Assembly: GCF_009914755.1 (NCBI RefSeq)
Contig: NC_060931.1
Source: the human T2T-CHM13v2.0 reference genome, Homo sapiens
Strand: one strand, 5' to 3'
Length of the DNA: 64,000 bases
Part shown: positions 1-64,000 of the stretch, piece by piece
Layout: each line of letters begins with the position of its first letter
How positions within the stretch are numbered: position 1 is the first letter of the stretch
The notes under the pieces: generated by a model
The model's database searches: none
The model's input: the letters and a program-made list of their open reading frames with translations, nothing else
What the model was told of the DNA's origin: nothing
Position numbers and translations under genes: made by a program

Positions 1-459
1 CTAAAAAATGTTTTGTGAAAATTTAAGCATTATATAAAAGGTATTATTTGGATGCAAATAAATACAAAACACTTGAAACTGCTTTATGACAATAATCTCT
101 CAGGGATTCATGTATGATTTTTATTGCACACACTGTCATCACTTTAAACAACTTCCAACATTTCACATCCTACCTGTTAATAGAAGCAACTTTTGTCTTA
201 ATTACTCAAGTATTTATACTCATAGAACTTTAATGATCTATTCATTAATTTAAAAAATTATTAAGGATATAACTGTGTGCTACGAAGAAGGCCATGAAGC
301 TAGGAGTATCCTAGTATAATTGAATGTTGAAGACAAACATAATCAACTAAAATAAATGTGATAAGTGATATAACGAAGAACATTTTACTATGAGACCCAA
401 GAAAAAGAAATAATTAATGTTTTCCTTCCTTCTCCTATTTTGTCCTTTACTTCAATTTA

Positions 460-768
460 TTTATTTATTATTAATATTATTATTTTTTGAGACGGAGTTT
501 CACTCTTGTTGCCAACCTGGAGTGCAGTGGCGTGATCTCAGCTCACTGCACACTCCGCTTTCTGGTTTCAAGCGATTCTCCTGCCTCAGCCTCCTGAGTA
601 GCTGGGACTACAGTCACACACCACCACGCCCGGCTAATTTTTGTATTTTTAGTAGAGTTGGGGTTTCACCATGTTGGCCAGACTGGTCTCGAACTCCTGA
701 CCTTGTGATCCGCCAGCCTCTGCCTCCCAAAGAGCTGGGATTACAGGCGTGAGCCACCGCGCTCGGCC
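460..768 (-). mobile_element. AluS with (TTAT)-type tail
   Basis: Alu dimer in reverse; degenerate TSD ctttacttcaattt/ctttgcatcaattt. Confidence 0.95.
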
Positions 769-2504
769 CTTTGCATCAATTTCTACAGCTTGTTTTCTTT
801 GCCTGGACTTTACAAGTCTTACCTTGTTCTGCCTTCAGATATTTGTGTGGTCTCATTCTGGTGTGCCAGTAGCTAAAAATCCATGATTTGCTCTCATCCC
901 ACTCCTGTTGTTCATCTCCTCTTATCTGGGGTCACATATCTCTTCGTGATTGCATTCTGATCCCCAGTACTTAGCATGTGCGTAACAACTCTGCCTCTGC
1001 TTTCCCAGGCTGTTGATGGGGTGCTGTTCATGCCTCAGAAAAATGCATTGTAAGTTAAATTATTAAAGATTTTAAATATAGGAAAAAAGTAAGCAAACAT
1101 AAGGAACAAAAAGGAAAGAACATGTATTCTAATCCATTATTTATTATACAATTAAGAAATTTGGAAACTTTAGATTACACTGCTTTTAGAGATGGAGATG
1201 TAGTAAGTCTTTTACTCTTTACAAAATACATGTGTTAGCAATTTTGGGAAGAATAGTAACTCACCCGAACAGTGTAATGTGAATATGTCACTTACTAGAG
1301 GAAAGAAGGCACTTGAAAAACATCTCTAAACCGTATAAAAACAATTACATCATAATGATGAAAACCCAAGGAATTTTTTTAGAAAACATTACCAGGGCTA
1401 ATAACAAAGTAGAGCCACATGTCATTTATCTTCCCTTTGTGTCTGTGTGAGAATTCTAGAGTTATATTTGTACATAGCATGGAAAAATGAGAGGCTAGTT
1501 TATCAACTAGTTCATTTTTAAAAGTCTAACACATCCTAGGTATAGGTGAACTGTCCTCCTGCCAATGTATTGCACATTTGTGCCCAGATCCAGCATAGGG
1601 TATGTTTGCCATTTACAAACGTTTATGTCTTAAGAGAGGAAATATGAAGAGCAAAACAGTGCATGCTGGAGAGAGAAAGCTGATACAAATATAAATGAAA
1701 CAATAATTGGAAAAATTGAGAAACTACTCATTTTCTAAATTACTCATGTATTTTCCTAGAATTTAAGTCTTTTAATTTTTGATAAATCCCAATGTGAGAC
1801 AAGATAAGTATTAGTGATGGTATGAGTAATTAATATCTGTTATATAATATTCATTTTCATAGTGGAAGAAATAAAATAAAGGTTGTGATGATTGTTGATT
1901 ATTTTTTCTAGAGGGGTTGTCAGGGAAAGAAATTGCTTTTTTTCATTCTCTCTTTCCACTAAGAAAGTTCAACTATTAATTTAGGCACATACAATAATTA
2001 CTCCATTCTAAAATGCCAAAAAGGTAATTTAAGAGACTTAAAACTGAAAAGTTTAAGATAGTCACACTGAACTATATTAAAAAATCCACAGGGTGGTTGG
2101 AACTAGGCCTTATATTAAAGAGGCTAAAAATTGCAATAAGACCACAGGCTTTAAATATGGCTTTAAACTGTGAAAGGTGAAACTAGAATGAATAAAATCC
2201 TATAAATTTAAATCAAAAGAAAGAAACAAACTGAAATTAAAGTTATTATACAAGAATATGGTGGCCTGGATCTAGTGAACATATAGTAAAGATAAAACAG
2301 AATATTTCTGAAAAATCCTGGAAAATCTTTTGGGCTAACCTGAAAACAGTATATTTGAAACTATTTTTAAAATGCAGTGATACTAGAAATATTTTAGAAT
2401 CATATGTAGGTTTGGCATTAATGGATAAAGACTAGAGGATTTTCATCCTCATAAAACATTTGGACATACAGTATTTGATTAAAATGATGACACATTTTTT
2501 TGTA

Positions 2505-2599
2505 AAATATGATTAATTTTGGCATAATAATTTATTATGTTAATATTTCAAATATATACTTTGCATTTAATAAACCACTGAATAACTGAAGATAATGGC
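2505..2599 (-). terminator. ZPBP: ZPBP short 3'UTR with poly(A) signals
   Basis: Minus-strand AATAAA at 2531-2536 and ATTAAA at 2566-2571. The cleavage position (~2505-2520) is inferred. Confidence 0.75.
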
Positions 2600-2694
2600 T
2601 TATAAGCACGTTTTTGCTCCATACACCAGGCTGCTATTGCATTGAAGGCAATGAATTCCATCACGGGGGTTATATGATCCAGGGCTGCAGATCA
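2600..2694 (-). CDS. ZPBP: ZPBP terminal coding exon (CDS part, 95 bp)
   Basis: Acceptor tactcttttttcacAG at 2695-2710. G+TG completes Val, then [30 protein letters not shown] and TAA (2600-2602), the ZPBP C-terminus. Confidence 0.97.
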
Positions 2695-2729
2695 CTGTGA
2701 AAAAAGAGTAAGTTAATAAGTAGTATTTT

Positions 2730-2960
2730 CCTAATACACATAATATAAAATTTCCAATCTCAATTCTTTTAAGTGTATAGTTCAGTAGTATTAAGCATAT
2801 TCACACTGTTGTGCAACAAATCTGCAGAACTTTTTCATCTTGCAAAACTGCAACTCTATACCCATTTCCCTGTTTCCCCAGCTGTTGGCAACCACCATTC
2901 TACCTTTGGTTTCCATGAGTTTCACTAATCTACATACCTCGTGTAAGTGGAATCATACAC
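2730..2960 (-). mobile_element. L1M 3'-end fragment abutting the ZPBP acceptor region
   Basis: aagtgtatagttcagtagtattaagcatattcacactgttgtgcaac...ggcaaccaccattctac is a typical L1MB 3'UTR in reverse. Confidence 0.8.
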
Positions 2961-2979
2961 TGAAAGTTTTAATTATTTA

Positions 2980-3207
2980 CTCTGAGATTCCTGTAAGGAG
3001 CGTGAAACCTGGATCCCTTGCATGCATGCACAGTTGACAATAGGGTTGGTACTCCTATGAGAATCTAATGCCATTGATGACCTGACAGGAAGCAGAGCTC
3101 AGGCCATAATGCTCACTTGCCCGCCACTCACCTTCTATTTTGCAGTCTGGTTCCTAACAGGACATAGACCAGTACTGTTCCCTGGCCTGGGGGTTGGGGA
3201 CCCCTGC
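2980..3207 (+). mobile_element. MER1-type hAT/Charlie MITE, partial
   Basis: taaggagcgtgaaacctggatccc...ctcctatgagaatctaatgcc...ggttggggacccctg; homologous to 49581-49917. Confidence 0.85.
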
Positions 3208-3329
3208 TTTAAGTTATATAGCAGAAGCCACAAGAGGTCAACACTACAGGAAGAACCAAATGTGCTTCACACATGGCCATAACTGTGTATTTTAGGTGGA
3301 AAGAGACTGCATTTTTTTCTAATAATCTC

Positions 3330-3670
3330 CTGATTTCAAGTCCTATTTCTACCACTTGCTAAATGTGCAATTTTGAAAATATTAATCTAATTTAATTCAG
3401 TTTGATCATCCCTAATATGAGGATAATGAAATCATGAATTTGATTAAATGATGACATCTACTACTGCCTGACAGAATAGAAAGAAACCAAGGTCAGATAC
3501 CATCTCTGTCACAGATTATCTTTGGTAACTTAGGTAAAACAGTCAACTCTCTTAGTTCCACTATCCTTATTTTGTAAAACAGGTGCAATACAATAATAAC
3601 CAATTTCATAACATTAATGTATTAAAAAATCACACAGTGTATCATAGGCACTCAATAAATGCTTAACTTT
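3330..3670 (+). mobile_element. MIR fragments
   Basis: ttcaagtcctatttctaccacttgct, ttttgtaaaacaggtgcaatacaat, cataggcactcaataaatgct. Confidence 0.6.
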
Positions 3671-4797
3671 ATGCACTCAGGAACACTGCCTCTACCAACC
3701 TGTTCTATTGTGGATAAGGGGATGGCTATCAGGTGGTGCCATCAAGCCTCATAATTGGGCTGGGGTCTTTGATTATTCTGTTCCTCTTTTTCCTGTTGCA
3801 AATGTGGTTGCCCAAGGATCTCAGAATATGTTAATAGCACATCTATGGAATGTTTATTATGGGCCATCAAAGAAAATTCTTTTTCTAGCATCATGATTCA
3901 ATGATACAAGTTAATATTTGGATCTAGTTCACACTATATTTTAAATTTTATATCATTTACTTTTAAAATGTATTTTTCCAAATTGGGAAATATTTTACCA
4001 TTTTTTAGAGGAAATATTTGCCATTCTATGTTCCAAAGAGTTCCTCAGTTTTAATAGATGTTTTATTTGGGAGAATAATGTTTCAGATGGAAAAAAGTTT
4101 AATTAAACAAAGTAGATTTATTTCCTCCAGTGATAACAACAGTATTTGAATTGGTAATGTACACAGTAAGCTTCCAATGATGTTTCTCAAAAGTGTGTTG
4201 ATTATGGCACATTTTCTCTCAAAGCACACCTTAATATTTATTGAAGAACAAATATGGAAATGTTGAGCAAAGATACTAAAAGTGTTAAATCATTACACAT
4301 GCAGAAGAGAAATCTGCATGCAGTCTTTACACATATGCTTTATATTGATTATCAAAAATAGAAATGACACCAGCATAAAATCATCTAAATACAAGCTTAA
4401 ATAAATATGACTTTCTAGTTACTATTCTTAGAATTAATAAACCGTCACAGTATGACATGTGTAACATCATATAGTTCCTATGTGTAGCACTCCTTCCTAG
4501 TATACATACTAAAATATTTTTTCTCTGTTAAGTAGAACTGGGGAAAAATGTTAAAATGTTATTTAAATTTAAAGTACAAAATTAGCCAACTCTTTAAACA
4601 AAGAGACAAAGAAGGATTTGTGACTAATCAGTATTGACATAAAAAACATGATAAAGTACAAAAAAAAGTTATGAACTTTGGATAGGAAATAATTTCTTAA
4701 AAAGGAAAATGCACTAACCATAATGTAAAACATTTAATATTAAAATTAAGAAATTAATTTTAAAAATCATAAAAGTAACGATTGTGTAAAATAAAAC

Positions 4798-5334
4798 TGT
4801 GGAAAGACTCTCCAAGCAAGATGGACTCCCTGAGGCTAACAGAGATGCTTCAAATTTGAAAAGAGAAGTAGGCATTCATAGTGAGGTGAGAGGCTGGTGA
4901 GTGGTCACATACTTTGTGTTTCTCTGAAGAAAATACAGCCTTTGACAACAAACTTTCTGCCTGTACAACTCCAAGCTGGAGTATCTCCTATAACCAAAAA
5001 CTGAACATTCCATAACTGACCATCTGAAAATCTTCAATGAAAAGGGATTTGTGGTCTCAAACTTGTAGGCAACCCAATCACTCTGTTGCCTCAACCAATC
5101 AGAGCTTGGCTACATCAACCAACAGGAACCGAACAAGTTTGAATCCCTCCTTTTCATAAACAGACATGATTGGGAACATGGGTAGGAACTTTATGAAAGC
5201 CAAACCCTCTCTTTGTTCTCTGCAGTGCACCTTCAGTTATACCAAAGGCTGTGTCTCCCAATTCTATCCATTGCTTCTCAGAAAATATAAGCTTTCCTTT
5301 TGGCCTTTGCAGATCTCATGGTCTTTTGTTAACG
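4798..5334 (+). mobile_element. Solo LTR, probably ERV1 class (family unresolved)
   Basis: TG start, two CCAAT boxes (~5074, ~5096), TATA-like/poly(A)-like region and a ttgttaac end. It interrupts an L1 fragment. Confidence 0.65.
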
Positions 5335-5339
5335 ACAGT

Positions 5340-7274
5340 CAAGGAATAAAATTCGGAAAAAAATTGTAGCTATATAATCAACAGAAGAATATTATTCAGA
5401 ATATATAATTAACTCATATAAATCAATTAGAAAAACAAATAAAAACTAATTTAAAAGTAGGCACCAAGGAGAAAATACAAATGGTGAACTAATGGCTTTT
5501 TTTGTTGAGCCAACAAAAGAGTACTCAAATTAGATCTAGGAAATCCAGATAGACATCAGAATGTAATACATTGAGAGTGAGATGCAAGAACTTCCAGTGA
5601 ACTAGGAAGCTCCAGGCCCTCATTCCCCCATGAAAACATTAAATAAGTAACTAGAGACTGGCTAAAATAACTTTACAAGAGCTATGGAAACCAGCCATAG
5701 GTCTACAGCAATTAAGTTCTGAATCCAAAAAAAAAAAAGCTGTGTTTGAAATGATTAAAAAAAAAAAATTGTGGCATTTTTACTCACCACTGTCCCACCT
5801 CCTTCCCCATGCAGCTCTGGAAGATTCCATCCTACACAACTGAGAGAACAGAGCAGACTAAATTTATGACCTTCTGACCTGTATGAGAGTCCCATGCCTG
5901 TGGGATTGGTTTGTGATGGGTGCAGTTCCTGAAAACCACAAGGAGACAACAAAGGGGAACATAGGTGGGGCAAGAGATTTCCTGAAAAATATAACATAAC
6001 ATGTAAAGCCCAGAGAAGCAGCAGGAGTGAGCCTCTTAGAGAAGAAGATATCTAAAAGCAGCCATGTATACAGAGGATTCAGAAAAAAAGCACATGCTCA
6101 GGACCAAGCATAAGAAAAGATGTTCCACATCACTAAGCGTAAGAGAAAAACAAATCAAAGCTACAATGAGATATCAGCTCACAACCATTAGCACAGACAC
6201 TATTTAAAAAACAGAAAATATTTATTGGTCATGATGTGGAGAAATTGAAATCATACTTGGTGGAAATGTAAAATGGTGAAGCTACTATGAAAAACAATAC
6301 AGAGCTTCCTCAAAAAATTAAAAATAGAATTACCATGTGATCAGTTAATCCTGCTTTTGGGTATATATCCAAAAGTATTGAAAGCAGGATCTCTAGGAAG
6401 TATTGCATATCCATGCACCCATGTCCATTGTCACATTATTCACAATGGCCAAAAGGTGGAAACAACTCAGATTTTCACTGAGAGATGGGAAAAGTGTTAG
6501 ATCTGATAAATTCAGCAAAGTAGTAGGATACAAAATTGATACACAAAAATCAGTTATGTTTGTGTACATTAACAATAAACAATCCAAAAGGGAAATTAGG
6601 AAAATAGTTCCATTTAAAATACAATCAAATAATATTTAGGCATAAACTCAACCAAGGTGGTGGAATAATGTATACTATAAATTACCAAAAATTGTTGAAA
6701 AAAATTCAAGAAGACACAAATAAATAGAAAGACATATCATGTTCATGGGTTGGAACACAATATTAAAGTGTTAACACCACACAAAGCTATTGATTCAATG
6801 CAATCTCTATCAAAATCCCAATAACATTTTTTTTTGTGAAAAACAAAAATCTTTCTCAAGAGACTCCAAATAGCCAAAATATTGAAAAAGAAAAACAAAG
6901 TTGAAAGTCTCACATTTCCTGATTTTAAAACTTACTACAAAGCTGCAATAATCAAAACAGTGTGGTGCTGCCAAAAAGACAGACATACAGACTAATGGAA
7001 CAGAATAGAAAGCCCAGTAATAAATCCTTGCATACAGGGACAAATGATTTTCACAAAGGATGCCAAGATCATTCAATGGGGAAAGAACAATTTTTTTCAC
7101 CCAATGGTATTGGGAAAACTGGATATACACAGACAACTAAATGAAGTTGGATTCTTAGACCATATACAAAAATTAACTCAAAATGAATCAAGGACTTAAG
7201 AGCTAAAACTGTAGAACATTTAGAAGATGACACTGGGGAAAAGCTTCAGGATACTGCATTTTACAATGATTTCT
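5340..7274 (+). mobile_element. Patchwork of old L1M fragments; 6490-7274 is the ORF2 3' part hosting the L1-GNL2 insert
   Basis: L1 ORF2 motifs (caaaattgatacacaaaaatcagtt, aaacttactacaaagctgcaataatcaaaacag). Confidence 0.85.
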
Positions 7275-7275
7275 C

Positions 7276-9600
7276 TTTTTTTGCATATTTTTGTATAATA
7301 CACAACCTTTTAAACGTTACTGCTAATATCTGAATTTTTGTGTTTCTGCTTCAGTCCCTCTGAGTCATTGGTCTTCTTTTTGTTCCCGCTTGTATTTTTC
7401 ACATTGTGTGTTTCATAGTAGTGCACACAAATTTTTTTGGATTGTTGCTGCTGTACTGCTCACTTCCATTCCTTAGATGTAAGCATCCTGCAAGTTTTAC
7501 TTGAATATTCCTCTTCCCTCTGTGTTCTGCTTATTTCCTTTTTTGGTAAATGCTGTGTAGCATCTGCATCTTCTTCAGATATTTTTCTCTGCTCTTCATG
7601 TTTTTCAAATATCTTTTCACTTAGTACCTTGGATATTCTGACTCCTGAAAACTTTTTAGCTTTAGCTTTGTCTAAAAACTTCTGATATTTAGCAATATTC
7701 TCATCTAGAGCTTTAATAATGGCTTTGGTGTGATTTTTCCATATGTTCTTCCTCAGATTCCTAGTAAGACTCTTCATCATCTCTTGCTTCTGCTCCCCTT
7801 CTTCAATAGAAAAGCTCTCAAGCTCTTTCTCCAGATATGACATATCCACAGGAGCGAGGTCATCCCCAGAAGACTGAGGCACCACACTGAGTTTGCCAAA
7901 GTTTTGCTGAACCCATGCACAAGAATTGGTTGCATCTCTGAGTTAGCATCCAGTGACTATTCTCTTCTTTTTCTTTTTCAATCACAGATTCTGTCACTTC
8001 ACCTACAGTTTTGGTATTCATTCTGTCACTTCCTCTTCTGGATTGTTCTGGGTTGCTTCTGTGGCAACTTCCACGGATTAGGAGGGTGAAAGCTGGGGGG
8101 CCACAGGTGACTCTCCATTAAGCAGCTTGACAAAGAAAGGAATCCAGCCCTCTCAGCCAGTCATTGAGGACTATCCACCCACAGTCAGTAAGTCAGTAAG
8201 TTACTCCACCCTTTAGTAACTTCCCAGTCCAGAAAGTTAGCTTCTCAATAAAGTCCTCAGCATTCTCCCAAGAATTAATCTTTTATGTCTTGCTGATATA
8301 TTCTGGCTTTACTTGTTCAAGTACAACATCAATGCAGTCTTCAGGGGTCTTAATTTTTCCTACTTAACTCCTTTTAGCACAATGTCTGTCTTCAAGTCCT
8401 CAGAAGAGTATACCAAACCTGAACAGTCAATGAAGCATAACCAACATATCAAGGTAATGTATTTCCAGATATTTCATCTACAATGGGGACCACATTGCAA
8501 ACTTTCTTGGAACACTATGTTTATATCACAGACCTCTTGCCAACATTTAGATAGCCAATGAACCCAACACTCATCTGTTTCTTGTCAGTGTACAACTTTC
8601 CAAACTGCCACAGAAGCTGAATAAATGCTCCTTTGCGAAAGGGGTCAGTAAGACTTGCATGGAAAGCAAGTGTTGGCTAATCCAAGGAGAGGACAGCAAC
8701 CCATCATTTTGTTGCCCAGGTTGCAACAAGGTCACATTTGTTATGTACAAACATAACGTGTTCCCAGGGTTTATTCTTTTTCAAGTATGGCTCAAGGCTC
8801 AATGTGACGGGAACGGGTACCCATTGGATCTCTAGCCAGCAACCAGAACTACAACATCTGGTGAATCTATAACCCTGGAGAGCTCATCCTATATTCCTTT
8901 GGACTGTCCCTTTTTACATGTCTCTTCTTGTGCTTCATTTATCCCACCAGTGTCTTCAGTTACTGACTCATGATCTTTTCTAGAAACTGGTCTAGCTCTC
9001 AGTGGACATTTCAGCATTTTCTAGAAAAGACTGCATATCACTTGCAAATAAATTTGGTTGCTTCCTTTGTGACATAGGGCCAAATGTAGTTTTAAAACTT
9101 TCAGTATCAGGAACGTGCACCTTTGAGTTGAGGCTGGATTCAATCTTAGAGAAGAGACATTGGTAACTTGCTTTGTTTCATGACAACTGTGTATGAATCC
9201 TTCATAACTGTATCCACTTCCTCTTGAAGTTTTTGTAATCATGACTGCTTAATCACATGTGCATTTTCAAACTATTTGATATTTGGCTGCACTTTTGCCA
9301 CTGTGCCAGAAGCCACCTTTGATTGATATTCCAGGGGCTTAATGATCTTACCACAGCTGTTCTTGTATTTCTTTTGCCTGTACATATTCAGGCCTGAGAC
9401 TGTGGCCTGGTCCCTCATGTTTTGACCTCCTGCTTCCTGCTCTCAGTCTGGGTTTGTGCTGGCATCGAAGAGGTTGATGATGCACTGTCCTTTTGTACTT
9501 GGGCTTTACCATCTTGGCGATGAGATGGGAACTGAAGTGCTAAGTCCAGCTTATGTTGGGTAAATGAATTCAGAACTTCCCAGGCCTGGCTGAAGTGACC
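7276..9600 (-). pseudogene. GNL2P1: Processed pseudogene of nucleolar GTPase GNL2, full length with 5'UTR and residual poly(A)
   Basis: ATG at 9510-9512 (MVKPKYK...), intronless. It has an NKCD motif (~8730) and a decayed G1 GYLNVGKR (~8545). ORF 7460-7885 contains KALDENIAKYQKFLDKAKAKKFS. Stop at 7317-7319, A tail at 7276-7282, multiple frameshifts. The symbol is from recall of a chr7p GNL2 retrocopy. Confidence 0.92.
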
Positions 9601-9602
9601 TG

Positions 9603-12600
9603 TTTTATTACAGCTTCAATCTCAGTAGTTGTTATTGGTCTCCTCAGTTGTTAGATTTTTTCATAGTTCAATCTTGGTAGGCTGTATCTGTCTGGGAATG
9701 TCTTCTAGGTTTTCCAATTTATTGGCATATAGTTGCTCCTAGAAGCCTCTAATGATCCTTTGAATTTCCATGGCAGCAGACGCAATGTCTACTGTTTTAT
9801 CTGATTTTATTTTCATTTATTTTATCTTCTTTTTTTCTTAGTCTGGCTAAAGGTTTGTTGATTTTGTTTATCTTTTTTAAAAATAACTTTTCATTTCATT
9901 GATTTTTGTATTTTTTTTATTTCATTTATTTCTGCTCTGATCTTTATTCCTTCTACTAATTTGGGGTTTGGTTTGCCCTTGTTTTTCTAGTTCTTTAAGA
10001 TGTATCAATAGGTTGCTAATTTGAAGTTTTTCTGCTTTTGTTGATGTAGGTGCCTATTGCAATAAACTTCCCTGTACTGCTTTTGCTGTATCCCACAGGT
10101 TTAGGTACATCAGGTTTCCATTTTCATTTGTTTCAAGACATTTTAAAATTTCCTTCTTAATTTCTTCATTGAGCCACTGGTCATTCAGGAGCATATTGTT
10201 TAATTTCCAGGTGTTCATATAGTTTCAAAATTCCTCTTGTTATTCATTTCTAGTTTTATTCCATTGTGGTCAGAGAAGATACTTGATATAATTTCAATTT
10301 TTTGACTTTTTAAAGATTTGATTTGTGGCCTAACATATGGCCTATCTTTGAGGATTATCCATGAGCTGAGGAGAAGAATGTGTATTCTGCAACTGTGGGA
10401 TGAAATGTTCTGTGAATATGGCTATTAGGTTCATTTGTTGTATAGTAGAGATTAAGCCTGATATTTCTTTGTTGATTTTCTGTCTGGATAATTTGTCCAA
10501 TGCTGCACTGAAAGTAGGGTGTTAAAGTCTCCAGCTATTATTGTATAGGGGTCTCTCTCTTTAGCTCTAATAATATGTGCTTTATATATCTGGATGCTCC
10601 TGTGTTAGATTCATATATATTAAGAATTATTATATCCTCTTGCTGAATTGATTTCTTTATTCAATGACCTTGTCTGTTTTTATGCTTTTTGTCTTGAAAT
10701 CTATTTTTTTTTTCCTGATATAAGTATAGCTACTCCTGCTCTTTTCTGGTTTTGCATGGAACTTTTTTTAACTCTTTATTTTCAGCCTATGTGTGTGTCC
10801 GTCTGGGTGTAGTGTGTTTCATGTAGGCAACAGATTGTTGGGTCTTGTGTTTTTATCCATTCAGCTCTCTTTGTCTCTTTACTGGAGAGTTTAGTGCATT
10901 TATATTCCATGTTATTACTCATAAGGAATTACTTTTGCCATTTTGTCACTTGTTTTCTGGTTGTTTTGTGGTCTTTTCCTTCTTTCTTTTCTTCCTGTAT
11001 TCCTTTTAGTGAAGGTGATTTTCTCTGGTGGTATATGTACATATCCGTTGTGTTTTTTGATTTGTGGTTACCATAGCCTTGCAAATAATATCACGTAACC
11101 TGTTATTTTAAACTGACAACAACTTAATGCTGATTGCATAAACAAACAAGCAAAGAGAAAACTAGTAAAAAACTCTACAGTTTAACTTCATCCCCCCCTT
11201 TTTAGCTTTTTGTTGTTTCTATTTATATCTTAGTATACAGTGTTGTGAAAAGTTGTTGTAGTTATTATTTTTATAGGTTCATCTTTCAGTCTTTCTACTC
11301 GAGATATGAGTGTTTATACACCACTATTGCAGTATTATAATATTCTGTGTTTTTTTGTGTATTTACTTCAGATGATTTCTTATTGTTCATTAACATCCCT
11401 TTCCTTCAGATTGAAGAACTCTCCTTAGCATTTCTTATAGGCAAGGTCTGGTGGTGATGAAATCCCTCAGCTTTTGTTTTTCTGGGGAAGTCTTTATTTC
11501 TTCTCCATGTTTGAAGAATATTTTTGCCAGATATACTATTCTAGGATACAAATTTTTTCTTTTTTTTCCTTCAGCAATTTAAATATGTCATACCACTCTC
11601 TCCTGGCCTATAAGGTTTCCACTGAGAAGTCTGCTCACAAATGTACTGGAGCTCCATTGTATGTTGTTTCTTTTCTTTTGCTGCTTTTAGGATCCATTCT
11701 TTATCCTTGACCTTTGGGAGGTTGACTATTAAATGTCTTGAGGTAGTCTCACCTGGGTTAAAGTTGCTTGGTGTTCTATACCTTTCTTGTCCTTGAATAC
11801 TGATACCTTTTTCTAGGTTTGGAAACTTCTCTGTTACCATCCCTTTGAATAACCTTTGTACCCCAACCTCTCACTCTCCCTTCTCCTTAAGGCCAATAAC
11901 TCTTAGATTTGCCCTTTAGAGGCTATTTTCTAGATCTTCTAGACATGCTTCATCTTTTTGTCTTTTGTCTTTTCTGACTGTGTATTTCCAAATAGCCTAC
12001 CTTGAAGCTCACTAATTCTTTATTTTGCCTGATAAATTCTGCTGTTAAGAGTCTCTGATGCATTCTTCAATATATCAATTGCATTTTTCAGCTCCAGAAC
12101 TTCTGCTTGATGCTTTTTAATTATTTCAATTTCTTTGTTAAATTTATCTGACAGGATTCTGAATTCCTTCTCTGTGTTATCTTGAATTCTGTTAAGCTTC
12201 CTCAAAATAGCTATTATGAATTCTCCATCTGAAAGGTTACACATCTGTTTCCCAAGATTGATCACCGGTGCCCTATTTAGTTCATTTGATGAGGTCATGT
12301 TTTCCTGGATGATCTTGATGCTTGTGGATGTTTGTTGATGTCTTGGCATTGAAGAGTCAGGTATTTATTGTGGTCTTCGCAGTCTGGGCTTTTATGTACC
12401 CATCCTCCCTGGGAAGGCCTTCTAGGTATTCAAAGAGACTTCAGTGTTGTGATTGAAGTCTTTGGTCACTGCAGCTATATCTGCATTAGGGGGCTCTCCA
12501 AGCCTAGTAACACTGTGGCTCCTGCAGACTTGCAGATGCACTGCCTTGGAGGTCTTGGGTAAGATTCAGAAGAATTCCCTGGATTACCAGGCAGAGACTC

Positions 12601-13398
12601 TTGTTCTCTTCTCTTATTTTCCTGCAAACAAACAGAGTCTCTCTGTGTGTGCTGAGCTGACTGGAACAAGAGGAGGGGTGAATCAGGCACCCTGTGGCAA
12701 CCACCACCTGTGACTGCACTGGGTCAGACCTGAAGCCAGCATAGCATTGGGTTTCACCCAAGGCTCATAGTCACCACTGCCTAACTACCGCTTATGTTCA
12801 CTGAAGACCCAAGGGCTCTACAATAAGCAGGTAGTGAGTCCAGCCAGGCTCATATCCTTCACTTCCTGTTGGTAAGTTTCTTCCAGCCCTAACTGTGTTC
12901 AGAGATGCCATCTGGGAACCAAGGACTGGAATCTACCTGGTCCTCTATTCTACAGCAGCAGAACTGGCACCAAAGCTTCAAGACAAAGTCTTTCCCACTC
13001 TTCACTCCCCTATTCTCAAGCATAGTAGTCTCTCTCTATGACCATCATTGCCCCAGGCCTGCAGCAAGTATTGCCTGGCTACCACCAATGTTCACTCGAG
13101 GCCCAAAGGCCCTTCAGTCAGCTTGTGGTGAATGCTGCCAGTTCTGAGTCTCTCCTTTCAAGGCAGTGGGCTACCCCCTAGCTCAGAGAAGGTCCAGAAA
13201 TCCTATCCAGGAGCGATGGCCTGGAACTGAAGACTCCAGGAGCCCACTTGTTGCTCTACTCCACAAAGCTGGTATCCAAGCTAATGCTTGATTCTTATGA
13301 AGGTGCTTTTTTGTGTGGACAGTTGTTCAATTTGGTGTTCCAGCAGGAGGGATAATCACTGGAGGGTTCTATTTGGCCATCTTACTCTGCCTTCTCCC
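9603..13398 (-). mobile_element. L1 (L1M/L1PB-age) 5' half: 5'UTR, ORF1, ORF2 endonuclease region
   Basis: Starts gggagaaggcagagtaagatggccaaatagaa. ORFs 12020-12349 and 11571-11840 are ORF1p-like (EKFPNLEK..RHLIVNLPKVKDKEWILKAAKEK). ORF2 ends at RPITTTEIEAVIK. Confidence 0.9.
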
Positions 13399-13403
13399 TG
13401 TTT

Positions 13404-14900
13404 TGATTTCTTTTACGTGATACCAAAAGCACAAGAAATAAAGATTGGGTTCTATAAAAATAAAACCTTTTGTGTATCAAAGGACATTATCAAATATAGT
13501 GAAAAGGCAACCCACAATATAGGAGAAAATATTTGCAAATCACATGTCTGATAAGTGGTTAACATTTTTTTTTTGAATTTTAAACTCCTATAATTCAACA
13601 AACAACCCAATTAAAAAATGGGAAGAAGACTTGCATAGGTGTTTCTCCAAAGAAGATACACAAATGGTCAATAAGTATATAAACAGATGCTCAACACTAC
13701 TAACCATTAGGGAAATGCAACTCAAAACCATAATGAGATACCACTTCAAACACAATGAGACGACAAGTATCAAGAAAATGGAAAATAACTAGTGTTGGTG
13801 AGGACATGGAGAAATTGTGAGCCTTGTGCATTGCTGATGGGAATGTAAAATGGTATAGTGGCTATGGAAAATCAGTATGGTGGCTCTTCAAGAAATTAAA
13901 ATAGAATTGCCATATGAATCAGCAATCCCATTTCTGGGTATATGCTCAAAAGAATTGAAAGAAGTGTCTCAAAGAGACATTTGTATGCATTATGGACTTA
14001 ACGTTTGTGTCCCTCCAAATTGATATATTAAAGCCCTAATCTCCAATGAGGCAATGTTGGAGATAAGGCCCCTAAGGAGATAAATTTAAATGAGGTAATA
14101 AAGGCAGGGCCCTTATCTGATAAGATTAATCTCCTTATAAGAAAACAGACCAGAAACACTGCTACCTCTTTCTCCATGAATATGCACCAAGGAAAAGCCA
14201 TGTAAGGACAATACCAGAAGGTGGCTGTCTGAAATCAAGAAGAGAGCCCTCTCCAGAAACTGATCTTGGACTTCTAGCATCCAGAATTGTAAGAAAATAA
14301 ATTTCTGTTGTTTAAGCCACCCATTCTATGAAATTTTATTATGGCAGCCTAATATAGTATATATCTAAAATAACTGAAAGCAGGATCTTGCAGGTATTTG
14401 CTTACCTGTGTTTAATGCAGCATTATTCACAATAGCCAACAGCTGGATGTAGCCCAATGCCCATCAGTGAATAAATGAAAAACAAAATGTGTGTATAGGT
14501 ACAATAGAATGTTATTCAGCCTTAAAAAGGAAATTCTGACACATGCTATAACATGGATGAATCTTAAAAATATTGTGCTAAGTGAAATAAGCCAGTCATA
14601 AAAAGACAAATACTATATGATTCCACTTATATGAGGTATCTAGAGTAGTCACATTTATAGAGAAAAAATGTAGAATGGTGGTTTTCAGGTGTTGGAGGGA
14701 GAAGGGAATGGGGAGTTATTATTTAATGGGTATACAATTTCAGTCTAGAAGTTGAAAAAAATTCTAGAGATGGATGGTGATGATGATTTCACAACAGTGG
14801 GACTGAAGTTAATGCCACTGTGTATTTAAATTATACATTTAAATACACTTAAAATGTTAAATTTTATGTTATGTACATTTTACCATAATAAAAAGTGATA
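13404..14900 (+). mobile_element. Continuation and 3' end of the host L1M (interrupted by an LTR)
   Basis: Resumes tgatttcttttacgtgataccaaaagcacaag, collinear with the sequence ending at 7274; L1MB-like 3'UTR. Confidence 0.85.
13990..14355 (+). mobile_element. MaLR solo LTR (MST/MLT1A-like)
   Basis: tatggacttaacgtttgtgtccc...ttggacttctagcatccagaattgtaagaaaataaatttctgttgtttaagccaccc. Confidence 0.85.
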
Positions 14901-15829
14901 TATACACATTCATATATTTAAATTAGCTAATATCTACAATTTGATTATGCCAAGAATTCACATAGATATGGAATAACAGAGTTTCTTCCACCCTACTGTT
15001 GGAAATGTATTAATAAAACCAACTGTGAAAAATAGTCTGATATATTTTAATTAACTGCATATCTTGTGACCCAATATTAGATAAAGACCTTTAAGAATCT
15101 TGAACAGAATATATAAACAAAAATATTCATTATGGCACTGTGTGTCATAGCAAAAAACTGAGAACAATCAATTTCAACCAACAATAAAACAGATGTGCAC
15201 CCTGATATATTCACATAATGGAAAATTATACAAAAATTTAGAAGTTTTAATAGTGTTATAATCACAAAAGTAGAAACAAATTTCACACATGTGGTCTACA
15301 ATAATATGAATAGGTTAAAATAACTATAACTGGGTATATTTATAATTAGATAAATTCTCAGTCTTGACTGGATAGATTCTCAGTCTTGATATTTAAAAAT
15401 CCAGCTGTATGCTGTTAACACAAAAATATAAGTTTAAGACAAATTAATATATACATATGCAAAGCAATCACAAAATCTCAACCATGACAATTTTATTTTA
15501 TGCGACTGGACAAACCGTTTTAAAATTGGCAGCTTTTAACAAAAATAAAAACAATGATCTCTATACTTAAGACATTTTTGTAAGTTTTAGTAATAATTAT
15601 AGATCAGTAAAATAAAAATCATAATTCTTTAAAAGACGTGTATATATGTATTTTATATGTGTTAATATATGTGTATGTCTATTTATATGTACACATATAA
15701 ATACACAAATTAATATGGTATATACCCCTACTTCATAGACCTGAGGGTAAAGAAACAAAATTATGAAATTATTGAAATAAAATATTAGAGATTTTTTCAT
15801 GCCTATGAGACAGGTAAAACTTTCCTAAG

Positions 15830-17320
15830 AAGAAACAAATATAATTGCAAGGGGTCCAAAATACTCAAAACATATTTAAAAAAATGAACAAAGCTTCCAG
15901 TTGCGATGCCAAATTTCAAAACTTACTACAAAGCTACAATAATCAAAACAGTGTGGTACTAACATAAGGAAATGCCTACCACCAATGAAACAGAATAGTG
16001 CACATAAATAACTCATACATCTAAGACAACTGATTTTTCAACAAGGATACCAAAACAATGAAATGTGGAAAGAACAGTTTCTTCAGCAAATTATTCTGTA
16101 ACAACTAGATAGCCACATGTCAAATAATACAGTTGAACTCCTACAACACACAATTTATAAAAATTAGTTCAAAATGCATTGATGACCACTTTGAAAAAGA
16201 TATAGGGGTAAGTCTTCATGATTTTAGATTTTGCAATGGTTTCTTAGATATGACACCAAAAGCATAAGCAATAAAAAATAAATATAAACTGGACTTCATT
16301 TTAAAACTGGGATGAAATGGACAATATTATGGATGTGAAAAGAAAAGCAGAGAACAGGTAAAAATATTTGCAAAGCATATATTTGCTGAGAATCTAATAT
16401 ATAGACTATCTAAAGAGCCCTTACTACTCAAAAACAAACAAAATCCCAAGTAGAAACACTGGCAGAGGATTTACGTAGACATTTCTCCAAAAAAGATACA
16501 CAAATGGCCACCAAGCAAACAGGAAAAAATGCTCAACATCATTACATCATTCAGGAAATACAAATAAAAACTGAATGAGACACTATTTCACATATACTAG
16601 AATGGTTAAACTTTTTTTTTTTTTTTTTAAAAAGGAAAATAGCAAGTGTTGGCCAGGATGTGAAGAAACAGGTACTCTCATACATCACTAATGGGATTGT
16701 AAAATGGTATATGTCTTGTGAAAAATGGTTTGGCTTATACTCAAAAAGTTAAACACAGAATAAGTGGAAAATAAAGTGGAATGACCCTGTAATTCCACTC
16801 TTGGTATGTACCCAAAAGAACTCTAAATGGGCACTTAAGTATATACTTTTCATGAATGTTCACAGCAACAGTATTCACAATAGCCAAAATATGGAAATAA
16901 CCAAATGTCCATGGATAAACAAATTGTATATATATATAAAATGGGATATTATTCAGCCATAAGAAAGAATGTAGCACTGATACATGCTACATCATAGATG
17001 AATCTCAAAAACATTATGCTAAGTGAAAAAAGCCAGATACAAAATAATACATATTGTTTTATTTTATATGAAATATCCAGAATAAATAAATCCATAAAGA
17101 TAGAAAGCATAGTGATAGTTGCCAGGGGGTAATGGTAGACATGAATGAGGCGTAACTTTTTAATAAGTACGGGGTTTCCTTTTTGAAGTGATAAAATGTT
17201 TTGGAATTTGGTAGAGGTGTTTGCAAAACATTGTGATTGTACTAAATGCTATTAAATTGTTCACATTAAAATGGTGAATTTTAATTAATGTGAATTTCAA
17301 CTCAATTAAAAAAATAAAGA
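15830..17320 (+). mobile_element. L1M ORF2 end and 3'UTR
   Basis: Typical L1 3' sequence ending tgtgaatttcaactcaattaaaaaaataaa. Confidence 0.85.
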
Positions 17321-17599
17321 GAGCTTCGTTTGATCTGTGGACCAATATAAATTGGTGTGACACATGTTTATTTGATAATCAAAAGGAGAGGTCAGTCAAT
17401 CATGCATAAAACAATAAATGGTTAAAAGCAGTGGATTTAATGAATGACATAAATGAGCAGGTCAAAGATACCTGACAAACATTCCACACAATATATACAA
17501 AGAACTCCACTTTTAGGCACTACAGAGTCAAACTGCTATTTATTTCCTGTATAGCTTTGAGAACTTCTCTATGAGTTTAAAATAAAGGTAAATGAGTTT

Positions 17600-21991
<4,392 letters not shown>

Positions 21992-23790
21992 TGCTATGGT
22001 TTGAATGTTTGTCCCTTCCAAACTCATGTTGAAATTTAATTGCCATTATAACAGTATTTAGTAAGATCCTTAAGAGGTGATTAGACCATGAGGGCTTGGC
22101 CCTCATGAACTGATTAATGTCATTATCATGGGGTTGGATTCTGAGTTTGGCCCCTTTGTCTCTGTTTCTCTCTCTGTCTCACGCCCTCTCTTTGCACTTC
22201 CATCATAAGGTTACACAATGAGAAGGCCCTCACCAGATGTCAATACCTTGATCCTGGACTTTCCATGCTCCAGAACTGTGAGAAATACATTTCTGTTCTT
22301 TATAAATTACAAAGTCTCAGATATTCTATTATAGCAGCACAGAGTGGACTAAGATAGAAAATTGATTTTGAGAAGTGGGACTGTTGCTAAAACAGTCCTC
22401 TCATCACAGGCCCAGAGTGTCACTCCTCGCATCACAGGCCCAGAGTGCCAAGGTCTGGGAGAAGGAAATATGTGAAAAGAGAGGCCTAGTGGGCCCTCAG
22501 GACATCGAGGCTTGCTTCCCAGGGAAGTCTCAGGTCTCTGTTCCCTGCATTCTGGCACAGGGCTCCTCAGTCACCCAGGTGTTGCTGAAGGAGGCCCCAG
22601 ACAGGACTTGAGTCACTGATTGTAAGAATACAAGCAACAAATCTTGGTGGTGTCCAAGTGGTGTTAAGTCTTCAGGCAGGCAGAATGCAAGGGCTGTGGA
22701 GGCATGGCTTCCTCCACCTTTATTTCAAAGAAACTTGTTGTGAACAACCTAGGGGCCCAGGCAGAGACTTACCATAGGGGCAGAGCCACGGCAGAGAGCC
22801 TCTACTGTGGTAATGCCCGGCAGAATTGTGTGGTCAGAGTTTTCAGAGAGTCTCCACTACAGTAATACATAGTAGAGCCACGAGAGCAAGGCCATGGGAG
22901 ATAAGCAATACCAGCCTGGGAGAGCAGCAGGCATCTGACTCCAACCTACAAGAGCTGTTGTTTGAGCTATGACCAACAAAGCCATAGAAGTGTGGCTTCT
23001 CGAGCCCTTGAGGGCACAACCCCCACCCCAGTGTGCCCAGAAGGCAGGACAAGGGGTCAAGGAAAATTATTCTGGAGGCTTAATATTTAATGTTGTTTAC
23101 CTTGTTGGGTTTTGGACTTCCTTAGGGTCATTTATCCCTTTCTTCTTGCCTATTTCTCCCTTTTGGAAATATATCCTCTGCCTGTTCCACCATAATATTT
23201 TGAAGTAGATAATTTGTTTGATTTCACAGGGTCACAGCTGGAGGGAAATTTGCCTCAGGATGTATTGTGTCTTGAGTCTCGCCCACATACATCTGATTTA
23301 GATGAGAGACTCTAGACTTTGAACATTTCAGTTGATGCTGAAACAAGTTAAGACTTTTGGGGCTACTGGATAAAAATGACTGTATGTTATATGTGAGAAA
23401 AACATGAATTTTTGGGATCAAGGTCAAAATGGTATGATTTGTATATATCTTCAAAAAGTATATGTTGGAAACTTAATCCCCAATCCAACAGTGTTAGGAG
23501 GTGGGGCCTAATGGGACTTGTCTAGGTCATGATGGCTTGACCTTCATGAATGGATTAATGCCAATTATAGAATGGCTTGAGGCTGAAAGGTCAGTCTCTT
23601 GCTCCATCTCACTCTTTCTTTGGCCATCATGAGATGACACAGGAAGGAGGCCCTCATCAGACGCCAGACCCTTGATCTTAGACTTCCCAGCTTCCAGAAC
23701 TGTAAGCCAATAAATTTCTTTTCATGACAAATTATGGAGTCTGTGGTATTCTGTTTTATCTATGATAGCAGCACAAAACAGACTAAGACA
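21992..23790 (+). mobile_element. MaLR (MST) element: LTR 21992-22356, internal region, LTR 23430-23790
   Basis: Both LTRs end gactaagaYa; 5-bp TSD gtgtt/gtgct; the host L1 is collinear across the insertion. Confidence 0.88.
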
Positions 23791-25210
23791 GTGCTTTATT
23801 AGTGCAGGGATACACACATAGATCAATGGAACAAGCTGGTAACCCAGTGAATTCCATTAAATATCGGAGGACAAAATAATATCAATCCTATAGAAGCACT
23901 TTCAGAACAGTAGGAGAAAACAATGTCCAACTCATTTTATAATGCCAGCATAACCGTAATCCAAAATCACAACAAAGACATTATTTAAAAATACAGAAAA
24001 ATACTCTTGAAAAAGGTATAAATATTAACAAATCAAATAATAAATAAAAGGACCATGACCACATAGGTTTTTATCCCAGAAATGCAAGTGTTGGTTCAGA
24101 ATTAAAGAGTCAATCAAAGCAAATTACTGTACTAATACAATAAGTGTTCTCAGATGTTCTTTGTCGGTTTTCAAACCGGCAAAGAACATCTAAGATAACC
24201 CTACAGCTAATACCATACTTAAAAGTGAAAGAGTTATTGCTTTTCCTCTAATATTGGGAAAAGGGCAAGAATGCCTTCTTTTGACATTTTTATTTAACAC
24301 TGTACTAGAGGACCTAGTCATTGCAATAAAGCAAGCCAAAAAAAAAAAAAGGCACAAACATCAGAAATAAAGAATTAAATCTGTTGCAGAACATATATTT
24401 ATATTAAAAAGGATCTACAAAATAATTATTATATCTAAGCAGTGAATTAAGCATAAGCACAGGATCCAGGTTAATATTTTAAAAATCCATAATATTCTTA
24501 CATACTAATGGGAAAATTAAATCAAATAACATGCTAACTGGAAAATTAAATCAAATAACCATTAAAATAACTCAATTTAAAAGAGAGAAAATAAAACATA
24601 ACATTCTTATGAATAAATCTAAGAGATTTGCTAGAAATCTGAAATGAAAACTACAAAACATCCCAAAAACAAATTTAAAAAGAATTTACACACTTGGAGA
24701 ATCAACATGTTCACTATTTAGAAGACTAAATATATTTGAGATAACAATTAATTTTGTCTTTAGAGTCAATGAAATCAATTCAAATTACAGTTGAACTCTT
24801 TGTAGAAATTGATATGTTAATTCTAAAATGCATACAATAATTCAAAAAACAGGGAAAAAAGCAATCTTTAAAATAAAAACAAAGCTGGAGGATTATCCTA
24901 TGTGATTTCAATAGTTACTATAAAGCTACAGTAATCAAGATACTTCAGTATTGTTCAAATAACAGACATAGATGAATGGAGCATAATTAAATGTACAAAA
25001 TTGCAGTCAGCTGAATTTTTGCCAGAGGCAACATGGCATTTTAATAGAGGAAGAAAAGTATCTTCAATAAATGGTACTGGATCATTAAGATATGATATCT
25101 TTATGGTAAAAAATGATCATCAACCTTTTTCTCACACCAAACAGAAAAATCAACTCAAAATGGATCATGGACCTAAATGCGGAATCCAAAATGCTATTAA
25201 AAAACACAGA

Positions 25211-25513
25211 GGCCGGGCGCGGTGACTCAGGCCTGTAATCCCAGCACTTTAGGAGGCTGAGGTGGGTGGGTCACCTGAGGTCAGGAGTTCGACACTAGCC
25301 TGGTCAACATGGTGAAAGCTCGTCTCTACTAAAAATACAAAAAAATAGCTGGGCGTGGTTGTGCATGCCTGTAATCTCAGCTACTCGAGAGGCTGAGGCA
25401 AGAGAATTGCTTGAACCTGGGAGAAAGAGGTTGCAATGAGCTCATGCCACTGCACTCCAGCCTGGGCAGCAGAGCGAGACTCTGTCTCAAAAAACAAACA
25501 AACAAAAAAAAAA
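25211..25513 (+). mobile_element. AluSx-like
   Basis: ggccgggcgcggtg start, cacctgaggtcaggagttcga, (AAAC) tail. Confidence 0.96.
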
Positions 25514-28240
25514 CAGTAGAAAATCTTTGTGAATTTAGAGTAAGATAAGGTGTATTAGAACACAAACACTTACATAAACTATAGAATAGAATAAATAAAA
25601 TATATTTATGCAACTTTTTAATTTAAAAACAAAAATGCAGGCCACAATCTGAGAGAAAATACAGCACATATATCAGCAAAGGACTTTTGTCCATACTATT
25701 GTAAGGACTCTTACAAGTCAATAATTATAAGATAAACAAACCACTTAAAAATGGGAAAGATAGTCGAACAAAGTATAAAACACGTACCAATAGCCATTTG
25801 GAACTTGAAAAGATGCTCAAGATATCTTTTAATCAGGAAAATGAAAACTAAAACCACATGAGATACCACAATACACACATACTGGAATGGCTAAGATGTA
25901 AAAGACTGACAACACCATGCTTTGGAAAGGGTTTGGAGCAACTGTCACCTCACATATTGCTGTATAACACAAGTTATACTGCATAACACAAGTTATAAGT
26001 GTGTTACACAGTTAACACAAGTGGCTGTATAACACAAAATTATACAGCCACTTTATAAAGCCAATTGTTGGCTCCTAAATATGGATACAATTGGCTTACA
26101 AAAGCCAACAATTTGGCTTTTCTTAAAAATAAATAAAGTTAAACATACACTAACCATATGACCCAGCAATCACAGTCATAGGTATTTTTCCAGGAGAAAT
26201 GAAAATATATATCCACACAAAGACTTGTACAGGAATATTTATAGAAGCTTTATTTGTAATGGCCTAAAACTGGAAATAACCCAAATGTCCATCATCAGGT
26301 GAAAGAATGGATAAACAAAATGTGCTATACCCATACAATGGAGTACTATTCAGCAATAAACAGGGACAAACAATTAATACATTCAACAAAATGGATGAAT
26401 CTCAAAATCATTATGCTAATAAAATTCAGACAAGGAATATATATACTACATGTCTATTTGTATAAAATTACAAAAACATATGCAAATCTATAATGACACA
26501 AAGCATATCAAAGCCTAGGAGTAGGTGTTGAGAGGTCAGCTAGATTAAAAGAGGGCATAAGCAAAATACAGGGCAGGGGACTTTTCTTGACCATTGTGAT
26601 GCCTGCATGGGTATATACATGTCAAGTCACTAAACTGTAAAATTTCAACATGTATAGTTAATTGTATGTCATTGCTGAGCCAAAATAAAACAAGTTGTAG
26701 AAGTTACTTAAGGCAAAATATCATTTATTTTGTGGTTATCATGCAAAACAATACTATTTGTCATTATTCGTGATCCCAATAAGTGTTAATAGCATAAAAT
26801 TTTTAATTAGGATAAAAAATCTATGATAATGGATATAACTGAGGAGAGAGAGAAGACAATGAAATTGTTGAGGACTTCATAGGAGGTGTCACCTGTGTCT
26901 TGTTAAAATTGCTGTAAATCTTAGAAAGAATGTAAAGCATGTAACAGAATATGACATTTTCTTTCAATGGATGATACATGTACACTTGCCCCCGATATCA
27001 TTTCTGTTATTTTATGTGTTTGAAACATAATATTTATAAAGATTTCATTTCCAAAGAGCCATAATAAATCAAACACACACAAACTTTCCCATGAAAACCA
27101 AAACCAAAATAAACATCCGTTGACAGCTTCAATGAAGAATTAAATATTTGAAACAAGAATTTAAATTTTACATAAACCATTTAAGAAAAGGCAAGAAGAG
27201 GAAAGAACTGCAACTCATTTCTGAAACAGCAGTGCCCTAATACTAAAATTTTACAAAAATTTACAAGAGAAGGGAACTACAGACCAAAGTCCCTCATGAA
27301 TATAGACACAAAAATCCTTAACAAAATGTTATTATAGCATATAAAAATTAAAAATATATTTTTAAATGATCACGTGTATTTTATATTAGGGGAGTTTATG
27401 TAAGGTTGCTTTAACATATGTCAATCAATCAATGCATCATAAAAACATAATAAAAGATACAAACCATGTGATCATCTCAATTCGGGTGTAAAAGACATTA
27501 GGAAAAATTCAACCTGATTTACGATTAAAAATCAAAATAAATAGGAAACAATTTCCTTTGTCAACCTGATTAATGGCATTTATGAAAAGCCCACAACTAG
27601 TGTCATACTTAATTGTGAAAGTCTGAGGGCTCTGATAGTGGGAACAAGATTAGCATGCCCACTCTTAACACTTCTGTTTAAAGTTTTCTAAATACAATAG
27701 TCTCATGAGTCAATAAAAAGAAATAATGAGCAAATAGATCTTAAGAAAAAAGTAAAATTGTCTTTATTCTTGTGGAATATGATTAGGTATATAAAGAAAA
27801 ATCCTAAAAATCAAAAATAAACTATTAGAACTATCACTGAGTTTAGCAAGGCCACAAGATACAAAGTCAACATTTCTAGAAGAAAACAGAAAAAGGTCTT
27901 CATGAATTGGATCTAAGCAAAGATTTCTTGGACAGACACAATATCCTTGGAACATTAAGAAAAAATTTGAGAAACTTGGTTTTGTCAAGATTAAAATTTC
28001 TGATACTTGAAAGATAACATTGAGAAAATGAAGACAGAGCACATAGAGAGACCTGTTTCCAAAATATATAAAAAATCTTATAAGGAAATACTAAAAAAAA
28101 ACCTGATAAAAAGATACAGGAAAGGATTTGAACAAACAGTTCAGAGAAGAATATATATGAATGTGCAAAGAGCAAATGAAAAGATATATCATTAGTTATT
28201 AAGTGCAAATTAATAATACTATACTCTTATTAGGATGGTT

Positions 28241-28278
28241 TTTTTTAATTTTATTATTATTATACTTTAAGTTTTAGG
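28241..28278 (-). mobile_element. Ultra-short young L1PA 3' tip
   Basis: Reverse complement is cctaaaacttaaagtataataataataaaattaaaaaa; TSD ttaggatggtt at 28230-28240 and 28274-28284. Confidence 0.88.
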
Positions 28279-31200
28279 ATGGTTAAAATTTTAAGAGATG
28301 GACAACAGAAAGCACTCTGAGAATGTGAAAAAGCTAGAAATCTCATACATTGCTGGTGGGTGTGTAAAATCACAAAATTTCTGTGCAAAAGTTGGGGGTT
28401 TCTTACAATTTTAACTTATATTTACCATATCACTCCACGATTTAACTCTTATGTATTTACTCAAGAGAAATGGAAACCATATAACCATATAAAAACTTAA
28501 CACATAAATGTTCATACAACTTTATTCACACTAGACAAAAACTGGAAACAACTCAAATGCTGAGCAAGAGTTGGACAGATAAATAGTGGTATATTTAATA
28601 AGTGATGGTAGAGATTGTGAAGTGGCATAAGGGAACCATTTAGGGTGATGGAAATTTCTGCATCTTCATAGTGATGTTAACTGATGTTAGTTAAATGTTA
28701 GTTTTGATACTTGTCATAACTCACTGAGCTATAAAGTTAAAATTGAAATGTTTAAAATTAAAATTACATATGTAAAATAAACACATTACATTTAAATAAA
28801 GAGGATTAGAAATACTGTCTCACAAAGAAAGCTCTAGGCCCATTTGATTTCATTGGTGAATTCAATGAAACATTTAAGGACAAAAATTGTTATTATGGGC
28901 TTATTTTTTCAGAATACAGAAGAGGAAGGAATACTGCCCAACTTGTTTTTGAAAGGCCAGCATAATAAAAATGAAAAAGGAATTATAATAAAATATGTAA
29001 TATAAATAATACAAATGCTTAGAATGTTAGCAAATTAGATACAGCAATATATGATGATAAAGTGGAGTTTGATAAAAGAACATAAGGTTCAATGCATATT
29101 TTAACAAATTAAATATAACTACTTTATTTCAATAATAGAGAAAAGCATTTAACAAAATCCAACTCTCTTATCCACAATAAAATATCTCAGTAAACTAAGA
29201 ATAAGTAGGAATTTCTTAATCTGATAAAGGGTATCTTAAAAAATTTATATAGCTAACATCTGCTTCAAGGTAAAACATTGAATGATTTCTTTCTAAAATT
29301 GAGGAAAATATAAGCATAGCTATTCTCACAATTTATATTAAATATTTACTTAAGGCTCTAGGCTCTGTGATAGAAATAATGAGGAAATAGACAACATAAA
29401 GTTTAAATGGAATAAGTAATACTGTATTTAATGACCATATGATTATTTATGTATCAAATCCTGAGGTATCTACAAATTTTCCCCTAGAAATAGGTTTAAT
29501 AGGTCACAAGAAACAAAGCCCACATACAAAATACATTTTACATTTTTATATCAGCAGCCAACAATTGAAATAAAAAATTCAATTTAAAATAGGGTAAAAA
29601 ATGTGTTAGACATCATCATTGAAAACTGTAAAATACTGATGAGAGAAACTTAAGAAGCCCTAAAGAAAGACAGGTATATCACACTTACAGACATGAAGCA
29701 CATTCTTTCCAAATAATCCTCACTTATTGAAAATGGATATTGACAAGCTAACTTTAACATCTATATGGAAATGCAAAGGACTTTTTGCCAAATGGCATGT
29801 TCCAAAGATGGCAAATACTATATGCTCATTCTACACATTCTTACAATGTGACTTAATTCAGCAGTGGGGTCTGAGTTACCTTCTCTTGAACATAAGTGGA
29901 TCTTCATGGGTATGGCAGAACTGACACTAGGTGACTTCTGAGGCTAGGTCATAAAAACATCATGGATTTCTATTGTTTCCTTAGGACATGAACTTTGGAT
30001 CTTGTCTGCCATACTATAAGATGAAAATAACCAATGTTCACACAGGGCTGAGAATAGTCCATGCTCCCATCAGTCAGTCTTGAAAACACCAAGAATGACA
30101 GGCTGACAGTCAGAAGAAACTGAAAAGTCTTGCCCCAGTAAGTGGAATATAATTAATGTAAACAGATCATTGGCCCAGCTAATAAATCTTAAGAGCAAGA
30201 CCAGAAATGATTAAACTGCTTCCAAACAACTTACCAATGTGTGCAAAAACAAAGGAAAGAGTTGTGAAGAAAACTACACCAAGGTGCACCATACTAATAT
30301 TCCTCAAAAGCAATGATAAAGATAAAACCTTAAAAGAATCATCAGGTAAAAAAGAAAAACAAGGATAAAGGTGAAAGCAGATATCTCATTGGAAACAATC
30401 AAAGTGAAAAGACAGAGGAGGGGCAACCATTTCAATATAATATATAAAGAATAAAAAAACTATCAACTCTTAATTCTATATCCACCAAACAAAATAATTC
30501 AACAATTAAGGTAAAAGAAGACATTTAGATATATTAAAAAATGAAATACTCTTCAATAGCAGAGCTACACCAAAAGAAATATTAAATAAAGTCCTTCAGG
30601 CCATAGAAAAATTACTGCAAATGGAAATGGGTATACACCAAAAAATGAAGTCTACTGGAAATGGTAGTTACATGAGTAAATACATGAGAGTTTTTTTGGT
30701 GTTATTTCTATCCACCTAAAAGATAACTGACTGTTTAATAAGCATAATAATAGTGTAGTGCAGGATTTGTGACATTAGGTAAAACTAAAACGGATGTCTA
30801 CAATAGCACAAAGGTCAGGAGTGGAGAAATAAAGCATACTATTTTAAGATGTTTACATTATATGTAAAGAGGTACAATATTACTTGAAGGTGGACTAAGA
30901 TAAATTAATAATATATACTATAAACCTAAAGCAACTACCAAAATAAAAACACAAATTCTACCTAATAGGTCAAGTCAGATAAATGGAGTCATAAACAACT
31001 GAGACATACCATGATAACAATAATGAAAAGAAAGCTGCAGTGACAATATTAAGATTAGACAAAGTACATTTCAGAGGAAAACCTATTACAAAAAATAAAG
31101 GACATTTCAAAATGATAAAGGAGTGGATTTAACCAGGAGCATATAACAATCTTAACCATTTATATACTTAATAACAGAACTTAAAAATACTTGAAACAGA

Positions 31201-31829
31201 CACTGATAAAACCTCAAAGAGAAACAGACACTTCCATAATTTTAGTCAGAAACATAAATACCCCTCTTTAAATAATTGGCAAAATAAGTAGACATAAAAT
31301 CAGTAAAGGACATAAAAGATTTAAGTAAAATTAACAATAAAACTGACCTAATCTATATTTGCTGAACTCTCCTCCCATTCTCTATCTCTGTCTCTCACTC
31401 TCTCTCAGTATCAATATATGTGTCTCCATATATAGACATGACATATGAGGGAAAAATATATATTCTTTTGAAGTACAAATGGAACATTTACCAAAATATA
31501 TATACCATACACCAGGCCATAAAACATTTTTCAATAAATTAAAAGTGTTTAGGCATGCAAAGTACATACTCTAATAGCTAAATTAAATTAGGTTTCCATA
31601 AAACAGAAATCTCGGGAAATCCCCCAAAAATCTGGAAATTAAATGCCACTCTTCTAAACAACCAAATGCTCAAAGAAAAAATTAAGTGAAATTATTAAGC
31701 ATTTTGAGTTGAATGAAAATGAAAATACAACATGTTGAATGTTGTGAGGTCCAACGAAAGCAATGCTAGACAGAATTTTTTACCCAAAAGACACAAACAA
31801 TCAAAACTTTTCTAAGAAATAAACAACTT

Positions 31830-33060
31830 TTGCTGCAGAGATTAGTTTTGTGATTCACAGATCTAGTCAAACATCCAAGAAGCCCACAATAGAAATGGGG
31901 TTATGTGGGAAAGTTCTTTGTAGGATCCCCCATCTAATGGTGTAAATTCCCATGGCATACACAGGAGACCCACAAGATTTTTCAGAATGCTTTATCAATG
32001 TCTACTTAGACAAACGGGGACAGAGGAAGGATAAAATGAAAGAGGACTGATAGATTTCCAAAATTCTACAAGCAGAAAATGGACTAAAAGAGCTACTTGG
32101 CCTCAAGCTTGTGCTCTTCTTCAAGAAAAAGAAAAACATGACTCTGATGGAAGAGCAATGAGCCCAGGGCTGATCCAGCCATAGTAATACTTCCAGAGGT
32201 AGGGAAGAATGGAGCTCTCATGAGCCCAGAGGGCAGAGCTTCTCCAGGTCCAGTGGGCAGAGAATAAAGCCACAGATGATTATTCTCAAGCCTTAAAATC
32301 TAATGATTTCTGTGTTTCAAAGTTCCTTGGGATAACTGACCCCTTTCTTTCTTCTAATTTCTTCCTTTTGGAATAAGAATATCAATCTTATGCATATCCC
32401 AATCTTTTAATTTGGAAGCAGGTACCTTGTTTTCTAGGATCATATATCCATAGATGGAGAAGAACTTTGCACCAAAATGCATCGTACCTAGAGTCTCATC
32501 CATACAAGACTGACATGACCTAGATAATGATAATTTGGGACTTTCTCGGGTGATAATATTTAGGTAAGCTTTTAGAGTTAATGCTGCAATGGGATGAGAT
32601 TTATTTTATTTTATTTTATTTTATATTTTATTTATTGAGATGAAGTTTCGCTCTTGTTGCCTAGGCTGAAGGGCAATGGTGTGATCTTGGCTCACTGCAA
32701 CCTCCGCCTCCCGGGTTCAAGCAGTTCTCCTGCCTCTACCTCCTGACTAGCTGGGATTACAGGCATGTGCCACCACGCATGGCTAATTTTGTATTTTTAG
32801 TAGAGATGGGGTTTCTCCATGTTGGTCAGGCTGGTCTTGAACTCCTGACCTCAGGTGATCTGCCCGCCTTGGCCTCCCAAAGGCATGAGCCACGGTGCCT
32901 GGCTGGGATGAGATTTTTGAATATCTGGCACAGTGTGAGTATATTTTGCAAGTGGATGGGCAGGAATTTTTGAGAGCCACAACCACAAGGCAGGTTGTGC
33001 TGGGTTGAATTGTCTCCCTGAAAAATGTATGTTCAAATACTAACTCCTGGTACTTGTGTA
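31830..33060 (+). mobile_element. MaLR (MLT1) internal fragment plus the start of an LTR (~32996-33060)
   Basis: MaLR-int end (gattattctcaagccttaaaatctaatg...ggaatttttgagagcc) followed by tgtgctgggttgaattgtctccc. Confidence 0.75.
32603..32903 (-). mobile_element. AluS with an internal ~14-bp deletion
   Basis: TSD tgggatgagattt (32590-32602, 32904-32916); ctcccaa|aggcatgag lacks agtgctgggattac. Confidence 0.95.
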
Positions 33061-34874
33061 ACCAAAACAGTATACTATAATATACTTAAATATAAGTATG
33101 AAAAGATAAAATATTTAATAGAGTATTTTTTCTAATGACAGCAGATTAATTTAGAACTAATTTTTTAAAAAAACATATTGGGAAAATCACCAAATGTTCA
33201 GAATTATAACACATTTCTATATAATTCTTAAGTAAAAGAACTAAAAAAAGAAATCAGGAAATACTCCAAATTCAGTAATGTGTGTGATCTCTAGACTAAA
33301 AGCCATTATATTTAAAATATTTTTCCTGAAATTTAAACAGATATAAATAAAAGGACAGATATATTAGGTTCATGGATTCTAAGAAACAATATTATAACAA
33401 TGCAAATTTTCCAAAATTAATCTATATATTAAACTCCACTCAAATCAAAGCACTGACATGTATTTTGTAAAAATTATGAGATGATTCCAAAATTTATCTA
33501 AAAATATAGCAACCTAGGAGAGCAAAAATTAAACTGAAGAAAAACAATAAAATTGGTAGATTTACATCAAAAGATATCAAGACATATGGAGCTGATTAAC
33601 TAAATGTTAATTAACATATAATCTTAAACTAGATCTCTCATAAATTACTGACGTAAGTACAATCATGCAAGCACATGAAAAATTGTGTAGCAATATCTAC
33701 TAAAGCTAGTATAATATGCCAGGCCTATAACTTAGCCATTCCATTTATAGATATATATTCAAGGAAAATATTTCTTCTGAAAACATGAACAATAAGATGA
33801 CTTGCAATTACACTCATAATATCACAGCTATTAGTAATTAATAGTAATTATTAATAATTACTGTTAATAATAGCACAAATAAATTCCAATCAACAACAGA
33901 ATGGGTAAACTGACTCTAGTTAATAGCATACTACATATCAGGAGAAAATATTTATCGTCATATAAAACTATAAGAATGTATCTCATAGACATAGGATGAA
34001 TAAAAGAGCTAGTCACAAAAGATGACATAATAATGTTATTCCATTTAAATGAAGTTCAAGAATAGGCAAATTAATTTATGGTGATTGATGTCACATTAAT
34101 AATTACTTCTGGGCCAGGATGGGCTGTAAAGAGACCTGATGGAAAAATTACTGTAATAGTGAAAATTTTCCTTCTATTAATGTAAACTTGTGATTAGTGA
34201 TCTATATTTATATATTTAGTATTTATACATATTTTTATACATACATATATAATACAATAAATAGAATATGATATATAGAAAATATACTATATAATATTTT
34301 TATAGCCAATATATATCTAAATGTTCTTGTAGTTGCCCACATAAGATCTATGTATCTTAAGTAGTAAGTTATAACATAACAAGTTTTCAATTATATACCT
34401 GAATGTAATGATCCATTAAATTTAAATTTAAGATGGAATTGACAATTAAGAGAAAATATAACAAAACTGACACAAAATATACAATCTTAATGATATCATA
34501 ACCAATATAAAGAGAAGATTATTTCTTCAAATTAATCTTCCAAAAAAGAAAACCTATCTCAGATAACTTCAATAGTATGGTCAAAAAAAAAAAAACACAT
34601 AAGAATGAAATTATTCCAATTCATGCAGAAGAGAAAAAAGAAAGATAAACCACACGTCAATTTAAGGTGGCTGGCATAAAGTTGTGTCAAAACCTGATTA
34701 GAAAAGTATGAGAAAAGAAGGTTTCAGCCAATCTCTCATAAACACAGAAAAAGGACTTTCTACAAAAATGTTAGCAAACAGCACTGTATAAAAATGAAAA
34801 TATATGAGAATCTAGTTGGGTTTATTTCAGAGATGCAAATTTGGTTTAAGAGTAAAAAAGTTTATGTTAATAAA

Positions 34875-34876
34875 TG

Positions 34877-34918
<42 letters not shown>

Positions 34919-35232
34919 AAGAGAAAGAGAGAGAGAGACAGAGACAGAGACAATGACAGTTTCTCTCTGTCACCCAGGCTGGAATGCAGCGGCACAATCT
35001 CAGCTTACTGAAACTTCTGCCACCCGGGTTCAAGTGATTCTCATGTCTCGGCTTCCCTAGTAGCTGGGATTACAGGCATGCACCACCACTCCCAGCTAAT
35101 TTTTTGTATCTTTAGTAGAGACGGTGTTTAGCCATGTTGGCCAGACTGATCTCGAACTCCCGACCTCAAGTGATCCACCCACCTCAGCCTCCCAAAGTTC
35201 TGGGATAACAGGTGTTAGCTACATGTCTGGCC
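34875..35232 (-). mobile_element. Old Alu whose tail is now a (TA)n(GA)n microsatellite
   Basis: TSD tatgttaataaa (34863-34874, 35233-35244) encloses both the Alu body and the microsatellite. Confidence 0.92.
34878..34950. repeat. Compound (TA)n(GA)n microsatellite
   Basis: Read directly from the sequence. Confidence 0.95.
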
Positions 35233-35309
35233 TATGTTAATAAACTAAGAAAGAAAAATCAAATAATGATCTCAATAGATGTACAGAAAAACAAACTCAG
35301 TCTCAGCAG

Positions 35310-35536
35310 TTCTTAAAATACTCAAACAGAGAATCAAAATATATGAAGGGAACACTGACAGAATTACTGGGAGATAGAGAGTTCTACAGTAACAGTTGGA
35401 GATTTCAGTACCCCAATTTCAATAATGAATGAACATTCAGAAAAAAGATCAATAGGAAAATAAAGGACTTAAAAAACACTATAAACCAATCAGACCTAAG
35501 AGTATTATACAGAACCCTCCACACAACAGCTGAATA

Positions 35537-35574
<38 letters not shown>

Positions 35575-35917
35575 TCAAGGGCACATGAAACAATCTTCAG
35601 GATAGATCATGTGCTTAATCACAAAAAAGTTTAAATAAATTTAAAATACTGAAATCATACAAAGTGTATTTTCCAGTCAGAGCAGAATAAAGCTAGAAAT
35701 CAATCATTTAAAGAACACTGAAAATCACAATATGTGGACATTAAACAATACAATCAAACATTCAAAGGGTCAGTATAGAAAACATAAAAGCAGCCAGGTG
35801 CAGTGGCTCACACCTGTAATTCCAGCATTTTGGGAAGCCTAGGTGGGTAGATGACTTAAGCCTAGGAGTTTGAGACTGGCCTGGGCAATATAGTGAGATC
35901 CAGTCTCTACAAAATAA

Positions 35918-35956
<39 letters not shown>

Positions 35957-38900
35957 GCCAGGCATGGTGGTGCATGCCTGTAGTTCCAGCTACTCAGGGG
36001 GCTGAGGTGAGAGGATCACTTGAGCCCAGGGGGTTGAGGATTCAGTGAGCCACGATTGTGTCACTGTAGTCCAGCCTCACTGACAAGGCAAGACCCCATA
36101 TCAATAAAAAAATTTGAAAACCCACAAAAGAAACAGATAATACCTTGAGACAAGTGAAAATGCAAACACAACATACAAAGACTTATGCCATCCAGCAAAA
36201 GCAGTGGTAAGAGGGATATTTAGAGCTGGAAACACATATATGAAACATGAGAAAAGACTGCTAATCAGTAAACCGATTTACACCTTAAGGAACCAGGAAA
36301 AGGAGAGGAAACTGAACACAGAATCACCATAATGAGGGAAATAAATTAGGAAATAGAAAAATAATTTAAAAGAAACAAAGGTTGGTTCTTTGAGAAGATC
36401 AAAAAAGGGAACAAACTTTAGCTAAATTGACTAAAAATGAAAGAGAGGACCCAAATTACTAAAAATCATAATTTAAAAGTGAGGATATTACTATTGATTT
36501 TATACAAACAGAAAGAAAGATAACAAAATACTATGAACAACTGTATGCCAACAAATTGGATAACTTAGATGATACTAAAAACTTTATAGAAATATATACT
36601 CTATAAAAAATGACTCAAAAGAAACAGAAAATGTGAACAGATTTATAACTAGTACAGCAATTGAATCAGTAATCAAAAACTTTCTTATAAAGAAGAGCCC
36701 AGCAAGATGGTTTCACTAGTAATTTCAAACAAACATTTAAAGAAGTAACACAAATCCTTTACAAACAATCTGAATGTTTGCAGAGGAAGGAACTTCCTAA
36801 CTCATTCTATGAGGCCAATATGATCATGACACCCAAGCCAGGAAAAGACATTACAAGAAAACTACAGACCAATATCCCTTATTATTACTGATCCAAAATT
36901 CAATAAAATATTAGAAAACAAAATTCAATAACATACTAAAGGACTATATACAATGACCAAGAAGGTGTTATTTTCAGAATGTATGAATGGTTTAACATGA
37001 AAAAAAATCAATGTAATACACTACGTTAGCAGAATGAAAAGGAAAAAAACTACAAGCTCATGTCAATTGATGCAGAAAAACCACTTGTCCAATGTCAACC
37101 CCTTTTTTCTGATAAAAATATTCAACAAAGTATGAATAGAATAATACTCTCTCATCATGGTAAAGACTTTATATGAAAAATTCACAGCTAACATCACATT
37201 CAATTATGAAATGATGAAAGCATTTCCCCTAAGATTAATAACAGGGCAAGGGTGTCTACTATCCTCACTTATATTTAACATAATATTGAAAGTTCTAGCC
37301 AGAGAAATTGGGCAAGAAAAATAAATAAAAGACATCCATCTGGAAAGGAAGCAAAATTATCTGTTCACAGATGACATTATCTTTTTTGTATAAATCCTCA
37401 AGATTCTAAAAAAAGCAAAATCTTTTATATCTAATACATATTCAGTAAAGGTGCAACATACAAAATCAACTTGCAACAACAGCTGCATTTCTGTACATTA
37501 GCAATGAATAATCCAATGGAATTTAAGAAAACTCCATTTACAGTAACATTAAAAAGAATACAAGGCTTAGGAATAAATGTATGCAAGGAGGCAAAAGGCT
37601 TGTACACTGAAATCTATAACATACTGCTGAAACAAATTAACTCATAAATAACTGGAAAGGCATTCTGTGGTCATGGATTGGTAGACTTAATATTATTAAG
37701 ATGGCAATACTACCCAAAGCAATCTACAGATTCAGTATTGTCCCTATCAAAATGTCAAGCATATTTTTGCAAAAAATAGGAAACCTCATCCTAAAATTCA
37801 CATGGAATCTCAACGTACCACAAATAGAACAATCTTAGAAAAGAAAAAAGTTGAAGAATCCACATTTCCTGATGTCTAAACGTATTACAAAGCTACAGTA
37901 ATAAAAACAGTGTGATAATGGCATAAAGGCAGACATACAGACCAATGGAACAGAATAGAGGGCCCAGAAAAAAAAAACCACTTGTATAAATTGTCAACTG
38001 ATTTTGACAAGGAAGCTGAGACTATTCCATGGGTAAAAGATTGTCTTTTCAACAAATGGTGCTGTCAAAACTGGATATCCACATGCAAATGAATGAAGTT
38101 GGACCCTTAACTTACACAGCAAACAAGTAATTTAAACTAAGTAACACACCTAAGCTAAAACTTTAAAACTCTTAGAAAGCCTAATGACACTGGGGGAAAG
38201 TCTGATGACACTGAATTTGGCAACTACTCCTTGGATATGGTAACAAAACCATAGACAACAAAAGAAAAAATCTGGACTTAACTCCAATTGGACAAATTCA
38301 GTGTCATCAGACTTTCCCCCAGAAAAGTCTGATGACACTGAATTTGGCAATTACTGCTTGGATATGGTAACAAAACCATAGGCAACAAAAGAAAAAAAAA
38401 TGGACTTAACAAAAATTTATAGCTTTGTGCACTTAGGACATTATCAAGACAGTAAAAATACAACTCACAGAATGGGGAGAAATATTTGAAAAATCACACA
38501 TCTGATAAGCTATTAATGTCTAGAATATATAAAGAACTCCTAAAACTCAATAACAAAAAAGGCAACCTAATTTAAAATTGGACAAAAGACTTAAATAGAC
38601 ATTTCTCCAAAGAAGATATACAAATGGCCAATAAACACATGAAAAGATGCTCAATATCAATTAGTCATTAGAGAAATGCAAATCAAGTCCACAATGAGGA
38701 ACACTTCACATTCACTAAGACGGCTAGTGTAAAAAACAAACAAGTAAGTGTTGGTTTGGAAATGGAGAAACTGGAAGGCTTGTATATTGCTGGTGGTAAT
38801 ATAAAATGGTGCAGCTGTTGTGGAAAAGTTTGACCTCTCATAGAATGACCATATGATTCAGTAATTCCACTCCTAGGTATATATGCAAATATTTGAAAGT

Positions 38901-39382
38901 TGGGATTCATATAATTGTATACTAATGCTAATAAAAGCATCCTTCATGATTGCCAACAGATAGAAACAACCCAAATACCCATTAATAAATGAACAGGTAT
39001 ATGTAGTAGATATTATTCTACCTTAAGGAATTTAGTTCTCATACAGGCTACCACATGAATGAACCTTAAAAATATTTTAACTAAAATAAGCCAGACACAA
39101 AAAGACAGATACTGTATGATTACACTTGTATAAGGTACCAAAAGTAGACAAATTCATAGAGACCGAAAATAGAATGAAGAATACTGGGAGATGAAGGGAA
39201 GGGCTAATGGAGTTATTGTTTAATTAATACAATTTTTGATAGTCATACAAAAAAGATCCTAAATGGATAGTGGTGATGATTGCACAATATTGTGAATGTA
39301 CTTACCACTACTGAATTTTACACTTAAAAATGGTTAAAACTGTATATTTTATGCCATGCATAATTTACCAATAAAAAAAAAG
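35310..39382 (+). mobile_element. ~4-kb L1MB-like element (ORF2 EN to 3'UTR)
   Basis: Continuous decayed ORF2 including ctgttcacagatgacattatc (FADD-region homologue, ~37365); ends in an A-rich tail. Confidence 0.9.
35792..36112 (+). mobile_element. AluJ-like with (AAAT)n expansion in the middle linker
   Basis: ggatcacttgagcccagg; linker microsatellite at 35915-35956. Confidence 0.92.
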
Positions 39383-39893
39383 TAGAGCTTCTGGGAGACA
39401 TGGTTAATGAGAAAGTTTGGGCAGGATAATTAAAAGGCAGGCCTGGAACATGTTATGATGCCATAAAGTGAGAAACTGCTCAAAAAATAATGAGGGTATA
39501 TTGCATGAGTACAAATTTTACTTTACAGAAACTATAATGGTGAAATTTTGGATAACGAACAACATAATAATGATGGCAATGAAAAATAACTAAAGGAATA
39601 CAATATTCATAAATCCATAATGGCAAAAAAACCAATAAGTTGGAAGAGAATATAACTCTCCCTTAGAGTAGAATTATAATCAATAAATATAGAATAATGA
39701 ATACAGAAACTGCCATTAGGCAAACAACACAGAAACAATTGTCACATGCAGGAATTATCACTGGATGCTAAAGTTAGTTCATCATCTGATGTTGAACTTT
39801 GTCCATACATTTGGCAAATGTCTGATGAATACGCACGTTTCTGTAGTCTCAAACTACTTTCTAACAAGACTTTAAGACAAAGGAATAAAATAG

Positions 39894-40042
39894 CATCAGA
39901 TCTGGTGCTTGCATCCCCCGCACTGAGGGACTTGAGTGCAGGTTTGCCCAGCCCAGGCGACAGGCCAAGCTGGGCAGGACTGAGCTGGGCAAACCTGCAC
40001 TCAAGTCCCCCAGTGTGGGGCATGCAAGCACCAGATCTGATG
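39894..40042. repeat. Inverted repeat, 63-bp arms, 23-nt loop
   Basis: 39894-39956 is the reverse complement of 39980-40042 with 4 mismatches. Confidence 0.95.
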
Positions 40043-40900
40043 GGGGTCAGGGAGCAGTTCTCAGGTCCCTAGAGAAATGCCCCATTGAGGAGTGGAAGAA
40101 CTGCTGCCATGCCAAAGACCCAGCACGGGGAAATGGAGTGACTGGCTCCACAGCCTAGTGAGCAGTTGTGGGACCCACTTTGCTTTTATCCTCTAGACCC
40201 AGTGGCATTCCCTCCCATGCCCTGACATTGGCAGCAAGTGGGGACAATAAGTTAAGTCACAAGCAGTTTGCTTTCAGTCTGCGAAACTCAGACAAATAGC
40301 TTCCTGCTACAGTTCTGTGAAAGTGGCAGGGGTCAGGGGTGTCATACTCATCTGTCAGTTCTGGCTATGGGAGCTCCTACCCTCCTCAAGGCCAGAGTGC
40401 CAATCCCCAGTCTGAGATTCTCAAAAACAGTGACTGTCACTCGTGCTAACTGGCATGTTCCCAAGCAACTCACTAGGATCTAGGAAAAGGAATGGCCTCC
40501 TCTTTTGGTGCCCAGGTCCGGGAGCAAGTTTGGTACACTTCCCAGTGCTGTTCCTTCTCATAGTTTCCTGACTGCTCCCCAAGTCAGATTCAGGGTTTTG
40601 GAGGGTCAAGGAGCTCTTCTGTGGCCTGGATTGCCTGGCTACCCAGTGGGAATGGGTATCACAGAGACACTCACTCTCCCTCTCATGTACTGGGCTTTCA
40701 CACAATTTTCCACTGGACCTCATCATGTGGGCTACTGCCCATCTTCTTTTCCCAGAAAACAAAGTTTTCTTTCACTTCTACATTGAACTCCCGTGTTCTT
40801 CCTTGGATAAAAATTCTCATTGTGAATCTCTATACACTATATTGCTATTTCCAAGTGGGTGAGGTGTGCTGGCAAAGCCTCTATTCTGCTATCATTTTTT
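39957..40900 (-). mobile_element. L1M 5'UTR fragment
   Basis: Minus strand begins atgatagcagaatagaggctttgccagcacacctcacccacttggaaa; GC-richer 5'UTR-like sequence. Confidence 0.7.
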
Positions 40901-42015
40901 GGCTTCCAGGATGTCCTGGCATCCTGCATACTAATCTAATTCCTTCAGTTAACAGGTCACAAATGCTTCATAAGAGTCACCTGGGGTCTCCAGTATCTCA
41001 GGAGAAGAGGCAGTAGAGATGGGACTCTGAGCCATGCATACTGAATTTAAATTGATCGTTTCAGTGAAATATTTTTTGTTCCAATTGTACTTTTTTGTCC
41101 CCTTTCCAACTTGGCTTCTTTTGGATAAATAAAGTGGAGTTTTGGGGTAACATTTTTTCTATCTACTAATTGTTATATACATATTATTTTACTATCTTTT
41201 AGTGGCTGTCCTAAAGAATACATCATGCATCTTAATCTACTATTACAATCTAATACAAATCATTACTTATACCAGTTCTAGACAATGGTTGAAACTGAAA
41301 ACATTTTATTTACTCCCTCTTGCTTCTGGTGTTACCATGATCATATATATTTAGTTCTACATATTTTAAGCACATAAAGCATTATATATTTTTGCGTAGT
41401 CAATATTTATTTACATTTATCTCTATGTTTTTCTTTTCCATTGCCCCTTATGCCATCCTGCATGAACATGTTTCTGCCTGGGATCATTTTAAACTAACTG
41501 AAAAATTCCCTTTAGTCCTTTTTTGAGTGTAGATTTGCCTACAGCAATTCTCTCATATGTTATGTCTAATGGTGTTTTGATTTTCCATCATGTATGATGA
41601 TATTTCCATCAGGTATAGCATTATAAGTTGACAACTGTTTGATTTCAGCACGTAAACATGTCATCCTATTGCCTTTTGGTATCTGTCATGCATTTCCACA
41701 CACCCCCTTCTATCCATGATAGAAAGGAAGGGAGCTATGCTGCCTCTTGAATCCTTATGCCCTGACATTTTACCAATGTCTTTAATAGAATGAGTAATTT
41801 TAAAATTTTATTAGACTTTTCTAGTTTTTCCAGAAAGAGCTTTTGTCTGCTATAAGCTACTTCATCATGGCCGGGAGAAGCACTAATTTTTGTTTTTTAG
41901 ATTTTGACCCACGAAGTCTTCATGATATTGTTAATTCTTCAACATATCTAAGACAGTTTCACTCAAGTAAGTTTTCCAAATTACATGGACTGCTTTTACT
42001 GAAAATAAACGTATC

Positions 42016-42358
<343 letters not shown>

Positions 42359-43059
42359 TTAAGGAAAATCTGGGCATTCCACACTGCTAATCCATAGAAT
42401 GACCTATCCATTGGCCATGATTTTTCAATTATTTAGTTTCTTCAGAAATATAATGATTCAAAATAAGAACAATGTCTTTGTGGGTCGAAAAGGCGGATGA
42501 GTTTTATTTCGTACTGATAATAGAACTATTTAAATACATGTAGTGAAAACGACGCAAAGGAAACTTTTTTTTGTCTCTGATCCTCTGATGTAAAATCAAA
42601 ACAAGGGTTCAGGGATGCAAGTCTTTAGGATAAATTTATTGACTCTGAAATGCTTTATTTAAAAACATTTTTACCTACTAAACAATTTGCTTTTCCTGCA
42701 TAAAGTACAAATGTACACTTTATTAATAAAACCATCTCGAGATGATTAAATATGCTAACCTGCAACCTAATCATTTCTGATCACAGACACAGATACCGTG
42801 TCATAAAGAAAGAACTCCCTGCTGGAATTTCCATGTGATTATCAAAAGGCTTGAATCAGCAATAGCTATTCTTTTTTAAAAAAAGAGAAAGCAATAGGAA
42901 AAAAAGTTGTCTAATTTATTATTGAGCTACACATTTAATCCATAATAATCAGTGGCAAACAGTCTGCTACCTCAGCAGAAGCACGGGCATCCTATCGAGG
43001 TAGTGCCTTATCAAAACTAATATTCTGACATTCTATGTGTTGCCTTATCAACATTAATA

Positions 43060-43200
43060 CTCAGATATCTCAAACTCAGTGTATGTAAGAATCACCTAGG
43101 AAGCTTATAAATGTAGATGTCTGATTCCTAAACGTTGGATATGTTTTGAGAAAATCTTCAGGAAATTCTGATACACCTATGAGTTTTAAAACCACTGCCA
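43060..43200. mobile_element. MER5-like hAT MITE fragment
   Basis: ctcaaactcagtgtatgtaagaatcacctagg...aattctgat...ttttaaaaccactg. Confidence 0.65.
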
Positions 43201-45026
43201 CAGTTTAAAGAGAAAAAAATAGGAAGGGATCTGGGGTATTATGTCAAAGAATGCTACTTGATCTACAAGTTTGTTTGTTTTTTGTTTTTTGTTTTTTTTT
43301 TTTGAAAAACTAGCAGAAATAACATGGGAGAAAGTTGAATATACAAGCTATACAAAAATATAATAGAAATTGAAAAGTAAAGCATTTCAGAATCTGTGTT
43401 TTCACAAACTTCTTTTAAAAACAACGTAATATTAGGCTAGTCTTTGGTTGTAGTATATTATATAATTTATAAAATTATAAGACACTGATAATTCACACAT
43501 TTAATAAGTCTCTCTTTAAAGTGCCAAAACTGATTAACAAAATGTTGTACATTATAAGGAATGGTAAATGTCAAATCACAGAGAAGCTTTTCAGTATAAA
43601 TTAATTTAAAAGTACTAAATAAGTTAGGAAAAAGAAAAATAATATAGGTGGAAATGTTAAGTCTTCACTAATTTATAAGGAAACAAGCTTTCTCTTCCAG
43701 AAGGAAAAGAACAAATCTGGTGCTTATTTCACCTACTACGGAGAAAGTAAACAAACTTCCCTTATGTCATAAAATGCTTTGTCTCAATCTTGTTTGTTGA
43801 ATATAAACATGGTATATCATTTTATTCTGGACAGAAGTTGTTTCATGAGATACCTCATATATTTTGTGAGCTCATCATCATTTTATCTAGTAGTCAGTTT
43901 CATACTTGAATGGATTTTAAATTCATTTACTATGTTAATTTTGTCTTTTAACTAGTGTTATCCTAATTTAAAATACAGGGTAATTTGTTAAATCATTTTC
44001 TATTCAGAGAATTATTTAAGTATCTTTTTGAGTAGTTATATGCTTTTCTAAAATGTTAGGGTGATAACCTCCTGTAAAATAAACAAAAATTATTATTATC
44101 CTATGGGGTCCTGAATGTTACATTAAGGGAACTGAATCTTGCTTAATAGCTTACAGGAATGATAACACAAAGATAATTATAAATTAAAATGTTTATTAAC
44201 CATAAGATGGCACAAAATGAAATTTAGCAACTCACTAATTAATAAGTCTATTGAGCAATGATGATGAGCCCATAAAATCCAAAAAATAAATTTTATTTTA
44301 TTTAAGCAAAATTCCCCCCCATAAACTTGATGCTCATTCATGCTATTGCTTGGATGGTACTTGCTATCCTGGTATCCTGCAAAGTAACTTCCTCAAGACT
44401 CAAACACAAGTCTCACCGAGAAAGCCGTATCACAATTACATTGAACCCTTGTGATCTATCCTATTGCAAACTCAATTTTCTTTATATAATCTTCTTGTAT
44501 TTTTCCCTTAACAGTCTCTTGTTCCCTAATTGTTTCATGGATGCATCTCCTAAGTATATAAACTCCGTGGGCAGAGATCAAATATTCAGGAGCACAAAAC
44601 AGTATTTTAGAGACAGAAAATATTTTTGAGATTCATGTTAAATTATCTCATATACTTCTTATGACAAGAATAAAAACAATTACCTTGATCAAATAGTGTA
44701 GTACATAATAAGTTGAGTGTAATCATTACATGGTGAAATTAGAAAACATTACAATTGTGTTGTTACCCAAAGTTTTTAAATACAAAAAAAATTTTTAATG
44801 ATAAAATTATGTGTAATTCTGACATTCAAAACTACTACTTCACTTGAAAGAGCTATGTTTGACAATTTCAAAATACTTATAATTGAGGAGATGCAAATAT
44901 TTTAACAATTTTAGTTTAAGTCTTCTTTGAATAATGATATAAATACATGTAATAGCTTAACTACTATGTTCCAGTTTATTTTTTGGGTATTTCTATGTTT
45001 TTCTTTATCCTTATCTGTGTTCTGGA

Positions 45027-45522
45027 GTTATACATATATATATATATATATATAAAATATATATAATATAATATATTATATATTACATATTATGTATATT
45101 ACATATCTGTGTTCTGGATATATATCATATATTAGATAATATATAAATATATATTAATATATTTATATTATATATTATATATTAATATAATTTTATATTA
45201 TATATTATATATATTATAATATAATTTTATATTATATTATAATATATATAATATAATTTTATATTATATATAATTATAATATAATTTTATATTATAATTA
45301 TATATTATTTTTATATTATAATTATATATTATATTATAATTTAATTAATAAAATTAAATTGTATTATGTTATATGTTATATAATATAAAATTATATAATA
45401 TAAATATATAATATAAATATATAATACATATAATATAAATATATAATATATATAATATAAATATATAATATATATAATAAAATATATAATATATAACATA
45501 TATTATATAATACATAATATAA
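45027..45522. repeat. AT-only low-complexity array 1
   Basis: Degenerate (TA)n, (TATAA)n and (ATATAATATAA)n. Confidence 0.95.
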
Positions 45523-45585
45523 AAATTAATTTTTCAGTCTTAAAAGAGTTTAAAAAATTTATACTAATATCACTAAATTTATACC

Positions 45586-46015
45586 TGTCTTAGTCTGTTT
45601 CATATTGCCATAAGAGGATATTTAAGCCTGGATAGTTTATAAAGGAAAAACGTTTATTTGTCTCACGATTCTGATGGCTGAAAAGTTTGAGACTGGGCAT
45701 TCGGTGAGGGCCTCGGGCTGCTTCCACCCATGGCAGAAGGTGAAAGGCAGCCTGAGTGTGCAGAACTCAAATGGTGAGAGAGGAAGCCAGAGAGGGGGGC
45801 AGGTGCCAGCCTCTTTTGTATAGCCAGCTCTCACAGGAACTAACAGAATTAGAACTCGGTCACCCCGAGGGAGAATATTAATCTATTCATGAGAGATCTG
45901 CTCCCACGACCCGAACCTCTCCCACTACGCCTTACATCCCAACATTGCCACACTTGGAACTAAATTTAAACATGAGATTTTGTGGGAACAAACAAACCAT
46001 AGCCAAATCATAGCA
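45586..46015 (-). mobile_element. MaLR (MST-like) solo LTR
   Basis: tgtcttagtctgttt...caaatcatagca; TSD atacc/atatc. Confidence 0.9.
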
Positions 46016-46296
46016 ATATCATTCTCATTAAGTCATTTCTAATTGTTCTTTTCTCCTTTCTTTCTGCAATTTAAGTTAGATTAAAAGCCTTTTCATAAAA
46101 TAGACTACTGACTATTCCTTTTACTTTGTTTTCTTTGATTTGGCTAGAGTTATCTTTATAACTTTTTGTGTTTTGTTATTTAAATATATGAACTTTCACA
46201 AAAATATAGTACAAAGTTATATTAGGAAATAGAATACAAATTAAACAAAGAAATAACTGCCAACTGTTAACTTTGTAACTATTTTTAAAATTGTGA

Positions 46297-47545
46297 TTAT
46301 ATATATTTTATATATATAAAATCACTGGTTTTAAATATCAGTGATTATTTCTATCATATAATGTATGTTATATATAATGTAATATATATTTATATACAAA
46401 TTGTAAATATTTATATATGTTATATATAATATAGATCAGATATAATATATATTATATAATATATATTATATATAATTATATATATTATATAATATATATT
46501 ATATATAATTATATATATTATATATAATTATATATATTTTATAATTATATATATTTTATATTATATATAATTATATATAAAATATATATAATATATAATA
46601 TAAAATATAGATAATATATATTATGTACATATAATATATATAATTATATATAATATATATTATATATAATATAAATTATATATGGTATATTATATAATAT
46701 ATATTATAATTTTATATAATTATATAAATTATATATTATATAATTATATAAATTATATATTATATAATTATATAAATTATATATTATATAATTATATAAA
46801 TTATATATTATATAATTATATAAATTATATATTATATAATTATATAAATTATATATTATATTATATATTATATTATATATTATATAATATCTTGATATAA
46901 AATATATATTATATATTATATATAATATATTATATATAATATAAATTATATATGGTATATTATATATTATATATTATAATTTTACATAATTATATGAATT
47001 ATATGGATTATATAATTATATGAATTATATGGATTATATAATTATATGAATTATATGGATTATATAATTATATGAATTATATGGATTATATAATTATATG
47101 AATTATATGGATTATATAATTATATGAATTATATGGATTATATAATTATATGAATTATATGGATTATATAATTATATGAATTATATGGATTATATAATTA
47201 TATGAATTATATGGATTATATAATTATATGAATTATATGGATTATATAATTATATGAATTATATGGATTATATAATTATAAATATTTATATATTAATATA
47301 AATATTTATATAAAATATATAATATATAATATATATTATATATAATTTATTATTATATATATTTATTATATATATTTATATTGTATATAATGTAATATAT
47401 AATATATAATATAATTATATTATATATTTATATTATATATTATATATAATATATAATTATACATAATATATATAATATATAATTATATAATATATAATAC
47501 ATAATATATAATTATATATAATATATAATACATAATATATATAAT
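46297..47545. repeat. AT-rich array 2 with 24-bp and 26-bp minisatellite blocks
   Basis: 24-mer ttatataattatataaattatata about 6 times (46711-46860); 26-mer ttatataattatatgaattatatgga 11 times (GG at 47005 to 47265, period 26). Confidence 0.95.
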
Positions 47546-47913
47546 CACTGATTTTAAAAAGTTACAAAGTTAACAGTTGGAAGTCATTTGTTTAATTTGT
47601 ATTCTATTTCCTAATATTCCTGTGTACTATATTTTTGTGAAACTTCATATTTTTAAACAATAATGAAACACAAAAAAATTATAAAGATAACTGTAGCCAA
47701 GTCAAAGAAAACAAAGCAAAAGGAAGACCCTCACTGAATGCTCAATCTCAAACTTCTCAGCCATCAGAATCGTGAGACAAATAAACTTTTTTCCTTTATA
47801 AACTATCAAGGCTTAAGTATTCTCTTATGGCAATATGAAACAGACTAAGACAGGTATAAATTTAGTGATATTAGTATAAATTGTTAAAACTCTTTTAAGA
47901 CTGAAAATTAATT
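47541..47913. repeat. Inverted copy of 46115-46300 joined to an inverted copy of 45524-45710
   Basis: Direct reverse-complement comparison. Confidence 0.95.
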
Positions 47914-48500
47914 GGCCCATTAATCTCTCAATAATAGAAATGCAAAGACTTTGAATTCATGTGCTCAATCTAAGTCAACAGCCTCTACAGAACTCTCTTC
48001 TATAGTAAAGATGAAAAAGAAAGAATGAATGTCAGAGAGCAGCTCAGATCCTGTAGTGCTAGGACCAAAAGTTAGAAAAAACAATTGGTAATAAAACAAT
48101 TCATATACTTATTTCACAAGGAAGGAAAAAGTCACAAAGATATCTACTGTAGACTATACAAACCTAAACTCATCAATAGTAGATTCTAAAAGATATATTA
48201 ATTGGCTTTTTTTAAAGTCAGGAACTCTAAGTGACTCATAACTATTATTTGTGTTTCCTCCCAGATAACTGCCTAATGATCCTAAACTCCCTTGCTGTAA
48301 TATTAATACCAAGGCCAAAATTAAGCCAGACTGTTTTTCTTTCACATCTTTAGATTCACTTTTCAAATACACTACTTTAAATAAACTATGAAAAAATACC
48401 TAAATGATAGTAAAAATAAGTGATATGCATTCACTTAGGCTTAATGAAAACACATAAATTTTCAACAATATAAAACATGAAATCATAATTCATTACATAC

Positions 48501-48678
48501 CACAGCACTCAGGACATTTTGGATGTTGCTGGACATTCATTCCATATCCTGGAAAGCAGCGATTAATCCAAACCATTTGGAGAGTACCTTCAATATAGTA
48601 TATTTGAGGTAATTGTTCTGCACGTCTGCCAAGAATTTCTACTTGTTGATTAAAAAATCTCTCTATGAGATTTTTAGC
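48501..48678 (-). CDS. ZPBP: ZPBP penultimate coding exon (178 bp)
   Basis: Minus strand reads tttatattttAG|GCT AAA AAT...TGC TGT G|GTatgt and translates [59 protein letters not shown] plus 1 nt. Recognised as human ZPBP; the phase matches the terminal exon. Confidence 0.97.
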
Positions 48679-49580
48679 CTAAAATATAAATACAATTTGA
48701 TAAACTGTTAGCCATAAAAAATGTAATTTTAGAACAAATAAGGATGCATGTGGATTTAGAATTTGAAGAAAACAAAGTCTCAAGGTCATTATTTTTTCTT
48801 GCACTCACAGACTATAAATAAAACACACAAAACTGAAAAGATGTCATCTATAAACATCAAATATTTCTAAATGCACTTCCAATTACAATGCAAAGAAATC
48901 ATTTGAAGATTTCTTTTTGGTCCCTTTGTATTTTGAATAATACAGGAATAAGTATATGAGCAAAATCAAGAAAGCTCTTTGAAATTGATTAAGAAATGTA
49001 ATGTACTTTAAAATAATATATTATAAGCATCTGTAAGAAGCTTATCCTGAGGCACAACATCAACTCTTTTCACAAAGAAAAATTTAATTTAAAAACAAAA
49101 AAAATATAACTTCTAGCTCTGTTTCAAAAATTAAATCTAAAAAAATAAAGCATCATTCTGATCTATAATTATCTTTATGTTTGTAATAATTATACTGGCT
49201 TGCCTCCTAAAATTAACAAGAGCCTTAGACTTCTCTGACTGCTAAGATCTATGCATTCAAGTATGAGGTACGCATAAATTCAAACTGCTACAAGCTAGTT
49301 AGTTCTACTCATTCTGCCACACTAACTAGCACCTCCAATCTAGTCAGGAGCAGGGATAAATGGACCACACAGGCTGATCTATAACTACTAATGGTGCACC
49401 TCATGTCTACTGAGTTCTTCCAATATCTTGTAAATTACACCTCTTCCATTACAATTTCTATAATGTCCAGGTTCTCCCATGCAAAAACACCCACAAAGGG
49501 TGATAAAATAATAACTCTGTCTCACACATAAAGTAACTTAAAATATTGCATAAAATTATTTTCAGGTTATCTATATAAGG

Positions 49581-49917
49581 CAGTGGTTCATAACCTTTTT
49601 GGCACTAGGGAATGGTTTTATGGAAGACAGTTTTTTCACAGACCAGGGTGGTAGGATGTTTTTGGGATGAAACTGTTCTACTTTAGATAATCAGGCACTA
49701 AGATTCTCATAAGGAGCGTGCCACCTAGATCCCTTCCATGTGGAGTTCACAATAGGGTTTGTGATCCAATGAGAATCTAATGCTGTCACTGATCTGACAG
49801 GAAGCGGGGCTCAGGCAGTAACGTTCGCTTGCTGCTACTCTCCTTCTGCTGTGTGGCCTGTTTCCTATCAGGCCATGGACTGGTACTGGTCCGAGGCCTG
49901 GGGATTGGGGACCCCTA
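49581..49917 (+). mobile_element. MER1B-like hAT MITE
   Basis: cagtggttcataacc...ggattggggaccccta termini; 8-bp TSD atataagg/gtataagg. Confidence 0.9.
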
Positions 49918-50005
49918 GTATAAGGTATATATGAAACATAAATAAATTTTCTATTTAGATTTGGGTTCCATCCCCATGATATCTCATTTTATATATATGC
50001 AAATA

Positions 50006-50602
50006 CAGCAGGTCCTCAAATAATGTCCTTTCCTTCAATGTCATTTTGTTATAATGTTGAAGAGAAAAAAAATGCTTCCTAGCTAGGCCACTGTGCATGT
50101 GGAGTCTGCATGTTCTCCTCATGTCTGCATGAGTTTTCTCCAGGTACTCTGGTTTCCTCCCACATCTCAAAGATGCACGTTACATTAATTGGCATGGCTA
50201 AATTGTCCCCCTGGGAGTAAGTGTGGATGTGTGTGAGTGCACCCTGTGATGGAATGGTACCCTGTCCAGCGTTGGTTCCCACCTTGAGCGCTGAGCTACC
50301 TGAATAGGCTCCAGCCACCTGTGACACTGAACTGGAACAAGTAAATAATTATTATACTTTGTTTTTATTACTCTTTCTTAAATATATGTATTTCTCACAT
50401 TTATTTCAATGTTTAATATTAAAAATGTTTTGGGTCTTTATTTCAAAATGTGGTGATATTTTTGCAACCAGAAATATGCCAGAGGAACTTAACTCTTGTT
50501 TATATCATTTAGCCTGTGGTAAAATTTATTTTGTGATATGTCATTTTGCTTAAAGTTGCAGTTTCCAGAAGCCTATTGATGAAATTAAGTGAAGACTTAC
50601 TG
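50006..50602 (+). mobile_element. MER6-like TcMar/Tigger element
   Basis: cagcaggtcctcaaataatgtc...aagtgaagacttactg termini with a TA duplication. Confidence 0.85.
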
Positions 50603-50847
50603 TATTTCAAAATCTGAAAATATCTGAAATCTAAAATACTTCTGGTTCCAACCATTTCAGATAAAGGATACTCAAAATATGTGTTATGAAATTAATTGCA
50701 TTTAAATTTGAGACTATAATTAAAAGTGTCAGGAGACACATTCCTAATCACTCAGATTACATCACACAGAGCCTAATTAGGCTTCCTAATACCCCATGCA
50801 AAAAAAAAAAAAAAAACCTAAATGAAGTTAGACCTGAGAAAACCTAG

Positions 50848-51265
50848 TGATAGATGCAGGAGGCAGATAAGGGAGGATCCCTGGAGAATCCCCAACCTGC
50901 CCCACAAGTGTTTACATCAGATGCTTTTGTGCAGATGTGGGAACCTGCCAAGGGTCTTGTCTGCACATGCTGGCAACAGACTGGGGGCCTGCCTGCACAC
51001 TGGGAAAATGGGGTGCAGCCACTGGGGATTCATGCCTTAAGCAGTGAGAAGAGACCTGGCCCCTTCAGCTGGTGTGTGTGGTGACCTGGTATGCAATCTG
51101 TGAGTTGGGAGCCTGCTGGCAGAACCCCTTTTTTTTCACTGAGAGCGTTCTTTAATAAATTCTGCTCTCCTCAAACTTTCAATGTGTCCATGCACCTAAT
51201 TTTTCCTGGTTGTGTGATAAGGACCTAGATTTTAGCTGAACTAAGGAGCAAAATATCTTGCATCA
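50848..51265 (+). mobile_element. ERV1 (MER4-group, LTR43-like) 5' LTR
   Basis: TG...CA termini, AATAAA at ~51155, followed by a PBS. Confidence 0.85.
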
Positions 51266-51268
51266 TTT

Positions 51269-51286
51269 TGGTGGCCCATGTGGGGA
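51269..51286 (+). promoter_or_regulatory. Primer-binding site, tRNA-Ile-like
   Basis: tggtggcccatgtgggga compared with the Ile PBS tggtggcccgtacgggga; splice donor aagGTGAGT at ~51298. Confidence 0.7.
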
Positions 51287-52883
51287 CATGAAGAAAGGTG
51301 AGTAAAATGCAGATCAAAGCATCTTTTCCCCTCTTGTATCTGAGCCTTTTTGTCCTTGGACTTCTGAGAGTAGAAGAAACTGTATCCCCCACCCTCCGTT
51401 GCTCCTGGGGGTCAGGAATGTCAACCTTGGTCTAACCCAGCCTTTTCTACAGCATTTTCCTTCTTTTTTTCAGGAGTGTAATGGCACCACCCCACCACAA
51501 TGGCCGCAGGCACCCATGGGACTGAAAGGCAAGCAGCAGCACCCCATTCCCCCTTCCCTCCCAGCTGGGGCTGGGGCCCATGCCCAAAGGGTCCTGCGTG
51601 GCAGGCTGGCCAGCATTCCCTGCCACGTGTGTATCCACAGTGTCTTCCCCTCCCTTGGCCAAGAAGTCCAGCTCTGTTCCAGCCCCAGGGAAGAAACAGC
51701 AATTAAGTTTCCCTCCTTGTTGGAAGAACCATTCGCATAAGAATAAGAGGTTCTTCCCTCAGTTAACACAGCCCTGAACTTTAAGCTGTTTTTCTTTTTT
51801 TTTTCTCCACCAGGTCAAGAGTTAACTTTTATGCAAAAGGCTTTTTTCCTTTTAGAAGACATTTTACTAGGCCAGGACCCCAACTATCACTGTTTATATT
51901 CTCCATAAAGTTTTATTTATGAAAAAGGATTTGTGAGGCTGGTCTTAAGTTACAGCCAATCTGGAGTGGTTCACATGTCTTTACGGTTCTGTCAAAAAGA
52001 GGGGTATCTTAGGATGGGATATGGGCCCAGGACTCCATAGGCCCTCTATTAAAGACAGTCTGGTAAACTGGTCAGTGGCAAACTTCGCTGCAGGCCTTCA
52101 TCTTGTTTTATGTCCTTGGAAGCATGACCTGTAAGCAGGTGGCAGTGCTTTTAGCCTCCAACATTTTACAGCGGCGGCCTGGGTTCAATCTTGGCTTAGG
52201 GAGTGAGTCCTTTCTGGTTTGATATCTGTGTGACCTTTGACATTTGTTGATTCTCTTCCCCTCCACGAACCACCTTGAATTTTCCTCTCTGAGCACCTGG
52301 GAGATTACCTTTGATAAAGTTTCAAAGCTACAAATATTGGTTGTTTGGCATGGATAAAGTCAGGTAATAAGGGATTTAAAAGGATTTTTTTAAAGAGCAC
52401 TCAGCTTAATTCAAAGTGGATATCCAAGTTATAAGTATATTTAAAAGGCCTTTATGTTTTTCTCTTCCTAAACTTTATTTTCCTGGAAAAAGATTTTTTT
52501 CTCAGTCGACTAAACTATTTTTCTCCATTTTGCCTTGCCTATCTTAATGGGTGCATGAGAGGCCCCAAGATAATTTCTCATGGCCTGGGAATCCTTGGGA
52601 AAAACAGAAAAGGTGCCACAAATTCCATTTTGGGAGAGACCTCTGTTTTCCTAAAGGAGTCCTAGGAATTAGAGGTGGCTAGATCCCTCTCAAAATCTGT
52701 TTTTAATCTTCCAGCTATACCTGTTTATTAGGCCCTGGAAACTGCATGCTTTCCTAGCCTTGCTTTAAGCCTTTTTAGCCTTAGAGAGTTCCATCCAGAG
52801 GCCAATAATCCAATTAGGAGACTGGCAAACAGTCTAAATAGTTACTGGATCTTCTTCTGCCTTTCTGTGTAGTTATATATGTG

Positions 52884-52885
<2 letters not shown>

Positions 52886-52920
<35 letters not shown>
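52886..52920. repeat. (TG)n microsatellite
   Basis: Read directly from the sequence. Confidence 0.97.
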
Positions 52921-52921
<1 letters not shown>

Positions 52922-55900
52922 AATGTCTATAAAAAAGAGCTCTAATTAACTGATTTGAAGGATAAGCACTTGGATCAAATATTTTTTAAAAGGAAAATAA
53001 AAGCTGTGGGACCTTTTAGTTCACGTGACATTAATTTTTGAAAAATAAAAACAGCCTTAAAGACTATTGGTAAAATGCAGATGTTGTCAAAATGTAAATT
53101 TTTACCTAGGGTTAAAGGACTGTTTTGAATTAGATAAGATAAAGCTAAAAGTTCAAACAAGTTGTGGAAGAATTGTAAAAATTAATCTTGCGAAAGAAAT
53201 TTCATGTGTGAATACATTAAATTCAACAGAGTATTATATGGTTTTTCTGTAAATTAAGCATTAAAAGCATAACAAAATACTCTTAATGCACTAATCTGCT
53301 CTTTAGCTAAATCTGTAAAAGGTTATACAAGGTTTTTGCTTTTAAAAAAATTCTAAGTCATCATTTTAGAAAAATAAATAATATGGAAATTTGGAATTCT
53401 TTCATATCATCAAGTGTTTTAAGCCTCTAACATACTTAACAAGCCTCCTCAAATCAAACCTCAGTTTCAAAAATTGTCTTTCCTGACACCTAGCTTTTAG
53501 ATGCTACAGAGGGCCCCTGGAGCATCTAGAAGAGTGGTAAACAAGATTATTTGACATGTTTAGGTACATGGGATTGCCAAAATGATGCTTAATCTTCTTT
53601 AGGTTATATTTTATGTAATAATGTTAATTTGTGTTCCAAAATTGTATGGGATTTCTAAAATTCTGAGTATATGCTATCAATCACAATTAAGGTTGTTATG
53701 CTAAGTTATTATAAACCACAGAGATAACCAAATTTCTTTGTTAGTCATGTTTCTAACTGTAACTACCATGGACATTCTATTATTCACAGATAATTGTTGT
53801 CTTATTTTAATCCTCTTCAAAGGATGGTTTATAATCAGCCACAAAACTCTGACAGGCAGTCTCAAATGCAGGTTTCTGAAAACTCTGGAGATTGTGACAT
53901 TGGAATAAAGGAAAAACATACAGGACTCAGGAAGAGTTGAAATGTTCACAAATATCAAGCAAAACAAGAGTTAACTGAATGGACTGAATTAATAGAAAAC
54001 TGAAGTAATGTTTTCAGTAATGACTTTTGATTGGAACATTGCTGATCTTTGTTTTGTTTTTCAGAGTCAAGGAAGCTTATTTTGAGCTATTTATGACCTT
54101 TAATAATTGAGTAAGTTATACTCCTATGAACAAAATTTGGAGCATATTTGTCTCTCTCTCTCTGTGCATGGCTTCTTCAGAATTTGGAAACTAGTTCTGA
54201 GTATTCTTAATTTATGCCGTTATAGTTGTTTGCATCAGTACAATAAGGATCCATTTTCTTTTGCAACAGGAATGCAATTGGAGAAATTGGTTGTTTTACC
54301 AAGGCTTTGACTGGAAGGGTATGCTTCCCTTTAAGGAATCAAGCTCGACTTGCAGATAAAGGTCCCATGGGAGAAACTGGCCTCATACCTTGTGTACACA
54401 GTCCCTGTACGGGGTTCCTAACCTGTGGAAAGTAAAGAATGTCAGTTTCTAACAGGCCCGGGAACCCCATGCTCTAGGGACCTCAAGAAGAGAGGAGTTT
54501 GCCCAACTCACAGGTTTGAGGGTACAAACCCATGGCTGGGCTTGGCTTTAGAAAGTCCTATCTGAGATTCCTTGTGGAACAGAGTTCCATCAAAGTGAAT
54601 CCAAAAGGTCTATGTAAAAATAATTATTCTTGCTGCACTTTATGCAAATAATCAGGCCAAGTATAAGACTAAAGTCTATTTTGCAAACAAGTTAGTCCTA
54701 TCATGATTTGTTTTTAACAAAAATGAGGACTAGAGAGAGAGAAATTCTGTTTCAAAACTTATCATACATTTGTCATCAAAATCTACATTCATTAGTTGCT
54801 TTTAAGTTTTTGCCTACATTTTAGAGTAACCCTGCTTATTCCTGTGAACCAACCAGTAATCTCTGACTGCAGACCAGAAGGAAAAAAGGGGTATGGGTAA
54901 TGTAAAAATCTGGATCAATATTCTAGTTCTGAGCAATTATCCTGAAAATTCTGCCAGGTGATAGGAATAAATAGGGTGCCCATTACTCAGAGTTTTCCTT
55001 TTTGGGAAAGCAAGATCAAGGGAGCCAAACAAAGTCAAGACCCATCACCCAATCTTAGCAAGCATAACTATAGCCGCCAGTTTTCTTGGCATGTCACAGG
55101 ATATCCTTTTCTCTCCCTTGTTGGAAGAGGACTCAATTTTACAGCTTCACCTTAGCATTCAGTTTATGATAAAGAGTCCCCCCAAAACACATTTTTGTCC
55201 CAAATTCAATTCCAAGCTTCAGGTCAAAGCCCTAGGAAAGAAAACTGGATCTAAGGGATCCAGAGGCAGACAATAATGGAAGTTAAAAGGCACAGAACAG
55301 GTAAGCATGACTAATTCCTGCTGATTAAGCCAAACCTCCTGTTTCATGGATAAATGTCATTCTAGTATCCATGGCATAAATGAGGTCTAGAAAACTCAAA
55401 GGCTACTGACAGCAGAGGGGATAGGGCGTATGTGGGTAAGAGCAGATATTCCCACCCCCTTGGGCACCCCATTAATATGGGTGAAAGCCGCTTTGACACC
55501 CATGGACAGCACCCTGTCGTAGTCACCAGACTCAGGGATACAAGGACGGATGAAAGAAAGAGGGATGCCTCACTTTCTCGTCCTCATATACCCTGGATAT
55601 TCACTAGGAAGAGAAGGGAAACTGGGATGAGTCGCTCCCCTCTTTCTAGATGAGTAGCCATTCATCTTCAGTCTGTACCCCTTTGGAATGCACCCTGCAA
55701 CCCTGGGACTCCTTTGAAAAAAACGTCCCCTGAAAAGAAAAGCTTTATAGAGGGATTAAGTATATATGGGGGGGGGACTATGTTTTACAATAATTGGTTG
55801 ATGGTTCAGGAAACAAAAAAAAAACTGTTACTGTTTCAACAATGAGCAATCTGTAAAATAAACACATTTTTGCATGAAAATGAACAGCTTATTTTAATTA

Positions 55901-56929
55901 CTACAATCTGTCCTACTGGCCATGCCAAGCTCATTGTGAATAAATATGACTGGAACAGCTTTAATATATGTTCTAGATTGGTCTAACACACCTAACAAGA
56001 AGTCTAACAAGATTAGTTAACAAGATTAGTTAACTAATTAGTCTAACAAGAAGGCAGCAACTAGCATTATGGGTGTTTTAGGATAGGCAACAGATATCAT
56101 ACAGGATTATAGTCCAACTAGGGCTCAAATATCCACTAGGGGAGAACTAGTAATTACAAGGTGTTACAGATATTATACTTATAAAATAGAGTTCTTTGAA
56201 TATCTCTGATTAACACCCATATTTGGGAATCTCTGGGATAAATGACTGTAATAATCAAAAGGGGTTGGAAAAATAATTTTAAAAAGGAGATGGAAACACA
56301 AAGGTGTCTTGAATGAACTGGAGAGAAATGTGAATTTTTGTAGGAAAGGGATTATTTTGATGCTCAGAATGCAAATAAGAGATGGGGTGTACAGACTTTA
56401 TAACATAAAGTCTCTACAGATAACTATAAAAAGTGATTAACCAGAAACTCAAAATTGTCCCTCTCTTGTTAGGAACATCAGAACAGCAATAATGTGATCT
56501 CATATTACTGAATTAGGCGGAGATATATGAGATTGAGCTAAATTTGAGAGCAAAAGCAAAGGAATGAGGAAGAAAGTAAGGGTTATATAATCTGAATTCT
56601 ATGAAAGCTGGAATTCACTCCTAAGAAACATAATTAATCCTAAAACTTCAGATCAGAAAATTTTCACTTTGCAATGTCGGGACAACTTCAATCCTGAAGC
56701 AAAAAGCAAAACAATCCATTCTTCCTTTGTTTTTTCTCCAGAAACTGAAACTTGCACTAGAAAATCAGGCTCTTCAAAAGAAAGATTAAAGACAAATTAT
56801 AATTTATATTTTGAAATTATTAGAGAGGTAAACTGGCATATTAAGTTTTTTTTAAGTAGTATATTTCTCACTGAAAAAAGCAGATGAGACAGAGAGTGGG
56901 CAGGTAGAAATGAAATTTAAAAATAGGAA

Positions 56930-58765
56930 AAATATGTCTATTTTTAGCCTTGTGGTGTCCTAGATACCCTGAGAAAACCTCCCGTCAAAAATCACCTAAC
57001 TGAAACACAGATTTTGTGTAGACACATTTCTACAGTAAGAGAGGGTGGGAGAAAGGGAAGAAAGAGAGGGAAAGAGGGAAAAAGAAAAGTAAGAATGTAG
57101 GAAGGAAGGGAGAGAAAGAAGGAAAAGGAGATGAGAGCTAAAACTGAGGAGAAAACTACAAACCTAACAATAGCTATGTCCCTAATTCACAGTGGACAAA
57201 GAAAATAAATTTGATTACAAAGGGGAGAAAACAAGGATTCTTAGAGGGTGGTAGAGGCAGGGAGGGTAGAGAGGTTGGAGGAGGAAAACTCCAGTATGAC
57301 TTCTTAGACCAAAGTGGCTATCTACTTACTGATAAAGGTCTAAAAAGCATGGCTTTATCAACCAGAATTATGAAGTAAATGATGAAATGAAGAAACATCG
57401 AAGCCACACCAGCCAAATTAGATCATCAAGCAATTCAGATAACTGAATATCAGTTACATAACATACAAAATGATTTTAAAAGTATATTTAAAATATATAA
57501 GCTTAAAATGGAATGAAAACACAAGGGAATCTGTATCATGAAAAGAGAGGAAACACATTTGAAAAATAAACTATTTGAAAACACATAATGAATGGAGTGA
57601 AATTAAAAATTAAATGGACAGCTTTAGCAGCAGATTAGACCTAAATGTAGCCACAATAATGAAACACAATGAATATCTGAAGATAATATTCAACATGAAA
57701 AACATAAACAGCTAGAAAAAAATATTACAATAGTATAAGAGAGATGGAGAAATCAATGAGAAAATCCAAATTACAGTGAATAGAAATTTCATTATTTTAG
57801 ATAACTTCATTGAGATATGATATAATTTACATAAAATGCATTTATTGCAAGTGTACCGCTGAACAGAAAAGCAAATGTAGAAAACGGAATTTTCAAAACA
57901 ATTCTGGCTGAAAATGTTTCTTAACTGCTGACAGCCAATGAATCCTCAGATCTGGGAGGCACAATAAATTCTGGAAGAAAAATGACAAGAGAAGGAAGGA
58001 CTAAAATATACGAAGAAAAGCAAATAAATAAATAAAATTGTGGGTAAATCTAAACAGACACTGATATTCTGAAACAATAACAAGTAGAAAAATAAAAGGA
58101 ATAGAACTAAAATACTAGAAACTAAAACAGTGAAAGATAAAAGCAAGTCAGGAGAGTTAAAGGTTCTTAAGGCCTTGTATATTTCAGGAATGTAAAATAA
58201 ACTAATTTTCAGGACTGCTGCCTGGTACATATGTTAAAACTTGAAGCAAAACCACTAAAATAAATATTTAAAGTGTACAACATCAAACAGAAAAATAAGG
58301 TAAAAAAAGTTTAATCAATTAAAAGAGGAAAATCTGAAGAACAGAAAACCAGGATAAATTATACATAAGAGAATGCTGAAAATCAATCCATATAGAATAA
58401 TAATTGTGACATGTAAATAATAAAGAAACTACCAAGGTAGAGCTATGAAAAGGAATCATTTTTTAAAAGACACAATCTAAAGAAGGCAAAATAAAAGGAA
58501 AAGGGCTACAAAGAACAGATAGGAAAAATAGAAAGAAATGACAAGATGTTGGATTTAAATCCAAATATATTGATAACTAAATTAAACACAATTGATTGAA
58601 ACATTCCAATTAAAATGAACCGATTGTCAACTGGATTGAAAAGCAGTCACCAACTATAGTCTATGAACAATAAATGTTTTTCTCTATATTAAAAACAATA
58701 AATTGTAAAATAAAATTTAAAAATATGTGTAACAACATTAAATAAGAAATACTTAGAACAAAAAT
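56930..58765 (+). mobile_element. Ancient L1ME/HAL1-like fragments with a purine-rich tract (57035-57135)
   Basis: A-rich ORF1-like remnants; highly diverged. Confidence 0.55.
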
Positions 58766-60808
58766 CTTCCCATTCACTGATGAATGGGGCCTAATGTAAT
58801 CAACCTGTCACCAGGTAGCTGGCTGATCACCATGAAGAATGGTGCCATGTAAAAGGGTTCAGTGTGGGTTTCTGTTGTTGGCAGACTGGGCACTTAATGG
58901 TGGCCACAGTCATACAAGGCTTAGTGAATGGGAATCCATATTGCTGAACCCATGCATAATCTCATGCCCGCCACCATGGCCATGTTGTTCATGAGCACAT
59001 TGGGACATGACTGTGGTAGCTGAGGAGAAAGGCTGATAGTATCCACAAAAGGGGTCATCCCATCCCCTGCCTTATTAAAATTCTCCTTTGCTGTAGTCAC
59101 CCATGAACATTCACATGAGACACACATATCTTCACTTTCTGCCCATTCAGAGAGGTCTTTCCACATTCCTCTTCTCCAAATATCTTTGTCACCAAATTTC
59201 CAATCATCATCTTCCCTAGTCACTGAATATCCAGCCAAACCACTGGCGACAGCCCAGAATTAATATATAATTTCACATCTGGCCATTATTCGTTCCAATT
59301 GCACAGTTTTGATGCATTGCCCAAAGTTTTCCCCACTGAGATTTCCCTTCACAACTGTCCTTCAGGGATGTCCCAGGCAGGAGGCTGTAGTCCAATAGCT
59401 GCCCACTTTTGGGTGGTCCTGCATATTGTTGAGAACCATCTGTAAACCAGGCCTGAGCTCTTCTTCTGTCAACTGATCATAGAGAACTCGCCATGAAGCC
59501 ATAGGTTCAGCCTGGGAGAGAGAAGCAGTGCAGCAGGAATGGGGAACATGGGCATTTGAGCCACTTCTGCACTAATTTACTTGTGCTTCAAGGTCTGCTC
59601 AGGCCCAGTCAAGTGAATACCACCTCCATCTGATAACAGTATTGCTGTGCATGATCAACTTTATGGCTTAGTGGGTTAAATAACACCCAGTTCATGATGG
59701 GTAGCTCAGGTCACATGGTAACCTGGTGGACCATGGTCAAGCATTCAATATTTCCTAAGGCCCTGTAGAAGCAGCTGTCTCTCCGAAGGAGAGTAATTAC
59801 TGGCAGATGTCAGGGCCTTCCTCCAAAATTCTAAAGGCCTGTGATATGATTCACATATTAGGGCCTGTCAAGGGCTCCAAGCAGCATCCTTATCAGCCAC
59901 TGATATTTCAACCACCATCGGATTTGCTGGATCTTATGGCCTACATGGCACATAAGCTTGTACAACAGCCTAGACCTGTCGTAGATCCATTTCTCTTGTT
60001 CTGGGCCCATCAAACCTAGCAGCTATCAGGTGACTATGTAAATGTGCCAGAGTAACACACCCAAATGAGGAATATGTTGCCTCTAAAATATAAATAAGCC
60101 TCCTAGGCATTGTACCCCTTTTTTGATTGAAGGAGGACCCAGATGCAACAACATACCCTTCACCCTATAAGTGTTATCTCAAGAGGCCTCATACCATTGA
60201 ACCCCTAGAAATTTCACTGAGGCAGAAGGTCCCCAAATTTTAATCAGATTTATTTCTCACTCTCTGACACATAAAATATCTTACCAATAAGTCTAAAGTA
60301 ATTGCTACTTCTCACTCAATATCTCCACTTAGCATAATGTCATCATAATGGACCAGCGTGATATCTTGTGAAAGGAAAAGGTGATCAAGATCTCTGACAA
60401 CCAAATTATGACATAGAGCTGGGGAGTTGATATTCTTCTGAGGCAGGACACTGAGGGTGTATTGCTGGTTTTCTCAGCTGAAAACAAACTGCTTCTGGTG
60501 GGCCTTATGGACAGGGATGGAAAAAAGGTATCTGTCAGATCAACAGCTACAGATCAGGCACCAGGAGATGTTGTAATCTGCCCAAGCAATAAAACCACGT
60601 TTGGTATAACAGCTGCAACTGGAATCACCACTTGGTTAACCTTAAAATAATCCACAGTCATTCTCCAAGATTTATCCATTTTCTGCACAGGCCAAATAGG
60701 AGAGATAAATGCGGATCACCACATCTGCATCTTTTAAGTCCTTGATGATGGCAGTAAACTCTGCAATCCTCCCAAGAATTCAGCATTGCTTTAATTTACT
60801 ATTTTCCT

Positions 60809-61309
60809 GTGATATATATACATAATGAATACTATTTGGCCATAAAAAGAATGAAATCCTGTGATTTTCAACAACATCAATAAAACTGGAGACCATTATG
60901 TTACGTGAAACAAGCCAGTCACAGAAGACAAATATCATATGTTCTCATTCGTATGTGGGAACGAAAAAGTTGTTCTCAAGGAGGTAGAAAGTAGAATGAC
61001 AGTTACCAGAAGGTGGGAAGAGGGTTTGGGGGCGGGCAGTGAAGAGAGTTTCATTAATGGATACAAACATAAAGTTAGACAGAAGGAACAAATTCTAACG
61101 TTCCATGGCAAAGTAGGGTGACTATAGTTAACAACAATGCATTTTATATTTCAAAAAGGACTTCAAGTATTCCCACACATTAAATTAATAAATGCTCGAT
61201 GTGATAGATATTGTAAATGTCCTGACTTGATCATTATGCATTCTATACATTTAACAATATATTACATGTATCCCGTCAATATGTACAAATATTATGCATT
61301 AAAGACTTT
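60809..61309 (+). mobile_element. L1MA-like 3' fragment inserted in the ERVL pol
   Basis: L1 3'UTR motifs; flanking direct repeat ctattttcct (60799-60808, 61310-61319). Confidence 0.85.
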
Positions 61310-63048
61310 CTATTTTCCTAGATAATAGCAGCTCTAATGGCTTTCACTTGGCTTTTCTCACCATAATAGCCCTCACTCCACGGGTCACAAAACTTTGCAG
61401 GGGTTCTCCCGGCTGCTAAATATGTCTGTTCCAATTATGCAACTGGAACTGGGGAAGTAACCACAGGATGGGTTTGGGGACCCATGGAACTACCATGAGA
61501 TGGACCTGAACTAAAACTCTACTGACTACCCGACCTCCACACATCCTTACTCTGACTGGAGGGCCACAGGGACATTTTGAGTCTTGGAATCAATGTCAGT
61601 TCAGAGTCAAGTCCATAAGTCCCTGGAAGATCTGATTATTTCCTTTTCCCCAAGACACAGTTACCCTAGTAAAAGGCCATTAAGTCCCATTAGGGAAGGC
61701 TGGGAGAAAGATTAACAGTGTAAATTTTTGGTTGTTTACTAGGGTCTTTTCACAAGGGGATCCAGTCACCAATTCAAGGTGGTCTGAGTCTGTAAACTGG
61801 TTCAAGCCTAGGAACTGATTGAGGTGACTTGATCTTCTGCTTTTATTTTATGAGTTAGACTTTGTTCATTTGACCTGGAACTTTTCTACCTAAACAAATC
61901 AAGTAGCAATTTAGTAGGTGTCTCATCTATTTCACTTCTAGGAACACCATCATTAACTAGACAATGCCATACGTCTGCATATGTCAGACTATGCTGATGG
62001 CTGCCTTGACTCTGCTGTCCCTTAGGCTTACTATGCCCACCTTGCCTTTGGTGGTTGAGTTTCTCACTTAGTCTCTGCTAAATTACTATTAACTCTGAAT
62101 CCAATTACTTCCGTTGCATTTAGGCTTCCAGTTGATTGACTGTGTTTCCCACTGTAAAGTCTGGCCTACAGAGAAGAGCAATTAACTATTGAGTTCTTCA
62201 AGGATGCTGGGCTCTGCTCCCACATTTATTTTTCATAGCATTGGTGAAAGATATGTCTTCTGAGCCCTACCAATGTGAGTGAGTAGGTCTTAAATCACAA
62301 ATTGACTTCAGCATTCCAATCTCCCTAAACCTTTGAATTCCTTTGTCTACATTAACCAAGAGAGATCAGGCATTTCTAATTCACTTACAGTGAGCCAGCC
62401 ATATTTTGACCCATGTTTCAGCGAATCAATCAAACTGTTAGGCCCCTTCTAACTCCATGAGCTACAATATTAACTGCAGAATGTCTGCTTAGTGAGCCCA
62501 TATCAGTAAATATGGCCTGATCCACCTTTAACATCTAATACCCCATAGCTCTAACATTCATTCACACACATTTTCCTTAGATTTCTACTTGCATAAATTA
62601 GAAAACTTAAGTAGTTATTTTGAAGTATGGCCACCTCCCTCATTGGTCACACTTTGTGCCTCACCTTTAAGGGTCTTCTAGGACTTGAATCCAATTACAG
62701 GTCTAGAAGTAAAGGGAGGTATTAGTGTTGTTTCCTGACGAAAATCAGCATTTTCTTGCATGGCAACTGCTTCGGGGGAAGCCATTACCATGTCCTCAGG
62801 CAATGTAGGATTAATCACCTCAGAGGGAAGTGGAAAGGCAGATACCACCATTGGAAGGGAGGCCCCACTGTAGGTGGAACACCACTGTCATTAGGGCTGA
62901 ACAAGCCACTTTTCACTGTGGTTAGAGAAGCCACTTGTGCTGGCAAAGAAGACTCATCAGAATTTAGGGGCTCAATATTTTCAATTTCATCAGTGGCTTG
63001 CAAAATGTCCCCATCCCACCTTAAAGGATCCCATTCTTTCTCAATTAA

Positions 63049-63370
<322 letters not shown>

Positions 63371-63787
63371 TAAATGCCCTTATTTTAACAGTAGATACCT
63401 TGTGAAGCTGAGAGTTCAATTTGCTTTGTAATTTGGCCAGTCACAGGATGGGATCCTGCAATTGATATTCGGCCCTGCAGCTATAGGAGATAAGACTCTC
63501 CGCTTCAGGGCACACCTGGAACGTCTGAAGCCATTTATGTGATACTTGAGCCGGGAATTCAAATATCTGAGCTAACCCTTTCCTTTTACTATTTTGTCCA
63601 GTGACATTAGGAAAAAATAAGAAATATCATTGAATTCCATAAATTTTCAAAAATGTTCAGAAGTATTATACAGAGTCACCAGGCTCCTTGCTTCTTATAA
63701 GTGATTAACTACAAGTATCCACAGTACATAATTTTCACATCTCAATAAATACTTCCTGCTACAGACTCTCAGTGCTCTCTTTAATAT

Positions 63788-63928
63788 GAGAATCAGAGTA
63801 ATTAGTATCTTTAAATCTGGTAAGACTAGAGAGCCAATTCCAGAAACTCCAGAACCAGATGAGATTCAGAGTGATTAGTATCTTTAAATCTAGTAAGACT
63901 AGAGAGCCAATTCCAGAAACTCCAGAAC
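63788..63928. repeat. 73-bp-period tandem duplication at the ERVL gag start
   Basis: gagaatcagagtaattagtatc...tccagaac is repeated at 63788 and 63861. Confidence 0.92.
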
Positions 63929-64000
63929 TATTTCAGAAAACTTACCCTTAAAATTCTGTTCCTCTAGAACCGCTCTTGTTACCAAAAACAGTATTAGTTG

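What the first reader, a model, noticed from the sequence alone, without database searches (positions are those of the whole stretch)
7267..13414. Single-TSD 6.1-kb chimeric retrocopy: L1 5' half fused to a full-length GNL2 mRNA copy
Seen: on the minus strand the order is L1 5' end (13398), ORF1, ORF2 up to ...gaagctgtaataaaa, then directly the GNL2 5'UTR (9600), CDS and A tail (7276). One repeat (tgatttct at 7267, tgatttctttt at 13404) brackets the whole unit. The older plus-strand L1 is collinear across it, and the empty site reads TTTT/AC, like an L1 endonuclease site. No L1 3' half follows the GNL2 tail. Known: TPRT template switching yields chimeras, usually with the cellular RNA 5' and L1 3' (U6/L1); here the order is reversed. 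Inference: either ORF2p copied GNL2 mRNA to its 5' end and jumped onto an L1 RNA, or a source L1 with an embedded GNL2 retrocopy was transcribed from the L1 promoter and re-mobilised. Either route delivers a retrogene together with its own promoter.
Basis: partly seen in the sequence, partly recalled or inferred. Interest (0 to 1): 0.8.

Follow-up and report, generated by a model that had tools for sequence, protein, structure and literature searches.

The report
L1 5' half fused to GNL2 retrocopy
An old, dead insertion in a ZPBP intron joins the front 3.8 kb of an L1 retrotransposon directly to a complete copy of the GNL2 mRNA inside one target-site duplication, a rare reversed-order example of how the L1 copying machinery can stitch two RNAs together.

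Summary
On the minus strand, 13398-9603 is an L1 from its true 5' end through ORF1 and the endonuclease part of ORF2. It stops about 170 nt before the reverse-transcriptase domain. With no filler, 9602/9600-7283 follows: an intronless copy of all 16 GNL2 exons, ending at the parent's poly(A) site with a 5-7 A tail. The same 8 bases (11 with one mismatch) flank the whole unit. Both copies align to the same positions of an older plus-strand L1, so this is a real target-site duplication at TTTT/AC. The two halves are equally old: L1 terminal branch 0.12-0.14, GNL2 copy about 0.13-0.15 substitutions per site. T2T-CHM13 holds no second full GNL2 retrocopy or junction copy.

The most likely route (0.55) is one TPRT event: GNL2 mRNA copied to its 5' end, then a jump onto L1 RNA.

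The retrogene-with-promoter idea has no support: 14 stops, 24 frameshifts and near-even codon-position decay. This is a variant of known chimeric retrocopies and of modest interest.

The parts
13404..13414 (-). Target-site duplication, copy at the 5' end of the unit. It is 11 nt; the first 8 nt on the plus strand (13404-13411) are identical to 7267-7274.
   Evidence: Both copies align to the same positions of related old L1 copies.
13399..13403 (-). Five bases between the TSD and the L1 5' terminus. Their origin is unassigned: untemplated, or part of the L1 5' end.
12301..13398 (-). L1 5'UTR, starting at the family's 5' terminus. The boundary with ORF1 is approximate.
   Evidence: 5 of 5 other copies begin homology here with unrelated upstream flanks; collinear with full-length-5' copies.
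11406..12300 (-). L1 ORF1 remnant, broken by stops. It contains the RRM-like and C-terminal domains. Bounds are approximate.
   Evidence: PF02994 E 8e-12 on 11574-11870; PF17490 E 4.8e-11 on 11438-11578.
9603..10950 (-). L1 ORF2 5' part (endonuclease and linker), broken by stops. It ends right after an AATAAA hexamer, about 170 nt upstream of where RVT_1 begins in related copies. No RT is present. The start is approximate.
9600..9603 (-). The L1/GNL2 junction. The last L1 base is 9603. Bases 9602-9601 fit the parent GNL2 if a CpG transition is allowed. Unambiguous GNL2 starts at 9600. There is no filler and no A-tract.
   Evidence: and direct reading
7283..9602 (-). GNL2 processed retrocopy (GNL2P1). 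The 5'UTR runs to 9513, the CDS register is 9512-7317 and the 3'UTR runs to 7283. All 16 parent exons are present without introns. It carries 14 in-frame stops and 24 frameshifting indels.
   Evidence: NGP1NT; PDB 6lss Nucleolar GTP-binding protein 2, E 3.9e-41
7275..7282 (-). Short A tail: 7 A, then one G that may be a mutated TSD base. It starts exactly at the parent's cleavage site, downstream of ATTAAA.
7267..7274 (-). Target-site duplication, copy at the 3' end of the unit. It is 8 nt exact, and extends to 7277 as 11 nt with one mismatch.
6510..7274 (+). Left arm of the older host L1 (ORF2 3' region, sense on the plus strand).
13404..13961 (+). Right arm of the same older host L1, collinear with the left arm.

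Best explanation
The unit was made by one L1-mediated target-primed reverse transcription event.
1. L1 endonuclease nicked the plus strand of an older L1 at TTTT/AC.
2. The T-run primed on the poly(A) of a mature GNL2 mRNA (trans-mobilisation).
3. Reverse transcriptase copied that mRNA to, or within about 2 nt of, its 5' end.
4. Instead of finishing, it jumped onto an L1 RNA. It landed inside ORF2, just 5' of the RT-coding region, or at the 3' end of a broken L1 RNA ending there.
5. It then ran 3.8 kb to the L1 5' terminus.
6. Second-strand nicking 8-11 bp away produced the single TSD.

Shown: the anatomy, the true TSD, the equal ages and the absence of any other copy. Inferred: the jump itself and its RNA acceptor. 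The product was non-functional and has decayed neutrally.
For: - One TSD brackets both parts. Both copies map to the same host-L1 positions, and the site reads TTTT/AC.
- The GNL2 part is a mature mRNA copy. It has 16 of 16 exons and no introns. It ends at the parent's ATTAAA-directed cleavage site plus A's. It starts where homology to parent exon 1 starts, which is also the start of the RefSeq pseudogene annotation given with the finding.
- The L1 part reaches the family's 5' terminus. It joins GNL2 head-to-tail in the same orientation with no filler, poly(A) or TSD remnant at the junction.
- The ages agree. The L1 terminal branch is 0.123 (JC, star fit on 6 comparison copies) or 0.142 (GTR ML). 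The GNL2 copy versus parent is 0.162 in total, and 0.14-0.15 at codon positions 1 and 2, which mostly reflect the pseudogene branch.
- No other locus carries the junction. Only the window's own locus spans it among 40 scored of 173 candidates.
- No second full GNL2 retrocopy exists. All 12 candidates were scored: the window itself, the parent exons, and one 124-nt 75% hit on C9 with no L1 match to the unit in its 2.1 kb locus.
- Template switching during LINE reverse transcription is the accepted origin of same-orientation, TSD-flanked chimeras (PMC2104539, Background section read).
Against: - Nothing in the sequence shows the jump itself. Three other routes give the identical product.
- The landing is internal in L1 RNA. 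The chimeras described in print have full-length 5' parts, meaning a landing at the acceptor's 3' end (PMC2104539).
- No clear microhomology is visible at the junction after about 13-15% decay.
- Whether 9602/9600 is the real GNL2 transcription start was not checked against transcript data. The pseudogene annotation could end there only because homology ends there.
- The age test has a resolution of about 0.02-0.03 substitutions per site. It cannot exclude two events a few million years apart.
Confidence: 0.55

Rival explanations
1. Two events at one site. A full-length L1 inserted first and created the TSD. Later, L1 endonuclease nicked the T-run complementary to that L1's A-tail and GNL2 mRNA was reverse-transcribed from there. 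The insertion resolved with a target-site deletion of about 2.5 kb that removed the L1 3' half. The product is L1 5' half - GNL2 - A tail, inside the first L1's TSD.
For: - The geometry reproduces every observed feature.
- It also explains why the GNL2 junction has no TSD of its own.
- Large target-site deletions accompanying L1-mediated insertions are documented (PMC4859970, passages read).
- The ages only require the L1 to be as old as or older than GNL2, which is compatible.
Against: - It needs three coincidences: an insertion exactly at the end of an A-tail, a kilobase-scale deletion ending inside the same element, and a host L1 that is 5'-complete.
- The L1 is not measurably older than the GNL2 copy (0.123-0.142 versus about 0.13-0.15).
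- My rough prior, from recalled frequencies and not computed, puts this route at least several-fold below a single template switch.
Confidence: 0.17
2. Re-mobilised source locus. A GNL2 retrocopy first landed in sense inside ORF2 of a promoter-active L1 elsewhere. A transcript from the L1 promoter was polyadenylated at the GNL2 signal. That chimeric, RT-less RNA was retrotransposed in trans to this site.
For: - The structure equals that of such a transcript.
- The RNA would encode ORF1p. 3'-truncated ORF1-containing L1 RNAs are thought to be mobilisable, as with HAL1 elements (PMC4859970 passage).
Against: - T2T-CHM13 holds no source: no second junction and no second full GNL2 retrocopy.
- It needs two GNL2-containing retrotranspositions although only one is present in the genome.
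- The L1 bases upstream of the junction do not start at a good endonuclease site. This rests on my reading and is weak evidence.
Confidence: 0.13
3. The chimera formed at the RNA level before reverse transcription. An L1 RNA 5' fragment was joined to GNL2 mRNA by RNA ligation (RtcB-type) or trans-splicing, and the fused RNA was retrotransposed.
For: - RNA ligation is an established route for U6/L1 chimeras, and trans-splicing has been proposed for mRNA/L1 chimeras (PMC13174262 passages; PMC6789731 seen as abstract only).
- Most related L1 copies have GT soon after the break point, and the parent has an AG just upstream of the homology start.
Against: - The GNL2 part starts in exon 1 at or near the mRNA 5' end, not at an exon-exon boundary.
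- A capped 5' end is not a ligase substrate.
- The putative donor and acceptor are out of register by 1-2 nt and lack good consensus or a polypyrimidine tract.
Confidence: 0.05
4. Three steps in place. A full-length L1 inserted. A GNL2 retrocopy then inserted in sense into its ORF2. Finally a deletion between the GNL2 A-tail and the L1 A-tail (two direct A-runs) removed the L1 3' half.
For: The product would be identical, and two direct poly(A) runs are a plausible slippage or recombination substrate (inference only).
Against: It needs three independent events at one site. No remnant of a GNL2-specific TSD or of the L1 3' end remains.
Confidence: 0.05

Closest known systems
Bipartite chimeric retrogenes formed by template switching during LINE reverse transcription (Buzdin/Gogvadze class; features as listed in PMC2104539)
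   Same: Two RNA copies are joined directly in the same orientation. There is one 3' A tail and one pair of short direct repeats, at an L1 endonuclease-type site.
   Different: In the described class the 5' part is a full-length RNA copy and the 3' part is 5'-truncated, and is mostly L1. Here the 3' part (GNL2 mRNA) is complete, and the 5' part (L1) is complete at its 5' end but lacks its 3' 40% or so. The switch therefore occurred at the end of the first template and landed inside the second.
U6/L1 and other '3'-LINE-1' chimeras (PMC13174262; PMC4476161, listing only)
   Same: L1 sequence is fused to a non-L1 RNA copy in sense, flanked by a TSD.
   Different: The order is reversed. L1 is the 5' partner and supplies no 3' end or poly(A). 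The catalogue method of PMC13174262 looks at sequence 5' of L1, so it would not flag this locus. GNL2 and ZPBP have 0 occurrences in its 4 readable supplementary tables.
[quoted passage not shown]
   Same: It proposes the same order of templates: a cellular RNA first, then L1.
   Different: That case pairs a 247-nt lncRNA-derived piece with a 434-nt internal L1 fragment. Here a full 2.3-kb mRNA is followed by 3.8 kb of L1 up to its 5' terminus.
HAL1 (half-L1) non-autonomous elements (PMC4859970 passage; the Bao & Jurka paper was not seen)
   Same: An L1 5' half with ORF1, no RT, and a foreign 3' end with poly(A).
   Different: HAL1 is a multi-copy family. This junction exists once in the genome.
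L1 insertion-mediated (target-site) deletion
   Same: It would produce a retrocopy abutting a truncated pre-existing element without a TSD of its own.
   Different: It is a two-event history. It could not be tested here without orthologous loci.

Membership tests
Processed pseudogene (L1-mediated mRNA retrocopy) | Intronless copy of the spliced parent mRNA | tested here: met
   16 of 16 GNL2 exons (C1:37431567-37460658) are contiguous in 9600-7283. The parent exons splice to a 731-codon frame, equal to the PDB chain length.
Processed pseudogene (L1-mediated mRNA retrocopy) | Ends at the parent's polyadenylation site, followed by an A tail | tested here: met
   Homology ends at the cleavage site downstream of ATTAAA. 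7 A follow, whereas the parent genome continues with unrelated sequence.
Processed pseudogene (L1-mediated mRNA retrocopy) | Own target-site duplication flanking the retrocopy | tested here: not met
   The repeat partner of the 3' TSD lies beyond the L1 5' end at 13404-13414, not at the GNL2 5' end.
Bipartite chimeric retrogene (template-switch class, PMC2104539) | Parts directly joined in the same transcriptional orientation | tested here: met
   Both parts are on the minus strand. The junction is at 9603/9602 with no filler.
Bipartite chimeric retrogene (template-switch class, PMC2104539) | Flanked by short direct repeats | tested here: met
   An 8-nt exact repeat, or 11 nt with one mismatch. 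Both copies map to one host-L1 position.
Bipartite chimeric retrogene (template-switch class, PMC2104539) | The 5' part is a full-length copy of its RNA | tested here: not met
   The L1 part has the 5' terminus but stops about 170 nt before RVT_1 and lacks the RT, the C-terminal region and the 3'UTR.
Bipartite chimeric retrogene (template-switch class, PMC2104539) | The 3' part is a 5'-truncated copy | tested here: not met
   GNL2 homology begins in exon 1, about 90 nt upstream of the ATG, at the start of the RefSeq pseudogene annotation. The true transcription start was not checked against transcript data.
LINE-1 element | 5'UTR, ORF1 domains, ORF2 endonuclease and reverse transcriptase | tested here: not met
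   The 5' terminus, the ORF1 RRM and CTD and the EN motif region are present (Pfam E 0.018, below the cut-off; BLASTP 13/19 identities to an EN fragment of a related copy). RT is absent. PDB searches with three short ORF2-region fragments (two from the endonuclease region, one across the junction) found no ORF2p.
HAL1-like non-autonomous family | Multiple dispersed copies sharing the L1/non-L1 junction | tested here: not met
   Only the window's own locus spans the junction (40 of 173 candidates scored).
L1 insertion-mediated deletion | The pre-insertion allele carries the sequence that is missing, here the L1 3' half | not testable with these tools
   No primate or outgroup genomes are on hand. 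The genome tool states that the window's genome has no relatives in its collection.

The most novel reading that the evidence does not exclude
L1 ORF2p, having copied a trans-mobilised cellular mRNA to its capped 5' end, can jump onto an internal site of L1 RNA and finish at the L1 5' terminus. This would create L1-5'-half/retrocopy fusions. Such fusions carry an L1 promoter and ORF1, resemble the founding structure of HAL1-type elements, and are invisible to chimera catalogues that only inspect sequence 5' of L1 3' ends.
Probability: 0.5. Interest if true: 0.45.

Novelty: new variant of a known kind. Interest (0 to 1): 0.35.

Why it matters
If this was a single event, the locus is a clean fossil of an end-of-template jump from an mRNA onto L1 RNA. 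That is the reverse of the usual U6/L1 order, and I found it in print only as one note in a supplementary table. Such events could seed promoter-bearing retrocopies or half-L1 elements, and current catalogues would undercount them. This particular copy has no sign of function: it is an intronic, neutrally decayed pseudogene.

Tried and rejected
- **Pfam and PDB on whole frames.** I re-ran them on stop-free pieces.
- **PDB with ORF2-region fragments.** Three short fragments, two from the endonuclease region and one across the junction, gave no ORF2p match. I therefore placed the break relative to RVT_1 through related L1 copies, not by ORF2p residue number.
- **First codon-position count.** The count used wrong frames for 3 of 16 exon alignments and is discarded. 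It was replaced by a splice-aware reconstruction of the parent reading frame (the first two attempts failed to give an open frame) and the count.
- **Splicing.** I considered splicing of an upstream L1 into GNL2 and rated it low. The GNL2 part includes exon 1 from its start. The parent promoter region shows no L1.
- **Premature polyadenylation.** I considered a prematurely polyadenylated L1 RNA as acceptor and rated it low. The break is directly after the AATAAA hexamer, not 10-30 nt downstream, and no A-tract separates the parts.
- **C9 hit.** The C9 hit to GNL2 (124 nt, 75%) has no match to the L1 part of the unit in its 2.1 kb locus, so it is not a source locus.
- **Papers not available.** Buzdin 2003 (PMC169886) and Buzdin 2004 (PMC11138840) are not held. 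They may list L1-5' chimeras that I could not see.
- **Supplements not available.** The three supplementary PDFs of PMC13174262 could not be read, and part 3 of 3 of its Table S5 was not read.
- **Searches for the gene name.** A search for GNL2P1 found only 2 expression-list papers (listing only).
- **No search for this architecture by name.** None of my five answered searches looked for an L1-5'/mRNA-3' chimera as such. The only case I met is the Table S5 note found while reading PMC13174262.

Full report
**What is there**

Read on the minus strand, the unit runs as follows.
- An 11-nt target copy at 13414-13404.
- Five unassigned bases at 13403-13399.
- An L1 from 13398. This is the family's real 5' terminus: five other genomic copies all begin homology at that point and have unrelated sequence upstream.

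The 3.8-kb L1 part is collinear with other 5'-complete copies of the family. An example is C11:119486732-119490627, which matches query 7-3795 at 76% (40 of 17,409 candidates scored). Its features are:
- ORF1 remnants with Pfam Transposase_22 (E 8e-12) and Tnp_22_dsRBD (E 4.8e-11).
- The endonuclease region. The Pfam hit is weak (Exo_endo_phos, E 0.018, below the cut-off). BLASTP gives 13 of 19 identities to the matching stretch of a related L1 copy, whose own Pfam endonuclease match is also below the cut-off (E 0.023).

**The junction**

Local alignments to 7 related L1 copies end at window 9603 in five, at 9601 in one and at 9597 in one. In those copies:
- ORF2 simply continues past this point.
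- Pfam RVT_1 begins about 170 nt further on.
- The endonuclease domain lies about 900-1550 nt upstream.

So the L1 part lacks the reverse transcriptase entirely. The break sits immediately after an AATAAA hexamer that is present in all 7 copies.

Homology to GNL2 exon 1 begins at 9600 with permissive BLAST. It begins at 9602 if one CpG-type transition is allowed (my reading). No filler, A-tract or duplicated target lies between the parts. After this much decay I could not call any microhomology.

**The GNL2 part**

- All 16 parent exons on C1 (37431567-37460658) are present without introns. Fifteen were found and the sixteenth.
- The parent exons splice into a 731-codon frame. That equals the length of human Nucleolar GTP-binding protein 2 in PDB 6lss, which a 160-aa piece of the window matches at E 3.9e-41.
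- The copy ends exactly at the parent's cleavage site downstream of ATTAAA, and 7 A follow.
- Against the parent it has 333 mismatches in 2,282 aligned columns (14.6%, JC 0.162). It also has 28 indel events, 24 indels that are not a multiple of three, and 14 in-frame stops.

**The duplication is real**

The flanks are an older L1 in sense on the plus strand. I fetched 29 related copies of that old L1 (40 of 2,531 candidates scored).
- 27 of them carry the right flank downstream of the left flank on the same strand, and 2 have no right-flank match.
- A few have larger gaps between the two matches (L027, L036, L043).
- In L030 and L044 the two alignments overlap by exactly the 8 duplicated bases.
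- An alignment of 15 of these copies with a modelled empty site is continuous through the junction.

The primer strand reads TTTT/AC. The left copy differs from the 11-nt right copy at one base.

**Ages**

- With six comparison copies, the window's L1 half has a terminal branch of 0.123 (JC, least-squares star fit) or 0.142 (GTR ML tree). The other copies have 0.10-0.15.
- For GNL2, divergence at codon positions 1, 2 and 3 is 12.8, 13.6 and 15.6% (JC 0.14, 0.15, 0.17). Most of the 0.162 therefore lies on the unconstrained pseudogene branch, about 0.13-0.15.
- The host L1 is older: 74-77% BLAST identity to its relatives, compared with about 80% pairwise identity for the inserted L1.

The two halves are therefore of indistinguishable age, at a resolution of about 0.02-0.03. 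With a recalled primate neutral rate of about 2e-9 per site per year, this is of the order of 50-70 million years. That figure is an inference, not a computed result.

**Uniqueness**

- Only the window's own locus spans the junction. The other 39 scored hits stop at query positions 56-61.
- The only other GNL2-like DNA outside the parent gene is a 124-nt, 75% match on C9. The unit's L1 part found no match in its 2.1 kb locus.

**How it arose**

The anatomy fits one TPRT event. GNL2 mRNA was primed at the nick and copied to its 5' end. The enzyme then switched to L1 RNA and ran to the L1 5' end. I rate this at 0.55.

It is a variant of the published template-switch chimeras, not a member in good standing. 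The defining list in PMC2104539 (Background section read) requires a full-length 5' part and a 5'-truncated 3' part. Both features are reversed here. Same orientation, direct junction and flanking repeats are met.

PMC13174262 catalogues "3'-LINE-1" chimeras, meaning sequence 5' of L1 (abstract and passages). [quoted passage not shown] That row pairs a 247-nt lncRNA piece with a 434-nt L1 fragment (parts 1 and 2 of 3 read). The order of templates has therefore been proposed once in print, on a much smaller case.

**Rivals**

- **Sequential insertion with deletion (0.17).** A full-length L1 inserts first. GNL2 TPRT then starts at its A-tail and deletes about 2.5 kb of target. Target-site deletions are documented (PMC4859970 passages).
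- **Re-mobilised L1-with-embedded-GNL2 transcript (0.13).** No source exists in this genome, and it needs two GNL2 retrotranspositions.
- **RNA ligation or trans-splicing (0.05).** This fits poorly with a GNL2 part that starts at the exon 1 start.
- **Three steps with a poly(A)-to-poly(A) deletion (0.05).**

Only orthologous loci can separate these, and no primate or outgroup genome was available.

**Function**

The "retrogene with its own promoter" idea has no support.
- The GNL2 frame would be a third cistron, 3.8 kb into the transcript.
- It is riddled with stops and frameshifts.
- It shows no codon-position signature of constraint.
- GNL2P1 appears in the searched literature only in two expression lists (listing only).

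**Verdict**

A composite, reversed-order chimera is well supported. Its origin in a single event is probable but not proven. It is a new variant of a known kind and of modest interest.

Noticed in passing
window 9603-9608 and loci L002-L008: The L1 break lies directly after an AATAAA hexamer in ORF2 that is present in 7 of 7 related L1 copies. Cleavage at such a signal would be expected 10-30 nt downstream, so its link to the break is unclear.
   Followed up: partly
window 6106-6393 versus 13673-13970: A stretch upstream of the left flank is 70% identical, on the same strand, to a stretch downstream of the right flank. The host region may hold two fragments of the same old L1 region, or an old duplication.
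   Followed up: no
window 37440-38899: This is another copy of the same old L1 region as the host element. It matches both flanks of the unit at 68-70% identity.
   Followed up: no
L057 (G000:C9:9077800-9079900), locus positions 968-1089: A 124-nt, 75% match to the lysine-rich 3' end of the GNL2 coding region. The unit's L1 part found no match in this 2.1 kb locus. It may be a heavily truncated old GNL2 retrocopy or a low-complexity match.
   Followed up: partly
window 7267-13414 relative to ZPBP: The whole unit lies in a ZPBP intron, between exons at 2513-2694 and 48501-48678, on the same strand as the gene (annotation supplied with the finding). It therefore places L1 and GNL2 poly(A) signals in sense inside that intron.
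   Followed up: no
parent GNL2, third codon positions: The excess divergence at third over second codon positions is only about 0.02-0.03. This is less than I would expect for roughly neutral synonymous change on the parent branch over the same time. I have not explained it.
   Followed up: no

What the first reader, a model, noticed from the sequence alone, without database searches (positions are those of the whole stretch)
45524..47913. 2.4-kb inverted duplication around an AT-rich array (PATRR-like) next to a ZPBP exon
Seen: 47541-47725 is an inverted copy of 46115-46300, and 47728-47913 is an inverted copy of 45524-45710. The right arm skips the ~400 bp between them (junction aggaa-ga-ccctcac). 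The centre is ~1.25 kb of self-complementary TA-rich DNA, and a second TA array abuts the left arm. The arms include part of the MST LTR and its flank and differ at only about 8 of 125 LTR positions, so the event postdates the LTR insertion. Known: palindromic AT-rich repeats and long (TA)n tracts extrude cruciforms and are fragile. Inference: this is a fold-back repair scar from breakage in the TA array. It could form DNA cruciforms or intronic dsRNA about 590 nt downstream of the exon donor at 48500.
Basis: partly seen in the sequence, partly recalled or inferred. Interest (0 to 1): 0.7.

Follow-up and report, generated by a model that had tools for sequence, protein, structure and literature searches.

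The report
Old inverted copy scar in ZPBP
An intron of the human sperm gene ZPBP holds a real but worn back-to-front copy of about 375 bases around an AT-rich repeat; it is likely a harmless, tens-of-millions-of-years-old DNA copying error, and its centre is not the near-perfect palindrome found at known translocation hotspots.

Summary
The inverted duplication is real. 45524-45713 matches 47725-47913 (178/189) and 46115-46300 matches 47541-47725 (about 87% with gaps). The right arm lacks 45714-46114 and joins with 1 nt of microhomology, not a 2-nt insert. It is not a PATRR: the arms differ at 6.8% of sites, and the 1.24-kb centre is a compound VNTR with no on-axis symmetry beyond its first ~100 nt and no TA run over 10 nt. 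The divergence argues against an assembly artefact and suggests an old event (roughly 15-45 My, recalled rate). It is best read as a local template-switch scar. One test of that reading was negative, and TA arrays showed no excess of local inverted copies (2/51 vs 2/42 controls). The complete LTR lies sense to ZPBP, and its poly(A) hexamer is predicted to pair with the right arm in pre-mRNA. That is the only functional lead, and it is untested. No primate genomes were available.

The parts
45029..45523 (.). TA1: degenerate TA-rich array abutting the left arm; its last 18 nt (45504-45521) equal the end of TA2
45521..45534 (.). 14-bp perfect palindrome at the TA1/A junction (only the inner 8 bp are palindromic at the A' end); candidate fold-back centre
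   Evidence: read from the junction stretches printed; weak, because A-rich
45524..45713 (+). Arm A: 62 bp of unique flank plus the first 128 bp of the LTR
45586..46015 (-).
45653..45658 (-). LTR poly(A)-type hexamer (AATAAA) on the ZPBP sense strand, inside arm A
   Evidence: present at the aligned place in 7 of 7 family copies; paired in the MFE fold
45714..46114 (+). Segment B (rest of the LTR plus 99 bp of flank), present only on the left
46115..46300 (+). Arm C: unique AT-rich sequence
46293..46348 (.). Nested micro fold-backs at the C/TA2 border: the border motif recurs forward, inverted, forward
46301..47540 (.). TA2: compound AT-rich VNTR, 94.6% AT; 24-mer x6.5 (46705-46860), 26-mer x12 (46975-47285), a ~115-bp direct duplication; not an on-axis palindrome
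47541..47725 (-). Arm C': inverted counterpart of C
47725..47913 (-). Arm A': inverted counterpart of A, an LTR stub antisense to ZPBP, joined to C' with 1 nt of microhomology
48501..48678 (-). ZPBP coding exon; GT donor at 48500, 587 nt from A'
   Evidence: hub annotation

Best explanation
The locus holds a worn inverted duplication around a compound AT-rich VNTR, likely a neutral fossil of an old template switch in which the left block is probably the new copy. Shown: the arms, the missing B segment, the junctions, 6.8% divergence and the non-palindromic centre. Inferred: the ancestor had one TA array followed by C'-B'-A', with the LTR antisense to ZPBP. A stalled or broken end in the array jumped about 0.8 kb ahead to the opposite strand at the AT-rich end of A', copied A-B-C back into the array, and turned round there, where TA microhomology is abundant on both strands. 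This split the array into TA1 and TA2, like a trimmed inverted triplication. B' was lost at the same time or later, and VNTR growth widened the spacer; both would reduce palindrome instability.
For: Arms are locus-specific and of similar age (A 11/189, C 14/180 substitutions, Fisher p=0.54). Polarity: (a) TA1 and TA2 end in the same G/C-containing 18-mer in direct sense; 5 of 801 unrelated array-end pairs reach 18 nt. (b) Strand-composition likelihood ratio 1.6-1.8 for the right-arm orientation. (c) The left LTR is sense to ZPBP and the right stub antisense; intronic LTRs are antisense about twice as often (PMC3517506 passages). (d) Two chr4 loci show an inverted local copy sitting inside a TA-rich array with the other copy in unique DNA: L054 278 bp 98%, L057 34 bp 97%. 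Known mechanism class: short-range template switches are common in apes and enriched at AT-rich DNA (PMC7954356); secondary deletion of palindrome arms after inverted triplication (PMC10766186 passages).
Against: Whole-array sharing of G/C motifs between TA1 and TA2 is no higher than with unrelated arrays: 17, 25 and 27 of 27 null arrays reach the observed value at k=12, 14, 16 (those arrays were selected for the same 18-mer, which biases against). The end-motif test was post hoc, with 10 end pairs in 2 senses examined, so the family-wise chance is about 6-12%. The left copy is complete with target-site flanks and the right is a chimera, which reads most simply as right-derived. L053 has ~430 bp between two TA arrays with no nearby source copy. 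TA loci show no excess of local inverted copies (2 of 51 vs 2 of 42, p=0.76). No old repeat spans the junctions to orient them. Neutrality is assumed, not tested.
Confidence: 0.5

Rival explanations
1. Same mechanism class, opposite polarity. The left block is ancestral; an end in TA2 folded back, copied C, skipped B with 1 nt of microhomology, copied A, stalled at TA1 and rejoined at 47914.
For: The left LTR is whole with 4 of 5 matching flanks. The right arm is a two-piece chimera, typical of iterative templated insertion. TA1 could be the stall point. The TA1/TA2 whole-array test is negative. Two TA arrays can flank unduplicated DNA (L053).
Against: Needs two independent arrays 780 bp apart that end in the same 18-mer. 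Needs a sense-oriented LTR as the ancestral state. Strand skew leans slightly the other way.
Confidence: 0.35
2. The A/A' duplex is functional in ZPBP pre-mRNA. It hides the sense-oriented LTR poly(A) signal or is an ADAR substrate, and this is why the stub was kept.
For: The MFE fold of the gene-sense RNA pairs 179 nt A'/A and 152 nt C'/C, with all 6 hexamer bases paired. Duplex energies are -273 and -202 kcal/mol. A' is transcribed before A. Sense LTRs give strong termination sites (PMC3517506 passages).
Against: The intron has 56 such hexamers on the gene strand in 45.8 kb. The arms have diverged freely (6.8%, several indels). An MFE pairing follows trivially from any inverted copy. No expression or editing data were seen.
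Confidence: 0.07
3. A PATRR-like fragile palindrome that extrudes a large cruciform and breaks recurrently in the male germ line.
For: AT-rich centre (94.6%), less AT-rich ends and a second AT-rich tract alongside, which are two of the three PATRR features (PMC4255720 passages). It lies in an intron of a sperm gene. Local perfect stems reach 18 bp (TA2) and 25 bp (TA1).
Against: Not a near-perfect palindrome. The spacer is 1.24 kb, whereas a 52-bp spacer already removed frequent fork stalling in eukaryotic cells (PMC7999016 passages). Local stems are ordinary: 25 of 51 other TA loci have 18 bp or more. No report of breaks here was found; one leukaemia study saw no hotspot on this side of IKZF1 (PMC5288169 passages).
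Confidence: 0.05
4. Assembly artefact.
For: AT-rich repeats are hard to assemble (general knowledge); the VNTR copy numbers could be off.
Against: The arms differ at 25 of 369 sites plus 6 gap events; a mis-assembly would give near-identical arms.
Confidence: 0.01

Closest known systems
Short-range template switch events (four-point model; PMC7954356)
   Same: A local reverse-complement copy with return to the normal template, in an AT-rich context.
   Different: Their copied tracts have median 12 and maximum 128 nt; here 375-780 nt with a third junction, and older than the great-ape comparisons.
Inverted triplication (ODIRA, DUP-TRP/INV-DUP) trimmed by secondary deletions (PMC10766186)
   Same: An inverted segment between repeated sequence; arm loss and a wider spacer that stabilise a palindrome.
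   Different: Described for kb-to-Mb patient CNVs; here sub-kb and apparently old. Origin dependence cannot be tested, and the first repeated copy is inferred lost.
PATRRs (PATRR3, 8, 11, 17, 22)
   Same: AT-rich centre, less AT-rich ends, a flanking AT-rich tract, intronic position.
   Different: PATRR8 common alleles are 98-100% identical between arms and symmetric to the centre. Here the arms are 87-94% identical with a 1.24-kb asymmetric VNTR centre.
Pol theta templated insertions (PMC7165422)
   Same: Inverted, locally templated, favoured in AT-rich DNA, with iterative short microhomologies; this fits the micro fold-backs at 46293-46348.
   Different: Typically 3-30 bp from near the break; too short for the main arms.

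Membership tests
PATRR | Near-perfect palindrome of several hundred bp, symmetric to the centre | tested here: not met
   Arms 94% and 87%; centre identity on-axis equals off-axis from 46420 inward; 0 of 492 centre pairs on the axis; feature list from PMC4255720
PATRR | AT-rich centre with less AT-rich ends | tested here: met
   Centre 94.6% AT; arm windows about 19-31% GC or more
PATRR | A second AT-rich region flanking the palindrome | tested here: met
   TA1 45029-45523
PATRR | Cruciform extrusion; translocation breakpoints at the centre; size-polymorphic alleles | not testable with these tools
   No population or break data; searches returned no listing about this locus
Long uninterrupted (TA)n fragile site | Long pure alternating TA run | tested here: not met
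   Longest run 10 nt in TA2 and 21 nt in TA1; median 11 and maximum 35 among 51 other loci. TA1's run passes the (TA)n>=6 cut-off used in PMC13645644; TA2's does not
Local template-switch inverted duplication | Reverse-complement copy of a nearby locus-specific sequence | tested here: met
Local template-switch inverted duplication | Junctions with short microhomology or short inverted repeats, no long homology | tested here: met
   1 nt at C'|A'; 8-14-bp palindrome at the A end; TA low complexity at the turn
Local template-switch inverted duplication | Direction resolved against an ancestral allele | tested here: inconclusive
   No relatives held; indirect tests mixed
Solo LTR (MaLR type) | TG...CA ends, 5-bp target-site duplication, poly(A) signal near the 3' end, dispersed copies | tested here: met
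   430 bp; flanks 4 of 5; hexamer in 7 of 7 copies (selected by matching the arm, so biased); 38 dispersed hits listed
MST subfamily | Best match to an MST consensus in a repeat library | not testable with these tools

The most novel reading that the evidence does not exclude
The template switch flipped an antisense LTR into the sense orientation of ZPBP, creating a potential premature poly(A) site. The 190-bp antisense stub left upstream in the transcript pairs with it and silences it: a copying error that carries its own RNA antidote. More broadly, degenerate TA arrays would be germ-line sinks for inverted copies of their neighbours (two chr4 analogues).
Probability: 0.05. Interest if true: 0.7.

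Novelty: new member of a known kind. Interest (0 to 1): 0.22.

Why it matters
As a neutral scar it is one more fossil of template switching at AT-rich DNA. It is larger than the catalogued short events and can be dated and oriented with existing primate assemblies. It should not be listed as a PATRR-type risk site. It would matter more if A' suppresses polyadenylation at the sense LTR in a fertility gene, or if a genome-wide count showed that TA arrays capture inverted neighbours; my small survey did not show the latter.

Tried and rejected
PATRR: rejected. Two independent LTR insertions: rejected, because unique flanks are shared and arm identity is far above family identity. Enrichment of local inverted copies at TA arrays: not found, 2 of 51 vs 2 of 42. 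Limits of that survey: 3-kb stretches; TA loci chosen by one 18-mer and only from chromosomes 1-7 (first 100 of 282 matches listed); 11 of the 30 loci dropped as overlapping duplicates; some arrays fill most of the stretch; weaker hits seen (L016 75%, L025 22-33 nt, L052 37 nt) are not counted under the stricter filters. The planned 10-kb stretches were not obtained, so copies farther than about 1.5 kb from an array are unseen. Common ancestry of the whole of TA1 and TA2: not supported. A local source for the L053 inter-array segment: none. Old repeats to orient the junctions: none. Extra array lists were not used. Primate orthologues were unavailable. No citable divergence rate was found, so the age rests on recall.

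Full report
Observation. The order on the + strand is TA1 (45029-45523), A (45524-45713), B (45714-46114), C (46115-46300), TA2 (46301-47540), C' (47541-47725), A' (47725-47913). A/A' has 178 identities, 11 mismatches and 1 gap; C/C' has 14 substitutions and 5 gap events in 180 columns. In a whole-genome search C matched only C', and A matched A' at 94% against 75-84% for 38 dispersed LTR hits. The copy is therefore local and far beyond chance. C' joins A' with one shared base and no insert. Pooled divergence is 25 of 369 (6.8%, 95% CI 4.4-9.8%), and A and C do not differ (p=0.54). This argues against a mis-assembly. By recalled primate neutral rates it corresponds to roughly the human-macaque split, about 15-45 My; two searches gave no citable figure.

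The centre is not a palindrome. TA2 is 94.6% AT with 54 G and 13 C on the + strand. Its longest alternating TA run is 10 nt and its longest perfect stem 18 bp. It contains a 24-mer x6.5, a 26-mer x12 and a ~115-bp direct duplication. In 100-nt windows, identity to the mirror window is 0.82 for the two windows in the arm, 0.70 against an off-axis maximum of 0.68 at 46320, and at background from 46420 on (20 off-axis draws per window). A global left/right alignment scored 466 against block-shuffle maxima of 399, 466 and 461 (40 shuffles each), so a slight residual symmetry is possible. In the RNA fold, 0 of 492 centre pairs lie within 30 nt of the axis. Of the three PATRR features listed in PMC4255720 (passages), the AT-rich centre and flanking AT tract are met and the near-perfect palindrome is not. 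PMC7999016 (passages) reports that longer spacers and lower identity reduce instability. Among 51 other TA loci, 25 have stems of 18 bp or more and 30 have TA runs over 10 nt, so this array is unremarkable.

The LTR. 45586-46015 is 430 bp, TG...CA, with 5-bp flanks matching at 4 of 5 (one search used a start one base off). Seven family copies are 76-81% identical to it, so it is much older than the duplication; PMC1794541 (passages) lists MST at about 75 My. The MST label itself is untested. A poly(A) hexamer lies on the minus strand at 45653-45658 and at the aligned place in 7 of 7 copies (those copies were picked by matching the arm, which may inflate this). So the complete LTR is sense to ZPBP and the A' stub antisense.

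Which copy is new. For the left block being new: TA1 and TA2 end in the same 18-mer (45504, 47491, 47522; 282 matches genome-wide), and 5 of 801 pairs of unrelated array ends share 18 nt or more (6 of 47 ends holding the motif were dropped first; post hoc, family-wise about 6-12%). Strand composition favours the right orientation by 1.6-1.8. Intronic LTRs are antisense about 2:1 (PMC3517506, passages). A 14-bp palindrome sits at the TA1/A junction. L054 (G000:C4:114107020-114110019) shows TA-arm-TA-unique-arm' at 98%, with its two arrays sharing a 33-nt inverted end, and L057 shows a 34-bp inverted copy inside an array. Against: TA1 and TA2 share no more G/C motifs overall than unrelated arrays; L053 has two arrays around an old repeat with no local source; the complete copy is on the left; and no old repeat spans a junction. 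Both polarities need three junctions. I put it at about 60:40 for the left block being new.

Is it a class? Locus-specific inverted copies of at least 30 nt and 85% identity occurred in 2 of 51 TA loci and 2 of 42 control stretches (16 offset, 7 LTR, 19 window tiles; p=0.76). Small local inversions are thus commonplace; one of the control hits is a miniature one in this same intron. Arms over 150 nt were seen in 1 of 51 and 0 of 42. Both TA-locus cases have an arm inside the array, which is suggestive only.

Mechanism and precedent. A switch to the opposite strand, reverse copying and return is the four-point template switch, with 4017 events in great apes, tract median 12 and maximum 128 nt, enriched at AT-rich DNA (PMC7954356, passages and section 8 part 1). 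Trimming of palindrome arms after an inverted triplication is the model of PMC10766186 (passages). TA repeats are known break sites repaired by microhomology (PMC13645644, passages). Pol theta gives inverted templated insertions of 3-30 bp in AT-rich DNA (PMC7165422, passages), which fits the micro fold-backs at 46293-46348 better than the main arms. Every mechanistic step here is inferred from anatomy.

Function. The gene-sense RNA is predicted to pair A'/A (179 pairs) and C'/C (152 pairs), including the hexamer, 587 nt beyond the donor. The intron has 56 such hexamers and the arms show free divergence, so neutrality is the default.

Literature. Searches for this locus (listings only, plus passages of PMC6664780, which concern ZPBP2, and of PMC5288169) found no description. 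General searches were (listings). No supplements were read; event or variant tables, such as the coordinate file of PMC7954356, could list this place, and most subscription papers are outside the library.

Verdict: a real, old, likely neutral local inverted duplication; a new member of a known kind; not a PATRR; interest 0.22.

Noticed in passing
window 38190-38410: Miniature duplication-inversion-duplication with no TA array: 38197-38282 is repeated directly at 38324-38410 (93%), with a 30-bp perfect inverted copy of 38190-38219 at 38293-38322 between them; a textbook short template switch in the same intron.
   Followed up: partly
L054 1366-2920 (G000:C4:114107020-114110019): Younger analogue: a 278-bp inverted copy (98%) of sequence 0.8 kb downstream, set between two TA arrays that share a 33-nt inverted end.
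   Followed up: partly
L057 314-347 and 1559-1592 (G000:C4:136611120-136614119): 34-bp (97%) inverted copy of unique DNA 1.2 kb away, inside a TA/CA array.
   Followed up: partly
L089 915-963 and 1293-1341 (G000:C7:25125260-25128259): 49-bp locus-specific inverted repeat (92%) in a control stretch without a TA array.
   Followed up: no
window 45012-45184: 92-bp unit x1.9 at the left edge of TA1, duplicating a short unique flank into the array.
   Followed up: no
window 63786-63928: 70-bp direct tandem duplication at 96%.
   Followed up: no
window 6100-7260, 13480-19390, 37425-39380: Many 64-71% identical direct fragments, all in one orientation, probably old LINE remnants; family not tested.
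   Followed up: no
L016 755-1002 and 2127-2351: 252-bp inverted pair at 75% around a short TA tract, with no match in the other fetched loci; possibly two old repeat copies.
   Followed up: no
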